Shown here in pieces: positions 1-64,000 of a DNA stretch of 64,000 bases. This DNA is from Candidatus Aphodenecus pullistercoris (lineage in GTDB: Bacteria > Spirochaetota > Spirochaetia > Sphaerochaetales > Sphaerochaetaceae): NCBI GenBank assembly GCA_017694495.1, contig JADIMU010000009.1, positions 3,404-67,403 on the forward strand. Reading direction: 5' to 3'. Positions within the stretch are counted from its first letter, which is position 1, and every line of letters begins with the position of its first letter. Below the pieces are notes generated by a model. That model had not been told where the DNA came from. It saw nothing but the letters and a program-made list of their open reading frames with translations, and made no database searches. The translations under genes were made by a program, and so were the position numbers.

Positions 1-668
1 TCCTTCCTCCAGAAGTCCTCGATCGCCTGGCGGATCCTGGCTCCCCTGGGGTGCCAGTAGACGAGGCCGGGGCCCGCCTCCTCGTGGAGGCTGAAGAGGT
101 CGAGGTCCTTGCCAAGCTTCCTGTGGTCCCTCCTCTCGACGTCGGCCAGATGGTCCATGTAGGTCCTCAGTTCCTTGGGGTTGGACCAGGCGGTGCCGTA
201 GATGCGGGTGAGCATGGCGTTCTTCTCGCTGCCGCGCCAGTAGGCTCCGGCGATGGACAGAAGTTTGAAGGACTCCGCGTTGAGCTCCTTGGTCGAAGCG
301 ACATGGGGGCCGCGGCACAGGTCCGTGAAGGCGCCCTGGTTGTAGATCGTGACGGTCTCGCCCTCGGGGATGGCGTCAAGGAGCTCCAGCTTGTACTTCT
401 GGTCCTTGAACATTTCCCTCGCCTCGTCGCGGCTGACCTCGATCCTCTTGAACTCCTTGCCCGCCTTGATGATGGCCTTCATCCGGGCCGTGATCTCCTC
501 AAGGTCGGCCTCGGTCAGCTGGCGGGGCAGCTCGAAGTCGTAGTAGAAGCCGTTCTCGATCGAGGGTCCGATGGCGATCTGGGCCCCGGGGAACATCTCG
601 AGGACCGCCTCTGCCATGACATGTGCCATGGAATGGCGGATCGTCGACAGTCTCTCGTCTTTCTCCAT
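1..668 (-). CDS. thrS: Threonyl-tRNA synthetase, 5' part (runs off the window)
   Basis: Manual translation from ATG 668 (SD AGGAGG): MEKDERLSTIRHSMAHVMAEAV..GFYYDF..DLCRGPHV..GAYWRG..LTRIYGTAW..RDHRKLG, typical ThrRS. Confidence 0.96.
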   Translation of the reverse strand, partial: MEKDERLSTIRHSMAHVMAEAVLEMFPGAQIAIGPSIENGFYYDFELPRQLTEADLEEITARMKAIIKAGKEFKRIEVSRDEAREMFKDQKYKLELLDAIPEGETVTIYNQGAFTDLCRGPHVASTKELNAESFKLLSIAGAYWRGSEKNAMLTRIYGTAWSNPKELRTYMDHLADVERRDHRKLGKDLDLFSLHEEAGPGLVYWHPRGARIRQAIEDFWRK

Positions 669-689
669 AGATAACCTCCTGAAACGAAG

Positions 690-905
690 ACAAGCCTTTC
701 CAGACTCATCCTCATCTGTGCAAGGACGAAACTGCAAAGGCTTGCATTCCGCGGTACCACCCTGCTTCCCCCCGAAGGGGACGCTCTTGTAGGATTTGTC
801 GCATCCACTGCGGCCCACTTGCTTTCTCGCGGGCAGCTCGGAAGGGGTTTTCATGCGGCTTGCACCAGCCGGCTTCCAGCCACGGCCAGGCCTCTCTTTC
901 ATGCA
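690..905 (-). promoter_or_regulatory. T-box riboswitch leader, Thr specifier ACC
   Basis: Minus strand: T-box AAGCAGGGTGGTACCGCGG (767-749), antiterminator 3' side TTTCGTCC, terminator CAAGCCTTT..AAAGGCTTG plus U-rich tail, stem I with AGAGAG/GGTG elements, specifier loop GAAA-ACC (848-846). Confidence 0.9.
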
Positions 906-980
906 AGTGGCGCACTACTCGTCTTCGTCAACGCTCTGACTGGGATTATGACAAGTGAGACACATTTTGGCAATACGGAA

Positions 981-1007
981 GGAGGGGGCGGAATCTCCAC
1001 CCCCTCC
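981..1007 (-). terminator. Intrinsic terminator after the hydrogenase operon
   Basis: GGAGGGGG..CCCCCTCC hairpin just past the stop at 1025. Confidence 0.6.
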
Positions 1008-1024
1008 TGGATTGTCCTTCGCCC

Positions 1025-2482
1025 TCAGATGCCCTTCTTGACCGAGGCCACAGGGCTTGCGGCCTTGCTGCCGCCACGAAGCTTCATGGCGACGGCCGGC
1101 TTGACGATGGTGCCCGGTCCGTTGATGCATCCGCCCTCGCAGCACATGACCTCGACGAGGTCGACTTCGGGGGCCCTCTTCTCCCAGCTCTTCATCAGGC
1201 GGAAGGTCTTCTTGTCGACTCCGTTGATCGGGAGCGTCCTGATGCTCTGGGGATCCTCGACGCGGGAGAGCACGCAGCCGGCGACGCCCTCGCTGACGGC
1301 GAACTGGCGACAGTACTCGTAGGCGGAAGTGTCGCCCATCTCGGCGCCCTCCTCCTCGCGCACATCGATGCCCTTGGCCATGAAGATGGCGGCAAGCTCG
1401 CTGAAGGTGATCACTCCGTCGACTCCACCGCGGCGGGCCGCCTCGACACGCTTGGCAAGGCAGGGACCGATGAAGACGGTCTTGTTCTCCGGGTCGCTCT
1501 CCTTGCACAGCTTCGAGGTGTAGATCATGGGGCTGAAGGCTCTGGAGTACCTCTCGTCGAGGAACTGCAGGTGCTTGTCGACCAGCTCCATGTAGGCCGA
1601 GCAGCAGCTCGTCGTCATGTAGCCGGCTCCCTCGCCCTTCCTCCTGATGACCTCGTCGGCCTCATGCTCAGTCGTGACGGCGGCGCCCTCGGCGACCTCG
1701 ACGACCTTGTCGAAGCCTGCCTTGATGAGGGAGGCCTTGATCTGGGCCAGGGTACCGGGGAACTGGCCCTCGATGGCCGGAGCGATCATGGCCGTGACCT
1801 TCTCGCCCTTCTCCAGCATCTTCAGCACGGGGAAGAGGCCACTGCGCTCGGCGATGGCGCCGAAGGGGCATGAGCGGGCACAGCGGCCGCAGCTGATGCA
1901 GTTCTTGTGGTCGATCTCGACGACGCCCTTCTCGTTCTTCTTGACGGCGCCCACGGGACAGGCCTCCTCACAGGGGACGGGGATGTGGACGACGGCGTGG
2001 AAGGGACACACGTCCATGCACTTGCCGCAGCGGATGCACCTCTCCTCGTTGATGTGGGCCTGGCCGTTGATGAAGACGATCGCGTCCTTCGGGCAGTTGG
2101 CCATGCACGGGCGGGCGAAGCAGCCGCGGCAGGCGTCGCTGATGCGGTACTGGTCGGGAGGACAGCCGTAGCATCCGGTCGAGATGGTCGTCAGCAGAGG
2201 CAGGGTCGGGGGATCCTCCTCCATGACCTCCTTCGCATACTGCGAGAGGGGCTTCATCTCGTCGTCGTGGCGCTCGATGTCGATTCCGAGCAGGGCCATG
2301 ATGCGGTAGCGGACGATGGCCCTCTCCTTGTAGATGCAGCATCTGTTGGGGGTCCTGTCCTTGGGGATGATTGTGTAAGGCAGCCTATCGAGCTCGTCCA
2401 GCTTGCCGGCGAAGAACAGCTTCAGGACTTCGGTGTCGATGCGCCTCTTCATCGAAGTGTACTGGTTGTTCAGTTCAAGCAT
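1025..2482 (-). CDS. Monomeric [FeFe]-hydrogenase, group B-like (HfsD-like)
   Basis: Ferredoxin CxxCxxCxxxC motifs; H-cluster motifs TTSCCSAY, GPCLAKRVEA, EVMCCEGGCING. Confidence 0.9.
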   Translation of the reverse strand: MLELNNQYTSMKRRIDTEVLKLFFAGKLDELDRLPYTIIPKDRTPNRCCIYKERAIVRYRIMALLGIDIERHDDEMKPLSQYAKEVMEEDPPTLPLLTTISTGCYGCPPDQYRISDACRGCFARPCMANCPKDAIVFINGQAHINEERCIRCGKCMDVCPFHAVVHIPVPCEEACPVGAVKKNEKGVVEIDHKNCISCGRCARSCPFGAIAERSGLFPVLKMLEKGEKVTAMIAPAIEGQFPGTLAQIKASLIKAGFDKVVEVAEGAAVTTEHEADEVIRRKGEGAGYMTTSCCSAYMELVDKHLQFLDERYSRAFSPMIYTSKLCKESDPENKTVFIGPCLAKRVEAARRGGVDGVITFSELAAIFMAKGIDVREEEGAEMGDTSAYEYCRQFAVSEGVAGCVLSRVEDPQSIRTLPINGVDKKTFRLMKSWEKRAPEVDLVEVMCCEGGCINGPGTIVKPAVAMKLRGGSKAASPVASVKKGI

Positions 2483-2735
2483 TCTTCACGGCCTCGCTGA
2501 GCAGTCTGGCGAACTCCTCCTGGGTGACCTTGCTGTGGACGGTGCCATTGATCGTCACGTAGGGAGCACCCTCTCCGTTGACCTTGCAGGCCTCGAGGCA
2601 GGAACAGCCCTCGATCTCGCACTGGGAGATGACTGCGGGATCCACGAAGTCGTTGTACAGCAGCAGGTCGCTGCCGCCCTGGACGAAGCAGGCTGTGCCG
2701 ACGCAGATTTTCACCTGAACTTTCTCTTTCTTCAT
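2475..2735 (-). CDS. Thioredoxin-like [2Fe-2S] ferredoxin (NuoE/HfsA-like)
   Basis: ICVGTACFVQG..CSCLEAC..APYVTING. Confidence 0.85.
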   Translation of the reverse strand: MKKEKVQVKICVGTACFVQGGSDLLLYNDFVDPAVISQCEIEGCSCLEACKVNGEGAPYVTINGTVHSKVTQEEFARLLSEAVKNA

Positions 2736-2747
2736 AACTCTATTCTC

Positions 2748-3944
2748 CTAAAGATATTCTTGTGAAGTCTCCTTCAAGTATATGTTTTCCAATGCGGCCC
2801 TCAGGCGGCCCACTATGGTCCGTCTGATGCCGATCTCCACAGGGATGTTGGGATCCTGGTGGGCCTCGTTGATCTTCGTTCCGACGAGGAAGTGGATCTG
2901 GTCGCTGTCCAGAAGGATCTCGACGAACTTGCGCACCGGCGTGTTGGGGAGCGTCGATGGCGGAATCTTCTTCTCAAGCACGTTGGCCACCTGGCTGAGC
3001 GTGAGCATACCCTCCGTGACGAGGTCTATGCCCTCCATCCGGCTGGCAGGAGGCACGTCGGGCGACCAGCAGCTCAGGTCGACCGTGATCTTCGCATTGA
3101 ACAGGCGCGAGACGATCAGGGCCGTCGTACCGCCCGAGACGATCTTGCGCCCGTCGAAGGCGCGGATCTTCTCGCCGAGTATGGCGTCGGACTCCTTGAG
3201 GAAGGGAGGTCCGGTGACAATCAGCGTCTTGCGCGGACGGCGGATGTAGACGACGACCGCCGTGATGTCATCCTTCGAGCACATGCCGTCCAGGCTGTTG
3301 GCCTTCTGGACGATGGCGGCCGACAGCTCGCGCGAGGAGATGTCGGGCTCCTTGGCGATCAGGTCGCGCACGAAGGCCTCGACCCCGCTGTTGCGCCAGC
3401 CGAGGGGCAGGCTCTTGCCAAGACCAGCCTGGGCCACGCCATCGGAGAACATGATCAGCCTCTCGCCTATCTCCATGTTGAAGGAGGAGTACTGTACGAC
3501 CTCCTTCTTGAAGGCGGCCTTGCGCTGGAGCTCGTTCTTCTCCCTCTGCCAGCTTATCTTCTCGGCGTCCTTGAAGCGCAGCGAGAGGGGGTTGTCGTAC
3601 TCCACCAGGCGCACCTTGATGTTCTCCATGTTCTCCTGGTAGTGGATGTCGGCGATCGTGAAGGTCGAGTAGCTGATCTTCCTCTCCTTGCACACGGGCA
3701 GCGTGTTCATGATGATCTCTGCCGAGTGCGAGAGCGAGATCGGAGAGAAGGAGAGCTTGTGGGCCATGTGGGCTGTAAGGGAAGCCAGGACGTTGGCCTT
3801 CACCCCGCTGCCAAGCCCGTCGGAGAGTGTACAGACGATCTGGTTGCTCTCCGGGTTGCGGGAGAGCAGGAAGACATCGCCGCCGATCTTCTGGCCGTGT
3901 TTGTAGATCTGGGCATAATCGACATCGATGAATACGTTGTTCAC
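2748..3944 (-). CDS. SpoIIE/PP2C-family Ser/Thr phosphatase (HfsC-like)
   Basis: GGDVF, LSDGLGSG, FSDGV, DDIT PP2C motifs. Confidence 0.9.
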   Translation of the reverse strand: MNNVFIDVDYAQIYKHGQKIGGDVFLLSRNPESNQIVCTLSDGLGSGVKANVLASLTAHMAHKLSFSPISLSHSAEIIMNTLPVCKERKISYSTFTIADIHYQENMENIKVRLVEYDNPLSLRFKDAEKISWQREKNELQRKAAFKKEVVQYSSFNMEIGERLIMFSDGVAQAGLGKSLPLGWRNSGVEAFVRDLIAKEPDISSRELSAAIVQKANSLDGMCSKDDITAVVVYIRRPRKTLIVTGPPFLKESDAILGEKIRAFDGRKIVSGGTTALIVSRLFNAKITVDLSCWSPDVPPASRMEGIDLVTEGMLTLSQVANVLEKKIPPSTLPNTPVRKFVEILLDSDQIHFLVGTKINEAHQDPNIPVEIGIRRTIVGRLRAALENIYLKETSQEYL

Positions 3945-5734
3945 TCTATATTGTCCTCATCCAGCGTGAAGCCGTCGGTATCCGCCTCCTTCTCGTTGTG
4001 GACGCTGAAGGCGTCGATCAGGCTGTTGAGCATGATCTCGGTCTCTGCGGCGTTCTCGCCGAGCAGCGAGGCGATCTGCTGGACCGTCTCCAGTGACTTC
4101 TGGATGACGTCCTCGGCCTTCTTGACGACGGTCTCCCTGCGAACGGTCGGGTTCGTGATGTCCTCGAACATCGCGCCAAGCAGACGGCCCTCCTCCACCA
4201 GGAAGAAGGTGACGCGCAGGAACTTGTCCTTGTAGTGCAGCCTGTACTGGTTCATCTTCTGGGCGTAGAACTCGTCGTTGAACTTCTGGTAGAAGGGCAC
4301 GAAGCGCTCAAGAGGCAGGCCGCTGACGAGCTGGAGCATGCTCTCGTCGAGCAGCGACTCGTCCATGTCGCCGAAGATCCTGAGGAAGTTGAGGTTGCAG
4401 TCCGCTATGTTCAGGTCCTTGTTCATGATGACGATGGCGTTGGGGATCGTCCTGAGCAGGACGTCGACCTTGCTCTGGGCCTCCTTGCGCATCTTGGTCA
4501 CACACATCTCGACCTCGGCCATGCCGGACAGGTAGGCGATGGCCATGTCGCGGCAGGTGTTGTAGCCGCAGCCGCCACAGTTGAGCTCGTCGGCCTTCTC
4601 CGTCTTGCCCAGCTCGAGGAGGGCCTTTCGGATCTCGTCCTCGCTGAAGTCGCGCCTGATCGGAGCCAGATGCTCCATCTTGGCCGTCTTCAGCAGACCA
4701 TAGCCCTCGCTGAGCACTTCGTCGACGAAGGCGGGATCGGGCTCGAAGAGCTTCTCGCCCCCCTCGAGACGGGCCTGGGTGAACTTCACGACGGCGCTCT
4801 TGCGCTCGGCAAGCGAGACGGACTTGTCGCCGACAGGGCCGTTGATGCATCCGCCCTCGCAGCTGAGGAGCTCGAGGAAGGGCATGTCGTCAGAGAGTTT
4901 GGAGAAGACGGCCTGGATCTCGCCCATTCCGGAAAGTGGGACCGCGTCCTTGTTGAAGGCGCTCGAACCCCAGAGCTTCGAGGTGACGATCTGGCCGTTC
5001 TCGACAGGATAGTAGGCGCTCACGCCTGCCTTGGCGGGGACGAAGGAGAGGGCCTCGGAAGGATCGACCGAATCGAGGCTGAAATGCTCGTCGGCCATCC
5101 AGGTCCTGAGCTCGTCCCAGGTCAGTGCGATGTCGGGATAGCCGGGCGCGATGTCGGCCTCGTTCTTCTTGGCGGCGCAGGGGCCGATGAAGATGATGCC
5201 GATGTCTTCTCCGTAGAGCTTCCTCAGATAGGCGCAGTGGGTCTGCAATGGGGATGGAACCTTGGCGAGGTATGCCGTGTCCTCAGGATGGTACTTCCTG
5301 ACGATCTCGACGACGGAGGGGCATGCTGTGGAAATCCAGGGGCACTTGCCATCGTGCTCCTCGGCGTACTTGTCGATGGCGGCCGAGACGTAGGCGGCGC
5401 CGATGGCGGTCTCACTCACGGCCCAGAAGCCGAGGCGGCGCAATGCGGCAAGCAGCTTCTCCTCCTTGCCGCGGAACTCGCTTGCGAATGAGGGTGCGAG
5501 GGAACAGATGACGCGGTCCTTCGTTCCCATGAGGACCTTGGCGCGGGACAGATCGCTCCTGATCTTCTTCGCGCTGTTGGGACACACTGCCACGCAGCGG
5601 CCGCAGAAGATGCATCTGTCCTTGATGATGACGGCGCTGCCATCCTTGATCTGGATCGCCTTTACAGGACAGGTGCGCACGCACTTGTAGCAGTCGCGGC
5701 AGTTGGTCGTCTCTGTGTAGACGGGATAGAGCAT
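3941..5734 (-). CDS. PAS-domain sensory [FeFe]-hydrogenase, group C (HydS/HfsB-like)
   Basis: N-terminal 2x[4Fe-4S]; STACPSVV, GPCAAKKNEA, ELLSCEGGCING; LNCGGCGYNTC FeS motif; C-terminal PAS-like region. Confidence 0.9.
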   Translation of the reverse strand: MLYPVYTETTNCRDCYKCVRTCPVKAIQIKDGSAVIIKDRCIFCGRCVAVCPNSAKKIRSDLSRAKVLMGTKDRVICSLAPSFASEFRGKEEKLLAALRRLGFWAVSETAIGAAYVSAAIDKYAEEHDGKCPWISTACPSVVEIVRKYHPEDTAYLAKVPSPLQTHCAYLRKLYGEDIGIIFIGPCAAKKNEADIAPGYPDIALTWDELRTWMADEHFSLDSVDPSEALSFVPAKAGVSAYYPVENGQIVTSKLWGSSAFNKDAVPLSGMGEIQAVFSKLSDDMPFLELLSCEGGCINGPVGDKSVSLAERKSAVVKFTQARLEGGEKLFEPDPAFVDEVLSEGYGLLKTAKMEHLAPIRRDFSEDEIRKALLELGKTEKADELNCGGCGYNTCRDMAIAYLSGMAEVEMCVTKMRKEAQSKVDVLLRTIPNAIVIMNKDLNIADCNLNFLRIFGDMDESLLDESMLQLVSGLPLERFVPFYQKFNDEFYAQKMNQYRLHYKDKFLRVTFFLVEEGRLLGAMFEDITNPTVRRETVVKKAEDVIQKSLETVQQIASLLGENAAETEIMLNSLIDAFSVHNEKEADTDGFTLDEDNIE

Positions 5735-5737
5735 GTC

Positions 5738-5986
5738 CTATTCCTCCAAAGCCTTCGCCAGGTGGGCGACGGCCTCCTCAGGTGTGATGGCCGAGAAGTC
5801 GGTTCCGTCTATGCGGAGGTTCGGGCCCTCCTTGCACTTGCCGAGGCAGAGGTGGCCGACAAGCTCGACCTGGTCCTCGAGACCCTTCTCCGAGATATAG
5901 GACTCGATCGCCTGCAGTATCTCGCTGTTCCCGCGGGCGAAGCAGCTTGAGCCCATGCAGAGCTCCACACTAATCTTCCTGGCCAT
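5738..5986 (-). CDS. Thioredoxin-like [2Fe-2S] ferredoxin (HfsA-like)
   Basis: LCMGSSCFARGN..HLCLGKCKEGPNL; likely start ATG 5986. Confidence 0.85.
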   Translation of the reverse strand: MARKISVELCMGSSCFARGNSEILQAIESYISEKGLEDQVELVGHLCLGKCKEGPNLRIDGTDFSAITPEEAVAHLAKALEE

Positions 5987-6010
5987 CCTTTTTCTCACCT
6001 CTTGGGAGAA

Positions 6011-6039
6011 AGTTTAAGCCCTGATTTTTCCTTAGTCAA
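6011..6039 (-). promoter_or_regulatory. Sigma70-type promoter of the hydrogenase operon
   Basis: TTGACT-N17-TAAACT on the minus strand. Confidence 0.6.
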
Positions 6040-6192
6040 TAAAATGCATCAGGGCAAGGGAATATCATCTGGAGGCGTCATTCGGCACCCCATTTGGACC
6101 CAAAAGTCCCACTTTAATTGGCCACTTTTCACATAAACAGGCATTTTGCCGCTTTCATATCACAGAACGTAACATCAAAGTCGACATTGCCC

Positions 6193-7041
6193 CTACAGGC
6201 GCCTGATTAATGTTCCACCCTTCTGCCCGAGGACGTCGATGAGCAGGTCGACGGAGGCCGGGTCGACGCTCGCCCCGGCGGTGACGCCAACATCGCAGCA
6301 GGAAATCATTGCATCCTCAAGCTCGGCAGGAGAACCGATCAGCCAGGCCGCCACTCCCCTGTCCTTCGCCAGGCGGTACAGCTCGCTCGTGTTCGCGCTC
6401 TGCCTCTCGCCCAGGACGATGACGCTCTGGCACATGTCGCACAGCTCCAGGACGGCCCGCCTCCTCCTGGAGGATGCGGGGCACACATGGCTGATGATCT
6501 CGTATGCGATGCCACGTCCATCTAGCTCGGCAAGGAGGCGGTCGGCCTTCAGCGTCGAGAATGTCGTCTGCATGATGATGTCGTAGGTCCAGGTCGGATC
6601 CAGGTCATCAAGGTCGCCAAGGTCCTCGACGACACGGATCCAGCCGGCGGCCCTGCTGACTGTGCTCAGCGTCTCGGCATGTTTCCTGAGGCCGAAGAAG
6701 AGCACAGGGAGCTGGGCCTTCGCACAGCGCATGTGGTTGAGCTTGACCAGACGGCATGTGCCGTCGACGAGGGTGAAGCCCGCCTTCTCGTAGGCCTGCC
6801 ACTCATCCAGCGGAATGCCGTGGGCACGGACCAGGGCCAGTCCCGGCTCGACGCCCTCAGGAGAGCCGATCACCTGAAGGCCCCTCTCCTCATAGCGGCG
6901 CACGACCGCATCGTTGTGGACGAGCTTGCCAATCGAGTAGATGGGACGCCGGCTTGAGGCGACGAGCTGGTCGGCCAGCTCGGTCGCACACTGGACACCG
7001 CGGCAGAAACCGTATGTGGATGCGAGATGGATATTGAACAT
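6193..7041 (-). CDS. ispH: 4-hydroxy-3-methylbut-2-enyl diphosphate reductase
   Basis: GFCRGV, LVHND, RAHG, DGTC, VCPAS, SANT motifs. Confidence 0.92.
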   Translation of the reverse strand: MFNIHLASTYGFCRGVQCATELADQLVASSRRPIYSIGKLVHNDAVVRRYEERGLQVIGSPEGVEPGLALVRAHGIPLDEWQAYEKAGFTLVDGTCRLVKLNHMRCAKAQLPVLFFGLRKHAETLSTVSRAAGWIRVVEDLGDLDDLDPTWTYDIIMQTTFSTLKADRLLAELDGRGIAYEIISHVCPASSRRRRAVLELCDMCQSVIVLGERQSANTSELYRLAKDRGVAAWLIGSPAELEDAMISCCDVGVTAGASVDPASVDLLIDVLGQKGGTLIRRL

Positions 7042-7125
7042 GGCAACAATCATTCCACACGTGGAGGCAAAAAGAAACCGCCCATCACAGGCGGCCTCTC
7101 AATACATCCCCAAAAATGCGGAAAC

Positions 7126-7536
7126 TCAGTCCTTCTTCTCGGGAGCCTTGAACTCGACAGTGTTGTCGGGCACGTCATCGCCCTTCGCCTCACCGCTCTT
7201 GTCCTCGACCTTGGCCTCCTCCTTCTTCTCCTCGACCTTCTTCTTGGCGTTGGGGTTGGTCTTGGCGGCATCCTTGTTCAGGACGGTGGAGATGGCGGTC
7301 TTTGTGAACTCGATGCGTGTGTTGTCATCGACCTTGATGACGACAGTCTGGTCCTTGACCGTGACGACGGTTCCATGGATGCCGCCGATGGTGACGATCT
7401 TGTCACCCTTCTTCATGGCGTCCAGCATGGCCTTGGTCTCCTTGTCCCTCTTCTTCTGCGGCCTGATGATCAGGAAGTAGAAGATCAGGATGATGGCGAC
7501 GAACATTATAACAGTGGTCATCATTGAGCCTTCCAT
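7126..7536 (-). CDS. yajC: Preprotein translocase subunit YajC
   Basis: FYFLIIRPQKKR..KGDKIVTIGGIHG. Confidence 0.93.
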   Translation of the reverse strand: MEGSMMTTVIMFVAIILIFYFLIIRPQKKRDKETKAMLDAMKKGDKIVTIGGIHGTVVTVKDQTVVIKVDDNTRIEFTKTAISTVLNKDAAKTNPNAKKKVEEKKEEAKVEDKSGEAKGDDVPDNTVEFKAPEKKD

Positions 7537-7677
7537 ATCTTATTCCTCACAAAACAATCTTGTCGGACTTTGTCACAACAGGATGAAAAGTAGCATCCAA
7601 GCATGACAAGCGTCAAGGATGCGCACTGTGGCAGACTTGGAGGCCCCTCCTCGTCATGACAGGCCTCCAGCCGACTG

Positions 7678-10600
7678 TCAGGTCATCGTGTTGATTGTCA
7701 CACCATCAGCGTCAATGAGGTGGGCATTGCCATACCATTCACTTCCCCACTCCTCAGGAAGGTAGCCGCACATCAGCTGTATTCTACCAGTGAAGTCCGA
7801 GAAAGCATTTTCCCCCATTGCCGTGACACTTTCAGGGATGACAACAATGCTCACTGGGTCGAAAGTCGATGAATAGTTTTCCAGCTCTGTGAAAACACCA
7901 TCCGGGATTTCCGTCACACCCTCCTCGATGACCACAGACGCAGCTGAACAGCGGTTGAGGAGAGTCTTCAGATTCGGCGGGATGCATCCACTGATCTCGA
8001 TTCTGCGTGCTCCAGGAAGCTTGCCTTTGAAGTCTTTCGAATCAACCATCCGGATTGTTCCTACTTCAAGGCCAAGCAGGCCGTCTCCCTCAAAGCCTCC
8101 ATGGCCGATTTCAATCTCATCAACCGAGTCTACATTGCGGAAAGCGTAGGTGTCGACAAGCGTGACAGCATCTGGAATGTTGACTTTCTCCAGCGCATTG
8201 CAGTTGCGGAACACTTCGTTGCCGATTTTTGTCACAGAGGCAGGGAGGCGGACAGTCCTGAGTCTGATGCAGTCTGCGAAAACGAATTCCTCAAGCTCAC
8301 TGTCTTCAGGGATATTGACAGCCACAAGACTGTCGCTGCCGGCAAAACCATGCAGCTCTCTGACTGAAGCCGGGATATCCACTTCCGTGATTCCCGTGTC
8401 CTGGAAGGCCCAGTCCTCAATCACTTCAAGGCCCTCCGGAAGGTCGATTTCAATGAGCTCCTGGCAACCAGAGAAGCTTCGTGTGCCAATCTGCCTGAGA
8501 GTGGATCCAGAGGCAAACGTGATGCCGGATAGTCCAGTGCATCCAGCGAACACACCTGTGTAGTCGCTGCTGAGGTCGTCAATGCCCAGCACGCTGACAC
8601 TTGCAGGAATCACAATCTCCTCAATGGAAGTGCATCCGGCGAACACGCCATCACTCAGGCTCTCGACACCTTCTTCCAGCACCACAGCCGACAGATTCAC
8701 ACAGTCTTCAAAGACCCCGCCATCAAGGCTCTTCACATTCCCTGGGATTTCCACTCTCGTCAGAGTCCCGCAGGAACTGAACACACTCCCTTCTATGCTC
8801 TCGAGAGTCGATGGAAAAACGATTTCGCCAATGCAATCCAGCCCCTGGAAAAGGCTGGTGGACAGCGTCGTCCAGCCATCAAGCAGGACAAGTGTGAATG
8901 TGTTGTCAAGCGAGCTGAGGGCTGCTTGGATGGAGTTCATCTTGTAGCCATCGAAAGGACCGACACGAAGCTCTTCAAGATGCGACAGAGGAAGGCCTTT
9001 TCCGCCATCATATACGCTTCCCAGCTTTTCAATGTCGTCGATTTCGAGCACAGTTACATTGCAGCCATCAAAGCTGTGCTCGGAGCAGATCATTGTGTCA
9101 CCTGTGATGGAGCTGTCGAAAATGACTGTCCTCAGCGCAGTGCACCCAGAGAAGGAATAAGGGCACGCGTAGGAGATTCTGACTTCCTCCAGACTTGTGC
9201 ACCCCTGAAAGGCATAGTTGCTGGCATAGGCCACAGGCAAAGAAGCGTCCAGAGCCTCGCAGCGGAGAGAGGAAAGGGAAGAGCATCCGGAAAAGCCATA
9301 TTCGAAGACAGTCAGGGATGTATTTCCAGCTACAGTGAAGTCTGTCATAGCTGCGCAATCCTTGAAAGCATTCTTTCCGACCTGATAAGTGTTGCCTATT
9401 TCGACAGTCGCGAGCTGCGCACAGCCTTGGAAGGACTCTTCCGGCACGATGAAGGTGCCGCTGTTCTCATAGATGAAGGATTTCAGTCCGCTTCCCTTGA
9501 AGACGCCTGTGCCGAACCTCTCGACATCGCCGAGGATTTTGACAGCTCCAAGTCCCTGCACGCCGGAGAAGGCCCCATCAGGAATCTCGCTGACACTCTC
9601 AAGGACAATGTCGACATCAAAGTCCTCATATGCAAGGCACTCGCCAAGCCCCTCAGGCAGGCTGTCCCTGACGACAAGCGTGCCAATATGCTCAAAGGGC
9701 AGATCCTCAAAGCCTTCAGGAAGTGCTGTCAGCCCATCAAGGACTAAAGTCTGCAATTGAGTGCACCCGTCAAATGCCGCAACCCCGATTGACTGCACAG
9801 ACGGGCCGATTGTGACTTTCTCAAGACCGAGGCAGTTCTCAAAAGCACTGGCCTCTATGCTCTCCACATCCCCGACAAGCAGGATTTCCTTCACGCCAGA
9901 TCCTGCAAAGGCACTGGATTTGATGACAGTGACTCCATCAGGTATCTGGATGGATGCAAGGGCAGTGCAATTCTCGAAGGCGCCAGAGGGAATGAATGTG
10001 ATGGGTGAAGCTTGAGCGAAAACAACTTGAGAGAGAGATGAACAGCCACTGAAGACATTGTAGCCGAGCCCTGTGACAGAAGCTGGAATCGTGATTGAGG
10101 AAAGTGCTGTGCAATCCTTGAAGACCTCTGGCTCGATTGCCGCAACACCTTCTCCAATTGTGACATTCCCAAGTCTTTCCAGACCACTGAATGCCCCCTC
10201 GCCTATCTCCCTGACAGAGCCGGGAATCGTGATGGATGCAAGCGATGTGCAATCCTTGAAGGCATTCTCACCTATGACAGAGACAGCATCGCCAATATGG
10301 ATTCCTTCAAGAGAACAGGCTCCTTCGAGCATTTCATACGTGATTTCCTCAAGCTCTCCACAAACTGACATCTGCCGCACACTTCCCATTGCAGGACCAT
10401 TCCAGCTGTAGTCGCCAAGCATGGACTCAAGCTCCAGAACCTCAATGTTCCCTGTCCCGTCAAATGCATTCTCCCAGTCGCATGCAACCCCAGGGCCGAT
10501 TGCGAGATGGACAAGATTCGGCTTGTCGGCAAAAGCCTGCGCGGGAACAGCGCACGATGCCTGTGAGGATTCGATTATGATTGTCTCGAGACTCTCAGGC

Positions 10601-13077
10601 CAGGCAAGGCAATGGACATTGGTCAGGCCTCCAGTGTCAATGTACTTCAGTGCTGTGCATCCTTCCATCTGGGGTCTGTCGTCAAAGCGCTGCACCAAGC
10701 TTTCGGCATTGTCGCTGAAGACCACTTTCTCAAGCGAGGAACAGGATTCGAGGAAGCCCACTTCAACACCATAGCCCACTTCCAGACTGGTCACAGAGTC
10801 CGGGATGACCAGTTCCTTGAGGCTTGAGCAACCAGCGAAAGCGCCTCCTCCAATCGAAGTGAGACCAGAGGGCAAGTCAATGGCAACCAATGACTGGCAA
10901 TCGCGGAAAATCTCCTCTCCCAGTGTCCTGACAGAAGAAGGAATTTCGACACTCTCCAGCATGATGCAGTCTCTGAAGGCCTCATTCCCTACGGCTGCGA
11001 CATGGCTGTCCTGCGTAAATGCAACATTTGTCAGACTTGCACATCCCATGAAGGCAGCAGCGCCGACAGATTCGACAGAGGAAGGGAATTCCATGCCCTT
11101 GAGATTAGTGCAATCCTGGAAAGCATAATCCCCGATTGTCTTGACACCTTGCTGCAAGCTCACAGTCTCAAGCGCACTACAGTCACTGAAGGCGCTCTCT
11201 CCAATGGATGCAGAACTTATAGTGGCAGACTTCAGACTGGCACAGCCGGCAAATGCGCTGGGGGAAAAATACTCCACGCTCGCTGGGACTTTGACTAGTG
11301 TGAGTGCAGTGCCTGCGAAGGCCTCGCTGCCTATATAGTTCAGCCCATCACCCAGAATCACGCTATCCAGACTTGTGCACCCTTTGAAGGCCATGGATCC
11401 AATTTCTTTCACTTTTTCAAGATTTATGCTTTGCAGTTCAGCGCATCCTTCGAATGCATTGTTGCCTATGTATGCAATGTGCTCAGAGAGCACAAGCTCC
11501 TCAAGTGAAGCGCAGTCCAGGAAAGCCTCATCTTCTATATTCGTGACAGGTCCCTCGATGACCACGCTCTTCAGCGAAGGAAGCCCTGCAAGAGTCTCAG
11601 GAAGGTCCGCCACAGTAGCGCCAAGCACCAGATCCTCCAGAGCGGAGCCGACTGGCAGATTATCAGTCGATGCAAGAGATGCACCTGTGTCAATCCTCCT
11701 GACACTGGTGCATCCAGAGAATGCATCGGGCTCGATGATGACCTCATGATCCGGTATGACTATCTCTGACAATGACGTGCAAGCGAGGAATGCGCCGCTT
11801 GAAATCTGCGTCACATACTTGCCGAAGTCGACACTTTCCAGGGCCGTGCAATATGCGAATGTCTCATCCTCAATGGTCTTGACGTATGGTATCGAGATTG
11901 TGTCCAGGCTCGAGCAAGACCTGAATGCAGCTGAGCCGAGAGTGAGCGGTGAGGTGCCAAATGTAACAGATGTGAGACTTGCGCAATCACGGAAGGCATC
12001 CGAGCCGACCATGTTCACATTCTCAAGGCTGATGGTCTCAAGCCCCGTGCCTAGAAAGGCGCTGGCCCCGATTTCCACTACTGTGTCTGGAATGGTCAGA
12101 GCAGTCAGCGACCCGCAATATGCAAAAGCCTCCTGTCCGATTCGGCTCACGTGCTGAGGAAGCTGGATTCCCTCCAGGGCAGTACAACCCATAAAGGCCT
12201 GATAGGGAATACTCGAGATTTCAGACGGCAGCGATATCGTCTCGAGCCCTGTACAATCAGTGAAGGAAGAGCCGATGTCGACAAGCGAGTCAGGCAGGTC
12301 CACATACTTCAGTCTTGGACTGCCGCAGAAAGCATTGTCAAGGACTTGGACACCATCCTCTATTGTGACGCTCACGAGATTTGAAGTGCCAAGCGAGCTC
12401 ACCGAGCGGACAGGCATGCCATTGATGGTGCTCGGGACATAGAGCGTCGTCATGCTTTCCTTCATTCCTTCCGGCATTAGCCCGGAATATCCGATGATAT
12501 CGACACTCCAGCGATTGTCGCTGCTGATTTCGAACCACTCTTCAGGTATATGCCCATCACCAGCCTGTGCGCCCCCGGCTCCCCATTTCGCATAGACTGT
12601 CATGTCACTTGTGACAGGCTCGGCTGAAGAGAATGCAGACCCGTCGTCCTTGTACCAGCCGAGGAAGACATAGCCTTCACGCTGGGGACTCTGAGGCAGC
12701 GGGCAGCCATCCCCATACTTGACGGTGACTGTCTCTACAGAACCGAACAGGTCATCGAAGCTGATAGTGGCCACAGAGCTCCATGTCGCCTCCAGCGTCA
12801 GGTCAGAAGTGACAGGCAAGGAGAAATCATAGTAAGCATTCGTTCCGTATACCCGCCAGCCATCAAACAGCTGCCCTGAATCCGACACAGGATCCACAGG
12901 TCTTCTGACGTTATGGCCTTCCATGACAGTCATGCTTGCATACACTCCATTGTTCCGGAATGTGACCGTGTACAGCTGCGGCTCGGGATTTCCTCCCGTG
13001 TCGCATGAAGCCATCATGAGAAGCGCAAGCGCGATGACAAGTGCAATTGCAAGCCTGGATGCAAAACTGTAACGCAT
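7678..13077 (-). CDS. Large surface lipoprotein with InlB B-repeat-like domains and BspA-type LRRs (~1800 aa)
   Basis: Lipobox LMMASC; two F.GW..YDF..PVT.D.TL.A.W repeats; dozens of I...AF.GC..L..I.IP repeats. Likely start 13077 (alternative 13095). Confidence 0.88.
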   Translation of the reverse strand: MRYSFASRLAIALVIALALLMMASCDTGGNPEPQLYTVTFRNNGVYASMTVMEGHNVRRPVDPVSDSGQLFDGWRVYGTNAYYDFSLPVTSDLTLEATWSSVATISFDDLFGSVETVTVKYGDGCPLPQSPQREGYVFLGWYKDDGSAFSSAEPVTSDMTVYAKWGAGGAQAGDGHIPEEWFEISSDNRWSVDIIGYSGLMPEGMKESMTTLYVPSTINGMPVRSVSSLGTSNLVSVTIEDGVQVLDNAFCGSPRLKYVDLPDSLVDIGSSFTDCTGLETISLPSEISSIPYQAFMGCTALEGIQLPQHVSRIGQEAFAYCGSLTALTIPDTVVEIGASAFLGTGLETISLENVNMVGSDAFRDCASLTSVTFGTSPLTLGSAAFRSCSSLDTISIPYVKTIEDETFAYCTALESVDFGKYVTQISSGAFLACTSLSEIVIPDHEVIIEPDAFSGCTSVRRIDTGASLASTDNLPVGSALEDLVLGATVADLPETLAGLPSLKSVVIEGPVTNIEDEAFLDCASLEELVLSEHIAYIGNNAFEGCAELQSINLEKVKEIGSMAFKGCTSLDSVILGDGLNYIGSEAFAGTALTLVKVPASVEYFSPSAFAGCASLKSATISSASIGESAFSDCSALETVSLQQGVKTIGDYAFQDCTNLKGMEFPSSVESVGAAAFMGCASLTNVAFTQDSHVAAVGNEAFRDCIMLESVEIPSSVRTLGEEIFRDCQSLVAIDLPSGLTSIGGGAFAGCSSLKELVIPDSVTSLEVGYGVEVGFLESCSSLEKVVFSDNAESLVQRFDDRPQMEGCTALKYIDTGGLTNVHCLAWPESLETIIIESSQASCAVPAQAFADKPNLVHLAIGPGVACDWENAFDGTGNIEVLELESMLGDYSWNGPAMGSVRQMSVCGELEEITYEMLEGACSLEGIHIGDAVSVIGENAFKDCTSLASITIPGSVREIGEGAFSGLERLGNVTIGEGVAAIEPEVFKDCTALSSITIPASVTGLGYNVFSGCSSLSQVVFAQASPITFIPSGAFENCTALASIQIPDGVTVIKSSAFAGSGVKEILLVGDVESIEASAFENCLGLEKVTIGPSVQSIGVAAFDGCTQLQTLVLDGLTALPEGFEDLPFEHIGTLVVRDSLPEGLGECLAYEDFDVDIVLESVSEIPDGAFSGVQGLGAVKILGDVERFGTGVFKGSGLKSFIYENSGTFIVPEESFQGCAQLATVEIGNTYQVGKNAFKDCAAMTDFTVAGNTSLTVFEYGFSGCSSLSSLRCEALDASLPVAYASNYAFQGCTSLEEVRISYACPYSFSGCTALRTVIFDSSITGDTMICSEHSFDGCNVTVLEIDDIEKLGSVYDGGKGLPLSHLEELRVGPFDGYKMNSIQAALSSLDNTFTLVLLDGWTTLSTSLFQGLDCIGEIVFPSTLESIEGSVFSSCGTLTRVEIPGNVKSLDGGVFEDCVNLSAVVLEEGVESLSDGVFAGCTSIEEIVIPASVSVLGIDDLSSDYTGVFAGCTGLSGITFASGSTLRQIGTRSFSGCQELIEIDLPEGLEVIEDWAFQDTGITEVDIPASVRELHGFAGSDSLVAVNIPEDSELEEFVFADCIRLRTVRLPASVTKIGNEVFRNCNALEKVNIPDAVTLVDTYAFRNVDSVDEIEIGHGGFEGDGLLGLEVGTIRMVDSKDFKGKLPGARRIEISGCIPPNLKTLLNRCSAASVVIEEGVTEIPDGVFTELENYSSTFDPVSIVVIPESVTAMGENAFSDFTGRIQLMCGYLPEEWGSEWYGNAHLIDADGVTINTMT

Positions 13078-13091
13078 TTCTGTTCCTCCCC

Positions 13092-15242
13092 TCATTCCCC
13101 GCTCTCTCCAGTGAAGACAAGACTGACATCATCATTCCACCCAAGCCAGTTGGCATCCCATGATGTGGGGACATCGAAAGCCCCTCTCAGCTCGACTTCA
13201 GCCAGGAAGGGGCAGCTGTCGAACACATAGCCTGGAAGAGTCACGACAGTGACAGGCATGCTGACTTCCACAAGCTGACGCATTCGTGAGAAGGCATAGG
13301 TGCCAATGTTCACTACAGAGTCAGGGATATTCAGCACGCAAGGCCCGAGAGTGTTGTGAAAGGCATAGTCACCAATTTGTGTGAGCGACTCGGGCAAGAT
13401 GAAGTCTTTCAATGCCGAGCATCCGCTGAACGCCCTGTCTCCTATTGTCTGGACTCCATCAAGATCGACACTGGCAAGATTGCTGCATCCATAGAAAGCA
13501 TAATCCCCCACATCCACCACTGAATCCGGGAGCGTGACAGAGCGCAAGTGGCCACAGCCTGAGAACGCGCTGTCGGGAACAACTGTCACATCACCTTCAA
13601 TCGTGACTGCAATCAAATGCCCACATCCTGCGGCAAATTCCTCCGGAAGCTGGTCCACGCCCTTGCCGACTGTCAGGTGTGTGAGCGAAGTGCTGTACCT
13701 CAGGTCGAAGCCGTTGAGGTCTGTGACTCCATCGCCTATATCCAGACTCGTGAATCCGCAGTCGTAGAATGCCCAATCACCGATTTCAGTGACGCTGTCA
13801 CCTATGATCAGCTCTCCAACCGAAGTGCAGCCGGAGAAAGCCGACGATCCTATGCGCTCAAGGCTCGAAGGCAAAGAAATGCCACTCAGGCGAGTACAAC
13901 CAGAGAATGCATAATTCCCTATACTGACAAGGCCTTCTGGCAACTCGACTGTCTCAAGGCTGGAGTCCTGGTAGAAGGCGGAGTTGCCTATCGTGGAAAC
14001 GCCAGCGACAGAGACAGTCCTCAGACTGTCGCAATTGGCGAAGGCCCTTTCCGGGATATTGACACTGCATTTCAGCTCGACATCCTCAAGGGACGAACAG
14101 TACTCGAAGGCATACGCACCCAGGTATGTGATTGTCGACGGGACGACAACACTTTCCAGCGAATGGCAAACGGAGAAACATCCATCGCCAAGTATCTCAA
14201 GGCCTTCAGGCAGTGTGATCGAGACAAGCCTCGTACAACCATAAAAGGCCTCAACGCCTATTTCCTTCACGCCTTCGGGAATGTCTATGGATGAGAAAGC
14301 GCAAGCACTGAAAGCTTCATCACCAATTTCCTTCACACCTGCACCAATGCTGACATCGGCAAGGCGAGTGCAACTGGAGAATGCATAATCACCAATCCTC
14401 TCGACACCATCGCCAATCACAGCTCTGGAGAGAGCCGGGCAAAAATAAAAGGCAAAATCACCGATTTCCTTCACAGAGTCCGGAATGACGACAGAGACCA
14501 GATGATCCATTTGCTGGAACGCGTAGTCCCCTATTGTCTCCAGGCCTTCCGGGAGGATGATGCACCTTATATCATCGCCAAGGCCATTTGACTCGATGGA
14601 ACTGACTCTCATGCCACCTATTGTCTGAGGCACTTCGATGACATCAACACCCTCAGCCAGGTATGTCAGGCCTGTCACAGCCACTGTCCCGTCTCCGTTC
14701 TCCCGGACTGTGAAGAAATCCTCTCTGCCTTGAGATGCGCTTGCCCACAGTGGATACAGATAGAGATTCTGTGTCACAGGGGCATTGAAATCATAGGCTC
14801 TGGTGTAAAGGTCATCGAGATACCAGCCGAGGAACACATGCCCATTGCGCACAGGATCGGCAGGTCTTGCCACTCTATCACCGTGCTTCACTTCCATAAG
14901 CGTGGGGCCAGAGACTCCATCCGTGCCAAGAAAGTGTACAGTCCAGGAAGATGCAGGGGCATCGGCCACCCACTTCCCATACAGAGTGATGTCACGATTG
15001 ACAGGCATGGAGAAATCATAGGAGGGAGAAAGGAGGTTCGGATTCTCGTACCATCCTTGAGGCGGCTCAGGCAATTGTGGTGCAACGGCACATTCTCCAG
15101 CGCCGACAAGATACGTGGAGGTGCTACCATCCTCCAGGACAAAACACACTGTGTATGATGCGGCCGCCGGTGTGTCATTAGTGCAAGACGCTAATGGGAT
15201 GACCAGAAGCAGTGAACACAAAAAAGCAATGATTGCACGCAT
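13092..15242 (-). CDS. Surface lipoprotein with InlB B-repeat-like domains and BspA-type LRRs
   Basis: Lipobox PLASC; GWYLDD..YDFNAPVTQNLYLYPLW; LRR_5-type repeats. Confidence 0.88.
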   Translation of the reverse strand: MRAIIAFLCSLLLVIPLASCTNDTPAAASYTVCFVLEDGSTSTYLVGAGECAVAPQLPEPPQGWYENPNLLSPSYDFSMPVNRDITLYGKWVADAPASSWTVHFLGTDGVSGPTLMEVKHGDRVARPADPVRNGHVFLGWYLDDLYTRAYDFNAPVTQNLYLYPLWASASQGREDFFTVRENGDGTVAVTGLTYLAEGVDVIEVPQTIGGMRVSSIESNGLGDDIRCIILPEGLETIGDYAFQQMDHLVSVVIPDSVKEIGDFAFYFCPALSRAVIGDGVERIGDYAFSSCTRLADVSIGAGVKEIGDEAFSACAFSSIDIPEGVKEIGVEAFYGCTRLVSITLPEGLEILGDGCFSVCHSLESVVVPSTITYLGAYAFEYCSSLEDVELKCSVNIPERAFANCDSLRTVSVAGVSTIGNSAFYQDSSLETVELPEGLVSIGNYAFSGCTRLSGISLPSSLERIGSSAFSGCTSVGELIIGDSVTEIGDWAFYDCGFTSLDIGDGVTDLNGFDLRYSTSLTHLTVGKGVDQLPEEFAAGCGHLIAVTIEGDVTVVPDSAFSGCGHLRSVTLPDSVVDVGDYAFYGCSNLASVDLDGVQTIGDRAFSGCSALKDFILPESLTQIGDYAFHNTLGPCVLNIPDSVVNIGTYAFSRMRQLVEVSMPVTVVTLPGYVFDSCPFLAEVELRGAFDVPTSWDANWLGWNDDVSLVFTGESGE

Positions 15243-15268
15243 GAAATCCCCTCCTTCCTCTTGTCTTC

Positions 15269-15296
15269 ATGGTACCCCCCCCCCAGCAGAAGTCAA
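15269..15296 (-). promoter_or_regulatory. Promoter with poly-G spacer tract, candidate phase-variation switch
   Basis: Minus strand TTGACT-tctgct-G10-TACCAT; spacer 16 bp; G10 at 15275-15284. Confidence 0.7.
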
Positions 15297-15408
15297 GGAA
15301 AGCAGAGCCACATCGCTGCATACAATGTCCAAAATCAGCGGATTCATCCTGACAAGACCAGCTCTGGCATGAACATGCGCACAGGACTGTCCACCGCAGG
15401 CGGCATAT

Positions 15409-17651
15409 ATGCTAGAATTGGAGCGTTGGAGGAGACCGGTGACCAGACGACTTGTAGAGAACTTCCTGTACTATCTCACAGGCTTCTTCATCGTCTCGCT
15501 CTTTCTGGTGATCGCCTTCATCCTGGCCTTCCACAACACAGGCGAGAGTGTGCGCAACGAGATTGAGGTCAAGCTCGATGGAGGCATCACGCGCCTTGAG
15601 GACCTCGAGATGCGCATACGCATGCTGGGCAATGTCATCGTGCAGGACAGCGACTTCAACACACTGGTCTATCAGGACGAGAAGAGCTCTGCGGCAATCA
15701 CTGCGCTCAAGTCGATGAACAGCCTCTACCGCAACCTGGGCATCATAGCGAAGGATGTCGCCTACATGTTCACGCTCTTTCCCGACTCCCAGCTCTACCT
15801 CTCCTCAGTCGACACCAGTCTTGAATGGGAAGACTACTACTCGAAGTTCATGCGTCTCTCGATTGATGGCAAGGAGCTTTCCAGTGGCCAGGAGCTCTGG
15901 GACAGGCTGCACTCCTCGCTGGCTGAGGGGCAGACACATCTGAGACTTGACTACATCTCCTACATCTCGGCAACCGGAAATGTCACAGAGTACGAGCCGG
16001 TTCTCATCATCCAGTCATCGAGCGGGCTCGGCAGCCGCCCCCAGTCGATAACAGGCTATCTCATAGGCAAGGACGTGCTGCTCTCGACACTGCTTGGCGA
16101 CAGCCTGGCAAGTGTCGCCCAGGTGCGCATCAGCGACAACAGCAGGGCCTCGTGCTTGTCGACACGATGGCAGGAGAGGACCCCAATGCGGACGAGTACT
16201 ACATCTTCGAGGGCGAGAGCGAGCTTCTGGGCTACACGATAGAGCTTGCAGTCCCAGTATCATACTTCACCAGCCAGCTGTGGCCCATCATAGGGCTCCT
16301 GTCCGTCGTGATCGGTGCCGGCATACTCTCCGGCCTCGCCTTCGCGGCAGTCTATGCCCTTGTCCACTACCGCAGTGTGCGCACAATCATCAGGAGCATG
16401 GACGGCGGGAGCGGCCGCCTGATCGGCGACTTCGCCGACATCCAGCAGCGCATCATACAGCTGCGCAAGGAAGGTGAGAGCTTCAAGGCCGAAGCCGACG
16501 AGCTGGGCAGGCAGAACCAGGCCATACAGTTCCAGAACATACTGCTCCAGGGACCGAGGAGCCAGAGCGACAGGGAGCTGGCAAGCCGTCTCCTGCCCTT
16601 CGCAGAGGCTGGCTACATCGTCGCTGTCGTGCGCCTCCTGAAAGGTGGCAAAGAACAGTGGTATCAGGACGGGCTCTACACACTGCTCTCGCAAAGCCCC
16701 TTCGCAGGAGGACTCACAGTGCCATCGGGCTCCAGCGACGAGGTCTTCATCCTGCCCGTCAGGGACGAGAACGAGTATCAGAGCCAGATCGAGAGGCACC
16801 TTGGCGAGCTCTTCCAGAGCGATGCCGACACTGTTCTCCATGTCGGCATCTCGCAGCCCAGCCATGAGGCCGAGGAGCTCAGCGTCCTCTACGAGGAGGC
16901 GGAGCGGGCCCTCGCCTCGCTCTACAAGTACGAGAGCGAGAGCGCCTATGTCTTCTACGAGGACGAAAAGCGCACAAGTCTGCTGGAGAGTTTCAACATA
17001 GAGACGCTCTCGAGGCTGAAGAACCTACTCCTGCGCAGTGAGGAGAGCGATGCCACTGCCCTGCTCCACGACATCTTCCACAAGGCGGCCGCCTACCCTC
17101 TCGAGGCCGAAGAGAGGAAGGAGGCGATCTGGCACAGCCTGTGCAATGTCTTCCAGACCGTCTTCATGACACTGAAGACAGACAGTCTCGAGACAGGCAA
17201 GTTCCACAGCGACATGTCAATGGCCCAGATGGAGGAGCACTTCACGAGCCTGACCCATGAGCTGTGCGAGGCAACGAGCCGCAGCAGGAAGAGCCACAAC
17301 AAAGAGCTTCTCGATGCCATACTCAGGGCAATCGATGCCAGCTATCAGAACCAGGGGACCTCGGCCTACACAGTCAGCAGGGCTGTCGGCATCAGCGAGA
17401 AGTACATGCTCAGCTTTTTCCGCGAGCAGATGGGCACGAGCTTCCCGCAATACCTCCTCGTGCGCCGCCTCATGACAGCAAAGGCCATGCTGGAGAATGG
17501 AGGCGAGTCGAACGAGCACATTGCATCAGCCACAGGATTTGGCAGCCTGAACACCTTCTACCGCAACTTCTCGAAGTACTTCGGCCTCAGTCCGAAATCC
17601 TACCGCGACGGTCTGGGAAAAGAATCATCTGAAGCTGACAACAGACTATGA
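15409..17651 (+). pseudogene. YesS-like membrane-anchored AraC regulator split by a frameshift near 16140-16150
   Basis: ORF 15409-16242 has a TM and sensor region; ORF 16152-17651 has a second TM and an AraC C-terminus (IASATGFGSLNTFYRNFSKYFGLSPKSYR). Confidence 0.75.
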
Positions 17652-17760
17652 CACAATGAATTGCACTCAAGGATTCTTCTCTTTTGGGAGCCTCGGCAAA
17701 AAGTGACACTGGCGCACTCTGGCCACGGTGCTAGGATGAAAAGCACAAGGGAGGCCAGCG

Positions 17761-18410
17761 ATGGAAGGCAAAGCCGCAGCAAGCGAGAGAGAGTTCTTCA
17801 AGGCAGTGTTCATCAGTGACGCGGACAGCGTCATGGAAGGGGTTGCAAAGGGGCCTGCAACGAGTGACGAGGCTTTCTTCAATGCGCTTTCCGACAATCT
17901 TGAAGATGTGAAGGCAGCCGCATCGAGGGCTGACTGGCAAGGGGCAAGGAAACTTTTCGCCTCCTGCATCAGGAGCCAGCTGGACAGGGAGCGCTTCTTC
18001 ACAATTCCCTACGAAATTCCAGAGAACATATTCAAGCTGCCCGGAGAGAGCGACAGCGAGGCCGTGAAGAGGATTGAGGACTTCAAGGTCGTATCAGTCG
18101 GTGTGATGGGCGACTTCTCGGCGCAGGGCCGCATAGGCTGGAAGAGCAACCCGACATACAACGCTTACAAAGAGTGGACCTGGCAGCTCTCGCGCCACAA
18201 CGAGATCAAGATGATGGCCCATGAGTACAATCTGACAGGCGACGAGAGGATTGCGCACAGCGCGCTTGGCATCATGCGCTCCTGGATAGAGGATGCAGTC
18301 ATGCCTCCACTGGGCACCAGCGGCTATGCCACCAAGTGCTGGAGGACAATAGAATGCGGCATCAGGATGGGCGCGAACTGGCCATACATCCTTTTCTCTT
18401 TTTCTTATTT
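17761..18410 (+). pseudogene. Heparinase II/III-like lyase, N-terminal fragment truncated at IS1595
   Basis: EWTWQLSRH and WRTIECGIRM motifs; frame enters the IS end and stops at 18438. Confidence 0.7.
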
Positions 18411-19546
18411 GGCCTTTGGTGACATGACCCGCCAGTAGGACAATATATGTCCCACATCACCTGCCAGAAAGGGCTTGTAGACAGGAGGAAGCCCATGGAA
18501 GAACTCAGTTTTGCCGAATATCTCAGGAAGGAGATGGGACTCGACGACTACCAGATCTCAAAGATGCAGGAGCTGCTGGCCTCATTCGAACAGACGGAGG
18601 ACATGTCAGCGGCGACAGATGGTGTGGAAATCTGTCCCAAATGCGGGACAGCCCATCCGAAAGTCGTCAGGAGCGGCTTTGCCGGGAGCGGCAAGCAGAT
18701 GTTCAGATGCGCATCATTCGGAAGGAGGTTCACATATGACAGTGGGCGCCTGACATGGTATTCCCACCAGAATGCCGACCAGTGGAAGACGCTGATGCTG
18801 GACACCTTCAGCGGACAGAGCCTCAGGAGCACCAGCGGCAGGATTGGAGTAAACGTCGAGACCGCATTCAACATGCGCCATCGTCTGATGTGCGTTCTGG
18901 AGAAGGTTCTGGATGATGAAGTCCTCTCCGGCAAGGTCGAACTGGACGAGACATATGTGGATTCGAGCCGCAAGGGCGTCGGCTGCGGACGTGATGCCGG
19001 CTTTGGAACGGTCGTCCAGAAGGTGAAGCGTGGGCTGTCCAGGCAGAAGGTGTGCATCCTGAGCGCAGTGGACAAGGATGGAAACGCCTTCGCCAGGGCA
19101 TACAACTGCGGCACTCCCAGCCAGGACAACGCCATGGAGCTTGCCTGCCACCTTGCCGATGACAGCAGCGTCACCACAGACGACACAGTCGCATATGAGA
19201 GGCTTCTTGAGTCGAACGGCTGCTTCCATCGCGTCTGCCAGGACTGCAGGGACCACAAGGCGGAGGTCAACCTCAACAGGATCAGCTCCTTCCATTCGAT
19301 GATCAAGGATTTCTACCGCGGCTACAGGGGAGTGGCGACGAAGTACATCAACAGGTATGCAGCTGTGTTCTCATTCATCTGGAAGTTCAGGAAGTTGAAG
19401 GATGGCGACCTCCATGGGAAGATCAAAGCAATGGTCGACAAGAGCGGCTTTGCAATCAGGACTGGCGTCGTCCAGACCTACAGGCTGTTCACACCTCAGG
19501 ACATCGAATGGGTCGTCGCAAGCTGAATGTCACCAAATCCCAAATA
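18406..19546 (+). mobile_element. IS1595-family insertion sequence
   Basis: 20-bp terminal IRs TATTTGGCCTTTGGTGACAT (18406-18425) and reverse complement TATTTGGGATTTGGTGACAT (19527-19546), 2 mismatches; no target duplication seen. Confidence 0.85.
18495..19526 (+). CDS. IS1595-family transposase
   Basis: Zn ribbon CPKCG (second pair reads CASF), VELDETYV, TTDD, NRISSFHSMIK, ATKYINRY. Confidence 0.88.
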   Translation: MEELSFAEYLRKEMGLDDYQISKMQELLASFEQTEDMSAATDGVEICPKCGTAHPKVVRSGFAGSGKQMFRCASFGRRFTYDSGRLTWYSHQNADQWKTLMLDTFSGQSLRSTSGRIGVNVETAFNMRHRLMCVLEKVLDDEVLSGKVELDETYVDSSRKGVGCGRDAGFGTVVQKVKRGLSRQKVCILSAVDKDGNAFARAYNCGTPSQDNAMELACHLADDSSVTTDDTVAYERLLESNGCFHRVCQDCRDHKAEVNLNRISSFHSMIKDFYRGYRGVATKYINRYAAVFSFIWKFRKLKDGDLHGKIKAMVDKSGFAIRTGVVQTYRLFTPQDIEWVVAS

Positions 19547-19892
19547 TGGAATATCGATTTGCACCAAGCCCGTCCATCTTCTGCTGATTGAGGAATATGC
19601 GGTTGACTGCGCTCAATGCCTTGATGCTTTCAGTCGACAGCTTGGCATCACTGTAGGAGATTGCGTCATCAGGATTGATGTCCTGTTTCTCATCGAGAAG
19701 CCTGTCCACGGGGAAACACACGATGTCGCAAAACGCCTCGATCTGCGTCGAGCTGGCAGCCATCTCCCCTGCCTCGATTGCCATCACCAAGCTCTGGTCC
19801 ACGGAAAGACAATCCGCAAGCTGCTCCTGGCTGAGGCCAGTCGCCTCCCTGAGTCTCCTCAAACGCTGTCCCAATGTGGCTTTGTCGACCAT
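19530..19892 (-). CDS. XRE-family HTH regulator
   Basis: LGQRLRRLREATGLSQEQLADCLSVDQSLV; stop lies inside the IS right IR. Confidence 0.8.
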   Translation of the reverse strand: MVDKATLGQRLRRLREATGLSQEQLADCLSVDQSLVMAIEAGEMAASSTQIEAFCDIVCFPVDRLLDEKQDINPDDAISYSDAKLSTESIKALSAVNRIFLNQQKMDGLGANRYSIFGIW

Positions 19893-20174
19893 ATTCCCCT
19901 CCCTGTCCAAGAACAGACAAAATGCCCCACTCGAGGCCATTATACAGCACACATTTGTCTCCTCGGGCATCGAAGAAGGGTCGGCTCTGATTCATGCTGA
20001 TATCGAGCTGCAGGAGAACAGACCATCCATGATGAAGCTCGTCACTCATCAACAGGCGATAGCCCACCTCCCCTGAACTATCAAGAAAATGGTGCCAAGG
20101 CATGGCTGCGAGCTTGCATGATGGCAACTTTGCCTCTAGCATTCGAATTGACAGACAGATAAGAGAGGGGATCC

Positions 20175-22910
20175 ATGAGAAAGACCAGCCTTGCCTTCAT
20201 TCTGCTTCTTTCGCTTGCAGCGCTACTTGCCTCTTGCGACCTCGTGCTGCCAGGGAATGACACGCCGCTGAAATACACAGTCACATATTACACCTCGAGC
20301 TTAGGGGACAAGGTCCTGATAGCATACGAATGCAATCTTGGCGACAGGATTCCTGTACCTGCCACCCCTCCTCCGGGCCAGGACCCGTTCTACGGATGGT
20401 CATATTTCACAGAGGATTTCATCCCACTCCACTACGATGACGAATCGCAGATGAAGGTGACAGGCAATCTCATTGCATTCCCGACCAACCCTGTGTACCA
20501 GTATGTCTCGTTCAGCTACATCTTCGAGGGCGACTTCGACAGTGCACAGTCAGAGTACAACTACTTCATCATGGGAGAGGAAATCATGTTCCCGGAGCCG
20601 CCTGAAAAGGAGAACTACACTTTCGCAGGCTGGTACAGGGACCATGAGCTTACTGACAAGGTGGAGGGGACCGAGACCTGCCCTGAGACGGGAGCATTCT
20701 TCTATGGCTACTACAAATCGGACATCCCGATACACACACTGGACTTCGCGGCGATTGGCCGCAAGGATGTTTTCCTCGATGGGACAAGCTTCGTCTATGA
20801 CTACAGCATCCCTTCAGGCCCATCGTCCGAGCCCTTCACTTTTGCCGGCTGGCATTTCGACAGCAGCTCTGGCGAGAGGCTGTATCCGGAGACAGCAATC
20901 ACTAGAGATGCGACAATGTATCCCCGATATGTAGAAGCAGAGATTGTCGACATCCTCGGCACATATTTCCTCTTCAGCAACGGAGACGTCTACAACAGCG
21001 ACACAGAGCGTGTCGAATTCAGTGGAATCTCGGCAATGGCGTACTATAATGGCCATCTCCACCTCTTCAGAGAGGATGGGAAGTACTATCTGGACAACAA
21101 GCTGCCTGACTATCTCCACGAAATCGGCTTAGGGGCAGGAAAAATCATCCAGGCTGACAGTGGCGGGACCTTCCTCGCCATCCTCGATGACAGCGGGCAG
21201 CTCTTCGTCCAAGGCAACATCAGTGGCGGGAGCTCAGTCGGCTCCTTCTCACGCATGGAAGAGACTATCGGCCATGTCGTCCAGATTGATGCCAACAGGA
21301 ACACGCTTGCAATCAAGAACTCGAATGGCGAGCTCTACATGATTGGCGCGTCCCTTGACAGCCTGAACGGCGAATACGATTCATGGACCAAAGTCTTTGA
21401 CGGAGTCAAGGATTTCTCATTGGGCAACTCTGCCATTTTCGTGATAGACGATAACGATGGCCTCTGGTTCAGAGGCGTCAGGAACGACACTTGGCTGCAA
21501 GGCTCAGATGATGTGTCATACGAGTTCATGAAGGTAGGCAGTGGCGTCACAAGTGTTGCAGGCTACCAGGGAGGGGACACTGCCGATGGCAGATGCAACT
21601 ACTACCTCTACACCAAGGACGATGGTGTCTATGTGTACGGCAAACACAATCTCTATGGAACAGGCCTATATGTGGAGGCGGATCCAGAGCAACTGTTCTT
21701 CGAAGGCTTTTCAACTGTGAAGAACTTCAGCAAAGGCTTCGTCTTCTTCGATTCCGATGGCAATCTGTACATGCGCGGCTCTCTGGATGACCTGCCTGTC
21801 GACTATGAGCCGTATGTCGATGAGCCTTTTGCAGTCCTGTCTGGGGAGTCGGTCAAAGAGGTAAGGACATCAAGCTTGACAGGCTTTGCCTTGACCGACG
21901 AGGGAGACCTGTACTACTGGGGGCATGACAACTTCGACATGTTGAACAAAATCCAGGCGACACCAAAACTGATTCTGAATGGAATCAAGACAATCTCGGA
22001 TAGCAGAGCCTTCGCCAACGACGGGACAGTCTATGACCTGAGTTGGTCCAAGGGAGGTAAGCCTGCCATCGAAGACACGCATTCATTCTCCGGGATTGTC
22101 AAGGAAGAAAAAGGAGACTACGCGCTCACGGAAAATGGTGAACTCTGGCATCTCGGCTCATCTGCTTCGTCTGTCTACAAAATCGACGATTCAGTGACAG
22201 ACTTTTTCCTTTATGGAAATTCGCTCTTCGGCTACATCTATGAGGAAGAAGGGAACTTCCTGTACAAGTCAATGGAAGACGGCCTCTCCATCAACAACGT
22301 CATCAAGGCTGTGAAGACATTATATGTGGAGCTTGTCCTCCTCAAAGACGGATCAGTCTACTGGAGAGGGAGCAACACAGGTGACAGTCATGGTCCGCTC
22401 CACCCAAGGGTGGAAGACAGAGCGTACACAGCCAATTTCACCCCGCTTGACGAGTCCAGGACATTCACAGACATTGCTGTAATCGGGGGCAATGCAATCT
22501 TCCTGCTTGATGACAGTGGCCGCCTGCTTGCCTTGGGTGACACAAGGTCCATCGGCTTCGACAGATTCACAAGTGTCAACCCGTATTACGTATGCCTGAC
22601 GAGGGCAGACAGGATTCTCGAATACGGAGAGGACAATATCTCTGACTACATCACCATACAAGACGGCTCAGACTTGTACTTTGTTCTCCCTGAAGTCAGA
22701 GACAATATCATCGACTCGTATGTGGAGGAAGTTTCACATGGACGCTCATACAAGCAGATGACAATGAGTGGAGGCGCATATCTCGCAATCGATGAGGATG
22801 GCCAACTGTGGAGCTGGGGCAACAACAGTGAGGGGCTTTGCGGGAATGGGGAGAGCAGCTATTCGCTGGATCCTGTGCGCATAGACTTCTCGACCTGGAC
22901 CATCAACTGA
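20175..22910 (+). CDS. Surface lipoprotein with InlB B-repeat-like domains and RCC1-like repeats
   Basis: Lipobox LLASC; PEPPEKENYTFAGWY; repeats such as LTDEGDLYYWGHD and IDEDGQLWSWGNNSEGLCG. Confidence 0.8.
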   Translation: MRKTSLAFILLLSLAALLASCDLVLPGNDTPLKYTVTYYTSSLGDKVLIAYECNLGDRIPVPATPPPGQDPFYGWSYFTEDFIPLHYDDESQMKVTGNLIAFPTNPVYQYVSFSYIFEGDFDSAQSEYNYFIMGEEIMFPEPPEKENYTFAGWYRDHELTDKVEGTETCPETGAFFYGYYKSDIPIHTLDFAAIGRKDVFLDGTSFVYDYSIPSGPSSEPFTFAGWHFDSSSGERLYPETAITRDATMYPRYVEAEIVDILGTYFLFSNGDVYNSDTERVEFSGISAMAYYNGHLHLFREDGKYYLDNKLPDYLHEIGLGAGKIIQADSGGTFLAILDDSGQLFVQGNISGGSSVGSFSRMEETIGHVVQIDANRNTLAIKNSNGELYMIGASLDSLNGEYDSWTKVFDGVKDFSLGNSAIFVIDDNDGLWFRGVRNDTWLQGSDDVSYEFMKVGSGVTSVAGYQGGDTADGRCNYYLYTKDDGVYVYGKHNLYGTGLYVEADPEQLFFEGFSTVKNFSKGFVFFDSDGNLYMRGSLDDLPVDYEPYVDEPFAVLSGESVKEVRTSSLTGFALTDEGDLYYWGHDNFDMLNKIQATPKLILNGIKTISDSRAFANDGTVYDLSWSKGGKPAIEDTHSFSGIVKEEKGDYALTENGELWHLGSSASSVYKIDDSVTDFFLYGNSLFGYIYEEEGNFLYKSMEDGLSINNVIKAVKTLYVELVLLKDGSVYWRGSNTGDSHGPLHPRVEDRAYTANFTPLDESRTFTDIAVIGGNAIFLLDDSGRLLALGDTRSIGFDRFTSVNPYYVCLTRADRILEYGEDNISDYITIQDGSDLYFVLPEVRDNIIDSYVEEVSHGRSYKQMTMSGGAYLAIDEDGQLWSWGNNSEGLCGNGESSYSLDPVRIDFSTWTIN

Positions 22911-22917
22911 AAAACGC

Positions 22918-22955
22918 CACTGGGCACCCTTCTCGAGGTGCCCAGTGTGCTTTTT
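22918..22955. terminator. Probable bidirectional terminator
   Basis: Perfect 11-bp stem CACTGGGCACC/GGTGCCCAGTG with A-run left and T-run right, between convergent genes. Confidence 0.85.
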
Positions 22956-22969
22956 GCCTTTGGCCCGGC

Positions 22970-24604
<1,635 letters not shown>

Positions 24605-24706
24605 ATCTATTCTTCTCTCCTTAGACGATATTCAATGCTGTGGTTCTTGCACCATCCGCTAAGATATAGATTCCTTGACCAAACGGCAAGATGCACCTTG
24701 ACAATC

Positions 24707-25540
24707 TCAGACGAAGAGGGAGCCGAGCGACATGCACAGCAGGAAGCTTGCGGCATTGCTCATCAGGTTGACCATGTCGTTGTCGAGGAAGCGTATGCCA
24801 CGCGCGAGCTTGAGGGCCCTGCCCTCCCTGTCGCGGCTGTGCTCCGTGAAGGAGTCCTCCTTCTCGTCGTAGTAGTGGGCCTGGATGGTCGCGCCGAGGA
24901 AGGAGTCGAGAATGACGCCGGCGAAGGCTGACAGCGTCGCGCACAAGGCCAGGGCCAGGGAGGCCCCGCTCCAGGAGGAGAAGGCGAAGATGCCATACAG
25001 CAGGCAGCACAGGAAGGCTGACAGCGTTCCCAGGAGGCTCACACCGCCAGACAGGCCGCGTGGGACCTTGGTGAAGGTCAGGATCGAGACGGGATCCTTG
25101 CGGCTCAGGACGCCGATCTCGCTGGCCCAGGTGTCGCCGCAGGCCTCGCCCAGGCAGGCGGCGAAGACGACTGGAAAGAGGACGGAACCCTCATAGTGGG
25201 CGATGATGATGGCGAGCATGGCAGGCGCTCCGTTCGCCAGCACCTGGATCCAGTCGCGCCGGCCTCCCTTCTTGTGGATCTTCTCCAGTCCCCTGATGCG
25301 CCTGGAGAGCTTGCCTATGATGGCGGCCGAGAGGAGGAAGAAGAGGTAGAGGCTCAGCGCCGTGAAGCCTCCGGCTAGGGTGGAAGCGAGGCCCATGACG
25401 ATGGCGGCGGCCAGTCCGGAGAGCGTCAGCTGACGCTTCCACCAGGCCCACAGGCCGATGATGGCCAGGGCCGCCAGTGCAATCAGGACCCTGTATGCGA
25501 GGGGCAAGGCGAAGTAGTGTCCGTCGAGGAATCTCAGCAC
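24707..25540 (-). CDS. DUF92 membrane protein (VTE6/phytyl-phosphate kinase-like)
   Basis: GGRRDWIQVLANG, DTWASEIG, GGVSLLGT, DSFLGATIQ, DNDMVNL; likely GTG start 25540 overlapping the upstream stop. Confidence 0.85.
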   Translation of the reverse strand: MLRFLDGHYFALPLAYRVLIALAALAIIGLWAWWKRQLTLSGLAAAIVMGLASTLAGGFTALSLYLFFLLSAAIIGKLSRRIRGLEKIHKKGGRRDWIQVLANGAPAMLAIIIAHYEGSVLFPVVFAACLGEACGDTWASEIGVLSRKDPVSILTFTKVPRGLSGGVSLLGTLSAFLCCLLYGIFAFSSWSGASLALALCATLSAFAGVILDSFLGATIQAHYYDEKEDSFTEHSRDREGRALKLARGIRFLDNDMVNLMSNAASFLLCMSLGSLFV

Positions 25541-26178
25541 AGCAATGCTCCCATCAGTGCCGTGAGGATAGGCACTGTGATGTTGTCCAGTCCGAGGGGC
25601 GTCACGGCCTCGAAGAAGCCGGCCACCGCAGCCGCGACGGCGATGGCCCACAGGGGGTATGGCGTGAATATGGCATAGACGATGAGGGAGACGAGGACCA
25701 TGACGGCTGTGCCCTCCCAGCTCTTCGTCGCATTGAGGACGGAATACTTGTGGCGCCCGAAGTGGACGCCGACGAGGGCGGCAAGTCCGTCGCCGTAGCC
25801 CATGACCAGCGTCGCCGCCACGACATCATGGCGTGCGACCAGTCCCCTGTCCCACAGGAGGATCAGGATGAGGATGGAGAACGGGAAGTAGATCAGGCCG
25901 TTGTCGCGCTTGCGGTCACCCATTCCCAGGAGCCTCGCCGCCCCAGAGTAGACGACCAGCGCGTTGACGACGACGAAGAGCGCCAGGCCGGCCATGGCCC
26001 AGTCCAGATTGTCGAAGCAGCCTGTAAGGATGAAGATGGAGTTCGACACGCCGATGTGGATCAGCTTGCGCGTCGCCTCCGCCGGAAGATGGGCCCAGCG
26101 GTGCAGCACGAAGGCGAAGGCCACGACGGCGACGATCATGAGGACCGTGTAGAGGAGTGCCAGAAGGTCGCCTGCCAT
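25534..26178 (-). CDS. CTP-dependent prenol/phytol/dolichol kinase-like membrane protein
   Basis: TRKLIHI, MGYGDGLAALVG, KSWEGT, GLDNITVP; ATG 26178. Confidence 0.85.
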   Translation of the reverse strand: MAGDLLALLYTVLMIVAVVAFAFVLHRWAHLPAEATRKLIHIGVSNSIFILTGCFDNLDWAMAGLALFVVVNALVVYSGAARLLGMGDRKRDNGLIYFPFSILILILLWDRGLVARHDVVAATLVMGYGDGLAALVGVHFGRHKYSVLNATKSWEGTAVMVLVSLIVYAIFTPYPLWAIAVAAAVAGFFEAVTPLGLDNITVPILTALMGALLC

Positions 26179-28007
26179 CACCAGCTCCTCGCCCCACCGC
26201 CGCCGATGCCGCCGCCGGAGAAGCCCGATGATCCGAAGGAGCCTGGGCTGTGGCCCCCGAAGGAACCCACGCCCCTGCCCTGTGGCGGGACGTAGCAATG
26301 GCTGACGAAGCTGTCGTTCATCGAGTGGTAGAGTCTGTGGTAGAAGTAGAAGCTTTCGATGTCGACGGGGCCCGAGTACCAGCTGGCGGGGCGCAGCACG
26401 CAGTCCTCGGCCTTGCGCGCCCACTTCTCCTCGAGGTCGAGGACGATCGCGTAGGAGAGGTTGTGGTAGAAGTAGTCGGGATCCTCGTCGATCATCGTCC
26501 TCAGCTTGTCGACCTCGACCTTCTCCAGAAAGTCCCGGTAGCCGAGGATCTCTCCCAGCACCTGCTGGGCGTAGGGCGAGCGTCGGCTCATGAAGGTCGA
26601 CAGTGCGCAGAGCACCGTCAGACCGGTGGCGACGACGAGGGCCATCATGCGCACCAGAAGGCCGGTCAGCCCGGCCGAAGTCGAGATGCCCGCCTGCAGG
26701 GTGGCGCTGGCCAAAGTGATGAAGGTGGCCAGGGAGTAGCTGACGACGTACTGCGTCCTCGAAGGAATCTTCCTCGTGAGCGTCCAGAAGCAGAGGAAGC
26801 ACAGGAGGAACTGGAAGCCAAGGCACATCAGCGAGAAGAGGCCGTAGCTCAGGTCGTTGATCTCCGAGCATGCCGCCATGAGTGCGGCGTAGAGCGCCGT
26901 GATGGCGAAGGCGAGCACCCTCACTCTCGAGGCCTTGCGGTCGTAGAGGGCGCATCCGCCCTTCTCGAAGTGGAGGCGCAGGCGTGGCGAGACCTTGTCC
27001 ACCACGTCGCTGTAGATGTTCGTCTCCTCGAGCGCGACATCGTCCCCCTTTCTGAAGAAGGCCTGGAAGAGGGCGGCCTCATAGTCGGGGGCAGAGGAGT
27101 CCAGCTCACCCTTCTTGTGGAGGGTGAAGGATCCGTCCTCCCCCTCCTCTATCGTCAACAGGCCCTTGTCGGCCCAGTAATAGAGCATGGCGACATAGTC
27201 GCGGCTGTCGTCGCTCGAGTCGAAGAGGTAGCCGACCTCGAGGGGCGAGAGGTCATGCGGAGGATTGAAGGTGACGACGCTCACAGGCTCGCTGTCGCGT
27301 CCATACTTGTTGTACAGGAAGCCCAGCAATGCGATGAGGCCGACAGTCACGGCCAATGACGTGACGAAGGCGGGCACCGTCCAGTCCCTGAAGGCGAAGT
27401 AGCCGTCAGGAAGCTCCACACGGAGGCTGAGGCTCGAGTCTGGGCCGAGGTGCTTCAGGTGGCCCTTGACGATGCGGCCCTCGTCCACGACGGTCTCGAG
27501 TGGAGTCGTCGAGCCGTAGGCGCCCGTGGTCGCCCAGACCCTGTTGGGGTCTATGTCGGAGGGGAAGGCCAGGGAGAATATGATGTTGTCGACAGTGTAG
27601 TCGCCTGTGGTCCACAGGTCGATGTAGACTTCGTCGAAGCCATCCGCACTGTCGCGCGGAAGCTGGAGGTTGTAGACGATCGTGTAGTCGTGGACGCCTT
27701 CGACGAGGACGTCCGGCGAGCCTATGCGCAATGACACGTAGCTGCTGTGGCTGTCCGCCCAGCGACTCTCCTGCCAGTCCTCGCTGACGGAGACGATGTC
27801 GATGTCGGCGCCGTCGAGGGGAATGTCGCGGTAGAAGCCGTGCGAGGCTTCATGGTAGTCGAGCGTGAGGTTCTCGATGACTGACAGCAGCCCGCCCTCC
27901 GACACCGAGATGTCGAAGTCGGCGCGCACGATGTCGAAGCTCTCTGCGCACAGCAGCTGGCATAAGACCAGGACGAGGATGACGAGGAAGGCCTTCTTCG
28001 TGCTCAA
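26178..28007 (-). CDS. DUF2207 membrane protein
   Basis: Signal peptide, extracytoplasmic beta domain, TMs, GYRDFL, Gly/Ser tail GGGIGGGGARSW. Confidence 0.85.
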   Translation of the reverse strand: MSTKKAFLVILVLVLCQLLCAESFDIVRADFDISVSEGGLLSVIENLTLDYHEASHGFYRDIPLDGADIDIVSVSEDWQESRWADSHSSYVSLRIGSPDVLVEGVHDYTIVYNLQLPRDSADGFDEVYIDLWTTGDYTVDNIIFSLAFPSDIDPNRVWATTGAYGSTTPLETVVDEGRIVKGHLKHLGPDSSLSLRVELPDGYFAFRDWTVPAFVTSLAVTVGLIALLGFLYNKYGRDSEPVSVVTFNPPHDLSPLEVGYLFDSSDDSRDYVAMLYYWADKGLLTIEEGEDGSFTLHKKGELDSSAPDYEAALFQAFFRKGDDVALEETNIYSDVVDKVSPRLRLHFEKGGCALYDRKASRVRVLAFAITALYAALMAACSEINDLSYGLFSLMCLGFQFLLCFLCFWTLTRKIPSRTQYVVSYSLATFITLASATLQAGISTSAGLTGLLVRMMALVVATGLTVLCALSTFMSRRSPYAQQVLGEILGYRDFLEKVEVDKLRTMIDEDPDYFYHNLSYAIVLDLEEKWARKAEDCVLRPASWYSGPVDIESFYFYHRLYHSMNDSFVSHCYVPPQGRGVGSFGGHSPGSFGSSGFSGGGIGGGGARSW

Positions 28008-28552
28008 AACTTCACCTCTGGCCTCCGCCTCTCCTCCTCGCTGGCCTCGATGTAGTCGAGACGGGTGAAGTGGAAGATGGATGCGATGATGGACGAGGGG
28101 AACATCGCGACCTTGTCGTTCATCGTCCGGGCGATGGCGTTGTAGTACTTGCGCGCCTTGAGTATGTCATCCTCGAGGACGGCAAGCTGGCGCTGCAGGT
28201 CCAGAAAGCCGGCGTTGGCCTTCAGGTCGGGATAGCTCTCGGCCAGGGCGAAGAGGCTCTTCAGCGTCCCTGACAGCCTGTCCTCCGCCTTGCCTCTGTC
28301 GGCGCCCTGGCTTCTCATGGCCTCGTTGCGGGCGTCGATGACGTTCGTGAGCGTCGACTCCTCATGCTCGGCGTAGCCCTTGACCGTCTCCACCAGGTTG
28401 GGGATGAGGTCGTAGCGCTGCCTGAGATGGGCGTCCAGGGCACCGAGGGCCTCCTCGGCCCTGTTCCGGGTCCCGACCAGGGAGTTGTAGCTGGCCACCA
28501 CATAGATGACGGCGGCGAGCAGGATGACAAGTATCACAATCAAAACGGCCAT
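28004..28552 (-). CDS. lemA: LemA family protein
   Basis: YNSLV..LRQRYDLIPNLVETVKGYA..ESYPDLKAN..FPSSIIA. Confidence 0.93.
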   Translation of the reverse strand: MAVLIVILVILLAAVIYVVASYNSLVGTRNRAEEALGALDAHLRQRYDLIPNLVETVKGYAEHEESTLTNVIDARNEAMRSQGADRGKAEDRLSGTLKSLFALAESYPDLKANAGFLDLQRQLAVLEDDILKARKYYNAIARTMNDKVAMFPSSIIASIFHFTRLDYIEASEEERRRPEVKF

Positions 28553-28649
28553 GGCTCATCCTCACTGTCCAGAATTCTAGCACAGCTTGCCCCAGCGCTG
28601 GGAGAGGGCCTCTTTTCCACATTCCATCTTGTGCCCGGAGTGGACAGGG

Positions 28650-28680
28650 TGTATATTTGTTGCATAAGAATTGCATATTC
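28650..28680 (+). promoter_or_regulatory. Possible ARG boxes upstream of argR
   Basis: TGTATATTTGTTGCA and TGCATAAGAATTGCA resemble the TGAATAAwwATTCA-type consensus. Confidence 0.4.
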
Positions 28681-28686
28681 CAGGAG

Positions 28687-29163
28687 ATGGCATTGAAGGA
28701 AAGACACAACAGACTTGCAGTGGTCAAGGAACTGATCAAGAACAACAGGATAGACAACCAGGACACGCTCCTCGAGCTGTTGAGGCAGGAAGGCTTCAAC
28801 GTGACACAGGCGACGCTCTCGAGGGATCTGAAGATGCTCAAGGTGGGCAAGATCTCCGACGGCTGGTCGGGCTACTACTACGCCCTGCCCGAGAGCGACC
28901 TCATCAGCGAGAGCGAGAAGAGCTACATCCAGGACGTCAGGAGGGGCATACTCTCCATCGAGTTCAGCGGGAACTTCGGCGTCATCAAGACACGCCCAGG
29001 CCATGCCAACAGCGTATGCTTCGCCCTCGACGTGCTGAACCTGCCGGAGATCCTGGGCTCGCTCGCAGGGGACGACACGATCTTCGTCATCCTGCGCGAA
29101 GGCATGACGAAGGAGGACCTGCTGGAGAGCTTCCAGACCAGGATCCCAGAGATACAGGAATAA
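28687..29163 (+). CDS. argR: Arginine repressor
   Basis: VTQATLSRDLK, KTRPGHA, GSLAGDDTIF; ATG 28687 after CAGGAG. Confidence 0.95.
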   Translation: MALKERHNRLAVVKELIKNNRIDNQDTLLELLRQEGFNVTQATLSRDLKMLKVGKISDGWSGYYYALPESDLISESEKSYIQDVRRGILSIEFSGNFGVIKTRPGHANSVCFALDVLNLPEILGSLAGDDTIFVILREGMTKEDLLESFQTRIPEIQE

Positions 29164-29177
29164 GCAAGGAGAAGAGG

Positions 29178-30740
29178 ATGGAATACAAGAACCTCGACAA
29201 GGCGCTCGCCTACCAGGACCTCGTCAAGCTGGACAAGGTCTCCCTCAAGAACAATCTGACGGTCAAGAGGATCAGGGACTACCAGGCTCCCGCCGGAGCC
29301 GGCCTGACCTACAGCTACGCCGCCATGCCCGTCAACAAGGAGATAATCGACAAGCTCCAGGAGCTGTGCGACGAGCAGGAGCTCGTCGAGAAGTACGTCG
29401 CCCTCCTCTCCGGCGAGATGATGAACCCCGGCGAGAAGAGGCTTGTCCTCCACCAGCTGACCCGCGGCAACTGCACGGGAAGCAAGGTCTACGCCGACGA
29501 TGAGGAGAAGGACGAGTTCTACAGACAGCAGCTGGAGCGCATCAAGGACTTCAGCGGGCGCGTCAGGAGCGGCAAGATCAAGAGCTCGGCGGGCAAGAAG
29601 TTCGACACTGTGTGCCAGATCGGCATCGGCGGCAGCGACCTGGGCCCCCGCGCCCTCTACCTCGCCCTCAAGGGCTGGGCCACAGGTGAAGGCAAGAAGC
29701 AGCTCAGGGCCGAGTTCATCAGCAACGTCGACCCCGACGACGCGGCCTCGGTCCTCAAGACTGTCAACCCCGAGACGACGCTCTTCGTCCTCGTCTCCAA
29801 GAGCGGCACGACGCTCGAGACGCTGACCAACCAGCTGCTCGTCACCCAGACGCTCAAGGGCATCGACATGTCCAAGCAGCTCGTGGCCGTCACGAGCAAG
29901 ACCAGCCCTCTGGCCAAGAGCGATGACGTCCTCGACGCCTTCTACATCGACGACTACATCGGTGGACGCTACAGCTCGACCAGCGCAGTGGGCGGCGTCA
30001 TCCTCTCCCTGGCCCTCGGCTACGACACCTTCGAGGCCCTGCTCAAGGGAGCCCATGAGGCCGACAACAACGCCCTCAACGGAGACATCCGCGAGAACTC
30101 TGCGATGATGGATGCGGCCATCGGCGTCTACCTGAGGAACGTCCTGGGCATGCAGCAGACCGCGATCCTGCCCTACTCCCAGGCCCTTTGCCGCTTCCCG
30201 GCCCACCTCCAGCAGCTCGACATGGAGTCCAACGGCAAGCACGTCAACCGCTTCGGCGAGAGGGTCGGCTACAAGACAGGTCCCGTGATCTTCGGCGAGA
30301 GCGGCACCAACGGCCAGCACAGCTTCTACCAGCTGCTGCACCAGGGCACCGACATCATCCCGATGCAGTTCATCGGCTTCAAGGAGAACCAGTACGGCGT
30401 CGACACCGAGGTCGAAGGCTCGACCAGCCAGGCCAAGCTCAACGCCAACCTGGCCGCCCAGATCGTCGCCTTCGCCCTGGGCAAGGACGACGAGAACCCC
30501 AACAAGGAGTTCGACGGCGAGCGCTGCTCATCGCTGCTGTATGCCGACAGGCTGACGCCCGAAGTCCTCGGCGCCCTGCTCTCCCACTTCGAGAACAAGG
30601 TCATGTTCCAGGGCTTCCTTTGGAACCTCAACTCCTTCGACCAGGAAGGCGTCCAGCTGGGCAAGGTCCTGGCCAAGAAGGTCCTCAAGGGCTGCGAGGG
30701 CGACGAGGTCCTCAAGGCCTACGCCGACATCCTGCTCTAG
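29178..30740 (+). CDS. pgi: Glucose-6-phosphate isomerase
   Basis: GIGGSDLG, SKSGTTLET, GGRYS, QQLDMESNGK, FDQEGVQLGK; true start 29178. Confidence 0.96.
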   Translation: MEYKNLDKALAYQDLVKLDKVSLKNNLTVKRIRDYQAPAGAGLTYSYAAMPVNKEIIDKLQELCDEQELVEKYVALLSGEMMNPGEKRLVLHQLTRGNCTGSKVYADDEEKDEFYRQQLERIKDFSGRVRSGKIKSSAGKKFDTVCQIGIGGSDLGPRALYLALKGWATGEGKKQLRAEFISNVDPDDAASVLKTVNPETTLFVLVSKSGTTLETLTNQLLVTQTLKGIDMSKQLVAVTSKTSPLAKSDDVLDAFYIDDYIGGRYSSTSAVGGVILSLALGYDTFEALLKGAHEADNNALNGDIRENSAMMDAAIGVYLRNVLGMQQTAILPYSQALCRFPAHLQQLDMESNGKHVNRFGERVGYKTGPVIFGESGTNGQHSFYQLLHQGTDIIPMQFIGFKENQYGVDTEVEGSTSQAKLNANLAAQIVAFALGKDDENPNKEFDGERCSSLLYADRLTPEVLGALLSHFENKVMFQGFLWNLNSFDQEGVQLGKVLAKKVLKGCEGDEVLKAYADILL

Positions 30741-30929
30741 GAAGTCACATCCAGACCGGTCCAAGGCCGCCGCACTCCGTGGCGGCCTTGTCGTATCCGA
30801 CCGGCGGGCATTATGCACAATTGCGAATAATTCTTGTATTTTCTTGCAAAAGAGTGCAAATCCCTATTTTCCAAGAGGCCGAATTCCCTTAAAGTAGCCA
30901 CATCAATCAAACAAGGGGGTTTGAGCCAT

Positions 30930-32288
30930 ATGAATCAGCTGACCGAGAAGATCTACCAGCACGTATGCCAGCTGGATCCGGACCAGAAGGAGTTCCAGCA
31001 GGCCGTCTACACCTTCCTCCTGTCGATGGACAGGATCGTCGACGAGCTTCCGGAGATCACCTACCACAAAGTCATCGAGCGCATGGTGGAGCCTGAGAGG
31101 GCCATCATCTTCCGCGTACCCTGGATCGACGACGAGGGCCGCCTCCAGATCAACCGCGGCTTCCGCATCCAGCAGTCCTCTGCCCTCGGCCCCTACAAGG
31201 GCGGCCTGAGGTTCCACCCCTCCGTCAACCTCTCGATCATGAAGTTCCTCGCCTTCGAGCAGGTCTTCAAGAACAGCCTCACCGGCCTGCCCATGGGCGG
31301 CGGCAAGGGAGGCAGCGACTTCAATCCCAAGGGAAAGAGCGACGCTGAGGTCATGCGCTTCTGCCAGAGCTTCATGAGCGAGCTGTACAGGCACATCGGA
31401 CCCGACACGGACGTGCCCGCCGGAGACATCGGCGTCGGTGGACGCGAGATCGGCTTCCTCTTCGGCCAGTACAAGAGGATCACGGACAGCTTCACCGGCG
31501 TCCTCACAGGCAAGGGCCAGAGCTTCGGCGGCTCCCTGATCCGCCCCGAGGCGACAGGCTACGGCCTCGTCTACATCTGCAACGAGATCCTCCAGGGCGA
31601 AGGCAAGAAGCTCGAGGGCAAGACCTGCCTCGTCTCAGGCAGCGGCAACGTCGCCCAGTTCACAGTCGAGAAGCTCAACGCATTCGGAGCCAAGGTCGTC
31701 ACCCTCTCCGACTCCAGCGGCATGATCTACGACGAGGCGGGCATCACGCCTGAGAAGCTGGCCTACGTCAAGCAGCTGAAGAACGTCAAGCGTGGACGCA
31801 TCAGCGAGTACGCCGAGAAGTACAAGGGCGTGACCTACATCCCGCGCACGGGCAACGGCGCCAACCCGCTTTGGGACATCAAGGCCGACTACGCCTTCCC
31901 CTGCGCGACCCAGAACGAGATCAACGCCGAGGATGCGGCCAACCTCGTGAAGAACGGCATCCAGCTCGTCGGAGAGGGCGCCAACATGCCCTGCGCCGCC
32001 GAAGCCGAGAGGCTCTTCCTCGAGAAGGGCGTCCTCCTGGCTCCCGCAAAGGCGGCCAACGCCGGCGGCGTCGCCGTCAGCGGCCTCGAGATGAGCCAGA
32101 ACTCCATGAGGCTCAAGTGGACCAGCGAAGAGGTCGACAAGAGGCTCCAGGGCATCATGAGGGACATCTACGAGAACATCAGTGCGGCTGCCGACAAGTA
32201 CAGCGAGCACAACAACTTCGTGGACGGTGCCAACATCGCGGGCTTCCTCAAGGTCGCCGACGCCATGATTGCACAAGGCTACGTATGA
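30930..32288 (+). CDS. gdhA: NADP-specific glutamate dehydrogenase
   Basis: GPYKGGLRFHP, GGGKGG, DVPAGDIGVG, RPEATGYG, GSGNVA. Confidence 0.96.
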   Translation: MNQLTEKIYQHVCQLDPDQKEFQQAVYTFLLSMDRIVDELPEITYHKVIERMVEPERAIIFRVPWIDDEGRLQINRGFRIQQSSALGPYKGGLRFHPSVNLSIMKFLAFEQVFKNSLTGLPMGGGKGGSDFNPKGKSDAEVMRFCQSFMSELYRHIGPDTDVPAGDIGVGGREIGFLFGQYKRITDSFTGVLTGKGQSFGGSLIRPEATGYGLVYICNEILQGEGKKLEGKTCLVSGSGNVAQFTVEKLNAFGAKVVTLSDSSGMIYDEAGITPEKLAYVKQLKNVKRGRISEYAEKYKGVTYIPRTGNGANPLWDIKADYAFPCATQNEINAEDAANLVKNGIQLVGEGANMPCAAEAERLFLEKGVLLAPAKAANAGGVAVSGLEMSQNSMRLKWTSEEVDKRLQGIMRDIYENISAAADKYSEHNNFVDGANIAGFLKVADAMIAQGYV

Positions 32289-32309
32289 TGATAAAGTCGC
32301 ACTAGACGT

Positions 32310-32343
32310 GAAGGGGGTCCTCCGTGAGGCCCCCTTCTCTTTG
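32310..32343 (+). terminator. Terminator after gdhA
   Basis: GAAGGGGG..CCCCCTTC hairpin with T-rich tail. Confidence 0.65.
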
Positions 32344-32362
32344 TGGACAGGGTGGAGAATTT

Positions 32363-33883
32363 ATGACTGACAGAATCGGATTCGACAACGAAAAGTATCT
32401 CAGGGAACAGGCCCGCTACATCCTCGAGCGCGTCGAGCAGAGCCAGGGCAAACTCTATGTCGAGTGCGGCGGCAAGCTGCTGTTCGACTACCATGCCTCA
32501 CGCGTCCTGCCCGGCTTCGAGCCCAGCGTGAAGATGCGCGTCTTCGAGTCGCTCAAGGACAAGATCGACATGATCATATGCATCTACGCCGGCGACATCG
32601 AGAGGCGGAAGATCCGCTCGGACTTCGGCATCTCCTACGACAGCGATGTGTTCAAGATGATCGACGACTTCGCCTCCTATGGAATCAAGTGCGACAAGGT
32701 CGTCATCACACGCTACGAGAACCAGCCGGCCGCCAACCTCTTCCGCCATCGTCTGGAGAGCAAGGGCATCAAGGTCTTCACCCACACTTCCACCCCGGGC
32801 TACCCGAACAACATCGACGTCGTCGTCTCCGACGAGGGCTATGGAAAGAACCCATACATCCCGACCGAGAGGCCCATCGTCCTCGTGACGGCTCCCGGAC
32901 CGGGCAGCGGCAAGCTCGCCACCTGCCTGACCCAGATGTACCACGAGTACAGGATGGGCAACAAGGCGAGCTACTCGAAGTTCGAGACCTTCCCCGTCTG
33001 GAACCTGCCTCTGGACCACCCTGTGAACATCGCCTACGAGGCCGCCACGGCCGACATCGGCGATGTGAACCTCATCGACCACTTCCATCTGTCCGCCTAC
33101 GGCCAGGTGACGGTCAACTACTCCCGCGACCTGGAGGCCTACCCCCTCCTCAAGCGCATCCTGGAGCGCATCACCGGCACCGAGTGCCCCTACAAGTCCC
33201 CGACGGACATGGGCGTCAACCGGATCGGCTTCGGCATCGTCGACGACGAGGTGTGCCGCGAGGCGGGCCGCCAGGAGATCATAAGGCGCTACCTCTCGAC
33301 CAAGGTCCAGTACGCGCAAGGTCTGGCCAGCGAGGAGGCAGTCACCCGGGAGAAGGCCATCATGGACAAGGCTGGGCTCAGCCCCGAGGACAGGGCCGTC
33401 GTGCCACTGGCCAACGCCGCCCTGGAGAAGGCGATCGAGACGCACAAGGAGGGTAACAAGGGCACCATATGCGCCGCCGCACTGGAGACGGCGAGCGGCA
33501 TCAGGGTGACGGGCCACAACTCTCCGCTAATGCATGCCGGATCGGCCGTAGTCCTCAACGCGCTCAAGGCCCTTGCGGGCATCCCGAAGGACGAGCTGCT
33601 GATCGCGCCCTCGGTCATCGACGCGATCACGAGGATGAAGAGGGACGTGCTGCGCGGACGCGGCGTCTCGCTGAACATCGACGAGATCCTCAGCTGTCTG
33701 GCGATGAGCTCGACGACGAACATCAACGCCGAGAAGGCGATGAAGGAGCTGCCCCATCTGGCCAACGCCGAGGTCCACTTCACCCACATCCCCTCGGCCG
33801 GCGACACGATCGGGCTGCGCAAGCTGGGCATCAACGTCACAAGCGAGCCGAAGTTCCCGACGAAGAACGTCTACAACCCCTGA
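32363..33883 (+). CDS. DUF1846 (UPF0371) protein
   Basis: GFDNEKYL, GGKLLFDYHASRVLPGF, GPGSGKLATCL, YSKFETFPVWN, SPTDMGVN. Confidence 0.9.
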   Translation: MTDRIGFDNEKYLREQARYILERVEQSQGKLYVECGGKLLFDYHASRVLPGFEPSVKMRVFESLKDKIDMIICIYAGDIERRKIRSDFGISYDSDVFKMIDDFASYGIKCDKVVITRYENQPAANLFRHRLESKGIKVFTHTSTPGYPNNIDVVVSDEGYGKNPYIPTERPIVLVTAPGPGSGKLATCLTQMYHEYRMGNKASYSKFETFPVWNLPLDHPVNIAYEAATADIGDVNLIDHFHLSAYGQVTVNYSRDLEAYPLLKRILERITGTECPYKSPTDMGVNRIGFGIVDDEVCREAGRQEIIRRYLSTKVQYAQGLASEEAVTREKAIMDKAGLSPEDRAVVPLANAALEKAIETHKEGNKGTICAAALETASGIRVTGHNSPLMHAGSAVVLNALKALAGIPKDELLIAPSVIDAITRMKRDVLRGRGVSLNIDEILSCLAMSSTTNINAEKAMKELPHLANAEVHFTHIPSAGDTIGLRKLGINVTSEPKFPTKNVYNP

Positions 33884-33904
33884 CAAAATGCCAAAAACTA
33901 TTGA

Positions 33905-33960
33905 AAAGTGTCATTTTTTGACACTTTGCAATATTGCAAAGTGCTTCATTTTGACACTTT
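33905..33960. repeat. Operator-like repeat cluster upstream of an AAA-DUF4143 gene
   Basis: AAAGTGTCA-N5-TGACACTTT inverted repeat; 22-bp palindrome CACTTTGCAATATTGCAAAGTG (33922-33943); TTTTGACACTTT at 33916 and 33949. Confidence 0.85.
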
Positions 33961-33992
33961 TCAAAGGTTTCCTTCTGTCGTATCCGTGAGTC

Positions 33993-34821
33993 ATGAGACT
34001 GGAACGAAAGATTGAGGCCCGCCTGCTCGACTATTATGACAACGATACTGGGAAGATTCTTCTCATTGACGGAGCCAGGCAGACGGGCAAGTCATTCATC
34101 TGGTCTTCCAGAGGCTGTCAGGCTCCATTTCGAAGGATCATCAATCGACACGGTCAGGAAGCTTCACACAGAGATTCTGGCCTTCTATGCGGCCGACTGC
34201 GCGAAATATGACAGCGGACACCGCCTCCAGATCATGCGCATCTACAGAATGCTCCCCTCTTTCATGGAACAGAAGAAGAAGCGCATCGTATACAAGAAGA
34301 TCGATCCAAAGAGCGCCCGTGCCGACCGCTACGCCGACGAATTCGACTACCTTTCCGCCTGTGTTGTCGCACTGCCAGCCGTGGCAGTCTCCAATCCAGT
34401 CTTCCCCTTGCTGGAAAGCGCCACGAAGAATCTGCTGAAGCTCTATCTCAACGACGTCGGGCTCCTGTCATCCCAGTTCTTCGCCGGCAATGTACGGCCA
34501 GTCCTGGAAGATGTGCCATCCGTCAATCTCGGCTCCCTGTATGAGACCTTCGTCGCCATGGAGCTGAGCGCCCACTCACATCACCTCTTCTACTATGACA
34601 ACAGGGAGAAGGGAGAAGTGGACTTCCTCATCAACGACTACGACAATCTGTGCATATTGCCGATCGAGGTCAAAAGCGGTCGAGACTGGCAGATCCACTC
34701 TTCCCTCACGAGGATGGTCACAGAAGGGGCCAGGAAGGGCATCGTCCTGTGCAATTCGAACAAGGCGAGGCACAGGGAGGGCATCACCTACCTGCCCGTA
34801 TACATGGCAGCCTTCCTCTGA
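33993..34821 (+). pseudogene. AAA_14 ATPase-DUF4143 gene with internal deletion and frameshift
   Basis: Walker A GARQTGKSFI abuts GLPEAV in another frame near 34100; Walker B region missing; C-terminal EVDF..PIEVKSG. Confidence 0.8.
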
Positions 34822-34919
34822 AACACTCTGCCGTCCACATCGCATGGCTTCAAGAACCAGGCCTTTGCCCTCGAAATCAAGGCGCTGTATACTTCTGATT
34901 GTTGAAAGGAGAAGAGAAT

Positions 34920-36566
34920 ATGGACAGGCTGCTGCTTCCACTAGGACAGGCGGATTTCAGGACCATAAGGGAGAATGGAAGCTATTATGTCGACAAGACG
35001 GGCCATATAGGCCAGATCATAAGGGACAGTGCTTCGTCCATCCTCTTCACCCGACCCCGCCGCTTCGGCAAGACGACATTCCAGTCGACTCTTCGCGCCT
35101 TCTTCGACATCCGTGAGGACAACAAGGACATCTTCACAGGACTGGCCATCATGGACGACAAGGAGGCCATGGATGAATGGATGAACAAGTGGCCAGTCAT
35201 CCACCTCACATTCAAGGACATCGACGGGCCAAGCTTCTCCAGTGCGATGGGATGGATGAACACACAGATCCGCGACCTCTACAAGTCATACAGCTTTCTT
35301 GATGACGGCAAGCTGGGAGGAGACGGGGCCATGTTCAGGAGGATTCTGGACAAGAACGCGTCGACGGATGACATCTGCCATTCATTGCGTCTTCTTGTAG
35401 AGCTGTTGTATGACCACTATGGAAAGAAGGTCATCATCCTTCTGGACGAGTATGACGTACCACTGGCCAAGGCTGAGGGCAACGGATACTACAGCGAGAT
35501 GCTCTCTGTCATGAGGTCGATGCTGCTGTCAGTGCTCAAGGACTGCCCGTACACGCACAAGGGCATACTCACAGGCTGCCTCAGAGTCTCGAAGGAGAGT
35601 CTGTTCACAGGACTGAACAACCTTGTCGTCTATTCGGTTACAGGAAGCGAATATGCCTCTGCATTCGGTTTTACGGAAGAGGAGGTCATGAAACTTCTGT
35701 GCGACGCCTCTCTTGAGGACAAGGCGGCTGTCGTCAGGCAATGGTATGACGGCTACTCGATTGGAGGAATCGGCATCTACACCCCTAGGGATGTCATCTT
35801 ATTTGTCAACAGTCTGCAGACGGACCGGGACGCAAGGCCTCAGAACTACTGGGGGAATTCCAGCAGCAATGACGTAATAAAGCGCCTCATAGACATGACC
35901 GATGCCGAAGTCGGAGACGACTATTCCACCCTCATCAATGGAGGGGTGATACGCAGGAAGATCAACGAGACGCTGACCTACAGCAACCTCTATTCATCGC
36001 CAGAGAACATCTGGAGCCTGTTTCTCATGACGGGATACCTCACACTCGCCGACAGGTACGATGCGAACGAGGAGAATGCCCTCAGGCTCCCGAACGAGGA
36101 GATAAGAAGACTCTTCACCTCATCCGTTGATGAATGGTTCTCTGAAAAGGTCGCAAAAAGCGGCCGCAAGGAACTTTTTGATGCCTTGTGGTCGGCAGAT
36201 GCGACGGCATTGACTGAAATCATCTCGCAATACCTTTTCGAGACCATCAGCTACTACGACTACAGGGAGGACTACTACCACGCCTTCCTTGCAGGCCTCC
36301 TTTCTGGTGCCGGATACATCGTCAGATCGAACAGGGAGACGGGTACGGGAAGAGCCGACATCATGCTCTTCGACAAGAAGAACCGCAGGGCCGCCATATT
36401 CGAGATCAAGCGTTCCCTTTCCAGACAGGCGATGGACAAGGATGCAAAGATGGCCATCCAGCAGATGGACAGCAGGAAATACGGAAAGGATCTTGAGGGA
36501 TTCAGGACAGTGCTCTTCTATGGGGCGGCATTCTTTGAGAAGGACGTGACGGTAAAAGCCAAGTGA
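34920..36566 (+). CDS. AAA-ATPase-like protein with C-terminal PD-(D/E)XK nuclease domain
   Basis: YYVDKT, RPRRFGKT, ILLDEYDVPL, SNRETGTGRADI..IFEIK. Confidence 0.88.
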   Translation: MDRLLLPLGQADFRTIRENGSYYVDKTGHIGQIIRDSASSILFTRPRRFGKTTFQSTLRAFFDIREDNKDIFTGLAIMDDKEAMDEWMNKWPVIHLTFKDIDGPSFSSAMGWMNTQIRDLYKSYSFLDDGKLGGDGAMFRRILDKNASTDDICHSLRLLVELLYDHYGKKVIILLDEYDVPLAKAEGNGYYSEMLSVMRSMLLSVLKDCPYTHKGILTGCLRVSKESLFTGLNNLVVYSVTGSEYASAFGFTEEEVMKLLCDASLEDKAAVVRQWYDGYSIGGIGIYTPRDVILFVNSLQTDRDARPQNYWGNSSSNDVIKRLIDMTDAEVGDDYSTLINGGVIRRKINETLTYSNLYSSPENIWSLFLMTGYLTLADRYDANEENALRLPNEEIRRLFTSSVDEWFSEKVAKSGRKELFDALWSADATALTEIISQYLFETISYYDYREDYYHAFLAGLLSGAGYIVRSNRETGTGRADIMLFDKKNRRAAIFEIKRSLSRQAMDKDAKMAIQQMDSRKYGKDLEGFRTVLFYGAAFFEKDVTVKAK

Positions 36567-36659
36567 GGGAGATCCGCACAGCCTACATGGATTTCCTTCA
36601 AAAGGCACAGGGGCCAGGCCGGCCGGAGGACCAGCCCTGATGCCCCTATGCCAGCCTGG

Positions 36660-37019
36660 TCAAAGGGCGCTGGGTTCGAGGCTGTAGCTGTAGACGCTGA
36701 GCGTCCCACTCTCCACCGGCTCGATCGAGCACTCACCGACTACTGTGAAGGTATAGCTCAGGGTGCACTGGCCATCGGCCACGGTACCAGTGACGACTTC
36801 CTCTGTTCCGTCGGCAAGCGTAAGGACGGCGCTGAAGGCATTGCCCTCACCGTCGGCGGGACCTGTGAGCGTCAGGACGTCTCCAGATGCGACAGTGAAG
36901 TCGATTCCGTCCTCCGCATAGAGCGTGAGGACCTCACTCGAAAGCGTGTCCGTCGTTCCGTCGGCGAAGGCGAAGGCCGCGACGAGGGCCATGAGTGCGA
37001 TGATGACGATCTTTCTCAT
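36660..37019 (-). CDS. Exported acidic hypothetical protein
   Basis: SD AGGAGG, signal peptide MRKIVIIALMALVAAFAFA. Confidence 0.7.
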   Translation of the reverse strand: MRKIVIIALMALVAAFAFADGTTDTLSSEVLTLYAEDGIDFTVASGDVLTLTGPADGEGNAFSAVLTLADGTEEVVTGTVADGQCTLSYTFTVVGECSIEPVESGTLSVYSYSLEPSAL

Positions 37020-37265
37020 CTCGTGTTTCCTCCTATGTGCCACCAACGATAGGCCCAGGTGGTCATGCGACTTTGTCACCACCATGGAGACTGTCTGAGT
37101 TTTCCCGCACACTTCAGGGAGAGGATGGCGAATGTGGGAAAGCGGGGCACAAGGCTCCACACTTCTCCTCATTGCCCCTCGTGAAGAATGAAGTGGACAA
37201 GCTCAACGCCTTCTGGTAAACCTTGAAACTGGTTCTTCACACAAAGGACAAAAAAGGTTGGAAAC

Positions 37266-38648
37266 ATGGAAAAGAGAGAGAATCTTGCAAGCAGGATAGG
37301 CTTCATCCTGCTCAGCGCGGGCTGTGCCATCGGACTTGGCAACGTCTGGAGGTTCCCGTACATCACGGGCAAGAACGGAGGAGCGAGCTTCGTACTGATC
37401 TACCTGCTCTTCCTCATCATCCTCGGAGTGCCCATCATGATCATGGAGTTCTCCATAGGCCGCGCCTCGAGGCAGAACATCGCGCTCAGCCTCAAGACGC
37501 TTGAGCCGGCAGGGACGAAGTGGCACTTCTACGGACCTGTCGCCATCGCGGGCAACTACCTGCTCATGATGTTCTACACGACGATCGCCGGCTGGCTGCT
37601 CTACTACTTCTACTCCTCGATCATCGGGGACATGAGGGGTCTGGACAGCGCTGCGGTCTCGTCCTTCTTCGGCTCGCTGACGGCCAATCCCGTCCTCCAG
37701 ATCTTCTGGATGGTCATCACAGTGTCAGTGTGCATGTTCATCGTCGCCCAGGGCTTGCAGAAGGGCGTCGAGAAGATCACGAAGATCATGATGATGTGCC
37801 TCTTCTGCATCATCGTCGTCCTCGCGGTAAGGAGCATTGCCCTGCCCGGCAGCGGCGAGGGACTGCGCTTCTACCTCATGCCCGACTTCTCGAAGATGGC
37901 AGAGGTCGGCGTCGGCACTGTCCTCTACGAGGCCCTGGGCCAGAGCTTCTTCACCCTCTCGATAGGCATCGGCGCGATGTCGATCTTCGGCTCCTACATC
38001 TCCCGCGACAGGGCCCTTGGAGGCGAGTCGGTGAGGATCATCTGCCTCGACACCTTCGTGGCCCTCACCAGCGGCCTGATCATCTTCCCCGCATGCTCAT
38101 CCTTCGGCATCGAGGCGGGACAGGGCCCCTCCCTCATCTTCGTGACGCTGCCCAACATCTTCGCCCAGATGACGCTCGGCAGCATCTGGGGAGGCCTCTT
38201 CTTCCTCTTCATGAGCTTCGCCGCCCTGACGACGGTCATCGCGGTCTTCGAGAACATCATCAGCTACTGGATGGACTGCAAAGGCTGGACGAGGAAGAAG
38301 GCGTGCACCTTCAACTTCTTCCTCATCATCCTCCTGTCGCTGCCATGCATCTTCGGCTACAACCTCCTGTCGGGCTTCCAGCCCTTCGGCGAAGGCAGCG
38401 CCATCCTCGACCTTGAGGACTTCCTCGTGAGCAACCTCATCCTCCCCTTCGGAAGCCTCCTCTTCCTCCTCTTCTGCACCAACCGCTACGGCTGGGGCTT
38501 CGAGATGTTCATCAGTGAGGCGAACCAGGGAGAGGGGCTCAAGTTCCCCCGCTGGGCCCGCTGGTATTGCACCTTCGGCATCCCTGTGATCATCATCGTC
38601 ATCATGGGCAAGGGCATCTGGGACAAGTTCGCACCGATGTTCGCCTGA
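37266..38648 (+). CDS. Sodium-dependent transporter, NSS/SNF family
   Basis: AIGLGNVWRFPY..NGGASF, ALGQSFFTLS, GPSLIFVTLP. Confidence 0.93.
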   Translation: MEKRENLASRIGFILLSAGCAIGLGNVWRFPYITGKNGGASFVLIYLLFLIILGVPIMIMEFSIGRASRQNIALSLKTLEPAGTKWHFYGPVAIAGNYLLMMFYTTIAGWLLYYFYSSIIGDMRGLDSAAVSSFFGSLTANPVLQIFWMVITVSVCMFIVAQGLQKGVEKITKIMMMCLFCIIVVLAVRSIALPGSGEGLRFYLMPDFSKMAEVGVGTVLYEALGQSFFTLSIGIGAMSIFGSYISRDRALGGESVRIICLDTFVALTSGLIIFPACSSFGIEAGQGPSLIFVTLPNIFAQMTLGSIWGGLFFLFMSFAALTTVIAVFENIISYWMDCKGWTRKKACTFNFFLIILLSLPCIFGYNLLSGFQPFGEGSAILDLEDFLVSNLILPFGSLLFLLFCTNRYGWGFEMFISEANQGEGLKFPRWARWYCTFGIPVIIIVIMGKGIWDKFAPMFA

Positions 38649-38722
38649 GAAGGTGAAAAAAACACAAAAGGAGGGCCCTCAATCCATTGACGAGGGGACC
38701 CTCCTTTTCCATATTCAGTGGC

Positions 38723-39055
38723 ATGAACATCACAAGTTTCGCCGAGGAAGTCGGCATCGATTATGAGAGCGTCATCGAAGACTATTGCGGGGACACTGCC
38801 GCCCTGCGGGGCGACATCGAGGCCTTCCTCCCCTCATGCCACCTTGACGAGCTGGAGAAGGCCATCGAGGCCAAGGACGAGGACAGCGTGAGGAAGCAGG
38901 CCCACGCGATACGCAAGAAGGCGGAGAAGATTGGTCTGGAGAGCATGGCCCAGATCGCACGCAAGCTCGAAGAGAGCCCCGCAGAGCGCTTCCACGCCTT
39001 CATCTCACCCATCCAGCGTGAGGGACAGCTCTATGCCAAGGCCCTGGCCGACTAG
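38723..39055 (+). CDS. Stand-alone Hpt-domain-like protein
   Basis: AHAIRKKAEKIG resembles the Hpt H-box AHxLKGxAxxxG. Confidence 0.65.
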   Translation: MNITSFAEEVGIDYESVIEDYCGDTAALRGDIEAFLPSCHLDELEKAIEAKDEDSVRKQAHAIRKKAEKIGLESMAQIARKLEESPAERFHAFISPIQREGQLYAKALAD

Positions 39056-39130
39056 GTTCCTGACGCTTTGGCATTTCTTGTAATATTATCAAAAGACTTG
39101 ACTTATCTTCACAAATGGCTTTGAATTGAT

Positions 39131-39203
39131 ATTTGCACGTTGATGTGCAGATTCCTCCATTCGAAGAGAATTCCTCCGGAGACCGCCTCTCCGGAGGTTT
39201 TTT
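39131..39203 (+). ncRNA. Candidate ~70-nt small RNA
   Basis: TTGACT-N17-TTGAAT, 5' hairpin 39131-39152, unpaired TCCTCC, 10-bp stem plus T6 terminator 39173-39203. Confidence 0.45.
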
Positions 39204-39237
39204 CATCCACAGGGCCACACAAAACCCACATTATTCC

Positions 39238-39906
39238 ATGACTATTGTCATGTCGCTCTCGCTGTCCGGCGACTACGACATCCCCACCCTCCAGCAGATC
39301 GCCGAGGACGACATCATACCCCAGCTGTAGAGGATCCCTGGCGTCGCCCAGGCCGAGGCCTTCGGCGGAGGCAGGACCCAGTACCAGGTCCAGGTCAACG
39401 CCGACCGTCTCGAGGCCTATGGCCTCTCCTTCTCCGACGTGACGGGCGCCCTGTCGGCCAGCAACATCCAGAGCTCGGCGGGCGAGGTCACGGACAACGG
39501 CATCGACTACGACATCACACTGGACGAGCGCTACGAGACGCTCAGCCAGATCGAGGATACTGTCATCACGACGATTGACGGCCAGGTCGTGAGGGTCGGC
39601 GACGTCGCCCAGGTCGTCGTCGGCGAGGAGGAAGGCGGACGCCAGTCCTACCTCAACGGCGAGCCGATCATCTCAATCTCCATCACGGCAAGTTCGGACA
39701 GCAACGAGACGACGGTCGCCAGCACTGTGCGCGAGGCGCTGGGCGGCATAATCGACACGCTGCCTGAGGATGTCCATCTGAACATCCAGCGCGACTCGAC
39801 GGAGTCCATCGTCGACACCATGGGCGAGGTCTACAACTCCGCCTGGCGGGGGCCTTGTGAGGCCCCTTTGCCTGGCGGCTTTCTTCTTGCAGGTCTACAA
39901 GACTAG
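39238..39906 (+). pseudogene. Internal fragment of an AcrB/RND permease with an in-frame TAG
   Basis: IIPQL*RIPGVAQAEAFGG..VNADRLEAYGLS..VRVGDVAQV; both ends of the ~1000-aa protein are missing; TAG at 39328-39330. Confidence 0.8.
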
Positions 39907-40556
39907 ATGCCCATGAAGGCGTTCAGGCTCTTGTCGCTGCCGACGAGGATCAGGACGTCGCCCTTCTTGAAGACGAGGTCCGGCGTGATGTCGGCGACGA
40001 TGTGGCCGTCACGGTTGACGGCTATGATGTTGATGCCGTACTTGCGCCTGAGGTTCGACTCGACGACGCTCTTTCCGACGAGCTTGTCAGGCAGGTTCGC
40101 CTGGATGATCGAGTAGCCGCTGCCTACACTGAAGAAGTCGACGAGCAGGCTGTTGCGCAGCGTCCTGGCGATGCGCTGGGCCGTATCGACCTCGGGGAAG
40201 ATGACCTCGGCGCCGATCATGCGCAGGATCTGGGCATGCTCCTCGCTGTTGGCCTTCGCGATGACGCGTGGGATCTTCAGCTCGATGCAATGCAAGGCGG
40301 CCAGAAGGCTGGCCTCGATGTTCTTGCCGATTCCGATGATGACGACCTCGCACTTGTCCAGTCCCGTCTCGATCAGACTGTCTGCGGTGATCTGGTGGAC
40401 GATGTAGACGTTCTCAGTCTGGTCCGAGAGTGCGCTGAGCTTCTCGGCGTCGACATCGACGGCGATCACATCGTCACCGCCCTTGATCAGGGTCTGGGCG
40501 ACCGCCAGGCCGAAGCGGCCCAGCCCGATGATTCCATACTTCACATCCTTTGCCAT
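39903..40556 (-). CDS. K+ uptake regulatory subunit, KtrA/TrkA family
   Basis: IIGLGRFG Rossmann motif, RCK-C domain. Confidence 0.92.
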   Translation of the reverse strand: MAKDVKYGIIGLGRFGLAVAQTLIKGGDDVIAVDVDAEKLSALSDQTENVYIVHQITADSLIETGLDKCEVVIIGIGKNIEASLLAALHCIELKIPRVIAKANSEEHAQILRMIGAEVIFPEVDTAQRIARTLRNSLLVDFFSVGSGYSIIQANLPDKLVGKSVVESNLRRKYGINIIAVNRDGHIVADITPDLVFKKGDVLILVGSDKSLNAFMGI

Positions 40557-40576
40557 ATATCTTCTCCTTTCGTCTT

Positions 40577-41863
40577 CTAACCTATGTTCATGCTCTCTTC
40601 GATGTAGTTCACGCTCTCCCTCTTGCGGTCGACGAGACCCGCTATCGTCAGCGGGCCGACGCGGCCGACGAACATGAGGACGATGAGGATGCCGCGGCTG
40701 AGGAGCGTGAGGCTAGGCGTGAGCGCGCAGCTCAGGCCGACCGTCGCATAGGCCGAGACGACCTCGTAGATCAGGAAGAGCGGATTGACCTCCTCCTCGA
40801 TCGCCATCAGCGCCAGCGAGGAGAGGCATACGATGCATATCGAGATCAGGAAGACGGCGAAGGCCTTGTTGACGCTCTCGCCGCTGATCCGCCTCTTGAA
40901 GGCGACGGGATTCGTCCTCCTGATGATCGAGGCGAAGGTCAGGACGACGACGAAGAAGGTCGTCGTCTTGATACCGCCACCGGTGGATCCCGGTGAGGCT
41001 CCGATGAACATCAGGATGACGGTCAGGAAGAGGATGTAGTGGCCCTGCTCCACCTGGGGCACGCTCTCGAAGCCTGCGGTACGCGCCGTGACGGACTGGA
41101 AGAAGCTGTTGGCCAGGTCGATGTCCCCCGTCACCCAGAAGCCCAGGGTGCCGAAGACGATCAGGAGCACTGTCGTCAGCACGACGGCCTTCGTCTGGAT
41201 GGAGAACTTGCGCGCCCGGCTGTCGATCAGGTCGGCGTAGACGAGGAAGCCCAGACCTCCCAGGATGATCAGCAAGGCGACGGTGACGAGGATGCCCGCA
41301 TTGTCGTTGAAGGTGACCAGCGAGGTGCCGAAGGTGTCGAAGCCCGCGTTGTTGAAGGCCGACACTGCGATGAAGGCCGCATGGCCCAGCGTGGGTACAG
41401 CCGAGCCGAAATAGGGATAGAAGAAGAGGAAGAGGACTATGGTTCCCAAAAGTTCGACGGTGAAGGTTATTCCCATCGTGACCTTGACCAGGTTCTTCCA
41501 GTTCTTCGTCGCGACGCCGTAGGACTCGACGATCAGGGTGCTCGAGGCCTTGCGCCTCAGAAAGAGCAGGAAGGCTGCCGCGAAGGTCGCGAAGCTCAGG
41601 CCTCCCACCTGCACGAGCAGGGCTATGAAGAAGAAGCCGACCGGCGTGAAGACGTCGGCCAGGATGACGGGCGTCAGCCCCGTCACGCAGACCGCGCTGG
41701 TCGATACGAAGAGGGAGTCGAACCAGCTGAGGCTGGCCCCCTCCCGGATCGACACTGGCAGCTTGAGCAGCACAGTCCCGGCAAGTATGACTGCCAGGAA
41801 GCTCATGAATATCTTGAATGGCGCGCTTGATGCCAATCTTCCGGCTTTTGACCGTTGGGCCAT
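40577..41863 (-). CDS. K+ uptake membrane subunit, KtrB/TrkH family
   Basis: SAVCVTGL, AFNNAGF, TARTAGF, GASPGSTGGGIKTTT, SAYATVGLS; start 41863. Confidence 0.93.
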   Translation of the reverse strand: MAQRSKAGRLASSAPFKIFMSFLAVILAGTVLLKLPVSIREGASLSWFDSLFVSTSAVCVTGLTPVILADVFTPVGFFFIALLVQVGGLSFATFAAAFLLFLRRKASSTLIVESYGVATKNWKNLVKVTMGITFTVELLGTIVLFLFFYPYFGSAVPTLGHAAFIAVSAFNNAGFDTFGTSLVTFNDNAGILVTVALLIILGGLGFLVYADLIDSRARKFSIQTKAVVLTTVLLIVFGTLGFWVTGDIDLANSFFQSVTARTAGFESVPQVEQGHYILFLTVILMFIGASPGSTGGGIKTTTFFVVVLTFASIIRRTNPVAFKRRISGESVNKAFAVFLISICIVCLSSLALMAIEEEVNPLFLIYEVVSAYATVGLSCALTPSLTLLSRGILIVLMFVGRVGPLTIAGLVDRKRESVNYIEESMNIG

Positions 41864-42849
41864 CACCTTCCCTCCCTTCTGCGGTTTCCTATCAGCAGGC
41901 CAAGGCGCTCCCTGACAGGCAGCCAGGGTCTGTCGGGATCCTTGCCATTGGCCGAGTAGTAGCAGTACCAGCTGTCCTCGCTGGGCCGGTAGGAGACTGA
42001 GCAGGAGGTGATCGATCGGCTGGCCCAACCTTCGTCGGGCGAGCTCATCAGACGGCGCACATAGCTGAAGTCCTCGCCGTCGTGCGAGCTCAGCAGCCAG
42101 ATCGAGGAGCGGCTGCGGCCGGCCTCCTCGTCGAAGCTGTAGGCGCTCTGGAAGGCCATCAGGGCATCGGGGCAGGCGACGAAACTGAAGGCGCCGGGTG
42201 CCAGGTCTGCATGCCTGTCGTCCGGGTCAAGCCTCAGAACGGGCTTCTGCCTGACCTCGTAGTCGGCGTTGATGAAGCCGCTGCACGCGTAGGACAGACA
42301 GGCGCTGGCCTTCTGTCCGCTGTCGTACATCTTCAGCTCCGATGCCGTGAAGTAGAGGCGGTAACCGCCTTCCCAGGGCACTATCTGGGGATGGGCCAGG
42401 CGTGGGACGGAGAAGTCCGACGCATAGGGCACATCCGCGGCGGATAGTATCATCTGGGGACTCGACCAGTTCCTGAGGTCGCTCGAGCTCATCATCCAGA
42501 TGCGGGATATCGTCCGCTTCCGGTCGAGCCTGATGGAACCTGAATAGTCCCTGTCATGGGACTCGTAGACGAGGTGCCAAGTGTTCCTCTCCCTGTAGAG
42601 CGAGGGATAGTGGCCGCGCAGCGCGACCAGCGAGACCTTGCTCCAGTCGAAGCCGGAGGGGGAGCTGTAGTGCTCTATTCCCATCCAGCTGTGGGCGAAG
42701 AGGTGCCACAGGCCGTCGGGCGAATCCTCAGGCAGGAGGACGGCCGGGGCCGAGAGCCTCATCTCGTACCAGGGGCTCTGCCAGATGGCCCACTCGCTGT
42801 AGGAGGACCATACGGCATTGGTAAGACTGGTGGAGTCGGGCAGTCTCAT
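41863..42849 (-). CDS. Hypothetical protein, possible GH43/GH32-like beta-propeller
   Basis: Blade-like repeats (WHLFAH, WHLVYES, YRLYFT, WYCYYS). Confidence 0.6.
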   Translation of the reverse strand: MRLPDSTSLTNAVWSSYSEWAIWQSPWYEMRLSAPAVLLPEDSPDGLWHLFAHSWMGIEHYSSPSGFDWSKVSLVALRGHYPSLYRERNTWHLVYESHDRDYSGSIRLDRKRTISRIWMMSSSDLRNWSSPQMILSAADVPYASDFSVPRLAHPQIVPWEGGYRLYFTASELKMYDSGQKASACLSYACSGFINADYEVRQKPVLRLDPDDRHADLAPGAFSFVACPDALMAFQSAYSFDEEAGRSRSSIWLLSSHDGEDFSYVRRLMSSPDEGWASRSITSCSVSYRPSEDSWYCYYSANGKDPDRPWLPVRERLGLLIGNRRREGR

Positions 42850-42852
42850 CTA

Positions 42853-43146
42853 TCAGTCCGTCTTGCCCCTTCTGTTCCTTCCACCAGAAAAGAGCGGGTC
42901 CATCTTGTCCTCAAGATTGAAGCGCTTGTTCAGCCATTTGACCAGCTTCGAATAGGTGAAGAAGGAGAGCACGATCACACCAAGGAAGACCAGGATGATC
43001 AGTGCAGGGATGAGGGGCGACTCGGGGAAGGCTCCCGCCAGAGCGTTCAGCAGCAGGAGGCCGACCACGCAGAAGACCAGGAGGATCACGACGTTGACTA
43101 TCGTCGCGATGACCATAAAGATGAGAGAGTTGGTTTTCTTGCTCAT
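42853..43146 (-). CDS. Small two-TM membrane protein
   Basis: SD GGAG; two hydrophobic helices and a basic tail. Confidence 0.75.
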   Translation of the reverse strand: MSKKTNSLIFMVIATIVNVVILLVFCVVGLLLLNALAGAFPESPLIPALIILVFLGVIVLSFFTYSKLVKWLNKRFNLEDKMDPLFSGGRNRRGKTD

Positions 43147-43195
43147 TCTATCTCCAGAAAGCGACTATATTCCACAAAAAGGCCAAAAACAACGT

Positions 43196-43699
43196 TCAGG
43201 CCTTCTTATGATTGAAAAGTAATAGAATTGCCAAAAGAATTACAGAACATACGACTGCAGCGTCCGCCAGGTTCCAGGTGGGGAAGTAGTCCATCCCGAA
43301 AAGCCCATACATGCGCACCGAGACCCAGTCGACGACCCTGAGCGAGCGGAAGATGCGGTCGATGAGGTTGCCCACTCCCCCTCCGACGATGCCGGCCAGG
43401 CACCACCTCTCCAGCGCCGTCAGCTCCCCATCGTAGCGCTTCGAGACGATCAGGAAGGACAGGAAGGAGACGAGCACGATGGGCAGGACGATGAAGAGCG
43501 CGACCTTCACAGGCAGCTCGAGCGAGCTGCCCAGCGAGAAGGCCACAGCATCGTTGCGCACATGGACTATCCTCAGGAAGCCCGAGAGGAAGCTGTGGCC
43601 GACTGTGCCCTCCGGTATCGTCATGACGATCCACATTTTGGTCAGCTGGTCGGCCAGGATGACGGCCAACGACAGGATGAAGGGCTTGAGACGGGCCAT
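43196..43699 (-). CDS. lspA: Lipoprotein signal peptidase II
   Basis: DQLTK, RNDAVAFS, GNLIDR, VVDW, FPTWNLAD; start 43699. Confidence 0.93.
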   Translation of the reverse strand: MARLKPFILSLAVILADQLTKMWIVMTIPEGTVGHSFLSGFLRIVHVRNDAVAFSLGSSLELPVKVALFIVLPIVLVSFLSFLIVSKRYDGELTALERWCLAGIVGGGVGNLIDRIFRSLRVVDWVSVRMYGLFGMDYFPTWNLADAAVVCSVILLAILLLFNHKKA

Positions 43700-44457
43700 C
43701 ACAGGGCGGTCTTCCTGTCGATGAAGACGGTCTCGAGGCCGTACTCCTTCTCGAGGAAGCGGCCGACGGCCTTCACACCGAAGACCTCGCTCTGGTAGTG
43801 GCCACCACAGACCATGTTCATGCCGCGCTCGAGGAGCGTGTGGTAGAGCTCGTGTGAGCACTCTCCCGTGATGTAGCAGTCAAGTCCCTCGTCCATCGCC
43901 TGGTGGACATCGTCGGCCGCCCCGCCTGATATGATGCCCACAGTCCTGACCATCTCCTTGCCGAAGGGCAGGATCCTCAGGCCCCATTCCACACTGAAGC
44001 CCAGCAGGCGGGCGATCTCCTGACAGTCCATCTCGAAGGGCAGCTCGCCCTTGAAGCCGATGTACTGGCCGTGGTAGAGGCCGAAGGGATCGTAGCCCTT
44101 CATGCCCAGCGAGAGGCACATCTGGGCGTTGTTGCCCAGAACGGGATGGGCGTCCAGGGGAAGATGGCATGCGTAGAGTCCCACGTCGGCGTCGAGCAGG
44201 GTCTTCACCCTCTTGTAGTGGATGCCGCTGACCGCGATCGGCTGGCCCCAGAAGAGTCCATGGTGGACGAAGAGGAGCTGGGCGCCCTCCTCGACTGCGG
44301 CGTCGATGCTTGCCTGGCACGCGTCGACGGCCAGGGCGACCTTTGTGATCTCGCGCTCGGGACAGCATGCGACCTGCACCCCATTGAGCGAGATGTCGTT
44401 GAAGTCGGAAATCTTCAGCGTAGAGCGGAGGATTCCGTCGAGTTCGTCTAGTCTCAT
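43699..44457 (-). CDS. Nif3-like dinuclear metal-centre protein
   Basis: NGVQV, VHHGLFW, CHLPLDAH, GGHYQSE. Confidence 0.92.
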   Translation of the reverse strand: MRLDELDGILRSTLKISDFNDISLNGVQVACCPEREITKVALAVDACQASIDAAVEEGAQLLFVHHGLFWGQPIAVSGIHYKRVKTLLDADVGLYACHLPLDAHPVLGNNAQMCLSLGMKGYDPFGLYHGQYIGFKGELPFEMDCQEIARLLGFSVEWGLRILPFGKEMVRTVGIISGGAADDVHQAMDEGLDCYITGECSHELYHTLLERGMNMVCGGHYQSEVFGVKAVGRFLEKEYGLETVFIDRKTAL

Positions 44458-44524
44458 AGCAAAGGGATTATAACGCAAGGACGGCGCCAAAGGACAGGCC
44501 CGGGCGACGTACGATTTGACGTAC

Positions 44525-44697
44525 ATTTCACAGGCCGTCCACTACAACTTCATGGACAACCTATAGCTTAGTGGACAAGAACAAGGGCTAGTCCCCGACA
44601 CAAGACAAGCGAAAAGGAAGCTGGCACAGCCGGAGGTGCGACTCTGCGGAAACTTGGCACCCGATATGGCTCTCACCTAAGCTTCTTTTCCTGTCTT
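44525..44697. repeat. ~173-bp structured direct repeat, copy 1
   Basis: Near-identical to 46238-46410; differences cluster in short patches. Confidence 0.95.
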
Positions 44698-44735
44698 CAG
44701 GGGCCCAAACCTCCTTCTGAAAGAAAAATATTACA

Positions 44736-44764
44736 TTGATTTGCTCAAGAAAGTTGCGTAGAAT
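44736..44764 (+). promoter_or_regulatory. Sigma70-type promoter of the abiE operon
   Basis: TTGATT-N17-TAGAAT. Confidence 0.65.
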
Positions 44765-44783
44765 GCAACTTGAGAGAGCAAAA

Positions 44784-45371
44784 ATGACATTTTCGACCAG
44801 CGAGCTCCTACTGAAATACGCTTCATACGGCGACGCCAAGGGCAAGATCAGGCGTCTCGTCGCTTCAGGCGGTCTGATTCCTGTGGCACGTGGAGTCTAC
44901 GAGAACGACAGGGCTACGGACCCCATCTGGCTCGCACCCTGGATCTGCTCCCCTTCCTACCTTTCCTTCGACTATGTGCTCCACATCCACGACCTCATAC
45001 CGGAAGCCGTCGTGGTCTACACCTGCGCCACATGCGGGAAACGGCACAGCAGGACATGCACGAACGCCTTCGGTACATACACATTCCGCGATGTCCCGCT
45101 GCAGGCCTTTGCCCAAGGAGTCGAGGCAAGGACGGCAGAGGGTCGAAGCTGTCTGGTCGCAAGCTGCGAGAAGGCCCTTTGCGACAAGCTCTACACGCTT
45201 TCTCCGGTCAGGAACATCAGTTCGCTCGAAGCGCTGCTCTTCGAGGATCTGCGCATCGATGAGGAGGCTTTCTGGGCACTCAATCTGGAAGACCTCAAAG
45301 CTCTGGCACCACTCTACCATTCCACAAACCTCGACCGCCTGGCCCGCATGATCGCAAGGAGGAGGAAATGA
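44784..45371 (+). CDS. Type IV TA antitoxin, AbiEi-like
   Basis: wHTH LIPVARGVYE, PSYLSFDYVL, ASCEKALCD; ATGA overlap with the toxin gene. Confidence 0.85.
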   Translation: MTFSTSELLLKYASYGDAKGKIRRLVASGGLIPVARGVYENDRATDPIWLAPWICSPSYLSFDYVLHIHDLIPEAVVVYTCATCGKRHSRTCTNAFGTYTFRDVPLQAFAQGVEARTAEGRSCLVASCEKALCDKLYTLSPVRNISSLEALLFEDLRIDEEAFWALNLEDLKALAPLYHSTNLDRLARMIARRRK

Positions 45372-46237
45372 CCGACATCGTCACACAGATGCTCTCGCCC
45401 TACAAGGCCACTACTGTCGATGAGAAAAGGATGGCGCTCAAGGAAGTCATCCAGAACACCATCCTGTGCGCTCTGGCCACAGATGGCTTCTTTTCCCATG
45501 CCGCTTTTTTTGGAGGAACTGCATTGCGGATCTTCCATGGCCTCGACCGCTTCTCCGAAGACCTCGACTTCGCCCTGCTCCAGAAGGATCCCGACTACGA
45601 CATCTCGCAGCACTTCAGCGCCATCAGGAAGACACTCGAGGCCCTTGGTCTGGAATGCGAAGTCACGGTGAAACAGAAGAACGTGGAGACATATGAGGCC
45701 ACAGCCTATGTGAAATGCAAGGCCCGATAGCTCCTGTCCACCTGGTATCCGGACAGCGTCATGCAGGTACCGTACAACGAGCCCATGAAGATACGCCTGG
45801 AGGTCGATACCAATCCACCCGGCGCTTTCGGCTGCGAGTTCAAGGCCCTTCTCCTGCCAAGCCCTTGCAAGATCAGGCTATACGATGTCCCATCCCTCTT
45901 CGCAGGAAAGATCCATGCCCTTCTTTGCCGGAAGAGGACGCGCGTCAAAGGCCGCGACATATACGACTACATCTTCCATCTCTCCAGAGGTGCTGGGGTG
46001 AACATGCGCCACCTGAAGGCGAAGCTCGCATCCTCAAAGTTCATCGAGAGCGGTTGTGACATCGACCTGTCCTGGCTCATCGAGGCTCTGGAGAAGCGCT
46101 TCCAGCAGATCGACTTCAGCCAGGCGAAGGATGACGTCAGACCCTTCATCAAGGATTCCACCCAGCTCGACGTCTGGAGCGCCGACTTCCTCAGCCTCGC
46201 GACGAGGCAATACCTGAAGGAAGCACATCTTCCATGA
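45368..46237 (+). pseudogene. Type IV TA toxin, AbiEii-like nucleotidyltransferase, with an in-frame TAG
   Basis: FFGGTALRIFHGLDRFSEDLDF, KIHALL..KGRDIYD; the two ORFs share a frame, TAG at 45728-45730. Confidence 0.85.
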
Positions 46238-46410
46238 ATTTCACAGGCCGTCCACCAGAACTTCATGGACAGACTCTAAATTAGTGGACAAGAGCAAGGG
46301 ACCTGTGTCCCGACACAAGACAAGCGAAAAGGAAGCTGGCACAGCCGGAGGTGCGATTCTGCGGAAACTTGGCACCCGATATGGCTCGCCAATGCTTCTT
46401 TTCCTGTCTT
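46238..46410. repeat. ~173-bp structured direct repeat, copy 2
   Basis: Starts at the base after the abiEii stop codon. Confidence 0.95.
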
Positions 46411-46438
46411 TTGAGCTCCAAGTCTGGCCAGCCATCCT

Positions 46439-47638
46439 CTATCCGACAGCAAAAGCGGTTTCCATTAGGGGAATCTCATGTCCTAGGCCCAGTTCCCTGG
46501 CCTCCTGCTTCCAGAAGGAAACAGCATCAAGGACAGAATCGACGACCTCATCAGCATTGTCCTGGGCAAACAATGGAGACAGTGACTTGATCAAAGACAT
46601 GTCGAGCTCATGAAGCCCTTCAGTGATGGCAAGTGCGCTGGCCCTGCCGTGGACAGATGCGTTGATGTCATAGGCGGGAGCCAGTCTCCATCCATCCTGC
46701 GTGAGGAGGAAGGCGTGGTTGCGCAAATGGTTGTCCGTATTGTTGACGGAAGCGAAAAAGACTAGACGACGGAAAAGTTCATGAAGGTCATCCTGCGGAG
46801 CGACGGAACACATTGAGACGAGTTCGGCCAGATCCAGGAAGCTGGCATCCTCCGTCCGTGGATACAGAAGGCAATGGGCTGAAGCCATATGGATTCGGCT
46901 GTCCCCATCCCTGTCGAAGCGTCTGGACAGAAGGACATGCCGACCATCATGGCCAGGGATGGTCATGGTCTGGGCAGTGTGGATTCCAGCCCTTCGCGCA
47001 AGGCGCATGACGAGCTCCTCCCATAGCCCGACATCATAAGTGTCGTGGAGGGCTGGCAACTTCGCAATCCAAAGCGTTCCATCGTCATCGACGACATTGA
47101 TTTTGGGTCTCGCACCTCCAAGTGACGATGACGACGAGAAGAAGGCATCCAGCCAAAAAGCCTCAACTCCATTCTCCTCATAATCGCGCAGGAGAGTCGA
47201 GAATGAGGCGAGCTGCGACAAAGGGGGAACAGAATCCGGGGATTCGGATACAGCCTTGCCAGCCTCATCAAAGAATCGGAGAGCACCCATTCTGGTACGG
47301 TCATCAACTCCTACCAGGAAATCCCAGGTGGTGCATGTCCTCACAGCCTGCCCAGCCTTTCTCAGCATCCGGGAATGCCTGCGCTCGATCAGCGTACGAC
47401 CCCAGCGGTCAGGAATGCTGTCGATGATGAACGGAAAATCCAGGTTCCGGCTGAAAACGGAAGGGGCAAGCGCAGTCACATTGTCAAGGGGCTGAGTCCA
47501 GTTGCCAGACAACCAACCTGGGTCGAAATTGAAGCGGTAACGGTCACCACGTCCCGGAATGCTGTCCCTTTGCAGCTCTCCGACAGTTCGGGGTTCAGGC
47601 AGGAAGTCGAAAGCCGCGACCACAGTGAGAGTCCTCAT
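46439..47638 (-). CDS. HipA-family kinase toxin
   Basis: PDRWGR, SLGGARPK, WIAK, NTDNHLRNH, LAPAYD. Confidence 0.92.
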   Translation of the reverse strand: MRTLTVVAAFDFLPEPRTVGELQRDSIPGRGDRYRFNFDPGWLSGNWTQPLDNVTALAPSVFSRNLDFPFIIDSIPDRWGRTLIERRHSRMLRKAGQAVRTCTTWDFLVGVDDRTRMGALRFFDEAGKAVSESPDSVPPLSQLASFSTLLRDYEENGVEAFWLDAFFSSSSSLGGARPKINVVDDDGTLWIAKLPALHDTYDVGLWEELVMRLARRAGIHTAQTMTIPGHDGRHVLLSRRFDRDGDSRIHMASAHCLLYPRTEDASFLDLAELVSMCSVAPQDDLHELFRRLVFFASVNNTDNHLRNHAFLLTQDGWRLAPAYDINASVHGRASALAITEGLHELDMSLIKSLSPLFAQDNADEVVDSVLDAVSFWKQEARELGLGHEIPLMETAFAVG

Positions 47639-47931
47639 CGGCTGATCTCCTCAATCTCCCGCTCACCCAAGGCTTCGATGAGCTCATCGTCACGGGCGAG
47701 GAGGAGGATGTCCTTGCCCAGTCCTATGGCGCACAGGACGGAGACATAGGCTCCTATCGACACACCAGCTTCTCCGTTCTCGATCTTCCAGAGCGTTGAG
47801 CGGGAAATCTTCGCCCTTTCGGCTACGAGGCTGGTCGAAAGCCTGCGTCTAAGACGTGCAAGCCGGATCTGGGCCCCTACCCTCCGCAACATGGCCTGTG
47901 AACGAGGATAGAGCAGGACTTCTTTCTTCAT
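47635..47931 (-). CDS. HipB-like XRE antitoxin
   Basis: IRLARLRRRLSTSLVAERAKISRSTLWKIENG; overlaps the hipA start. Confidence 0.88.
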   Translation of the reverse strand: MKKEVLLYPRSQAMLRRVGAQIRLARLRRRLSTSLVAERAKISRSTLWKIENGEAGVSIGAYVSVLCAIGLGKDILLLARDDELIEALGEREIEEISR

Positions 47932-47945
47932 GTTTCTAAAAATAC

Positions 47946-47964
47946 ACAAAACATTATGTTTTGT
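47946..47964. promoter_or_regulatory. Palindromic operator candidate for hipBA
   Basis: ACAAAACAT-T-ATGTTTTGT. Confidence 0.65.
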
Positions 47965-47982
47965 CCATCTTAAGCGACATGT

Positions 47983-48954
47983 TCACAGAAGACGCCCCAG
48001 TCTGGCATCCTGGACTCCCCAGGCCATCGAAGGACAGTCCTCACCTTTGGAAAGCCTGTCCAGGAGGATTGCGATGCCGATCTCGTCGTCGTTGAGCTCC
48101 GCCTGCCTGAAAGGATTGACGAAGACGAGGTCCTGACCCAGCGTCACATGGCTCAGCGTCAGCTGCCCATTGCCGCTGACGTGCTCCCTGTGGAAGACGA
48201 AGTCCAGGTCGCGCACGAGGCCATCGTCGCCGACGAGGCTGAGACCCCGCTGTGTGACGATCCCCTTATCTCCCCTGACCTCGATCCTCTTGCCATAGAG
48301 ACGTGAGTGGTACTGGTTCGACGAGAAGTCGTTGATGAAAAGCCTGTTTGCAAAGCGCATGAGGCGGACCTTGCGCACATAGTCCTCCCTCTCAAGGCCG
48401 GTCTCGAGGCCTGCTCGCGACGCAGTCCGGACCATGCGGGATGGGAAGTCCAGCGTCCTGACCTCGTCGGGCATCGCATCCCCAAGGCCGAGGCAGAGCC
48501 TCGCGATCGAGGCGGCGTGGTGGTTGTGGAGGCCCGACAGGTAGAGCTGGTCCACCGGGCCCACCATGGGCAAGGTTGCCAGGATGGAGGCGAAGAGCGG
48601 TGTGTACATGTACTGCTCTGCGACGGCGCCAGCCATGTCGGCAAGCGAGGCGGCCTCCTCGTCAGACAGGGAGAGGAAGGTCGTCTCGCTGAGCACACGC
48701 TCTCCCCTCTCCTTGAGGTGGAGCATCGTGGAGAGGAAGTCACGGGGACCGGAGGAGACGATGACGAGGTCGTGCTCCACAGCCAGAGCCTCGTCGAGCG
48801 CTGTGTACACTGGCACATGCCAGCATGCCAGCTCTTCCACACGCTGTGGACTATGGGTGTAGATGGATACGATCCGGAGGAGATCAGGGAGGGCTGCGCC
48901 GATGCGCAGATAGAACATCGCCCTCCAGCCTGTGCCAAGGAGTACTGCTTTCAT
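47983..48954 (-). CDS. Gfo/Idh/MocA-like oxidoreductase
   Basis: VLLGTGWRA Rossmann start, VLSET, AEQY. Confidence 0.7.
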   Translation of the reverse strand: MKAVLLGTGWRAMFYLRIGAALPDLLRIVSIYTHSPQRVEELACWHVPVYTALDEALAVEHDLVIVSSGPRDFLSTMLHLKERGERVLSETTFLSLSDEEAASLADMAGAVAEQYMYTPLFASILATLPMVGPVDQLYLSGLHNHHAASIARLCLGLGDAMPDEVRTLDFPSRMVRTASRAGLETGLEREDYVRKVRLMRFANRLFINDFSSNQYHSRLYGKRIEVRGDKGIVTQRGLSLVGDDGLVRDLDFVFHREHVSGNGQLTLSHVTLGQDLVFVNPFRQAELNDDEIGIAILLDRLSKGEDCPSMAWGVQDARLGRLL

Positions 48955-49012
48955 GGGTCCATGATAGCGGCACCGGCTACTCTTTTCCACATTCATGTAA
49001 TACACTCCAGCC

Positions 49013-50887
49013 ATGCAGACAGAACTCAGCTACGGCGAGATCGCCTTCTCATACGACGCTTCCGTAATCGACCGCACGGCAGGCCGCAAGGGCATTGTCG
49101 GGCAGGACAGGGCGCTCAGGGCCCTGCGCTCGGCCCTCCACACCAACCGTCCAGGCTACAACATCTTCATCTGCGGCGACTTCGGCACAGGCAGGCTGTC
49201 GGCCGTGCGCGAGGCCGTCGAGGAGGTCATATCTGACGTGACCTTCATCAAGGACGTCATCTACGTCCACAACCCCCAGGACGTGAGCAGCCCGGTGGCC
49301 CTCATCCTTCCACCCGGCCAGGGCCGCCAGCTCGCATGCGAGCTCGAGAAGCTGGACGAAAAGGGCTACAGGGAGGCCCTCACCTCCCTCATCGCAGACT
49401 TCAGCGAGCAGCGCGTCAGGAACCACCTTGCCCTCCTCGCCGCAAGCCGCTGGGACGCCAGGATGGCCAAGCCCACCCTCGTCCTGGACAACTGCGGTGT
49501 GGAGAGGAGGCCCTTCATCATAGAGGCCCACCCCTCGTACACGAACCTCTTCGGCCGCGTCGAGGACGGACGCATCATCCCCGGCTCCTACCAGAAGGCT
49601 TCGGGAGGTTTCCTGCTGCTCTTCGCCGACGAGCTGCTTGCCGAGAAGGGGCTGTGGGACGAGCTCAAGCGCCACATGGACGCGACGGGCATGGCCGTGA
49701 AGGGAGGCCATGTGCAGGACGCCCTTGGCCGCGACTCCCGCCTCAGGCCCGAGGCCATAGGACTCCAGACCAAGATCATCCTCCTTGCAGGAGACGAGCT
49801 CTACGACCAGCTCAGCGAGAAGGACGCCGACTTCCTGCGCCTCTTCAAGTCGTCGCCACAGTTCGACTACCGCATGGAGGCGACGAAGGAGAACATCGCA
49901 GGGTGCACAGGCTACCTCATCGACGAGGCGGCGAACACTGGCCATGAGATCAGCGACGGGGCCCTGCTCCTCCTCCTGAGGCACTCCTCCTGGTTCGCAG
50001 AGAGCCGCGAGCACCTGTCCAGCCAGCTCGCACTGCTTGGCGACATCGTCAGCGAGGCGGCCAGCCTCTCACAGGGCACGATAGCTGAAGCCGACATCCA
50101 GGCGGTCATCGACGAGAGGGAGTACCATGTAGGACTCAGCGAGGACAGGATCAACGAGGAGATCGCCTCGGGCGACCTGCTCGTCGCCGTCGATGGCATG
50201 AAGGTCGGCATCGTCAACGGCCTGGCCGTCATGGACCGGGGACTCTCGTCCTTCGGCACGCCTGCCGTCATCTCGGCCACCGTCGCCCCGGGCAGCGAGG
50301 GCATCGTGAACATCGAGCACGAGGCGGGGCTGTCCGGAGAGATCCACGACAAGGGACTGCTCATCCTCGAAGGCTACCTGAGGAAGATGTACGCCATGAA
50401 CTTCCCGCTTTCCATCTACGCAGGCATCTGCTTCGAGCAGAACTACAGCGAGATCGACGGCGACAGCGCCTCCTCGTCTGAGCTCTACGCCCTGCTGTCG
50501 GCGATCGGGGAGATTCCTGTGCGCCAGGACATTGCCGTCACAGGCTCGGTCAACCAGATGGGCCTCCTGCAGCCTGTTGGTGGCATAAACGAGAAGGTCA
50601 GCGGCTTCTACCACAGCTGCCGCCGCGTAGGCTACACGGGGCGCCAGGGGATAATAATCCCGCGCCAGAACCTCAAGAACCTCATCCTCCCCAGGGAAGT
50701 CGAAGAGGCCGTGAAGGAAGGAAGTTTCCACATCTGGGCCGTAAGCGACATCGAGGAGGGAATGGAGATCATGACGGGCCTTCCCTCAGGGCAGCGCAAC
50801 GCACGTGGCATCTTCCCCTCGGGAAGCTTCAACCGCAGGATCGAGGACAGGTTGAAGAAGCTCTACGAGAGCGGCAAGTCAAGCTAG
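49013..50887 (+). CDS. Lon-like S16 protease
   Basis: IVGQDRA, GDFGTGR, DGDSASSSEL (catalytic Ser), VGGINEKV (catalytic Lys). Confidence 0.9.
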   Translation: MQTELSYGEIAFSYDASVIDRTAGRKGIVGQDRALRALRSALHTNRPGYNIFICGDFGTGRLSAVREAVEEVISDVTFIKDVIYVHNPQDVSSPVALILPPGQGRQLACELEKLDEKGYREALTSLIADFSEQRVRNHLALLAASRWDARMAKPTLVLDNCGVERRPFIIEAHPSYTNLFGRVEDGRIIPGSYQKASGGFLLLFADELLAEKGLWDELKRHMDATGMAVKGGHVQDALGRDSRLRPEAIGLQTKIILLAGDELYDQLSEKDADFLRLFKSSPQFDYRMEATKENIAGCTGYLIDEAANTGHEISDGALLLLLRHSSWFAESREHLSSQLALLGDIVSEAASLSQGTIAEADIQAVIDEREYHVGLSEDRINEEIASGDLLVAVDGMKVGIVNGLAVMDRGLSSFGTPAVISATVAPGSEGIVNIEHEAGLSGEIHDKGLLILEGYLRKMYAMNFPLSIYAGICFEQNYSEIDGDSASSSELYALLSAIGEIPVRQDIAVTGSVNQMGLLQPVGGINEKVSGFYHSCRRVGYTGRQGIIIPRQNLKNLILPREVEEAVKEGSFHIWAVSDIEEGMEIMTGLPSGQRNARGIFPSGSFNRRIEDRLKKLYESGKSS

Positions 50888-51613
50888 CGCCCAGCTGTGG
50901 AGCATGATGCCTGTGGCGACGGAGACGTTCAGGCTGCCCTTGGCGCCGAACTGCTCTATGCTCACCCGGCCATCGCACAGGGCCAGGACGTCGGGACTGA
51001 CGCCGTCCTCCTCGCTTCCGATGACGCAGATCCCATCCTCGGGGAAGTGGAAGTCGGAAATCTTGTCTCCACCAGTCTCCAGGGCGAAGACTGTGCGCCC
51101 CTTCAGGATGGACAGGTCCTCGACGACTGTGTGGGGCACGACGTCCACAGCGCCCCGAGAGGTCCGCAGGCAGCGTGGGGAGCCGACATCGCCACAACCT
51201 TCCCTGAGATAGATGTGGTCGACGCAGAAGCTCTCGGCCGAGCGGAAGATGGCCCCGATGTTGTAGGGTGAGCGGACGCGGTCCAGAAAGAGGCTGTGCG
51301 CCTTGATCCGCCGCGATGCGCCATCAAGATGGCCTTCGGCATCCAGGCTGTCCCAGTCGGCCATCTCCTCGCCCAGGGCCTGGAGGGCCAGCTGGTTGAT
51401 GTCCTTCAGGTAGAGGATGTCACGGTCCTCGAGGTACTTCATGTAGAGCCTGTGGAAGCGCTCCTTGTCACCTTCGCTGAGGAAGTCGAGCTTCTGGACG
51501 ATTCCATCGAGGGCGCGGATGTAGTCGTCGTTCGAGTCGGCAATCAGGAGCGAGGAGCACTTGCGCAGCCTCACGCGGGGCTTCAGGCCCTCAATCTTGC
51601 GTATCGTCAGCAT
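50879..51613 (-). CDS. TrmH/SpoU RNA methyltransferase
   Basis: PYNIGAIFRSA, IGSEEDG, SLNVSVA. Confidence 0.9.
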   Translation of the reverse strand: MLTIRKIEGLKPRVRLRKCSSLLIADSNDDYIRALDGIVQKLDFLSEGDKERFHRLYMKYLEDRDILYLKDINQLALQALGEEMADWDSLDAEGHLDGASRRIKAHSLFLDRVRSPYNIGAIFRSAESFCVDHIYLREGCGDVGSPRCLRTSRGAVDVVPHTVVEDLSILKGRTVFALETGGDKISDFHFPEDGICVIGSEEDGVSPDVLALCDGRVSIEQFGAKGSLNVSVATGIMLHSWALA

Positions 51614-52301
51614 CGTCCGCCTCCAGATGGGAGGATGGAACCACGACCAGTGCGAACTCTCCCTTTATGGCAGGCCTGGCCTTGAGGACTGCGACAAGCT
51701 CACCCACAGGCAGGCTGAGGATCTCCTCGAAGGCCTTCGTGAGCTCACGCCCCATGACGATGCGGGAGGCAGGATCCACTTCAGCCACATCCTCGAGCGT
51801 CTTGACCACACGGAAGGGGGACTCGTAGATGACGAAGGCTTCCCCCCGACCCACAAGCTCCTCCAGACGGCGCCTCCGCCTGCCCTTCTTGGGAGACAGG
51901 AAACCTTCGAAGGTGAAAGTCCTGCCCACATTGCCCGCCGCGCTGAGAAGCGTCACTGCGGCATTGGCTCCAGGAAGTGGGACGACGGGATGCCCCGCCT
52001 GCCTCACGGCCTCGGCCAGCCGCGCTCCGGGGTCCGAGATGCCCGGCGTGCCTGCATCGGAAAGGTAGGCGACGTCCTCACCCCTGTCCAGGAGGGCGAT
52101 GATGCCCTTGGCGCTCTCACCCTCGTTGTGGGCGTGGCATGCGATGCACCTCTTGGAGAGGTTGAAGTGCTTCAGAAGCTGTCCTGTATGCCTCGTATCC
52201 TCACATGCGACGACGGAGACGGACTCGAGGACCTTGAGGGCCCTCAGCGTGATGTCCTCCATGTTGCCGATGGGACTTGCGACCATGTAAAGCGTGCTCA
52301 T
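51591..52301 (-). CDS. rsmI: 16S rRNA C1402 2'-O-methyltransferase
   Basis: LYMVASPIGNMEDIT, CEDTRHT, SDAGTPGISDPG, YESPFR, RELTK. Confidence 0.95.
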   Translation of the reverse strand: MSTLYMVASPIGNMEDITLRALKVLESVSVVACEDTRHTGQLLKHFNLSKRCIACHAHNEGESAKGIIALLDRGEDVAYLSDAGTPGISDPGARLAEAVRQAGHPVVPLPGANAAVTLLSAAGNVGRTFTFEGFLSPKKGRRRRRLEELVGRGEAFVIYESPFRVVKTLEDVAEVDPASRIVMGRELTKAFEEILSLPVGELVAVLKARPAIKGEFALVVVPSSHLEADDADDTQD

Positions 52302-52320
52302 GTGATGACCTTAGCACAGC

Positions 52321-54483
52321 TCAGGGAAGGAGGGCGAGAGAGGCGCGCGTCGAGATCGTCCTCGTCGTCCTCATTCCGTCGAACTGGATGACGTGCGCCC
52401 TCTTGTCGAGGTCGAGGCCTACGATGGTGCCATCCCCGAAGCTCTTGTGGTGGACCCTCGTACCGATGGAAAGGAAGCCCTTCGTCCTGTCATCCTCGTC
52501 CAGGAGTCCGCTGTCCGTGAGCCCGATCCGGCTCTGGGCCCTGTCGACCAGCTCCTCGGAGGGCGGGTTCTCGACTTCCATGAGGCTCTGGTCGATCTCC
52601 AGGAGGAAGCGCGATGGATAGCGCACCAGGCCCTCGTGCCCCATGCCGGCGGCCTCGCTCAGGAAGAGGCCGTCCTCGGCCCTCGTGAGGGCGACGAAGG
52701 CGAGCCTCCTCTCCTCCTCCATCGCCTGGATGGTGCGCACCTTGCGCGAGGGCAGGATGCCCTCGTTCAGACCGCATACGAAGACGTGGGGGAACTCGAG
52801 GCCCTTGGCCGCGTGGATCGTCATCAATCGGATGCGGTCTCCACCATTGGGCTCGTCGCTGTTCGTGTACAGGGCGACGTGGCGCAGGTAGTCCTCGAGG
52901 CCCGCCTCCTCTCCGCAGCTCGTCTCGTAGTCCCAGACGGCCTGCTTGAGCTCGGCCAGGTTGTCGAGCCGCTCCTGGCTGCCCTCGGTGCGCAGCATCC
53001 TCTCGTAGCCGCTCTCGTCAAGGAGCTGGGAGAGCACCTCGGAGGCGGGACGGCCTTGCCAGGAGGACGAGAAGCGCTCCACGAGGTCGACGAGGTCCCC
53101 TGCCCCCGTCCCCTTGAAGATGGCATCCTCCAGATTCTCCCTGAGCACTTCGTACAGCCCCCGCCCCTCGGCCGTGGCCCTCTCCTCGAGCCAGGCCATG
53201 CGCCGCTTGCCCAGATTGCGCTTGGGCCTGTTGGCCACACGTCGGAAGGAGAGGTCGTCCTGGAAGACGATGAGGCGCAGGTAGCTCAATGCGTCCTTGA
53301 CCTCGCTCCTCAGGTAGAAGGGTACCCCGCTGTAGATCGCATACGGCAGCCTGCGCTCCAGGAGGACCTTCTCCAGTGGCCGCGTCAGATAGTGGGCGCG
53401 GTAGAGGATGGCGATGTCCCTCCAGGCGGCGCCGGAGTCATGGAGACAGGCGATCTGGTCACAGATCCAGCCTGCCTCCTTGTCGGCGTCTGGAGCGTAG
53501 TGGCAGCGCACCGGAGTACCCGCCTCCCTCATCGGAATGAGCGCCTTCTCGATCCTCGAGCGGTTGTGGGCGATCAGGCTGTTGGCCACGGCGACGATCG
53601 AGCCTGTGGAGCGGTAGTCCTCCATCATCATGATCGTCTTCACGTCAGGATAGTCCTTTTCGAGGTTCATCATGTACTCGTGGCTCGCCCCACGCCAGGA
53701 GTAGATCGTCTGGTCGCTGTCGCCGACGACGAAGAGGTTGCCATGGTGGGCGGCGAGGACTTGCATGAGCTCGTACTGCTGGCCGTCGATGTCCTGCATC
53801 TCGTCGATCATGATGTACTCGAGACGCTGCTGCCACTTCAGCCTTATCTCTGGCCGCTCGCGGAAGATGTGGAGCGTCAGGTAGATCAGGTCGTTGTAGT
53901 CCAGTGCGAAGCACTTCTTCTCCTGGTAGAGGTAGCCGTAGAAGATGATCTCGGCCGGCAGCGTCGCCGTATCAGCCTTGGCCTTGAGCGAGTCGAGAGG
54001 CAAGGCGATCAGGTCCTTGTAGTAGTCCTTGTCAGTGACGCACTTGCGCACTTCTATCATGTCGCGGGCCTTGGCGTAGGTCATGTCCTGGAGCGTCAGT
54101 CCCCTCTCCTCGTATATCGTGGAAAGCATCGAGTCTATGTCGCTGTTGTCCAGGACGAAGAAGCTCTTGGGAAAGCCCACGGCATGGCTGTCCTCCTGGA
54201 GGACGGCGACACAGAAGCCGTGGAAGGTGGACACGTAGCCCGTGTCGTCATCCCCGGTCAATGCATGGATGCGCTGCCGCATCTCGTTCGCCGCCTTGTT
54301 GGTGAAGGTCACGCACAGTATGTTGCCAGGCATGATGCCCAGTTCGCTGACAAGATAGGCGAAGCGCCGCGTCAGGGCGCGAGTCTTGCCGCTGCCCGCG
54401 CCGGCGACGACGCGCAACACACCCTCCGTGGTGGTCACAGCCAGCCTCTGCGCCTCGTTCAGTCCTTCCAGAAGATCGTCCAT
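52321..54483 (-). CDS. pcrA: UvrD/PcrA DNA helicase
   Basis: AGAGSGKT, TFTNKAA, DEMQD, VGDSDQTIYSWRGA, TIHAAKGLEF, EERRLAFVALTRA. Confidence 0.9.
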   Translation of the reverse strand: MDDLLEGLNEAQRLAVTTTEGVLRVVAGAGSGKTRALTRRFAYLVSELGIMPGNILCVTFTNKAANEMRQRIHALTGDDDTGYVSTFHGFCVAVLQEDSHAVGFPKSFFVLDNSDIDSMLSTIYEERGLTLQDMTYAKARDMIEVRKCVTDKDYYKDLIALPLDSLKAKADTATLPAEIIFYGYLYQEKKCFALDYNDLIYLTLHIFRERPEIRLKWQQRLEYIMIDEMQDIDGQQYELMQVLAAHHGNLFVVGDSDQTIYSWRGASHEYMMNLEKDYPDVKTIMMMEDYRSTGSIVAVANSLIAHNRSRIEKALIPMREAGTPVRCHYAPDADKEAGWICDQIACLHDSGAAWRDIAILYRAHYLTRPLEKVLLERRLPYAIYSGVPFYLRSEVKDALSYLRLIVFQDDLSFRRVANRPKRNLGKRRMAWLEERATAEGRGLYEVLRENLEDAIFKGTGAGDLVDLVERFSSSWQGRPASEVLSQLLDESGYERMLRTEGSQERLDNLAELKQAVWDYETSCGEEAGLEDYLRHVALYTNSDEPNGGDRIRLMTIHAAKGLEFPHVFVCGLNEGILPSRKVRTIQAMEEERRLAFVALTRAEDGLFLSEAAGMGHEGLVRYPSRFLLEIDQSLMEVENPPSEELVDRAQSRIGLTDSGLLDEDDRTKGFLSIGTRVHHKSFGDGTIVGLDLDKRAHVIQFDGMRTTRTISTRASLALLP

Positions 54484-54510
54484 GTCCTGATGATAGCACT
54501 GGGCCGGACA
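54483..54510. repeat. 28-bp direct repeat, copy A
   Basis: TGTCCTGATGATAGCACTGGGCCGGACA, identical at 59200-59227. Confidence 0.95.
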
Positions 54511-54592
54511 TGCGGGAAAGGCAGGGCGGACAGCAGGAATATCTCACAGCCGATGTATTGAAAAGTAATCCAAAATATATTACCATTCAAAC

Positions 54593-54859
54593 ATGAGATA
54601 CGAAGCCAGGATGTCCGCCAAATTCGAGAAAGTCATAAAGCAGATGCCGGCAAATGCAAGACAGACGCTGTATCGACTTGTTGACGACATCAAGGCCTCA
54701 GGACCAGTGCAACCTGGATACCACAACTACAGCAAACTTGGCAAGAATACTTATCATTGCCATCTTGCTTATCGCTGGGTTGCCTGTTGGCGAAATGAAA
54801 AGGGAAAGCTGATTGTGGAGGTGGAATATGTTGGTAGTCGTGAGAAAGCCCCATACTGA
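54593..54859 (+). CDS. RelE/HigB-like toxin
   Basis: 88 aa basic protein, YHCHLAYRWVACW..EYVGSRE; promoter TTGAAA-N17-TACCAT-N6-ATG. Confidence 0.75.
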   Translation: MRYEARMSAKFEKVIKQMPANARQTLYRLVDDIKASGPVQPGYHNYSKLGKNTYHCHLAYRWVACWRNEKGKLIVEVEYVGSREKAPY

Positions 54860-55187
54860 GTTCACTTTGAACGGAAATGTTCCTGCAAAGCTCATTCGGA
54901 CTCTTGTTTGCGAATATGGTGCTGACAATGTAAAGATCGAAGAAGAAGACATGATGAATGTCGATGACATGGATTGGTACAAAGAAGAAGCTGCAAAGGA
55001 TACGCCCGGCAAAGCCCTCCGTTTCTATCGCAGGCTCAAAGGCCTGACCCAGCCGGAACTTGCAAAGATGTTGGGAACCACAAAGCAGTTCATTTCCAAT
55101 CTGGAGAACGACAGAAAGCCGATCAGCAGGATGATGGCGAAAAAGCTTTCTGAGATTTTCGATGTTCCTCCTTCAAGATTCATCTGA
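54828..55187 (+). CDS. HigA-like XRE antitoxin
   Basis: LRFYRRLKGLTQPELAKMLGTTKQFISNLEND; follows the toxin. Confidence 0.8.
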   Translation: MLVVVRKPHTEFTLNGNVPAKLIRTLVCEYGADNVKIEEEDMMNVDDMDWYKEEAAKDTPGKALRFYRRLKGLTQPELAKMLGTTKQFISNLENDRKPISRMMAKKLSEIFDVPPSRFI

Positions 55188-55290
55188 GCTGATCATTGCG
55201 GGTGGTGAGCGGCAAGCGGACAGGTTCCCATCTCTGATTGTGGCGCCCTACTGCCAACCATCATGCGTGACGAAGAGGCAAGGGCGCTGA

Positions 55291-55944
55291 TCAGCAGAAG
55301 GGTATGCGAAGAAGCCTCATGAAATCCTTCTGGGTCTGCAACTCGCTCTTCGCGATGAAATCTATGAAATAATCCAGTCGACCTTTGCCGAGACGATAAC
55401 TTCGCAAGGCGGTAATGTAGTCATGCCGCAAGACTGGAGGAATCGCTACGGGGAGGTATCCATGCTGAAGTAGGATTGTGTTCATCACCAGCCGAGACAC
55501 TCTCCCATTCCCACCCCTGAAAGGATGGATCGAGACCAGTCTCGCATGTGCCTCGGCGGCAAATGCGACAACATCCTCTGTCTCATGAGGGCCGGCCAAC
55601 CACGACACGAAACCATCAAACAAGGCAGGGATGTCTTTGTATGATGGCAGGCTCTCGTCAAGCCCAGTAATGACAACATCGACGTCTCGAAGTCTGCCAG
55701 GGTGCAAGTCTGGCTGGGAGAATGCGACAAGCTCATGGAAATGAAGCACATCCTCTTTCGAGATCGTATTCGACTCAAGCAGAGTGAACATGAAGTCATA
55801 GGCCTTTCCTCCACCGATGGCCTCAAAAAGCTCTCCCAGAGTATGATTGCCGACAGTCACACCGTCTGTGAGGATGATGGCGGTCTCATCCTCTGTGAGC
55901 GTGTTCCCCTCAATGGCATTGGAACTCCAGACCGTCGGAATCCT
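55291..55944 (-). pseudogene. Fic protein, 3' part (interrupted by the tnpB element)
   Basis: RIPTVWSSNAIEGNTLT..HPFRGGNGRVSR; frame continues the 5' part at 58929-59036. Confidence 0.9.
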
Positions 55945-56150
55945 GTGAACTACCCCATCCTTCGCTGATGCTTGGAGGATGGAGCTTCCGGGCTCTTTCC
56001 CTTCTCAGGGCGTCTCGCGGAACGCTTCCATATCTCATACGAGGTATGGAAGCCTGACATCCGCTCCTCCGGAGTTCCCGTATGTTCCGTACGGGTGCAG
56101 GACAATTCATGCTCTCCTGCAAGAAGCAATGTCTTCGCAGCCTTGACGTC
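55945..56150 (-). ncRNA. Probable TnpB omega-RNA scaffold (5' end approximate)
   Basis: Known position over the tnpB 3' end and right-end hairpin; guide would be the flank AGGATTCCGACGGTCTGG. Confidence 0.5.
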
Positions 56151-56507
56151 ACGGTCCTCAGCGTATCCGCAGTCGCATGTGAACATCCTGTCGGAAAGCG
56201 TGATGCCCTCATTGATGGCTCCACAGCGCGGACACATCCTCGTCGAAGGGAAGAACCTGTCTACGACAAGGACATTCGGATTGGACATCAGCTTGCCCTT
56301 CAGCGTCCCAAGCGCACTGTTCTGCACCTGCCTGCCGAAGAGCCCCTTGTGCCATCCTGCGATGTTCTCATCCTGGATGACGATGAGCCTCCTCCCCTTT
56401 GTGATGTCATGGTATGCCTGGTTGGCCTTTGCCCGCCGCCTGTTGGCGAGCTTCTCGTACTCCCTCCTGATGAGATGTCTCGTATCATACCAGCCCCTGG
56501 ACCCCTT
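55950..56507 (-). pseudogene. tnpB: TnpB, C-terminal part
   Basis: KGSRGW, IVIQDENI, FFPSTRMCPRCG..FTCDCG..DRDVKAA. Confidence 0.9.
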
Positions 56508-56529
56508 CATATGATGTGACCTCTGTCAA

Positions 56530-56795
56530 GTACCAATTTCTACTTTTATTGCTCCTTGTATGCCATGTAATTATGTACTTCCAGGCTCTCCAGGCAGACT
56601 GAATCAGTTTTTCAGCATTTGACCACTTTCATATTCATGGATTGGTTACCGTAGGCCAATGGTCCGCTTACTGCCCGTTCCGTTTATTCTCGAGAATCAG
56701 GTGTTTTCCTGTCTCAAAGGGTTCTCGAAGATGGCAAGATCTTGACTGTCGTCAGCCTGCCAGGACAACCCGGAAGCATCTGTTTCCGATTCCTG
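56530..56795 (-). ncRNA. Candidate bridge/seek RNA region
   Basis: ~270-nt structured non-coding region 3' of the recombinase, with stem-loops CGGAA..TTCCG, TCGAGAA..TTCTCGA and GACCA..TGGTC. Confidence 0.55.
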
Positions 56796-57941
56796 TCACA
56801 CGGATGCGGAAGACGACGAATCGTAGTTGCCTGTCATCATCCCCCAGATGAAGCAGGCAAGCTCCCTGGCACATGCAGCCTTTGCTACATTCGTAGCCTT
56901 TCCGCTCTCCTTGAGGCTGATGAACTTCTTCTTTATCCTTGCCGTTCCCCTGTCCGCATAGGCGATGACATCCGGATCCTGTCCTGCCTGCCTTGAAAGG
57001 AGCCTCTTGGACTTCCTGTACAGGTTGGAACGTGCAATAGAGTTCGCACTCTCGCACAGCACCTTCCTGCAATGGCTGTTGCCCGCCTTCGTGATGCCAG
57101 TCTTCTGGATGCTCCTGCCACTCGAGTGCTCTCCCGGACACAGGCCTAGGAAGGAGGCGAACTGGTCGGCGGTCCCGAACCTGCTGAAATCCCCGACCTC
57201 GGTCACCATCACCATCGCCACATGCGTGTCGATGCCTGCGAAGCAACGGAGCTTGCCGACAGCCTCCTCATAGCATTCCTCTTTCGAGAACGCCTCGATC
57301 CGGGCATCGAGCAGCACGATGGCATCCATCAGCCTCGTGACCTCGTTCAGGTACTCGGTGAATGTGATCTGGTCCACCTCGTTGTCGAACTTCTGCCTCT
57401 TCAGCCAGTCCATGTGATTCTGTGTCCAAGTGTTCCCCTCGCAGTACTTCCTGTCCCTTCTGAGGAGGAAGGACTGGATGTGCTGCTTCGCCCTCTTCAG
57501 CTCATCCTTCCTGTCGTCACGCATCCTTATGTAATCCCTGTACGCCTCATCCTCCTCGCTCAGGGGGACGACTTCGGAATAGGAGCCCCAGTAGACGGCC
57601 CTTGCCAAGGTCCTCGCATCCCTGGCATCAGTCTTCACCCTGTTGCCCGCCACGGGCTTGTAGATGCTCGTAGGAGCCATGACATGGCATCTGATGCCGG
57701 CCTTCTCAAGACTCCTCTTGAGGCCGAAGCCGGTTGGGCCAGCCTCGTACCCGACCTCAATCGACACGGGGACGCCCATCTCCTTCCTCAGCCTGTCCAC
57801 ATAGGCGACAACGCTCTTGGGAGCCGCAACTGTGGTGCATTCTGCGACAAACGATCCGGACTGCGGATTGAAGGTGCTCAGCGAATACGAATCCTTATGG
57901 ACATCAATGCCGATCGTTCTTACAATTTCATTGGTTTTCAT
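56796..57941 (-). CDS. IS110-family DEDD recombinase
   Basis: GIDVHK, YEAGPTG, KTDARDA, GEHSSG..GITKAGN. Confidence 0.95.
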   Translation of the reverse strand: MKTNEIVRTIGIDVHKDSYSLSTFNPQSGSFVAECTTVAAPKSVVAYVDRLRKEMGVPVSIEVGYEAGPTGFGLKRSLEKAGIRCHVMAPTSIYKPVAGNRVKTDARDARTLARAVYWGSYSEVVPLSEEDEAYRDYIRMRDDRKDELKRAKQHIQSFLLRRDRKYCEGNTWTQNHMDWLKRQKFDNEVDQITFTEYLNEVTRLMDAIVLLDARIEAFSKEECYEEAVGKLRCFAGIDTHVAMVMVTEVGDFSRFGTADQFASFLGLCPGEHSSGRSIQKTGITKAGNSHCRKVLCESANSIARSNLYRKSKRLLSRQAGQDPDVIAYADRGTARIKKKFISLKESGKATNVAKAACARELACFIWGMMTGNYDSSSSASV

Positions 57942-58043
57942 GAAGTGATCTCCTTTGCATGCGGTAAGGCACGCCTGTTTGGTTTAGACAATGGTATTGC
58001 CGAATCCACGATCCTGCAAATCCGAGGTCACTTCATATTGTTT

Positions 58044-58832
58044 CTTCTGGCGGGCAAGCTTCTTCTGCAGGCCCTTGAGGCGTTCCGGTTCTCGGACTGT
58101 TATGTCGTACTTCTCACCTTCGGAGGTGGTTATCGTCGTCTTGATGCCGAAGTCGAGGCCGATGGCAGGCTTGTTCCCAAGCTTCACATTCCCCTCATGC
58201 TTCGGGATGTAGCAAGTGAGCATGAGATATATCCCTGACGGCCTCTTCAACAGCTTCGCATTGGCGAATTCCGCATCGTCGGGAATCTGGTCCATCCCGA
58301 ACACTCTTATGGGCCGCTTGATGCCTGAGATGTGGAAGGTGTTCTTGTATTTGCCATTCTTGTCGCCCTCTGGACCATGGCAGATCCAATGCGTATCCCT
58401 GTACTGGTTGAGTTCTATCGCATTGTATCCACTTCTGAACTTCAGCTTGCCGTTCCTCTTTCCTGTCTTCCTGCGTTTCGCTGCAAGGGAAGCCATGTCA
58501 CGCTTGAGTGACGAATACACCGACTGGATGAACTTTGCAGGCATTGTAAGCTGGCGTTCGACAGCATTGCCGTCCTTGTCGAGGGATGTGATTGTCCTGG
58601 TCTTGGCGTCAAAGGATTTGAAATCGGACTCTGGAAGTGAGATGAGGTAATTGCATAGCCAGCGGCACTGTGTGAAGTAGTGCCAGAGCTTCTCCTGCTC
58701 TGCCCTGTTCAGGCACTTGAGATCGAGTTTCAGTTCCACACAGAGCGGACGCATCGATGCATGACGGATACGGGTCTCCTTGCCGTGCTCCTTGATGGCG
58801 TTGTTCTTTCCGATGCGTGCCGATTCATCCAT
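58044..58832 (-). pseudogene. tnpB: TnpB, N-terminal part
   Basis: HTH/WED-like region, RuvC-I AIGLDFGIK, RLKGLQKKLARQK at the junction. Confidence 0.9.
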
Positions 58833-58928
58833 AACTTATTGTACCACAGCTGATTGGATTGTCCAATATGAATCTGCGGCAATTCATCTCCACCCTGAAG
58901 AGGATGGTGTCCTCTTGCCGATTCTCTG

Positions 58929-59036
58929 ATAGAAGTCCTTGACCTGGCCAAGCGTGAAGGAGTCGGAGAATGGCCTCTTGCCTTGGATGGCATCCCTCCT
59001 CGCCTTGCACTCTTCAACGATCGCATTCGAATACAT
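58929..59036 (-). pseudogene. Fic protein, 5' part (36 codons)
   Basis: SD AAAGGAG; MYSNAIVEECKARRDAIQGKRPFSDSFTLGQVKDFY. Confidence 0.8.
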
Positions 59037-59199
59037 TGCTCCACTCCTTTGCCCTACAATTCAAGTGCCAGCCAGCAGCCTGACATTCCAGCACCCACAT
59101 GAGACCCGTCTTTGCGCCTTCCTGCAAGCTGCTTGGCAATGCCCTGGCCAACTTCTTCGGCAGCATCATACCAGGACCAGGCCTGTCAGACAGGCTCCC

Positions 59200-59227
59200 T
59201 GTCCTGATGATAGCACTGGGCCGGACA
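59200..59227. repeat. 28-bp direct repeat, copy B
   Basis: Identical to 54483-54510. Confidence 0.95.
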
Positions 59228-59253
59228 GTCAGGAAGCGCCCAAGCGCAGCCTC

Positions 59254-60601
59254 CTACAGCAGAAGGGCCATGTACAAAGGGAGGAAGACGAAGTCATCCT
59301 CAAGCGCCAGGTCACCAGTGTGGAGGACATAGGCAGTGGATGTGTACTGGCTGAACTTCTCTTTGTACTTCCTTATGGAACTCAGCGTGTACCTTGGCCC
59401 TGACTTGACTTCGATTGGACAGATGTTGTGGAGATTCGTCATATCATTCTTCGTAATCAGGAAGTCGACCTCCATCCTGTTGGCGGCATTTCCCTTGTCA
59501 TAGCTGGAATAGTAGTACAACCTACGGCCAGACGCTCTGAGAAGCTGGGCGACGAGGTTCTCCATCAACATGCCCTTGTTGACACCAAACTTACCGGTGG
59601 CCAAGGAACGCATGATGCCTGCGCGCGCCTCCTCGTTGTCGTCGAAGGCCAGTGTGACCAGCAGCCCTGTATCGCACAAATAGCATTTGAGACGCTGTCT
59701 GTCCATGGAAAGGCGCAAGCCGACGTTCGGATCGCTCGAGTTGCAGCACAGGTTCACCAAGCCGGCGTCGCTCAGCCAGGCGAAAGCGTCATCGTTGTCC
59801 TGCAAGCCGCCACCTTTGGCGATGTCGGAATAGCGGAAACGCTTTTCATCGCGCGACAATTCGCTTGGAATCAGATCGAAGATGCGTCTGGCACGTGGAA
59901 CGGTTCCTGCCTTTCCGATGTCCTGGCGGTAAAGATGGATGATCGCCTTCTTGATCCGGTCCACCTCCTCCATGCTGTTGGTCTGGACGAAGGCCTCTAC
60001 AGCCTGAGGCATACCACCGACCACCATGTATTGCCTCAGTCTGGTCATGAGTCGACGGTGAAGGCTTTGCCCAACCTGGCGCCTCTCCTCAAAGGCACGG
60101 CGCGCGGCTGAATAGATGATCTCGTCGCCACAGGCCCAGAGGAACTCCTCGAAATCCATAGGGCCAAGTTCGAGTGGAACTTCTTCAGAAGGAATCGTGA
60201 TGGAAGCGACAGCACTCTGGATGCTGACCAGAGAACCTGTCTCGATGTAGTCGTAGCGCCCATCCTGGACAAGATACTTGAGCATTTCCCTCGCCTTTGG
60301 ATTCTTCTGGATCTCATCAAGGACGATGAGGGACTTCCTTTCGACGAGCCGCGTGTTGTAGTAGCTCTGAAGGAAGAAGAAGAGACCATCAAGATCGCCG
60401 CGGAAAGCATTGAAGTCCTCAGCAAAGCTCTCCCCCTCTTCGTTGAAGTCCACGAAGATGAGGCTCTCATACTCCCTTTGTCCAAACTCACGACAGATCC
60501 AGCTTTTTTCCCACACGGCGGGGACCTTCGATCAGAAGGGTGGTCCTGCCATTCGATTCCTGCTTCCAACGCAACATCTTGTCGTAGATTTTCCGTTTCA
60601 T
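59254..60601 (-). pseudogene. AAA_14 ATPase-DUF4143 gene with a +1 frameshift in an A6 run in Walker A
   Basis: MKRKIYDKML..EGPRRVGK; removing one A at 60504-60509 gives GKSWICREF; LDEIQ, GGMPQAV, PIEVKSG. Confidence 0.85.
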
Positions 60602-60639
60602 AATCAAATCCTATCAAAAAATTATTACAACACAATCAT

Positions 60640-60692
60640 TTGCCAATTTCCGCGATTATTTTTAGGCCATAATTGCCAATTTCCGCGATTAT
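60640..60692. repeat. 20-bp direct repeat pair upstream of the AAA-DUF4143 gene
   Basis: TTGCCAATTTCCGCGATTAT at 60640 and 60673. Confidence 0.9.
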
Positions 60693-60786
60693 CAAGCATT
60701 CTCAAGAATCAGGGTGTTGGTCTTTTTCACCACACGTCTGGCAGAAAGCACCACAAATATGCTCCAAGCCCAGCCATTTCGGCATT

Positions 60787-60802
60787 TGGCACGGCTGTTG
60801 CA
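60787..60802 (+). promoter_or_regulatory. Sigma54 (-24/-12) promoter of pspA-pspC
   Basis: TGGCACG-GCTG-TTGCA, consensus with exact spacing. Confidence 0.85.
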
Positions 60803-60848
60803 TAAGGGTCTGTGTGAGATGCCCAAGGGCACAAGGAGAAAGAAAGAC

Positions 60849-61526
60849 ATGAACGTATTCAAGAGATTCGCCAACATCGTATCGGCAAACGTCAACAGCG
60901 CCCTCGACAAGATGGAGGACCCGAAGAAGATGATCAACCTCATGATCGACCAGATGGAGGAGACCGCCATCGAGGCCAGGGCCTCCCTGGCAGAGAAGAC
61001 GGCCACACTGACCACCCTCTCCCGCCAGATCAAGGAGACTGAGGAGGCGATCGGGCGCTGGGCTGACAGGGCCCGCCTGGCCGTCGAGAAGGACAATGAC
61101 GCGCTGGCGCGTGAGGCCATCATGGAGAAGCGCAAGCTCGAAGAGCAGCTGAAGGGCCTGAAGGAGAGCATGTCGACGATGGATGGCATCATCGTCTCGC
61201 TGAAGGACCAGCTGGGTGAGATCGAGGCCAAGCTCGGCGAAATGAAGGCCAAGAGGAACGACCTTGCCAACCGCGCGGCGGCCGCAAAGGAGAAGATGCG
61301 CAACAATGAGACGCTCAAGAGCGCGGATGGCGACGACTTCGCCCGCCGCTTCGAGGAGCTCCAGGCCCGCATCGAGCGCTGGGAGGCCGAGGCCAACATC
61401 GCATGTGGCGGCTCGAAGGCTTCCAAGAGCACCCGTGAGACCTTCGAGGAGATGGAAGCGGACAAGGCAGTCGAGGACGAGCTCGCCGCGCTCAAGGCGG
61501 CTGCAGGAAAGACGGAGGCCAAGTGA
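60849..61526 (+). CDS. pspA: PspA/IM30 family protein
   Basis: FKRFANIVSANVNSALDKMEDPKKMINLMI, coiled coil, VEDELAALK. Confidence 0.92.
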   Translation: MNVFKRFANIVSANVNSALDKMEDPKKMINLMIDQMEETAIEARASLAEKTATLTTLSRQIKETEEAIGRWADRARLAVEKDNDALAREAIMEKRKLEEQLKGLKESMSTMDGIIVSLKDQLGEIEAKLGEMKAKRNDLANRAAAAKEKMRNNETLKSADGDDFARRFEELQARIERWEAEANIACGGSKASKSTRETFEEMEADKAVEDELAALKAAAGKTEAK

Positions 61527-61744
61527 TGGAATACGGACGCTCACCCTACCAGAGGCGCTGGCTCAGAAGCCCCAATGGCCTCCTCTTCGGAGTATGCGGG
61601 GGCCTTGCCAGGAGGCTGGGCATCTCGACAGGTCTGGTGAGGCTGGTCACACTTGTGGCCTTCTGCTGTACAGGCTTCTTCCCGGTGGGACTCATCTACT
61701 GCCTCTTGGCGCTGATCCTGCCTGCAGGACCTGAATATTGCTGA
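61526..61744 (+). CDS. pspC: PspC-domain protein
   Basis: GLLFGVCGGLARRLGIS..LIYCLLALILP. Confidence 0.88.
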   Translation: MEYGRSPYQRRWLRSPNGLLFGVCGGLARRLGISTGLVRLVTLVAFCCTGFFPVGLIYCLLALILPAGPEYC

Positions 61745-61766
61745 TCTTTGATTGAAGCTGACTGGA

Positions 61767-61805
61767 GAGGACAGGTGTCAGGAGCCCTGTCCTCCTTTCT
61801 TTTCA
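61767..61805 (+). terminator. Terminator after pspC
   Basis: GAGGACAGG/CCTGTCCTC stem with T-rich tail. Confidence 0.75.
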
Positions 61806-62840
61806 GCGGAAGGTCGCCGTCGATTCCCGGATCACGAGCTCGCAGCCGAGGTGGATCGAGCCGATCAGGCCCCTCTCCCCTCCTATGACCTTCAGCAGGA
61901 GTTCGACGGCTATCGTGCCCAGCTGGACGACAGGCTGGCTCACAGTCGTTATCGTCGGATTCATGATCTGGCTGATCTGGATGTTGTCGAAGCCTACGAC
62001 CGCAATGTCGCGGGGGACGTCGAGTCCAGCCTCGACGGAGGCCTTTATCGCAGCGCTGGCAAGCACGTCCGAGATGCAGAAGAAGGCGTCGGGACGCTCG
62101 GCGCGCGAAAGCATGCGTCCGGCGTGGGCCTTTGCCATGTCGTAGTCCATGTCGACGCCGACGGAGCATACGAGCGAGTCGTCGACACAAAGACCCTGGC
62201 TGCGCAGCGCCTGGCAATAGCCCTTGTAGCGCTCGCGTGCGTACTTGAAGTCCTCAGGCCCGTTGATCATGGCGATGCGCCGCCGGCCAAGGCTGAGCAG
62301 GTATTTTACCGCATCCTCGCTGGCGCTCTCGTCGTCTATCGTCACATAGGGCACGTCCAGGGCGGAGCTGGACTCGCAGCAGGTCACGACAGGCACGCTC
62401 TCGCGGATGCGCTCGACGCACTCGGGCACGATCGCGTTCGTCAGGATGACACCGGCCGCCCTCGTCGTCTTCAGGAGGGAAAGGAAGTCGGGCAGGCTGG
62501 AGGGCGAGAGCTCGTTCTCGCTCACGAGCATGTTGTAGCCGAAGCGCCTGGCCGAGCGTCTGGCGCTCTCTATGATCGGAGAGTAGAAGGGGTTCTTCAG
62601 CGAGGGGACGTTGAAGAGGATGAGGTTGTTGCGCGGGATGGGCTTGAGGTCGAGCTGCTGGACGTCCGCACCCAGCTCCTGGAGGGCTCGCACAACGCGC
62701 TCGCGCTTCTCCTCGCTGACGGATGCGGACTTGTTGAAGACGCGGGAGACCGTCGAGATCGACAACCCGCTCCTCTGTGCTATGGTCTGGTAAGACAGCT
62801 TCGTCCTGTTGCTCAATTCACTGCTCCGCTGACTGTCCAT
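61803..62840 (-). CDS. LacI-family regulator
   Basis: IAQRSGLSISTVSRVFN, NPFYS, VPRDIAVVGFDN, TITTVSQP; start approximate. Confidence 0.92.
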   Translation of the reverse strand: MDSQRSSELSNRTKLSYQTIAQRSGLSISTVSRVFNKSASVSEEKRERVVRALQELGADVQQLDLKPIPRNNLILFNVPSLKNPFYSPIIESARRSARRFGYNMLVSENELSPSSLPDFLSLLKTTRAAGVILTNAIVPECVERIRESVPVVTCCESSSALDVPYVTIDDESASEDAVKYLLSLGRRRIAMINGPEDFKYARERYKGYCQALRSQGLCVDDSLVCSVGVDMDYDMAKAHAGRMLSRAERPDAFFCISDVLASAAIKASVEAGLDVPRDIAVVGFDNIQISQIMNPTITTVSQPVVQLGTIAVELLLKVIGGERGLIGSIHLGCELVIRESTATFR

Positions 62841-63804
62841 CCAAACATGAATCGATGGATTTTGCAAGTTCGAGGGCTGTGATGAGCTCGGCGTCGGAGA
62901 CTGTGCACGGCACCTCGCCTTCCAGCATGGCGCACAGGGCCTTGAGCTCCTCGTAGTACCAGCCGGTGGGCGGGACGTTGATTCCGGTCGCAATCACGAC
63001 AGGATAGTCTGGCGTCAGGTCCTCTGCCTCACCTTCCCTCCTGTAGAGCGTGAGGCGGCTGCCGTCGTTGACCAGGACAGCCTTCTCGAAGGTCGCCCTC
63101 CAGATGGCCTGGAAGGGAATCGCGGCGTCGATCCAGCCGGACTCGACCAGGGCAGTCGTCCCCGAACGGAAGCGGCATGTCAGGTGGTAGTGGTTGCGCC
63201 CGCTCCTGACGACGCTCCGGCTGACGATGTCGGTGCCCAGGAGGGCGAGCATCATGTCGATGTCGTGGACCATGAGGTCGAAGGGCACGAGGCCGCTCTT
63301 GGACCTGTCATGGAGCCAGCCTCCGGCGCTCCAGGCGGGCGTTTCGGACAGCCTGGAGAAGGAGACCTCCTCGAGCTTGCCGTACTCTCCACCTTCCACT
63401 GCATCCTTGAGGACGAGGAACTCCTTCGTGTAGCGGCACACCATGGCGACGAGGAGCTTGTGGCCCAGGCTGTGGGAGAGGGCGAGCATTTCACGCGCAT
63501 CCTCCGGATCGAGGGACAGAGGCTTCTCGCATATGACATCGAGGCCGAGGCGCAAGGCCTCCTCCACCATCTGGCGGTGGAGGAAGCTCGGTGTCGTGAT
63601 GTCCACGGTGTCGGCCTCAGGATGGGCCGCCATGGCCTCGGCGAGCGAAGTGTGGAAGTCGAGGCCCTTGGATGCGGCGCACTCCTCATCAACAGGACCC
63701 TTGCCCACCGCCGCCACGATGGTGGCCCTGTCGGCAAGCTCCTTCCAGTTGGCAAGATGAACACGGCCCATGCCTCCCAGGCCGACGAGCACTATCCTCC
63801 TCAT
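62818..63804 (-). CDS. Gfo/Idh/MocA oxidoreductase
   Basis: LVGLGGMG, TPSFLH, VICEKPL, VHDID. Confidence 0.92.
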   Translation of the reverse strand: MRRIVLVGLGGMGRVHLANWKELADRATIVAAVGKGPVDEECAASKGLDFHTSLAEAMAAHPEADTVDITTPSFLHRQMVEEALRLGLDVICEKPLSLDPEDAREMLALSHSLGHKLLVAMVCRYTKEFLVLKDAVEGGEYGKLEEVSFSRLSETPAWSAGGWLHDRSKSGLVPFDLMVHDIDMMLALLGTDIVSRSVVRSGRNHYHLTCRFRSGTTALVESGWIDAAIPFQAIWRATFEKAVLVNDGSRLTLYRREGEAEDLTPDYPVVIATGINVPPTGWYYEELKALCAMLEGEVPCTVSDAELITALELAKSIDSCLDGQSAEQ

Positions 63805-64000
63805 AGCCTGTAGCCCAGACCTTCGAGGTAGCGCGCGCTGGTCACGAGGGCCTGGTCAACCTCCTCCAGATTGGCAGGTCCCGCCGACGTGAACTCGATC
63901 TCGATCGACAAGGGCGCGGTGTTGCCCTTCGCATCGAGGGTGGAAAGCAGGGCCGGGAAGTCGACATAGCCTTCGCCCAGTGCGGGGAAGTTCCACTCCG
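63801..64000 (-). CDS. Sugar-phosphate isomerase/epimerase (TIM barrel), 3' end
   Basis: Manual translation WNFPALGEGYVDFPALL..LSIEIEF..LGYRL*. Confidence 0.75.
   Translation of the reverse strand, partial: EWNFPALGEGYVDFPALLSTLDAKGNTAPLSIEIEFTSAGPANLEEVDQALVTSARYLEGLGYRL

Follow-up and report, generated by a model that had tools for sequence, protein, structure and literature searches.

Simple-repeat phase variation has mostly been described in pathogens. In Mycoplasma hyorhinis, the vlp lipoprotein genes have poly-A promoter spacers, one per gene, with combinatorial on/off states. A poly-G tract between the -35 and -10 elements is known from the spirochaete Treponema pallidum, where it precedes tp0126, the gene of an OmpW homologue; there the mechanism is experimentally established, the tract length varies between as well as within isolates, and a spacing of 17 bp works best (PMC7864442). 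According to the same article, tprE/G/J, tprF/I and tprL of T. pallidum also have poly-G tracts, the spacer poly-G of porA in Neisseria meningitidis has been established experimentally to set the -35/-10 distance and to grade the transcription of a surface protein, and a poly-C tract lies at the -35 box of opc in the latter species (PMC7864442). With respect to the type of protein, the BspA-like surface proteins of Candidatus Mycoplasma girerdii are phase-variable by means of CA dinucleotide repeats (PMC5476646). Our literature search on Sphaerochaeta and its relatives returned no paper on phase variation driven by repeats.

The locus described here lies in a 64,000-nt stretch of DNA from Candidatus Aphodenecus pullistercoris, which was analysed as a whole and is referred to as the window. 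The PcrA helicase of this genome is 78-79% identical to its counterparts in uncultured Spirochaetales/Sphaerochaetaceae genomes of gut metagenomes. The locus shares with tp0126 that the organism is a spirochaete, that an uninterrupted poly-G tract lies between -35 and -10 boxes of the sigma-70 type and that the gene concerned codes for an envelope protein. From our point of view, it is likely, judging from the sequence, that this run of ten G represents a slippage-prone tract in a sigma-70-type promoter spacer that would vary the transcription of a two-gene BspA/LRR surface-lipoprotein operon in a heritable and reversible manner.

Layout of the putative promoter and the downstream operon

All elements of the putative promoter are found on the minus strand. 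Reading of the sequence together with a consensus scan identified a -35 hexamer TTGACT (15291..15296) and a -10 hexamer TACCAT (15269..15274), the latter matching the consensus at four of six positions. Between them, a linker TCTGCT (15285..15290) leads from the -35 box to the G10 tract (15275..15284; C10 on the plus strand), which directly adjoins the -10 box and is marked as hypermutable by its alleles in other assemblies. In the window, the spacer of this arrangement (TTGACT-TCTGCT-G10-TACCAT, 15296..15269) is 16 bp long. The A of the ATG at 15242 lies 27 bp past the last base of the -10 box, with 26 bases between the two, and the distance from the tract to the ATG is 32 nt. A short leader is predicted at 15243..15268, with transcription expected to start near 15262; the 26 nt between -10 box and ATG include a ribosome-binding site (GGAAGGAGGGG), and the Shine-Dalgarno core GGAGG was read at 15254..15250. 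The first-pass annotation had placed the poly-G run in the promoter spacer and had given the spacer length of 16 bp and the distance of 27 bp to the ATG, and every detail that was checked proved accurate on re-reading. Its remark that the window holds no comparable homopolymer was likewise borne out, as the next longest runs are A7 and T7. Within 15000..15700, the consensus scan returned the poly-G promoter as the sole sigma-70-like site on either strand; such a single match is not significant alone, with 0.5 expected in this interval, and it is the recurrence in relatives that is significant.

Two large genes follow on the same strand. Open reading frames, Pfam profiles and lipoboxes define a BspA-type LRR lipoprotein of 716 aa (13092..15242) and a second one of about 1800 aa (7678..13095), the reading frame of which comprises 1805 aa; its likely start, the ATG at 13077, yields 1799 aa, as in other assemblies. 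Since the two genes overlap or are at most 15 nt apart, they can be regarded as an operon, and together they span about 7.57 kb. LRR_5 (PF13306) is detected with E-values of 2.7e-143 and 3.7e-266, and the scores of 470.5 and 867.7 bits, compared with a Pfam gathering cut-off of 27.7, reflect multiple repeats. Besides LRR_5, the operon proteins contain Flg_new (Listeria-Bacteroides repeat) domains, with one Flg_new domain and six LRR_5 stretches in the first protein. By inspection of the translations, both signal peptides end in a lipobox, namely MRAIIAFLCSLLLVIPLASC (LASC) in the first and ...LALLMMASC (MASC) in the second protein, so that Pfam profile and lipobox agree for both genes with the two-gene BspA/LRR lipoprotein operon that had been proposed initially. 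A DNA search with the promoter region in 40 relatives revealed no orthologue of the operon in other species of the genus, and a homologue search with the 716-aa protein returned distant LRR proteins only (at most 40% identity), which did not help in tracing the promoter.

A gene for an AraC/HTH_18 regulator (15409..17651, plus strand) diverges from the operon and is interrupted in the window by a frameshift of 1 bp. This AraC-type regulator may co-regulate the operon and add conventional control. Its middle domain is GGDEF_2-like, and the counterpart of the window gene on contig L008 lies at 592-2805. The break separates a 277-aa from a 447/499-aa reading frame and goes back to a 1-bp deletion near 16142-16144, at a non-repeat site; the frameshift is present in the window and in six of seven assemblies, and in ERZ17292900 the additional base is present and the gene is intact (737 aa). 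Further along the plus strand (17761..19526), a heparinase II/III-like gene retains an N-terminal fragment of 225 aa in the window, with the gene of an IS1595-family transposase (359 aa) behind it; in the haplotypes L006 and L008 the heparinase gene is intact (633 aa) and no insertion sequence is found. Near the start of the heparinase-like gene, haplotypes differ by (CT)4 versus (CT)3 at about 17785..17793 of the window, which may represent a second small repeat polymorphism.

Tract lengths in natural copies and across the genome

Alleles of the focal tract were read from public assembly contigs with exact matches to the 716-aa protein or to the proteins encoded next to it, which amounts to about 14 samples. 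Accessions joined by a slash below apparently represent one sample assembled with two programs (SPAdes and MEGAHIT), and the tract length agrees in all four such pairs. The commonest natural allele is G9, corresponding to a spacer of 15 bp (SRR9113726, ERZ16268176, ERZ16268182, ERZ17292900, ERZ8903503/ERZ27234689, ERZ8899206/ERZ27234753 and SRR9113729). G10 with its 16-bp spacer occurs in the window and in ERZ27234742, and G12, giving 18 bp, in ERZ8898360/ERZ27234754, ERZ8896685/ERZ27234687 and SRR9113716, where the contig begins inside the tract and at least 12 G are present. In a fourth allele, GGGT-G10 (ERZ16268180 and ERR10610561), the linker reads TCTGC-GGGT and the spacer extends to 19 bp. 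No G11 allele was found among the approximately 14 samples. Exact-flank pattern scans of genome contigs and of JGI metagenome contigs gave no matches.

The surroundings of the tract are strikingly uniform. Apart from the tract itself, about 95 nt around it are identical in every contig, and the 8.15 kb compared contain no more than 13 SNP sites and two indels, one in a (CT)n repeat and the other of a single base. One contig (L004) differs from the window over the 8.15 kb solely in the tract, with zero SNPs, and the SNP pattern of the window is found together with G9 or with G10. As the tract differs between copies that otherwise match, its length turns over more quickly than point mutations build up. 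In part, however, tract length follows the haplotype, with both G12 pairs having one SNP in common, so that a portion of the variation predates a single population. A variable tract had been anticipated by the first-pass annotation, and instead of invariance across strains we indeed find G9, G10, G12 and GGGT-G10 within identical flanks.

Long G/C runs are rare in this genome, and their lengths are distributed in an uneven manner. The assembly that contains the window (2.07 Mb, 59% G+C, 70 contigs) has about 1531 G/C runs of length 5, 119 of length 6, two of length 7, none of length 8, five of length 9 and three of length 10, and both runs of length 7 sit inside tRNA genes. A model of independent bases expects roughly 520 runs with 7-8 bases and roughly 50 with at least 9; we rejected it as a null for the tract being unexpected, because it predicts those approximately 50 long runs. 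The bimodal run lengths point to a genome that generally avoids G/C runs and at the same time retains a small, distinct class of long ones.

The eight members of this class are located in two promoter spacers (the focal one and one on contig C9), in the 5' part of three genes for lipoproteins or outer-membrane-like proteins, in one acyltransferase gene and in two intergenic regions. The second poly-G promoter, TTGACA-ATAAGGA-G9-TAGACT (C9:4651..4678, plus strand), lies about 70 nt upstream of an operon for a 118-aa membrane protein, a 125-aa lipoprotein and a TM2-domain protein; AAGACT replaces TAGACT in one strain. The intragenic G9/C9 tracts (C54:9915..9923, C57:8667..8675 and C4:7473..7481) belong to two paralogous outer-membrane-like proteins with a faint Wzi-like match and to a 478-aa lipoprotein. 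At G9, as in this assembly, the reading frame of the C54 gene is disrupted and the gene consequently off, and G10 would restore the frame. The two intergenic cases are a compound T9G10 tract in an AT-rich region (C27:24759..24777) and a G10 tract about 430 nt upstream of another outer-membrane-like paralogue (C61:11563..11572); this paralogue also shows an in-frame TGA after its signal peptide. In its sequence features, this set of eight runs is the profile of a contingency-locus set. MutS and MutL are intact in this genome, as they likewise are in other species with simple-repeat phase variation.

The spacer preference of the organism can be approximated from its own promoters. The pattern TTGAC[AT]-Nx-TAnnnT occurs at 3 sites for x = 15, 17 sites for x = 16, 38 for x = 17 and 27 for x = 18, with a background of about 7. 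This peak indicates that the promoters of this genome prefer 17 bp and use 16-18 bp, not 15 bp, and it agrees with the earlier statement that a 17-bp spacer is optimal. As the -35/-10 spacing peaks at 17 bp here, the 16 bp of G10 are sub-optimal, and it is plausible that G10 represents a sub-optimal expression state. The promoter in this assembly is probably weak to intermediate, and G9, with its 15-bp spacer, probably corresponds to the off state.

In the mechanism that we propose, slipped-strand mispairing would change the number of G and with it both the distance and the phasing of the -35 and -10 boxes. The expected output would be best for G11, weaker for G10 and G12, and poor or absent for G9 and the 19-bp allele. 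Each change in length, being heritable and reversible, would turn the transcription of surface-protein genes spanning about 7.6 kb up or down, and the result would be a population of cells or lineages with different amounts of two large LRR lipoproteins. We infer that the boxes form a working promoter, that tract length sets its expression and that a lineage can switch over short periods. Since its length differs between strains that are identical in other respects, the poly-G tract is very probably a random expression switch. Against the model count the -10 box with its four of six consensus positions, the partial association of tract length with the haplotype and the absence of G11, the supposedly optimal allele, among the approximately 14 samples. 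The commonest allele, G9, is presumably silent. A simple rule in which 17 bp means on is further at odds with the cassette of a sister genus, which rests at 19 bp.

A recurrent cassette in Spirochaetia and rival readings

The arrangement of the focal promoter recurs in relatives. Among 19 genomes of the genus, TTGACW-N4-8-G9 is found at 18 distinct sites in eight genomes; TTGACW is invariant, the G run comprises 9-13 bases and TAnnnT follows directly at all 18 sites. A gene whose product has a signal peptide and a lipobox cysteine lies behind 17 of these sites, and the remaining one precedes a gene for a secreted protein, with the gene start usually 25-45 nt downstream and behind a Shine-Dalgarno site. 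Spacers of 16 bp predominate (11 of 18), the others being among 13, 15, 17, 19 and 21 bp. Across the 121 genomes of the family, a search that allowed spacers of 9-25 bp yielded 62 sites in 20 genomes, all with TAnnnT directly after the tract and all with spacers of 15-22 bp, with peaks at 16 and 19 bp (20 sites each) and a low count at 17 bp. At the level of the class, the full pattern TTGACW-linker-G(9+)-TAnnnT was detected in 31 of 401 Spirochaetia genomes, belonging to 12 of 155 genera. Reversed-pattern controls gave zero matches in genus, family and class. The order of -35 box, G tract, -10 box, Shine-Dalgarno site and lipoprotein start at dozens of related sites thus backs the promoter assignment at the focal locus.

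The poly-C version of the pattern was found at 2 sites in the same 20 family genomes that hold the 62 poly-G sites; many of the latter are paralogous copies, and the strand bias therefore rests on fewer independent origins. Tandem arrays of poly-G lipoprotein genes are present in two genomes (G003 and G009). A 16-bp spacer is seen in the genus of the window and in one other, and one sister genus keeps TACC just before the G run, with a 19-bp spacer (TTGACA-N7-TACC-G9-TAGNCT). The lack of G11, the frequency of the presumably silent G9, the 19-bp cassette of the sister genus and the strong preference for G over C on the non-template strand could fit a design that rests in a low state or a direct role of the G run by the -10 box, or could reflect the shared descent of paralogous cassettes.

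One could object that the observed length differences are Illumina homopolymer or assembler errors and that the tract is really constant. Poly-G does disturb these assemblies, as several samples have contigs that terminate within 0-5 nt of a G tract (L010, L016, L017, L099, L112, L113, L119 and L151), and the coverage is low (2-19x). However, other tracts of the same genome are far more uniform: the intragenic G9 on contig C57 counts nine in six of six unbiased contigs retrieved via the neighbouring gene, and the promoter tract on C9 counts nine in seven of eight contigs and ten in the eighth. With these two tracts nearly constant, noise alone is without the power to explain a range from G9 to G12 at the focal site. 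The equal lengths that two assembly programs gave for what are apparently the same samples also speak against errors, and neither 3-base differences (G9 versus G12) nor a GGGT insertion allele common to two unrelated studies is typical of consensus errors. Taken together, we regard a constant tract as extremely improbable. The contig ends near G tracts lie at identical positions across samples and three assemblers, mostly on the -10 side. We considered these ends as a sign of mixed tract lengths within a sample and rejected this, since the end points recur across assemblers and k-mer sizes; some of them lie a few bases past the tract, which poly-G sequencing trouble at low coverage fits at least equally well.

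If the tract is indeed variable, it could still act in another way. The G repeat in the leader of Helicobacter pylori tlpB is the target of the small RNA RepG, and with merely 32 nt to the ATG the focal tract might similarly be transcribed from a promoter further upstream and work post-transcriptionally; for instance, a C/U-rich small RNA could target it, or it could change how accessible the ribosome-binding site is. We consider this very unlikely, as the consensus scan found no second sigma-70-like site on the minus strand of the 166-bp intergenic region and an Rfam scan of that region matched no family. Moreover, TTGACW (at 15-22 bp) upstream of the tract and TAnnnT directly after it at about 80 related sites is the geometry of a promoter and not of a leader, and in one relative (L125) the ATG follows the -10 box after 7 nt, leaving no room for a tract-bearing leader. 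A reading that accepts the promoter takes the G tract as a fixed structural part of the lineage's lipoprotein promoters, for example as a G-rich element in contact with sigma immediately before the -10 box, with length changes being a tolerated side effect rather than a switch. That G occupies the non-template strand beside the -10 box at 62 sites, compared with two sites for C, would suit such an element, whereas a pure spacer-length device need not be strand-specific; the single prevailing length in the genus (16 bp, 11 of 18 sites) and the nearly constant second promoter tract on C9 point in the same direction. On the other hand, a structural G-rich element would work equally well, and more stably, if interrupted, yet the tracts stay uninterrupted at nine or more in a genome that is otherwise without G/C runs of 7-8 outside tRNA genes. 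The focal tract also produces spacers of 15-19 bp in nature, while the counts for the genome's own promoters fall to background at 15 bp, and the argument from the strand is tempered by the many paralogous sites. A purely structural role is hence, in our opinion, unlikely.

Returning to the tract as an expression switch, we would tentatively propose a wider interpretation, which we hold to be possible and would put at somewhat below even chances. The focal tract would then be one case of a lineage-wide cassette, in that Spirochaetia, especially gut Sphaerochaetaceae and a Treponema-like family, repeatedly put an uninterrupted G(9+) run on the non-template strand against the -10 box of lipoprotein promoters. 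These would rest at 16 or 19 bp and avoid 17 bp, just as the focal locus is seen with 15, 16, 18 and 19 bp and never with 17 bp. The surface coat of commensal spirochaetes could in this way be governed by a random switchboard of many loci that is low by default, and the G run might contact the polymerase.

Relation to known systems

The main worth of the present locus lies in its natural allele series and in the breadth of the cassette in spirochaetes. It provides a natural and well-documented case from a gut commensal, a spirochaete that is uncultured, in which the cargo consists of very large adhesin-like lipoproteins of the BspA type, and it demonstrates that public metagenomes yield genuine series of alleles. 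It also indicates that poly-G promoters of the tp0126 type, known from the agent of syphilis, belong to a much wider habit among spirochaetes. In practical terms, TTGACW-linker-G(9+)-TAnnnT offers a simple signature for finding variable surface-protein genes in metagenome-assembled genomes, and for genome assemblers it would be useful to have the tract lengths and nearby contig breaks flagged as biologically unstable.

The comparison with T. pallidum is the closest, and it also brings out the differences. The host of tp0126 is a pathogen and its cargo a porin, whereas the focal host is a commensal of the gut, an uncultured member of the Sphaerochaetaceae, and the cargo a two-gene BspA/LRR lipoprotein operon with a predicted promoter. 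Unlike at tp0126, the focal tract leaves no gap to the -10 box, and copies of the cassette precede many lipoprotein genes in the family. In Neisseria, which belongs to another phylum, porA is a single porin gene as opposed to a two-gene lipoprotein operon, and both poly-G and poly-C are employed, whereas the family cassette described here predominantly uses G on the non-template strand (62 versus 2 sites).

With respect to lipoproteins, the tandem poly-G arrays of G003 and G009 resemble the vlp genes of M. hyorhinis; the vlp system differs in its poly-A tracts and in belonging to the Mollicutes, and the present genome has tracts in two promoters only. Candidatus M. girerdii is similar in that BspA-type LRR proteins are found under simple-sequence repeats and were detected from metagenomic data, but its repeats are intragenic and switch translation by frameshift, whereas the focal repeat lies in the promoter and would act on transcription. 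Overall, the type of mechanism is already known from porA and tp0126, and the poly-G promoter of this gut spirochaete is a well-supported further case of it.

Follow-up and report, generated by a model that had tools for sequence, protein, structure and literature searches.

Do the four overlapping genes at one locus of the spirochaete Candidatus Aphodenecus pullistercoris (Sphaerochaetaceae) form a single functional system, and on which lipid would their products act? The window, a stretch of 64,000 nucleotides from contig JADIMU010000009.1, contains four minus-strand ORFs at exactly 24707-28552. The first, lemA (28004..28552, 182 aa), has an ATG start with a GAGGA motif upstream and encodes a protein with an N-terminal hydrophobic helix. 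It is followed by a DUF2207-family membrane protein gene (26178..28007, 609 aa, TTG start), a gene for a VTE5/COG0170-like polytopic membrane protein, the putative CTP-dependent prenol kinase (25534..26178, 214 aa, ATG start), and a gene for a DUF92 (VTE6 family) membrane protein, the putative prenyl-phosphate kinase (24707..25540, 277 aa, GTG start).

All four genes are joined by overlapping stop and start codons, as had been noted in the initial annotation, which also gave the exact limits. The lemA/DUF2207 junction is TTGA, a 4-nt overlap containing the TTG start of the DUF2207 gene. The DUF2207/kinase junction is TGATG with an overlap of 1 nt (or GTGA, 4 nt), and the kinase/DUF92 junction is GTGCTGA with an overlap of 7 nt. 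Shine-Dalgarno-like motifs of the GAGG/GGAG type can be read 5-8 nt upstream of all four starts. Most genomes in a sample of 60 Sphaerochaetaceae genomes from 30 genera keep all four genes, and thus these are real genes rather than chance ORFs. No terminator-like sites were found within the cluster or in the 102-nt minus-strand spacer between DUF92 and groEL (24605..24706), and the sole strong terminator-like site lies downstream of groEL at 22918-22947. Transcription reading on from DUF92 into groEL is possible. On the other side, lemA diverges from argR (28657-29163, plus strand; PF01316 and PF02863). The sigma-70 consensus has no match in the lemA-argR intergenic region (28553..28656), and thus the operon promoter is only presumed to lie there.

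The 214-aa protein has no matches in Pfam or NCBIfam even at E 10; PF01148 is missed altogether and is matched by only one of 20 homologues (E 0.0028). A profile search of PDB sequences found no relatives. Thus the prenol kinase label rests on other evidence, namely the source names of homologues, Atlas neighbours, the fold and a motif alignment. The homologues carry the automatic annotations "phytol kinase" or "diacylglycerol/polyprenol kinase family". The top VIA-align match of the AF2 model (pLDDT 91.2) is TmCdsA (4q2g/4q2e; Z 8.4-8.5, rmsd 5.5, 162 aligned residues), a moderate match, as Z values about 8.5 are common for helical bundles and can be reached by chance. Foldseek also gives TmCdsA the highest probability, 0.84, at E 0.07. 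The C-terminal motif G-D-x-x-A-x(3)-G-x(3)-G-K ... K-S/T-x-x-G, then E...D-N, is invariant in 20 homologues and retained by nearly all of 17 family loci examined; its version in the window is GDGLAAL..G..GK...KS.EG. In hhalign it is aligned with the motif of the genome's own CdsA at E 0.0016, with a low probability of 16%. Within the CTP_transf_1 superfamily (CdsA, dolichol kinase, CarS), CdsA is thus the best, if moderate, structural match to the 214-aa protein, and the C-terminal motif is shared. However, the 214-aa protein is shorter and has no match to PF01148.

The DUF92 protein matches PF01940 over profile positions 3-249 of 251 (E 1.1e-60); against TIGR00297 it scores 112, under the cut-off of 206. 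The DUF92 copies of the family are monophyletic in the tree. The kinase gene directly precedes DUF92 in every genome of the family sample where both were matched on one contig. We also considered 80 DUF92 loci from Bacillota, Mycoplasmatota, Saccharibacteria, Actinomycetota, Fidelibacterota, Thermotogota and other Spirochaetota, three of the 80 coming from the window's own genus. The kinase is adjacent to or fused with DUF92 in 64 of them, and in 20 of these 64 one ORF carries both. About 20 of the best 150 DUF92 representatives have lengths of 478-597 aa and carry DUF92 C-terminally; in the one that was checked, the kinase forms the N-terminal part (40% identity, E 3e-34). The kinase and DUF92 genes are a genuine unit, and their coupling is very strong. 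Their products likely constitute a VTE5-like/VTE6-like pair of prenol kinases acting in two steps. This part of the earlier proposal, which named phytol or undecaprenol as the compound activated, is upheld by the adjacency and fusion, whereas both substrates are unlikely.

In Arabidopsis and Synechocystis, VTE5 is a phytol kinase and VTE6 (DUF92/COG1836) a phytyl-phosphate kinase (PMC9782597); the prediction of VTE6 rested on the prokaryotic gene neighbourhood of COG1836 (PMC3223725; PMC9782597). The same two protein families would act here in the same order. A CdsA-superfamily prenol kinase would turn some free isoprenoid alcohol into its monophosphate, with CTP as the presumed donor, and the DUF92/VTE6-type prenyl-phosphate kinase would add the second phosphate, the two steps that VTE5 and VTE6 carry out on phytol. 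However, the spirochaete host lacks a tocopherol/phylloquinone pathway, and its kinase is too diverged for PF01148. Farnesol and geranylgeraniol are also salvaged through phosphorylation by VTE5-family prenol kinases (PMC9782597; bioRxiv 10.1101/2023.07.17.549440). In particular, the plant farnesol kinase FOLK and the Plasmodium prenol kinase feed exogenous prenols into the FPP and GGPP pools (bioRxiv 10.1101/2023.07.17.549440), which is the role proposed for the spirochaete pair. These two enzymes are eukaryotic, and no second kinase has been identified in Plasmodium, whereas the spirochaete has the gene for the putative second kinase directly beside that for the first, with UppS as the proposed sink.

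Consumers of such a diphosphate were sought in the gene inventory of the genome, which is 98.6% complete. The genome encodes IspH, IspG and Dxr of the MEP pathway, UppS, CdsA and BacA. A search for trans-prenyl diphosphate synthases (PF00348) found none, and in tblastn the FPP synthases of five relatives gave a best E of only 0.17. UbiA and squalene/phytoene synthase (SQS_PSY) were sought in the genome and neither was found. In a search covering UbiA, SQS_PSY and UppS, the last alone is visible as a user of prenyl diphosphates. In the family sample, UppS and kinase-DUF92 are each present in 28/30 genera, and the three genomes of one genus (g2) yielded neither.

The likeliest alternative is that the 214-aa protein is an undecaprenol kinase that replaces DgkA and regenerates C55-P, with DUF92 being accessory or doing something different. 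DgkA (PF01219) was sought in the genome and not found, the superfamily of the 214-aa protein includes dolichol kinase (PMC9782597), the protein co-occurs with UppS, and an undecaprenol reservoir with its kinase is known in Gram-positive bacteria (PMC12345219). The DgkA-type enzyme of Gram-positive bacteria is likewise a membrane kinase returning free polyprenol to the carrier-lipid cycle, but it belongs to an unrelated family and performs one step only. Across phyla, however, the kinase is closely adjacent to, or fused with, a second kinase of the VTE6 type. This implies a diphosphate product, which would be futile for undecaprenol because BacA must then strip the second phosphate. We therefore regard this alternative, and undecaprenol as the substrate of a pair ending in a diphosphate, as unlikely. 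Since the obligatory second kinase indicates that the diphosphate is wanted, a short allylic prenol such as farnesol or geranylgeraniol would be favoured over undecaprenol.

The second alternative is that all four proteins act jointly, a LemA-DUF2207 membrane complex being coupled to two-step prenol activation in one envelope module. The stop/start overlaps couple translation of the four genes in the window's genus, and in 27/30 family genera both pairs share a contig, less than 2.5 kb apart. The gap between the DUF2207 and kinase genes is below 300 nt in 24 genomes of 13 genera, and this compact four-gene operon is confined to genomes without FPP synthase (24/24). In Streptococcus mutans, a DUF2207 gene is directly upstream of uppP, a gene of the undecaprenyl cycle (PMC10457818). 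However, in 25 genomes of 14 genera the gap is 546-2322 nt. All eight gapped loci that were read contain an opposite-strand gene for an RRM RNA-binding protein inside the gap, and some contain further genes. Half of the genera in the family (14/28) have the two pairs separated by an opposite-strand gene. The two pairs are on different contigs in one genus (g15). Two genomes of another (g18) keep pgi-kinase-DUF92-groEL, and lemA-DUF2207 was not found there; g2 keeps lemA-DUF2207, and kinase-DUF92 was not found.

Outside the family the linkage disappears. LemA or DUF2207 genes occur within 10 kb of DUF92 only at the three own-genus loci and at 0/77 others, and neither kinase nor DUF92 was found near LemA in any of 40 loci of other Spirochaetota. 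Among 150 genomes of other Spirochaetota, LemA is present in 102 and DUF92 in two, and in one genome (G145) they are 1 Mb apart. Elsewhere LemA-DUF2207 pairs neighbour unrelated genes (PMC12631010), and the S. mutans DUF2207 mutant is unchanged in sensitivity to cell-wall antimicrobials (PMC10457818). Within the family, the four genes lie inside a conserved argR-pgi/groEL block, with groEL after DUF92 in many genera; as these flanks are also syntenic, the linkage of the pairs looks inherited. The restriction of the compact operon to synthase-less genomes could hint at a real link of the kinase pair with lemA-DUF2207, although phylogeny confounds it, the association with synthase loss tracking one clade. 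The joint action of the four proteins is thus distinctly unlikely. The four-gene cluster is two separate gene pairs, found together only in Sphaerochaetaceae, and the operon is a lineage-specific juxtaposition, as the linkage is not conserved outside the family and the pairs are often split within it. The proposed salvage-plus-envelope module does not stand, and thus no new system is added.

The lemA-DUF2207 pair is an ordinary one. The LemA protein matches PF04011 (E 8e-51, residues 38-182) after the N-terminal membrane helix, the hydrophobic N-terminus being read from the translation, and is a clear member of the family that includes MamQ of magnetosomes. The DUF2207 protein matches PF09972 in its N-terminal part (E 3.3e-13) and PF20990 in its C-terminal part (E 1.2e-26). 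Its N-terminus resembles a signal peptide, and besides the N-terminal domain it has clustered hydrophobic segments and a tail rich in glycine; its Atlas neighbours are all DUF2207 proteins. The two genes travel together, as was anticipated, and their pairing is described in PMC12631010. In the sample, lemA orthologues adjoin DUF2207 across Sphaerochaetaceae, and DUF2207 is present in 56/60 genomes. In other Spirochaetota, 35 of 40 LemA loci have no DUF2207 nearby. SMU.243 of S. mutans is a DUF2207 protein, the family of which the window's protein is a clear member, and the SMU.243 mutant tolerates acid and oxidative stress poorly and is impaired in forming biofilms (PMC10457818). Our best guess is that this widespread, mobile membrane pair may be a membrane or stress-tolerance device.

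Two further alternatives concern the kinase pair. Phytol-specific salvage or detoxification, with phytol coming from dietary chlorophyll in the gut, agrees with the VTE5 and VTE6 homology, with the "phytol kinase" labels of homologues and with the apparent gut or rumen origin of relatives, judging by source names. However, these labels are automatic, the organism is non-photosynthetic, and the genome shows neither a UbiA-type prenyltransferase (phytyltransferase) nor anything else that would consume phytyl diphosphate, so that phytol would lack a visible sink; this makes such a role very unlikely. That the 214-aa protein is a CdsA/CarS-like cytidylyltransferase whose CDP-activated lipid is processed by DUF92 is scarcely credible. 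In its favour, CDP-diacylglycerol synthase alone matches the protein among solved structures and in the motif. However, the genome already has a canonical CdsA gene between uppS and dxr, and kinase activity characterises the studied members closest in size and partner gene, namely VTE5, FOLK and the Plasmodium prenol kinase (PMC9782597; 10.1101/2023.07.17.549440).

We therefore favour, with moderate confidence, two independent two-gene modules, which only some Sphaerochaetaceae have joined in a single operon with translational coupling, with kinase-DUF92 being a prenol kinase pair that would feed the UppS primer from salvaged prenols. Given that UppS is the sole recognisable consumer of the diphosphate and that FPP synthase is lacking, the most likely role would be to provide or supplement the allylic primer that undecaprenyl-diphosphate synthesis requires, with gut prenols as the source. 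The UppS enzymes studied do not use DMAPP, and mutant work in Staphylococcus aureus has recently raised, as an open question, where the primer comes from without IspA (PMC12345219). Kinase-DUF92 is the only candidate primer route visible in the window's genome, and thus the salvage idea is directly testable. On the other hand, the primer role is weakened by Acholeplasmataceae. In 37 of 61 genomes of this family UppS is present and PF00348 is not, and DUF92 occurs in only 8/37; it occurs in 3/6 genomes with PF00348. Thus another route of UppS priming must exist. Sphaerochaetaceae themselves keep kinase-DUF92 with or without FPP synthase, and the two co-occur in 19 of the 25 genomes whose gene pairs are spaced apart. 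Among the genomes without the synthase, some (G008, G016, G018, G029) have the most diverged kinases. The data can be explained without a UppS-primer role.

One extension of the favoured reading is that in synthase-less Sphaerochaetaceae kinase-DUF92 is the main source of the FPP/GGPP primer, that these bacteria depend on exogenous farnesol or geranylgeraniol, and that the operon with lemA-DUF2207 reflects selected co-expression with an envelope module. We consider it doubtful.

A branch of Sphaerochaetaceae and many Acholeplasmataceae thus have UppS without a recognisable trans-prenyl diphosphate synthase. Such bacteria need a farnesyl-type primer for an essential carrier lipid, which is the question raised by PMC12345219, and kinase-DUF92 as the main primer source, if true, would be a natural answer to it. 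Gut spirochaetes would then have a nutritional dependence on prenol salvage that has gone unrecognised, and the VTE5/VTE6 homologues of non-photosynthetic bacteria would gain their first physiological role.

The four genes overlap one another on the minus strand of the window (24707-28552), as the initial annotation had it: the open reading frames and their junctions are in place, and three of the genes match Pfam families. These are lemA (28552-28004; LemA, 8e-51), a gene with both DUF2207 domains (28007-26178) and the terminal DUF92 gene (25540-24707; DUF92, 1e-60). The third gene in order (26178-25534) encodes a membrane protein of 214 amino acids without a Pfam match. The junctions read, in order, TTGA, TGATG and GTGCTGA, and all four starts are preceded by a GGAG-like motif at a distance of 5-8 nt. 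Thus translational coupling is plausible.

Downstream, groEL (region 22918-24604, minus strand) follows DUF92 after 102 nt. The spacer contains no terminator, and the sole terminator-like hairpin, strong and bidirectional, lies 3' of groEL (22918-22947). The groEL gene is solitary, with no groES upstream of it. Convergent to it is a gene for a 911-aa protein with RCC1-like repeats and a Listeria-Bacteroides repeat domain (20175-22910, plus strand). Upstream of lemA, in the divergent orientation, is argR (28657-29163, plus strand; PF01316 and PF02863), followed by pgi, gdh and a DUF1846 gene. A 689-aa ORF (28671-30740) gives the impression of an ArgR-PGI fusion, with PGI extended by 215 aa, but it is an alternative frame that happens to be open: argR lies in another frame as a gene of its own, and pgi comes after it.

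We considered 60 genomes from 30 genera of Sphaerochaetaceae. The gene of the 214-aa protein (below, the kinase) and the DUF92 gene each occur in 56 of them and are directly adjacent wherever both were matched on one contig, the second copies in genus g15 included. DUF2207 is likewise found in 56 genomes, with lemA beside it in the loci read. The gap between DUF2207 and the kinase is below 300 nt in 24 genomes from 13 genera (the compact form) and 546-2322 nt in 25 genomes from 14 genera (the spaced form). All eight spaced loci that were read contain an opposite-strand gene for an RRM RNA-binding protein, and some contain further genes. The two pairs also occur separately. In g15 they reside on different contigs; two genomes of genus g18 retain pgi-kinase-DUF92-groEL, with lemA-DUF2207 not found; and in genus g2 lemA-DUF2207 adjoins pgi, with neither kinase nor DUF92 found. 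The housekeeping flanks argR-pgi and groEL are syntenic across the family as well. Given these gaps, split or single pairs and syntenic flanks, the linkage of the two pairs seems to be gene order passed on by descent, not a functional operon. The lemA-DUF2207 pair is not always contiguous either, since in the g2 locus L018 (G001:C9, 3424-4278, minus strand) an ORF is inserted between its genes, resembling a KsgA/RsmA methyltransferase by its sequence start only.

Among 150 other Spirochaetota genomes, DUF92 was observed in two and LemA in 102. Of the two DUF92 carriers, one (G145) encodes a 488-aa kinase-DUF92 fusion 1 Mb from lemA; the other (G095) has the kinase-DUF92 pair and no LemA match. 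Among 40 LemA loci from Spirochaetota outside the family (L110-L149), five have a DUF2207 partner, and none of kinase, DUF92, BacA, UppS and CdsA was found nearby.

A motif-based scan with a DUF92 alignment sharing DTWASEIG, using one genome per GTDB species, yielded 80 DUF92 loci, each with flanks of 10 kb, from Clostridium, Acetobacterium, Eubacterium, Tissierella, Bacillaceae, Acholeplasmataceae, Saccharibacteria, Gordonibacter, Fidelibacterota, Thermotogota, Delongbacteria and other Spirochaetota. HMMs of the family genes were run against the six-frame ORFs of these loci. They place the kinase next to DUF92 or fused to it in 64 loci, in 20 of them as a single shared ORF. Fusion-length proteins also make up about 20 of the best 150 DUF92 representatives at 50% identity, and the one checked has an N-terminal kinase. 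LemA and DUF2207 occur near DUF92 in three of the 80 loci only, all from 'uncultured Spirochaetales BRZ', the genus of the window, one being the G013 contig. The kinase-DUF92 coupling, which is also seen as adjacency within the family, is as strong as gene-context evidence can be, and to this extent the initial interpretation holds. The four-gene module for polyprenol salvage and the envelope that it proposed does not survive, because the linkage is not conserved, an outcome that the annotation itself had named as refuting it; the operon of four genes is a juxtaposition specific to the lineage. The kinase-DUF92 pair belongs to the VTE5/VTE6-like kind already predicted (PMC3223725, PMC9782597).

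In many loci of Bacillota and Acholeplasmataceae (L030-L052) the kinase ORF and the DUF92 ORF share a frame, with one stop codon between them. Read-through was dismissed, as the stops are a mixture of TAA, TAG and TGA, mostly followed by a ribosome-binding site and ATG; these are ordinary tight gene pairs.

LemA and DUF2207 are plain members of their own families, and we regard lemA-DUF2207 as a membrane or stress module in its own right. Published work offers no mechanism for the two proteins, and such pairs adjoin unrelated genes (PMC12631010). A DUF2207 mutant of Streptococcus mutans is stress-sensitive and biofilm-defective, with unaltered sensitivity to cell-wall antimicrobials; the gene is SMU.243, immediately upstream of uppP (PMC10457818). 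With SMU.243-uppP, DUF2207 adjoins an undecaprenyl-cycle gene in a second, independent case.

Pfam and NCBIfam searches with the 214-aa protein returned nothing even at E 10, and PDB sequence searches, both with the single sequence and with a profile, gave no relevant match. There are 381 homologues at E <= 0.001, mostly unnamed; the others are called 'phytol kinase' by JGI or 'diacylglycerol/polyprenol kinase family protein' by NCBI, and by them the organism falls within the Sphaerochaetaceae. Invariant among 20 aligned homologues are the motifs RK.IHIGVSN, GL.YFP, MGYGDG.A..G...G, KS.EG and E..TP.GLDN.TVP. AlphaFold models the protein with confidence (pLDDT 91). Foldseek found no match to the model at E <= 0.001, the top probability (0.84) being that of a CDP-diacylglycerol synthase, and the top two VIA-align matches are TmCdsA entries (Z 8.5 and 8.4, about 160 residues aligned). 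In hhalign, GDG...GK...KS.EG is aligned with the motif in CdsA of the same genome (E 0.0016, low probability); this canonical CdsA is a separate gene, between uppS and dxr. In the ESM Atlas the 214-aa protein has as neighbours 'polyprenol kinase / phytol kinase' clusters and one 482-aa cluster containing DUF92. The protein is likely a member of the CdsA / dolichol-kinase / VTE5 superfamily, and we infer that it has kinase activity.

In the DUF92 tree the family copies are monophyletic (SH-aLRT 99), the tree being otherwise unresolved. DUF92 from the second pair of g15 (L016; G041:C28, about 3683-5108) clusters with sequences from Thermotogae, Acholeplasma and Saccharibacteria, away from the family copy. 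By these groupings there was one gain of the pair at the base of the family and a further one in g15, where the second pair would be a separate horizontal acquisition.

The genome of the window (98.6% complete) contains the MEP-pathway genes for IspH (about 6235-7032 of the window, minus strand), IspG and Dxr, and also UppS and BacA. The polyprenyl synthase family PF00348 is absent from it and present in all 14 control genomes, and tblastn with FPP synthases from five relatives gave no match (best E 0.17). UbiA, squalene/phytoene synthase and DgkA were not found in this genome either. PF00348 was observed in 146 of the 150 other Spirochaetota genomes versus 22 of the 60 family genomes (12 of 30 genera); the 38 family genomes that lack it, versus four others, include closed and 99-100% complete ones. 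UppS occurs in 55 of the 60; in the three genomes of g2, neither UppS nor the kinase, DUF92 or the synthase was found. The compact form is confined to synthase-less genomes (24/24), and 19 of the 25 genomes with the spaced form have the synthase. In the PGI tree the genera with the synthase fall into a single clade (SH-aLRT 85), and thus this association reflects one or few events, not independent replication. Multiple independent losses of FPP synthase cannot be claimed from one clade of the PGI tree and an unresolved DUF92 tree.

For a kinase-DUF92 pair whose end product is a diphosphate, short allylic prenols are a better fit than undecaprenol, and among the families searched (UbiA, squalene/phytoene synthase and UppS) UppS is the sole recognisable consumer of prenyl diphosphates in the genome. 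Because of this end product and this consumer, our working model is primer salvage: the pair would convert salvaged farnesol or geranylgeraniol to FPP or GGPP, which in turn would prime UppS. The priming of UppS in the absence of IspA is a topical question, and the UppS enzymes studied so far reject DMAPP (PMC12345219).

Among 50 DUF92-bearing genomes outside the family, ten lack PF00348: nine Acholeplasmataceae/Mycoplasmatota and one Thermotogae MAG. Of five checked, four have UppS and three IspH. In 61 Acholeplasmataceae genomes (G257, G261-G319), UppS was found in 43, the synthase in six and DUF92 in 11, and all 11 DUF92 carriers have UppS. A strict rule that UppS without FPP synthase implies the pair fails here, with DUF92 in 8 of the 37 genomes having UppS and no synthase, compared with three of the six with synthase. 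Hence the pair is not required for UppS-bearing, synthase-less life, and another route of UppS priming must exist; such a route for undecaprenyl synthesis seems to be widespread in Acholeplasmataceae. Primer salvage by the kinase-DUF92 pair is thus a possibility and no more; that the pair is essential as the source of the UppS primer is rather unlikely. The part that deserves experiment is the genome context in which the pair resides, synthase-less and UbiA-less.

Follow-up and report, generated by a model that had tools for sequence, protein, structure and literature searches.

The window analysed here is the whole stretch of 64,000 nucleotides. Within it, a two-gene abiE module lies between two direct repeats, in the region separating a NIF3/DUF34 gene from the gene of a Lon-like protease. 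The features of this region are, in window coordinates:

43699-44457, minus strand: NIF3/DUF34 gene, the conserved left neighbour (PF01784, E 5e-61)
44491-44506, no strand assigned: the 16-bp sequence AGGACAGGCCCGGGCG, empty target site of a DUF4160-DUF2442 cassette (blastn against L263, junctions read directly)
44525-44700, plus strand: copy 1 of the repeat, a candidate small-RNA gene (repeat finder, folds, covariance-model bit scores of 113.6 and 96.8, nine other species with a homologous single-copy unit)
44736-44782, plus strand: abiE promoter, TTGATT-17-TAGAAT (boxes at 44736-44764; promoter scan)
44784-45371, plus strand: abiEi, antitoxin and transcriptional regulator, intact (AbiEi_4, E 0.0027, below the curated cut-off; GC3 0.70)
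45368-46237, plus strand: abiEii, DUF1814 nucleotidyltransferase toxin, a pseudogene in this strain (PF08843; GC3 0.75)
46238-46410, plus strand: copy 2 of the repeat, with its parts as in copy 1 (repeat finder, covariance model, folds)
46439-47638, minus strand: hipA (HipA_C, E 1e-43; GC3 0.60)
47635-47949, minus strand: hipB (HTH_31; GC3 0.65)
47983-48954, minus strand: ORFX, 323 aa, N-terminus weakly GFO/Idh/MocA-like (GC3 0.79), not present in this intergenic region of relatives
49013-50887, plus strand: Lon-like (LonB/LonC-type) protease, the conserved right neighbour (AAA_32, Lon_C and LonC_helical domains)

A preliminary description, drawn from the letters of the sequence, had read the bracketed genes as an AbiE toxin–antitoxin module. 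The identity of the pair was upheld by the weak AbiEi_4 match and by PF08843 matches to both the N-terminal (E 3.8e-13) and the C-terminal (E 6.9e-12) half of abiEii. Homologues of abiEi (39–62% identity) were paired with AbiEii in 80 loci. As in AbiE type IV systems, the start of the PF08843 toxin gene overlaps the stop of the AbiEi-like regulator gene (ATGA at 45368-45371) and a palindrome lies over the promoter. The difference is an in-frame TAG in abiEii (45728-45730, codon 121) in place of a conserved Glu, a point on which the preliminary description has to be corrected. Glu occupies this position in 57 of 67 AbiEii homologues, and the change is therefore GAG to TAG. Sister strains, which share ~98% DNA identity with this strain, carry an intact abiEii of 289 aa. 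On this reading, the module would consist of a repressor/antitoxin gene and a dead toxin in this strain, and of an intact type IV toxin–antitoxin or abortive-infection pair in the sister strains. The abiE promoter, the sole canonical sigma70-like promoter in the region, sits between copy 1 and abiEi, and an imperfect palindrome, TTGCTCAAGAAAGTTGC / GCAACTTGAGAGAGCAA, surrounds its -10 box. Autoregulation by AbiEi has been published, and by analogy the palindrome is presumed to be the AbiEi operator.

Copies 1 and 2 are 89% identical over 173 nt, bearing out the two ~173-bp direct repeats described beforehand. Identity is 87% in the left 63 nt, 99% in the central 79 nt and 78% in the right 37 nt. 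The repeats bracket the promoter, abiEi and abiEii exactly: the first base of copy 2 is, as had been observed, the base after the abiEii TGA stop (46235-46237). The layout is identical in three independent assemblies; a 2,991-bp ENA contig (L172, 1 SNP) and a 92-kb contig (L292) reproduce the arrangement, which rules out an assembly artefact. The repeats enclose no genes but abiEi and abiEii, and their outer neighbours are NIF3 and hipA; no mobility gene was found between or beside the repeats. The nearest transposases are ~10 kb off, an IS110-family transposase (56799-57941) and TnpB-like fragments, and the earlier statement that the window contains no recombinase has to be amended accordingly. 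Four tyrosine-recombinase genes (PF00589) were found in the genome, on contigs C3, C36, C55 and C67, with none on contig C60.

A search of the 2.07-Mb genome yielded the two copies only, with no scatter at cargo boundaries, and a search of relatives yielded one copy in each of nine other species of the genus; no other genus of the family has the unit. A conserved upstream block, presumably regulatory or a promoter, precedes a short hairpin (SL1) and an irregular hairpin of ~105 nt, located as follows:

44526-44532, 44549-44554 and 44562-44567: upstream block of copy 1 (TTTCACA, TTCATG and TATAGC, respectively)
about 44585-44595: SL1 of copy 1
about 44602-44698: long hairpin of copy 1, with P1 at 44611-44621 / 44681-44690
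copy 2: SL1, GGGAC-CTGT-GTCCC
46326-46336 / 46394-46403: P1 of copy 2

The arms noted earlier in the repeats (GTCCAC/TGGAC/TAGTGGAC) are present, as is the imperfect hairpin of ~100 nt; the GTCCAC arms are missing from the homologous units of other species. The unit occurs in at least three contexts (NIF3/lon, NIF3/ABC transporter and DHQ synthase/prephenate dehydrogenase), and in every one of them it is accompanied by the upstream block TTTCACA-N16/17-TTCAYR-N9/10-TAnaTT, in which a promoter scan found no sigma70 -35/-10 geometry. One fold was obtained independently for all 11 sequences, and the outer stem, GAAAAGGAAGC / GCTTCTTTTCC-TGTCTTC, is found in all members. Compensatory changes affect four of the five P3 pairs as well as P2', and SL1 covaries completely, including an exchange of GGGAC/GTCCC for GGGGC/GCCCC within the species; in one strain, SL1 is missing from both copies. 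Reading of the sequences revealed no conserved small ORF within the unit. A structured RNA, offered among the alternatives in the preliminary description, is the right description of the repeat. We conclude that each repeat is probably a complete copy of a candidate structured small-RNA gene specific to the genus, and that these sequences define, with covariation support, a candidate small-RNA family that is new and belongs to Bullifex-like spirochaetes of the chicken gut.

Comparison with Rfam 15 gave no match in the window at the gathering score, and a cut-off of E <= 10 still produced none for the repeats. SRP RNA was excluded as the identity of the repeat, the SRP RNA having been found on contig C38. 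The Rfam 6S model matches nothing in the genome, and the RNA unit (an estimated ~125 nt, with ends that have no closing stem) is unlike 6S RNA. A lon leader or riboswitch was ruled out, since the genes around the unit belong to three unrelated contexts. Homologues were found neither in plasmid or phage collections nor in the viral contigs from a pattern scan that were screened with the model, and when metagenomes were scanned for the pattern of the outer stem, the 120 hairpins obtained were mostly unrelated and none of them scored as a homologue. Weak model matches in genus g18 and in G012 are plain-terminator-like, and another (G009:C9) lies within an ORF; all were treated as false.

The RNA element also adjoins NIF3 in five relatives (G013, G003, G018, G006 and G009). 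In the first four, a single element and no toxin–antitoxin genes lie between NIF3 and lon, and the same empty site was found in three metagenomic lineages (P0003, P0004 and P0005). The comparison is across species only, the Lon proteins of those species being 59–71% identical; in G013, whose Lon is 71% identical in amino acids to the Lon-like protease of the window, the element directly precedes lon. As NIF3 and lon flank a single copy without toxin–antitoxin genes in these relatives, abiE and hipBA are therefore insertions. This agrees with the proposal, made from the window, that the repeats are the boundaries of an inserted two-gene cassette. GC3 is 0.70–0.75 in abiE and 0.60–0.65 in hipBA as against 0.85–0.87 in NIF3, lon and trkH, and low GC3 relative to the neighbours marks both cargoes as foreign. 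The assignment of hipA and hipB was confirmed by HipA_C and HTH_31. Not present in the NIF3–lon intergenic region of relatives, hipBA is a second foreign toxin–antitoxin insertion, between the RNA gene and lon; the suggestion that it is a second cassette is borne out as far as the insertion and its low GC3 go, but not in structure, since hipBA has no flanking repeat of its own.

An abiE-free allele was sought within the species by exact-protein look-ups of AbiEi, HipA, NIF3 and DUF2442. All 14 assemblies covering the site were occupied, so that the evidence for an abiE empty site comes from other species only. In 11 strains, copy-1-type and copy-2-type segments form mosaics, which shows gene conversion between the repeats. 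Comparison of the downstream flanks of each copy with those of relatives gave no significant difference by which to tell a resident from an incoming copy. At a neighbouring position, strains of the species differ by a second cassette. Sister strains carry an 849-bp DUF4160-DUF2442 cassette between two copies of the 16-mer, for which the window has the exact empty site: in blastn of the window against L263, both of the two collinear blocks include 44491-44506. Of 10 further contexts, all 10 contain the cassette. Its 3' end is a mini-hairpin that aligns over its full length with the RNA-gene hairpin once the interior of the latter is deleted (score 40, versus 11.2 +/- 2.0 for shuffles). That DUF2442 cassettes intrinsically include the mini-hairpin was rejected because homologues in other species (80–82% identity) are without it. 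Alignment of the left end of the cassette as a remnant of the small RNA was not significant. A third toxin–antitoxin block of the window is bracketed by a 40-nt repeat, and strain L277 has an IS at the abiE locus.

The same AbiE family is bracketed likewise in Clostridia and Alphaproteobacteria, by a tRNA-Met 3' end or by a gene end. In L208, the pair lies beside gatB and is bracketed by the 3' end of tRNA-Met together with its terminator (53-bp repeat); in six alphaproteobacterial species, it is bracketed by the last 45 nt of an ORF. Host-derived bracketing was found at 7 of 64 AbiE loci, whereas control positions, obtained by shifting, gave 0 of 58, 0 of 60 and 2 of 59. A single alphaproteobacterial event accounts for six of the seven.

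Toxin–antitoxin and abortive-infection pairs are among the most mobile prokaryotic genes, and most of them carry no mobility gene. To our knowledge, how they enter chromosomes is largely unexplained. Insertion with long target duplication has been described for restriction–modification gene complexes (Nobusato et al. 2000, cited by Furuta, Abe & Kobayashi 2010, PMC2853133), with direct repeats of 45–420 bp in the latter paper. The published criteria are repeats of more than 30 bp, a single copy at the empty site, no mobility genes and an insert of less than 20 kb (PMC2853133), and the pattern at the abiE locus matches them. The abiE unit is small, selfish and without mobility genes; its 173-bp repeats are far beyond transposon target duplications and align, across species, to a single copy in insert-free genomes; and the lengths of the duplications vary by event, being 16, 40 and 173 bp in this species. 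The locus differs in that its cargo is a type IV toxin–antitoxin pair rather than a restriction–modification system, in that its target is a complete small-RNA gene, and in that its copies have diverged (89%) and exchange sequence by gene conversion. The uncharacterised cassette system proposed earlier gives way to this pattern, known beforehand from restriction–modification genes; with two copies only, the genome does not bear out an element of such a system spread over cargo boundaries.

In our view, the locus clearly exemplifies long target duplication on insertion of a selfish defence cassette, and the full account, in which abiE was inserted with a long duplication of a chromosomal small-RNA gene and without any recombinase encoded by the insert, is probably correct. 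As to mechanism, we infer that a foreign 1.54-kb abiEi–abiEii cassette, extending from its own sigma70 promoter/operator to the toxin stop, entered at the RNA gene and duplicated the whole 173-bp target. The most likely route would be Campbell-type recombination of a circular cassette with one copy of the target as homology arm. Sequence exchange between the repeats by gene conversion would then have left their core nearly identical, and the 1.7-kb unit could in principle be deleted or released by recombination between the repeats because they are direct. The NIF3–lon intergenic region has gathered further addiction cassettes, hipBA downstream and, in sister strains, DUF4160-DUF2442 upstream with its 16-bp duplication, and a nonsense mutation has knocked out the AbiEii toxin in this strain. 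The locus preserves an unusually complete natural record of one route of entry, with an exact cassette, a long target duplication, cross-species empty sites, a second cassette present or absent within the species (16-bp duplication) and mosaic, recombining repeats. It extends the restriction–modification insertion pattern to AbiE, with a structured-RNA gene serving as the duplicated target.

The repeats might instead be the attL and attR sites of a tyrosine or serine integrase targeting the RNA gene, now lost or acting from elsewhere, on a relic of the CIME type or a trans-mobilized mini-island. Streptococcal CIMEs have flanking direct repeats and no integrase or transfer genes, span 1.2–13 kb, and are decayed ICEs or IMEs in which a known integrase's att sites persist at a target-gene 3' end (PMC5704250, PMC7563491). 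The abiE element resembles them in its direct repeats, in having no integrase, relaxase or conjugation genes, and in its size of 1.7 kb. The homologous AbiE pair at a tRNA-Met 3' end, with its 53-bp repeat, occupies a classical att-like site, and the four PF00589 genes on other contigs could act in trans. However, the duplication at abiE takes in the upstream block and the whole gene and is not confined to a 3' segment at a crossover core. Within the window, neither side of the element shows ICE, IME or phage genes or remnants, or an accreted partner. The repeats expected as attL and attR are present, but neither a recombinase nor an attP-bearing element with the repeat sequence was found, and no further copy of the sequence was detected in the genome, in phages or plasmids, or in the screened viral contigs. 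Moreover, the duplications around cassettes in this one species measure 16, 40 and 173 bp and lie at three different targets, which argues against one site-specific enzyme. We regard an integrase-borne origin as unlikely. Genomic islands that integrate into tRNA or tmRNA genes restore the gene with their own copy and duplicate its 3' part. Like them, abiE is inserted at a structured RNA gene with a copy of the sequence on both sides, but it has no integrase, the full gene and upstream block are duplicated, and the target is a genus-specific RNA outside Rfam.

An independent tandem duplication of the RNA gene, with abiE landing later by chance between the paralogues, would make the repeats incidental. 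The copies differ by 13–22% outside the core, so the duplication could be old, and the locus is a hotspot for insertions generally, given hipBA, the DUF cassette and the IS in L277. Against this, two copies were found in no other genome of the genus. Copy 2 abuts the abiEii stop and copy 1 ends just before the abiE promoter, so a chance insert would have had to fill the space between the copies exactly. Exact bracketing of the AbiE family recurs in unrelated phyla. Such a coincidence seems quite improbable.

The hairpin could also be viewed as an attC-like DNA recombination site of an undescribed system whose cassettes end in a full or reduced copy of it. Like an integron cassette, the abiE unit extends from promoter to stop with a ~100-nt imperfect palindrome after it, whose outer stem is conserved and whose interior varies more in sequence than in structure; the unit ends in a full hairpin copy, and the DUF4160-DUF2442 mini-hairpin could pass for a reduced one. 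But the RNA unit is single-copy and cassette-free in housekeeping contexts of nine species, the DUF2442 cassettes found elsewhere have no hairpin, and the bounds of the DUF cassette are the 16-bp repeat rather than hairpins. The contig has no integron integrase, and neither IntI nor attI was found at abiE; the RYYYAAC and GTTRRRY core sites are both missing at the ends of the palindrome, in agreement with the earlier remark that it has no attC consensus. We consider recombination at such a site very improbable. An origin of the repeats as relics of insertion-sequence ends, whether of the IS3 type, as suggested earlier from a resemblance in TG-N16-GTGGAC spacing, or of another, is hardly conceivable, given repeats that are direct rather than inverted, present as two copies in the genome and as none in plasmid or phage collections, with no transposase nearby, and homologous to units that are single-copy and syntenic in relatives without a transposase and that have no GTCCAC arms.

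Insertion with long target duplication may have a wider bearing, although the following generalization is a doubtful one. Gut spirochaetes, and possibly many bacteria, may move addiction and defence cassettes running from promoter to stop by a recombinase-free cycle, in which homology to a host sequence (here the whole small-RNA gene or its hairpin) would provide the address, a single crossover the integration and the direct repeats the means of release. The mini-hairpin at the 3' end of the DUF4160-DUF2442 cassette would then be the scar of a former address.

The AbiE module is bracketed by two direct repeats of about 173 bp. The repeats proved real and well defined, and the region is as the preliminary description had it, with the following features (Pfam assignments and GC3 where available).

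43699-44457: left neighbour, NIF3/DUF34 (Pfam)
44525-44700: repeat copy 1, candidate small-RNA unit (most likely + strand)
44736-44764: canonical sigma70-type promoter TTGATT-17-TAGAAT, between copy 1 and abiEi, the sole such promoter of the region
44784-45371: abiEi, weak AbiEi_4 match (Pfam), GC3 0.70
45368-46237: abiEii, PF08843 (Pfam), GC3 0.75
46238-46410: repeat copy 2
46439-47949: hipA (GC3 0.60) and hipB (GC3 0.65), both confirmed by Pfam
47983-48954: ORFX, between hipB and lon, 323 aa, weak GFO/Idh/MocA-like N-terminus, GC3 0.79
49013-50887: right neighbour, lon, LonB/LonC-like protease (Pfam)

Three collinear blocks with two 2-nt indels were shared by 44525-44708 and 46238-46421; identity was 87% over the left 63 nt, 99% over the central 79 nt and 78% over the right 37 nt. 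Searching the complete 2.07-Mb assembly returned just these two copies, 89% identical across 173 nt, and a mismatch-tolerant search with either hairpin arm gave no extra full or reduced copy. Copy 2 starts at the base immediately after the abiEii stop codon, and the unit between the repeats consists of its own promoter and a palindromic putative operator through the toxin stop codon, with no other content. The same layout was present in two independent public assemblies, a 2,991-bp contig (L172, one SNP) and a 92-kb contig (L292), which excludes mis-assembly.

In relatives the order is NIF3, one RNA unit, lon, and counterparts of abiE, hipBA and ORFX are absent from those loci. In two species of this genus (G013 and G003), a single homologous unit and no toxin-antitoxin (TA) genes separate NIF3 from the divergent lon; homology to them begins exactly at ATTTCACA, the start of the repeat, and stops at CCTGTCTTC, its end. 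GC3 sets the cargo apart from host genes (0.85–0.87 for NIF3, lon and trkH). The earlier view of the repeats as cassette boundaries was thus right in substance, as relatives hold one unit and no abiE. The search proposed with it, of genome and relatives, yielded the two copies and the single unit but not an empty allele within the species: all 14 assemblies covering the site, like the other genomes metagenome-derived, were occupied, and the abiE empty site is known only from other species. These data show that a recombinase-less cassette inserted here, duplicating a 173-bp target.

Structured RNA, offered before as an alternative, correctly names the repeat. Single-sequence folding gave the same architecture in 11/11 sequences, and the suggested covariation check found compensatory changes at four of five base pairs in helix P3 (hand-checked helix table) and C-G, U-A, A-U and G-U variants at the last pair of P2'. 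SL1 covaried completely (GGGAC/GUCCC, CGGG/CCCG, GGC/GCC and CCAUCA/UGAUGG), varying even within the species (GGGAC/GTCCC and GGGGC/GCCCC), and an internal loop, GGA facing a CGGAA-like strand, was kept. Hairpin nucleotides were 75–76% identical to those of G013 and G003, against just 59% (protein) for the adjacent Lon N-terminus.

Covariance models made from the repeat and the relatives' sequences (R1, then R2) were used to search 258 genomes of the family. Nine further species of the genus had the unit, once per genome, and none was found in other genera; weak matches elsewhere were plain terminators or lay within an ORF. A pattern scan of metagenomes proved unspecific. Besides NIF3/lon, it lay between NIF3 and an ABC-transporter gene in G009, where lon is located elsewhere, between the genes for 3-dehydroquinate synthase and prephenate dehydrogenase in three genomes (G011, G015 and G002), and in G017 at a further, different site. 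Wherever the unit lay, its long hairpin was preceded by an upstream block, TTTCACA-N16/17-TTCAYR-N9/10-TAnaTT, and then by the short hairpin SL1. Rfam had no match for the repeat, and SRP RNA was rejected as its identity, having its own locus elsewhere in the genome. We conclude from comparative sequence that the repeat is a self-contained candidate small-RNA gene, new to Rfam. Transcription is most likely on the + strand, given the conserved block upstream on that side, which a promoter scan found to be without sigma70 geometry. Both copies in this species also carry GTCCAC...TGGAC...TAGTGGAC arms (44537-44577 and 46250-46290), within which an 8-bp inverted repeat, GTCCACTA/TAGTGGAC, flanks the putative promoter; these arms are not in homologous units of other species and may be a species-specific operator.

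Same-species strains were identified by exact-protein look-up of NIF3 (100% identical; DNA about 98%). They are collinear with the window apart from three differences: an intact abiEii, an extra cassette and mosaic repeats. In the window, abiEii has an in-frame TAG (45728-45730) where 57 of 67 homologues have Glu, so the window strain carries a GAG->TAG nonsense mutation. It recurs in L172 and L292, and an intact 289-aa abiEii was found in eleven sister-strain assemblies. The closest AbiEi homologues are in other gut spirochaete MAGs (56–62% identity), and the family extends to gut Clostridia, Alphaproteobacteria and further groups.

Segments diagnostic of copy 1 or copy 2 were mosaic across the eleven strains. 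Copy 1 had a copy-2-type left part in L278 and a copy-2-type right part in L279, and copy 2 had a copy-1-type right part in three assemblies (L275, L276 and L280); the central hairpin was invariant in both copies. The mosaics are the product of gene conversion between the repeats, which also accounts for the 99% core identity. The repeats are thereby shown to be still recombining with each other. When the flank downstream of each copy was set against relatives, neither copy stood out significantly as the resident one. Among L263/L280 and L276, one strain has lost SL1 from both RNA copies by different deletions (25 and 10 nt), and in another both copies lack the tail after TTTTCCT; these paired losses could reflect parallel loss, gene conversion or assembly artefact.

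The extra cassette, 849 bp encoding DUF4160-DUF2442, lies between NIF3 and copy 1 with a 16-bp direct repeat, AGGACAGGCCCG(A/G)GCG, on either side, and was present in 10/10 further contexts. The 16-mer occurs once in the window (44491-44506), which is therefore the exact empty site of this cassette or the result of a precise loss. Directly after the cassette's stop codon, at its end, is a mini-hairpin that aligns end to end with the small-RNA hairpin minus its interior (score 40 against 11.2 +/- 2.0, maximum 21, in 2,000 shuffles). Homologous DUF2442 cassettes of other species (80–82% identity) lack it, indicating that the cassette once adjoined a small-RNA copy in this lineage; it now sits within the 16-bp duplication upstream of the small-RNA gene. 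The intergenic region has thus been shown to gain cassettes repeatedly, with differing duplication lengths. In L277 (ENA ERZ16268216 scaffold_2308, 1857-3482) a DDE_Tnp_1 insertion sequence between NIF3 and the DUF cassette adds another insertion to this hotspot. In a sister species with NIF3 85% identical (L285, 1-740, on a short contig), no RNA unit occurs in the 740 bp upstream of NIF3; that stretch resembles an insert of a different kind, which may be frameshifted.

Restriction-modification genes have been described to undergo insertion with long target duplication, with repeats >30 bp, one copy in the empty-site genome and no mobility genes (PMC2853133). The abiE locus shows all of these features and differs in carrying a TA pair; the other concept that comes close is that of CIMEs. 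Long target duplication is thus already known, and what is new is an AbiE cassette as the insert and a small-RNA gene as the target. We favour a Campbell-type single crossover between the target and a circular cassette that brings one copy of it. Such a route would require no dedicated enzyme, the repeat ends would be set by the carried arm, the copies could differ from the start, and the event would be reversible via the same repeats. The main rival is a site-specific integrase supplied in trans, for which the genome offers four tyrosine-recombinase genes; against it, three different targets and duplication lengths occur within one species, the duplication takes in the entire gene and not just a 3' segment, and no attP-bearing element was found. 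Less likely or contradicted are the hairpin as an attC-like DNA site, insertion by chance between paralogues that were already there, and the repeat as an IS end, the IS3-type version of which is wrong because relatives hold one homologous unit between NIF3 and lon. The within-species polymorphism makes this locus unusually informative, with a new candidate small-RNA family as a by-product.

Bracketing is general. For 80 related loci, the 1.2 kb lying upstream of abiEi was compared with sequence downstream of abiEii. Six alphaproteobacterial species have a common 60-bp repeat (88–93% identical), in which the final 45 nt of the upstream ORF are duplicated. A Clostridia MAG has the order tRNA-Met, 53-bp repeat, abiE, repeat, gatB, gatA, with no integrase, the repeat being the tRNA 3' end plus terminator; further abiE loci have repeats of 30–121 bp. 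Under strict geometry, 7/64 loci were bracketed, six of the seven representing one event, as compared with 0/58, 0/60 and 2/59 at shifted control positions.

The statement that the window has no recombinase does not hold: at a distance of about 10 kb there are TnpB fragments and a transposase of the IS110 family. There, a 40-nt direct repeat (54479-54518 and 59196-59235; 28 nt perfect, 90% overall), which starts at the start codon of a pcrA/UvrD-type helicase, encloses a 4.7-kb block with this transposase, TnpB-like fragments, an HTH gene and part of a Fic gene. The block is a second repeat-bracketed TA-type island of the window. Elsewhere, an alphaproteobacterial MAG (SIG59; L226, 5544-7882) has an array of 130–230-bp repeats, spaced 700–900 bp, directly downstream of its abiE pair, which may be a multi-cassette array. 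A 1,863-bp contig with an abiE pair from a binchicken co-assembly (L243) has a common 121-bp repeat at its ends (98% identical), containing iteron-like TTACAAAAGCGGACA units; possible explanations are a small circle, a tandem and a bracketed insertion.

Follow-up and report, generated by a model that had tools for sequence, protein, structure and literature searches.

A class II fic gene split by a tnpB-only element that is itself split by an IS1111-type element in a chicken-gut spirochaete

How did a fic gene come to contain a TnpB element that in turn contains an insertion sequence, and is the arrangement ever reversed? The question is raised by a window of 64,000 nucleotides from Candidatus Aphodenecus pullistercoris (GCA_017694495.1, JADIMU010000009.1:3404-67403). 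The host is a Bullifex-like Sphaerochaetaceae spirochaete of the chicken gut. The initial annotation described a three-layer nest, comprising fic, a tnpB-only IS200/IS605 element and an IS1111-type insertion sequence (IS), and suggested that it could be an ordered genetic switch and a case of conflict between RNA-guided elements. The nest itself and the family assignments are borne out by the sequence, by empty sites and by profile matches; all parts lie on the minus strand, and each edge was confirmed to the base where it had been placed. The nest probably arose in one strain lineage, where two transposons inserted one after the other, and looks like an ordinary and stable case of gene decay.

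The outermost layer is the fic gene. Its 5' fragment (58929..59036) comprises codons 1-36, ends in KDFY and has the same N-terminus as the intact Fic protein P0002. The 3' fragment (55291..55944) runs from RIPTVW to the stop codon and matches the Pfam Fic domain with E = 4e-17. Class II Fic proteins have an N-terminal inhibitory helix of sequence (S/T)xxxE(G/N) and an HxFx(D/E)GNGRxxR motif. The former is present as SNAIEG (55906-55923), N-terminal to the core and in the same chain. The Fic motif (55501-55527; HPFRGGNGRVSR) departs from the consensus, reading HPFRGGNGR with Gly at the acidic position; HPFxDGNGR, with Asp, is found in 45 of the 45 homologues read.

Removal of 55945-58928 joins TTCTAT to AGGATT and gives the in-frame sequence KDFY-RIPTVWSSNAIEG. 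This restored junction, predicted in the initial annotation, is found in other strains. Four public assemblies (L147-L150) have the exact empty site GACTTCTAT|AGGATTCCGAC with flanks that are 96-98% identical, and Logan contigs from the runs X5, X11 and X17 join 55944->58929, skipping 2984 nucleotides. In run X16 a skip of equal length (2,984 bp) falls at 55940->58925; run X4 has it with one SNP, and there the Fic motif has Asp. The intact P0002 (253 aa) has the same junction and is 98% identical over the C-terminal piece that was searched. All of these empty sites come from strains and studies other than those bearing the nest.

The same sites define the second layer, the tnpB-only element at 55945..58928, exactly in L147-L150, X5, X11 and X17 and with a small offset in X4 and X16. 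It measures 2,984 bp with the inner IS and 1,446 bp without, and starts with CAGAGAATCGG and ends with GTAGTTCAC. The last five bases of the fic 5' fragment, TCTAT (58933-58929), correspond to the target-adjacent motif (TAM), for which the family consensus is T(C/T)TA(T/C). The left flank can be read in 10 other family copies, and most of them show this consensus on their 5' side. Insertion 3' of a conserved 4-5-nt motif, absence of target duplication and a scarless empty site (L147-L150) are all observed. Thirteen family copies in the genus have an invariant right end and different flanks at each, and every copy with a readable right end stops at TTCAC, beyond which the flanks diverge. Within the genus, this family is present in multiple copies and is mobile.

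Both ends of the element carry hairpins. A left-end subterminal hairpin, AAGAGGA-CACCA-TCCTCTT (58898..58916), is kept in the left ends of the family. The right end includes a candidate omega-RNA scaffold with a conserved fold (55945..56144) that overlaps the 3' end of tnpB and contains a terminal hairpin (55953-55984). In the candidate fold 56 pairs are conserved, six of them with compensatory changes. A 157-nt contig from a size-fractionated metatranscriptome, carrying no strand or end information, covers 55942-56088 and continues into a different flank. Bases 55925-55944, within the fic 3' fragment, are the guide sequence expected for the candidate omega-RNA of this copy. In Rfam nothing matched 55000-59300 at E <= 1, so the region falls under none of the curated families of omega-RNA or bridge RNA.

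The tnpB gene is in two parts. The 5' part (58044..58832) encodes residues 1-263 plus one base and includes RuvC-I (GLDFG); the 3' part (55950..56505) encodes residues 265-448 with RuvC-II (QDEN), a zinc finger (CPRC...CDC) and RuvC-III (DRDVKAA). The split RuvC triad (D, E, D) and zinc finger expected of TnpB are therefore both present. Deletion of 56506-58043 except for one AA gives an open 448-aa frame reading LARQK-KGSRGW, and the claim that tnpB is restored at about this length is upheld. The rejoined protein matches the NCBIfam guided_TnpB model NF040570 with 105.2 bits (cut-off 100) over residues 41-391, and both PF01385 and PF07282 lie above their cut-offs. The Pfam OrfB_IS605 match (34.9 against a cut-off of 30.5) spans the join, where the broken N-terminal fragment reaches only 22. 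Intact TnpB copies of 445-449 aa with 83-90% identity are present in the same genus. The uninterrupted tnpB junction CAGAAG-AA-GGGGTCC, which had been proposed as a search target, is found in contigs of X3 and X4, and uninterrupted CAGAAGAAGGGGTCC in those contigs and in family copies.

Elements of the IS200/IS605 family move by a peel-and-paste process with TnpB homing (bioRxiv 10.1101/2023.03.14.532601; PMC8612924). There is no tnpA within this element or beside any family copy, and lacking tnpA in cis the element is therefore non-autonomous. A search elsewhere in the genome, as the initial annotation had proposed, yielded four Y1 tnpA matches (PF01797), one with an internal stop and another a 32-residue fragment at a contig end. 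Nothing convincing resembling the left- or right-end hairpins adjoins these tnpA genes, and none of the four could be tied to the ends of the element.

The innermost layer is an IS1111-type (IS110-family) element of 1,536 bp, or 1,538 bp when the second AA core is included (56506..58043). The core is present at both ends in the layout AA|ACAAT-ATGAAGTGACCTC ... GAGGTCACATCAT-ATG|AA, with one AA per junction and no target duplication, as expected of IS1111 elements; relatives with an AG core have AG at both ends. In the IS1111 layout 7 nt and a subterminal inverted repeat begin the element, a second such repeat and 3 nt end it, and a long non-coding region lies on the 3' side (PMC11187229). Here a left repeat of 13 bp (58024..58036) follows 7 nt of the element, and the right repeat (56511..56523), matching it at 12 of 13 positions, is followed by ATG and the core. 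The group is marked by subterminal repeats of 11-13 bp, extended by about 7 nt at the left end and by 3 nt at the right, and AAACAAT-ATGAAGTGACCTC ... GAGGTCACATCAT-ATG fits this description. The intact gene at 56796..57941 encodes a DEDD recombinase/transposase of 381 aa, with matches to PF01548 for the RuvC-like DEDD domain at the N-terminus (E 4e-11), to PF02371 for the C-terminal domain (E 3e-20) and to NCBIfam NF033542 (197.8 bits, cut-off 140). Relatives at 76% identity span residues 1-380, and beyond Sphaerochaetaceae and related spirochaete assemblies most database relatives have just 40-50% identity. The non-coding sequence measures 290 nt downstream of the gene (56506..56795) compared with 102 nt upstream, again as in IS1111, and the downstream region is predicted to encode the seekRNA or bridge RNA.

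The guide positions within this region were located through nine relatives, in which guides and flanks covary. The T guide GAACCC+UU (56717..56724) follows the right flanks of L068, L069, L071, L023, L010 and L070. Its complement on the top strand is AA-GGGTTC; the site itself reads AA-GGGGTC. The B guide GAGAAU+AA (56684..56691) follows the left flanks of L067, L068, L069, L071 and L007. It has the sense of the top-strand LT plus core, the actual sequence being CAGAAG-AA. The guide for the top strand precedes that for the bottom strand, the order expected of an IS1111 element. Anchored runs of pairing are 4-6 nt for the T guide in six relatives and 2-5 nt for the B guide in five, compared with cross-pairing means of 0.84 and 0.69 respectively. 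A conserved donor-matching segment, AAUAUGAAAGUGGUC (56621..56635), becomes AUAUCAGA in AG-core relatives; the AUAUGAAA that it contains is identical to the sequence formed when the right end, core and left end of the element are joined. A first candidate for the B guide, CAGGAAAA, adjoining the T guide, was rejected because its GACAG is the same in every relative and shows no covariation; the true block is found 25 nt to the 3' side. The window guides pair at 11 of the 13 positions of AGAAG-AA-GGGGTC with mismatches at -1, adjoining the core, and +4, a poorer fit to its own site than that of any relative.

The following history is consistent with these data. First, a tnpB-only element would have entered a class II fic gene directly 3' of TCTAT, between codons 36 and 37. 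The boundaries of this step are observed and its mechanism is what we infer, with Y1 TnpA needing to be supplied in trans. Second, an IS1111-type element would have integrated at the AA core of CAGAAG-AA-GGGGTCC (codons QKKGS) in tnpB. Its boundaries are likewise observed and its guide positions follow from covariation, the seekRNA or bridge RNA being putative. The IS separates RuvC-I from RuvC-II and TnpB is thereby inactivated. Third, fic and tnpB would now be pseudogenes, and fic would later have gained the substitution of the invariant acidic motif residue. An alternative order is equally compatible, with the IS inserting first, into the TnpB element at another location, and the composite of the two reaching fic afterwards. 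As tnpB and the recombinase gene have no obvious inactivating change beyond the insertion itself, the events may be recent.

Could the IS have been directed to tnpB? Such a reading supposes that seekRNA guides of IS1111-type elements in the genus are programmed for conserved sequences of the multi-copy TnpB elements (the QKKGS codons, the right-end hairpin), so that one RNA-guided element family would recurrently inactivate another. A parallel is offered by IS4321 and IS5075, which target the inverted repeats of the Tn21 family. Two or three cases can be listed. Besides the window, the 3' end of an IS in another genome (G015:C5, L040) lies directly against the final 15 nt of a TnpB right end, with a T guide of this IS type, CCAUC+UU, that fits AA-GATGG, and run X5 has a loose IS end beside the same right-end hairpin. 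A further candidate (G006:C30, L037) was not counted because 186 nt separate its junction from the tnpB stop, which places it outside the likely right end. By a rough estimate TnpB elements occupy well under 1% of these genomes, so two of about 20 insertions in the genus is above chance; without the window, chosen for this very feature, the excess is marginal (about P 0.05, also a rough estimate). The consensus site of the tnpB family, AGAAG-AA-GGGTTC, fits the window guide at 12 of 13 positions. In 19 genomes of the genus it provides 13 of the 56 sites with one mismatch or fewer, and TnpB copies provide five of the 18 AGCTAAGATGG sites.

Yet the total numbers of matches equal those of reversed-pattern controls (56 versus 53 for the window guide, and 18 versus 19 for AGCTAAGATGG), and no intact tnpB copy in the 19 genomes has its matching site occupied. 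The window guides also fit their own site worse than those of any relative. Near-identical IS copies are found at several sites outside tnpB, with junctions GAGAAG|AA (X1, X2, X16) and AA|GGGCTC (X2), and contig C26 of the same genome has AA|GGGGTC at a solo IS end. Among 80 related IS loci in other genomes, tblastn found a tnpB-like stretch in the 2.5-kb flank of one, about 1.3 kb past the IS end, and among about 23 IS ends in the genus the flanks are unrelated in all but one case. In all, about 100 related copies are not in tnpB, the exception being that in the TnpB right-end hairpin. Directed antagonism is therefore unlikely, and these flanks speak against conflict between RNA-guided elements being a regular phenomenon. 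The insertion in the window is more probably a match to a short motif that chanced to fall in tnpB than a tnpB-specific device.

The suggestion of an ordered, reversible two-step switch fares worse. Excision of the IS would re-arm TnpB, or excision by TnpA while TnpB is disarmed would permanently restore fic. The two junctions are seamless and preserve the reading frame, the gene for the recombinase is intact, Y1 tnpA genes are present in the genome, and scarless excision is allowed by the chemistry of both families (PMC11187229; PMC13626964; bioRxiv 10.1101/2023.03.14.532601), IS110 and IS1111 elements leaving as circles (PMC11187229; PMC13626964). But the nest is found in three runs of one study (X1-X3), fully nested every time. 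These runs are probably the samples behind the source genome, with the Logan contigs an assembly separate from the MAG. In the Logan contigs of X1-X3 there is no empty site, and the predicted IS circle junction was not found in Logan contigs. These contigs rather than raw reads were searched; rare variants are dropped from them, and excision products of low frequency would escape. Exact-pattern scans of JGI metagenome contigs gave no match to the tnpB/IS junction and one, known already, to the IS right end. Moreover the Fic motif of the nest haplotype has Gly in place of Asp, so a restored frame would not be wild type, and no cognate TnpA was identified among the four Y1 matches. The guide mismatch adjoins the core, and movement from a site requires flanks matching the seekRNA (PMC11187229); excision is the inefficient direction (PMC13626964). 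A switch should present both states in one population and a functional restored gene, a combination that the contigs do not show. We consider a switch very improbable: reversal of either insertion is chemically possible in principle, with no sign that it occurs or is used. A backward joint (59227->54600) and a loose end (59196) suggested at first that the TA-fic block as a whole was deleted or circularized; both were rejected as artefacts of a 28-bp direct repeat with a second copy outside the compared stretch.

Lastly, a chimeric repeat join in assembly is scarcely credible, for although the source genome is a MAG of 70 contigs and both elements belong to multi-copy families known to break assemblies in relatives, it has one full copy only of each, and the separately built Logan contigs of X1-X3 span all four junctions, in up to three runs, and differ little or not at all from the window.

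Two successive insertions thus remain the preferred account, and a literature search on IS110-in-tnpB nests found nothing specific. The nest is a clean natural example in which all boundaries of three layers are verified by real empty sites, and the target- and donor-binding segments of an uncharacterized IS1111-type seekRNA can be read from natural covariation. It should help to annotate both elements in Sphaerochaetaceae, and it offers natural data on how far guide-target mismatches are tolerated. If IS1111 lineages did systematically target TnpB elements this would be RNA-guided warfare among selfish elements, for which the evidence is thin. Members of the group are known to land in REP, attC and Tn21 inverted-repeat sequences, and TnpB targeting would extend that habit.

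The three layers can be compared with known systems. Like class II Fic proteins, the fic product has a Pfam Fic domain, SNAIEG placed 8 residues past the insertion point, and a length of 253 aa matching that of its 98%-identical intact homologues; it differs in being split and in having Gly as the acidic motif residue. The TnpB element resembles those of the ISDra2/IS608 type (PMC8612924; bioRxiv 10.1101/2023.03.14.532601) in its insertion 3' of a short TAM without duplication, scarless empty site, subterminal hairpins, RuvC D-E-D triad and zinc finger, and in a candidate structured 3' end overlapping tnpB, for which the downstream flank would act as guide. It differs in the lack of tnpA in cis, an IS1341-like non-autonomous layout, in a TAM of T(C/T)TA(T/C), and in a TnpB broken between RuvC-I and RuvC-II.

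The inner element shares with the IS1111 group (PMC11187229) the PF02371 DEDD recombinase, 13-bp subterminal repeats with 7-nt and 3-nt extensions, the downstream long non-coding region, the absence of target duplication, and a top-strand-complementary guide 5' of a bottom-strand-complementary one, the two overlapping at the core. As with IS4321 and IS5075 it is housed in another mobile element, though here the host is the tnpB gene of an IS200/IS605 element and the seekRNA is a predicted one. A further difference is that its match looks to be a short, mismatch-tolerant motif with no dedicated target. With IS621 of the IS110 group (PMC13626964) it shares separate target- and donor-binding RNA segments (here predicted), a core dinucleotide common to donor and target, and an expected circular intermediate. 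In IS621 the RNA is encoded upstream and subterminal inverted repeats are absent, the opposite of the IS studied here, and relative to IS621 the IS1111 group has its guides in reverse order (PMC11187229).

Every feature of the nest lies on the minus strand, and the coordinates and both junctions of the initial annotation proved exact. The fic gene starts at 59036 and is broken after codon 36 (...KDFY) at 58929; its 3' piece restarts at 55944 with RIPTVWSSNAIEG..., contains the Pfam Fic domain (E 4e-17) and reaches its stop at 55291. Between these pieces lies a tnpB-only IS200/IS605 element of 2,984 bp (55945-58928; the TnpB element), which starts with a left-end hairpin (58898-58916) and ends ...GGATGGGGTAGTTCAC. 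Its tnpB is in turn split (58832-58044 and 56505-55950) by 1,538 bp with AA at both ends (56506-58043; the inner IS), carrying a DEDD/Transposase_20 gene of 381 aa (57941-56796). The observation is thus confirmed and its earlier interpretation partly supported: the nest consists of two elements, each a new member of a known family, inside a fic pseudogene.

The window is C60:3404-67403 of a source genome of 2.07 Mb in 70 contigs, which has one full copy of each element. The runs containing the stretch come from chicken-gut metagenomes, and contigs of one of them, X1, span all four nest junctions, with further support from runs X2 and X3. The X1 contigs show no differences from the window over 55305-55984, over 57982-58404 and from 58820 onward, and four over 55984-57905. 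A chimeric assembly of the nest is very unlikely.

Removal of the TnpB element was expected to restore fic in frame, and this exact junction exists in other strains. With the 216-aa C-terminal Fic piece as sole query we retrieved P0002, an intact homologue of 253 aa that is 98% identical over the piece and whose junction region reads ...KDFYRIPTVWSSNAIEG.... Its four contigs (L147-L150) match the window at 96-98% identity in either flank and join 55944 directly to 58929 as GACTTCTAT|AGGATTCCGAC. The empty joint, skipping 2984 bp, recurs in Logan contigs of runs X5, X11 (2,928 nt, depth 307) and X17; an X16 contig likewise skips 2,984 bp, with the joint at 55940->58925, and an X4 contig has the joint with a one-base TAM difference (TTT for TAT). 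The Fic catalytic motif (55501-55527) reads HPFRGGNGR in the nest haplotype, X1 contigs included, whereas P0002 and 44 other homologues (45/45) have Asp at that position (HPFxDGNGR); the X4 empty-site strain differs from the nest haplotype at exactly that codon. The Gly points to relaxed selection after disruption, and because of it rejoining the fic frame would not recreate the wild type.

A perfect 28-bp direct repeat, TGTCCTGATGATAGCACTGGGCCGGACA (~40 bp with mismatches), at 54483-54510 and 59200-59227 flanks a toxin-antitoxin-like pair and fic, and one copy adjoins the start codon of a UvrD/PcrA-like helicase. Because L147 and L150, two of the four strains with an intact fic, also show a 46-bp match (93%) to the repeat region, the repeat is apparently older than the insertions. 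The pair, an 88-aa ORF and a 124-aa HTH protein (HigA/MqsA-like) located at ~54519-55242, with fic on one side and the helicase gene on the other, is absent from all four intact-fic assemblies. Its deletion edges are at 54518/55243 in L147 and L150; L148 and L149 have theirs at 54545/55230, where there is ATCTC microhomology. At 59575-60609, a DUF4143/AAA_14 ATPase gene is complete in the window (420 aa); L147-L150 have a 1,035-bp deletion in it, and only a 103-111-aa fragment is called there.

All 13 TnpB family copies in genus relatives end GT(A/C)(A/G)TTCAC with unrelated DNA beyond, and T(C/T)TA(T/C) precedes most of the 10 other family copies with a readable left flank. Given the exact empty sites and this TAM-like 5' pentamer, the TnpB element inserts 3' of the pentamer without duplication, as is known for IS200/IS605 elements (PMC8612924). 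Its last 200 nt have a conserved predicted multi-stem fold (56 pairs, six with compensatory changes). A 157-nt contig from a size-fractionated chicken-gut RNA library, which covers 55942-56088 and continues for 10 nt into a different flank, has the shape expected of an omega-RNA from another copy. The inner IS body and non-coding region are likewise present in RNA libraries. Such contigs carry neither strand nor end information, and the RNA evidence as a whole is weak. Solo TnpB right-end/omega-RNA fragments elsewhere in the genome, at C67:8091-8260 (170 bp, 95%) and C1:8840-8881 (42 bp, 93%), are without tnpB and have differing downstream flanks; either orphan loci for guide RNAs or remnants of decay could account for them.

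As the initial annotation stated, tnpB rejoins in frame if one AA is kept, giving an open frame of 448 aa (LARQK-KGSRGW). The rejoined protein scores 105.2 bits against NCBIfam guided_TnpB (cut-off 100, residues 41-391) and 34.9 bits against Pfam OrfB_IS605 across the join (221-312; cut-off 30.5), where the broken N-terminal fragment scores 22. Intact relatives of 445-449 aa and 83-90% identity occur in related genomes G017 (four copies), G018 and G009, and their DNA at the insertion site reads CAGAAGAAGG(G/A)(T/C)TCC. X3 and X4 contigs 98% identical to the window carry the uninterrupted GGACCCC-TT-CTTCTGGCGGGC, the reverse complement of CAGAAG-AA-GGGGTCC, and the uninterrupted joint is also found in two metatranscriptomes. 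Since the inner IS lies between RuvC-I (GLDFG) and RuvC-II (QDEN), no active nuclease can be made from this tnpB. Several family copies (G035:C5 and C9, G011:C19) shift frame near residues 255-270, in the A-rich CAGAAGAAGGG stretch where the IS of the window sits, which could reflect slippage-prone sequence or sequencing error.

The inner IS is laid out AAACAAT-[ATGAAGTGACCTC]...[GAGGTCACATCAT]-ATG, with 290 nt of non-coding sequence 3' of the recombinase gene and 102 nt on the other side, which is the IS1111 pattern of Siddiquee et al. with its long non-coding region 3' of the gene (PMC11187229). Recombinase relatives were found in Spirochaetales/Sphaerochaetaceae assemblies, Bullifex porci (L069; NZ_VUNN01000004.1, contig G007:C34) being among the same-genus genomes. 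In more distant relatives AG replaces AA at both ends, which marks the dinucleotide as the shared core. Three informative blocks emerged when the non-coding regions were aligned across relatives whose flanks are known. The T guide, a variable heptamer right after conserved AUCUUCGA that ends in the core complement, can pair with the core and the right flank: CUAAC+UU with AA-GTTAG (L068), AAUAA+UU with AA-TTATT (L069), ACCGC+UU with AA-GCGGT (L071) and UAAAAA+UU with AA-TTTTTA (L023), while L010 has 4 nt paired and L070 has 5, G·U pairs included. The B guide, a variable block ~25 nt further 3' that ends in the core, has the sense of left flank plus core, as in GCAA+AA (L069), GCU+AA (L067), UUUU+AA (L007) and UUU+AA (L068). 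The donor segment is conserved AUAUGAAA, equal to the joined element ends; relatives with an AG core have AUAUCAGA there. Anchored pairing runs averaged 5.2 for T guides with their own flanks versus 0.84 for mismatched pairings, and 3.6 versus 0.69 for B guides.

The guides of the window's IS are GAACCC+UU (T, 56717-56724) and GAGAAU+AA (B, 56684-56691), predicting the target GAGAAT-AA-GGGTTC; the actual site is CAGAAG-AA-GGGGTC. The fit over AGAAG-AA-GGGGTC is 11/13, with mismatches at -1, beside the core, and +4, the poorest of the set compared. Allowing one mismatch to the ideal 14-mer yields no site in the genome; allowing two yields three. Near-identical copies outside tnpB lie at GAGAAG|AA (X1, X2, X16), AA|GGGCTCATG (X2) and AA|GGGGTCAAG (C26), which have the short motif in common, and slightly more divergent ones at CCGAAT-AA-GATTCT, CTCAAT-AA-GAGCTT and ATATAT-AA-GGGTAA. 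The poor fit and the common motif suggest that recognition by the IS extends over ~3-5 nt to the left and right of AA and allows mismatches; on the predicted guides, the tnpB hit is such a short motif happening to be encoded in QKKGS. The C26 copy (C26:1742-1847) is an intergenic solo 3' end of 106 bp, 94% identical; it is followed by the right half-site that tnpB also has, the remaining IS being lost.

Might the IS lineage nevertheless target TnpB elements systematically? This is improbable, though three observations speak for it. The family-consensus tnpB site AGAAG-AA-GGGTTC fits the window's guides at 12/13 and makes up 13 of the 56 sites with ≤1 mismatch in 19 genus genomes, but that total is not above a reversed-pattern control (53), and no intact tnpB copy in the genus is occupied. 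In L040 (G015:C5:117234-117332) a 75%-identical IS has its 3' end directly against GATGGAGTCATTCAC, which makes up the final 15 nt of a TnpB right end, and the guides of that IS type (CCAUC+UU; GGCU+AA) are a good match to AGCT-AA-GATGG within the right-end hairpin. In X5, a loose end has an IS 5' end beside CCGGAAGCTCCATCTTCAAGCGTCAGCT, which is that hairpin's other half, and the insertion site in both reads ...AGC(T/G)-AA-GATGGAGTCATTCAC. TnpB right ends account for 5 of the 18 AGCTAAGATGG sites in the genus; the control gives 19. Against targeting, the flank surveys found other IS copies mostly outside tnpB: only one of 80 related loci in other genomes has a tnpB-like stretch within 2.5-kb flanks, ~1.3 kb beyond the IS end, and the flanks of ~23 IS ends in the genus are unrelated, with one exception. 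Together these data hint at occasional IS1111 insertions into TnpB elements.

The initial annotation further proposed an ordered switch, in which inner excision re-arms TnpB and outer loss restores fic. Its logic is sound in part. Both excisions are scarless in principle (the predicted inner IS circle junction is CATATG-AA-ACAATATG), and TnpB normally cuts the empty donor joint again, which leads to the element being copied back (bioRxiv 10.1101/2023.03.14.532601); with tnpB broken, TnpA-mediated loss would be permanent. The evidence goes against a working switch. Three runs, all from a single study, are the only ones with the nest, which is always complete there, in contigs that could miss rare excision, and the empty fic sites all come from other strains and studies. 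The Fic motif is altered, and a guide-flank mismatch of the inner IS lies immediately beside its core; an IS1111 element can move away from a site only if the flanks match its seekRNA (PMC11187229), and excision is the inefficient direction for IS621 (PMC13626964). No tnpA was found in the TnpB element or its relatives. The genome has four Y1 tnpA matches, of which one contains an internal stop and another is a short contig-end fragment; none has ends related to those of the element.

The most valuable by-product of the analysis is the seekRNA guide positions read from natural sequences, together with the hint of IS1111 insertion into TnpB elements. Judged by its sequence, the inner IS is an IS1111-type element with readable predicted guides. 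T precedes B and the two overlap at the core, the order reported for IS1111-type seekRNAs, and this holds in the inner IS also.
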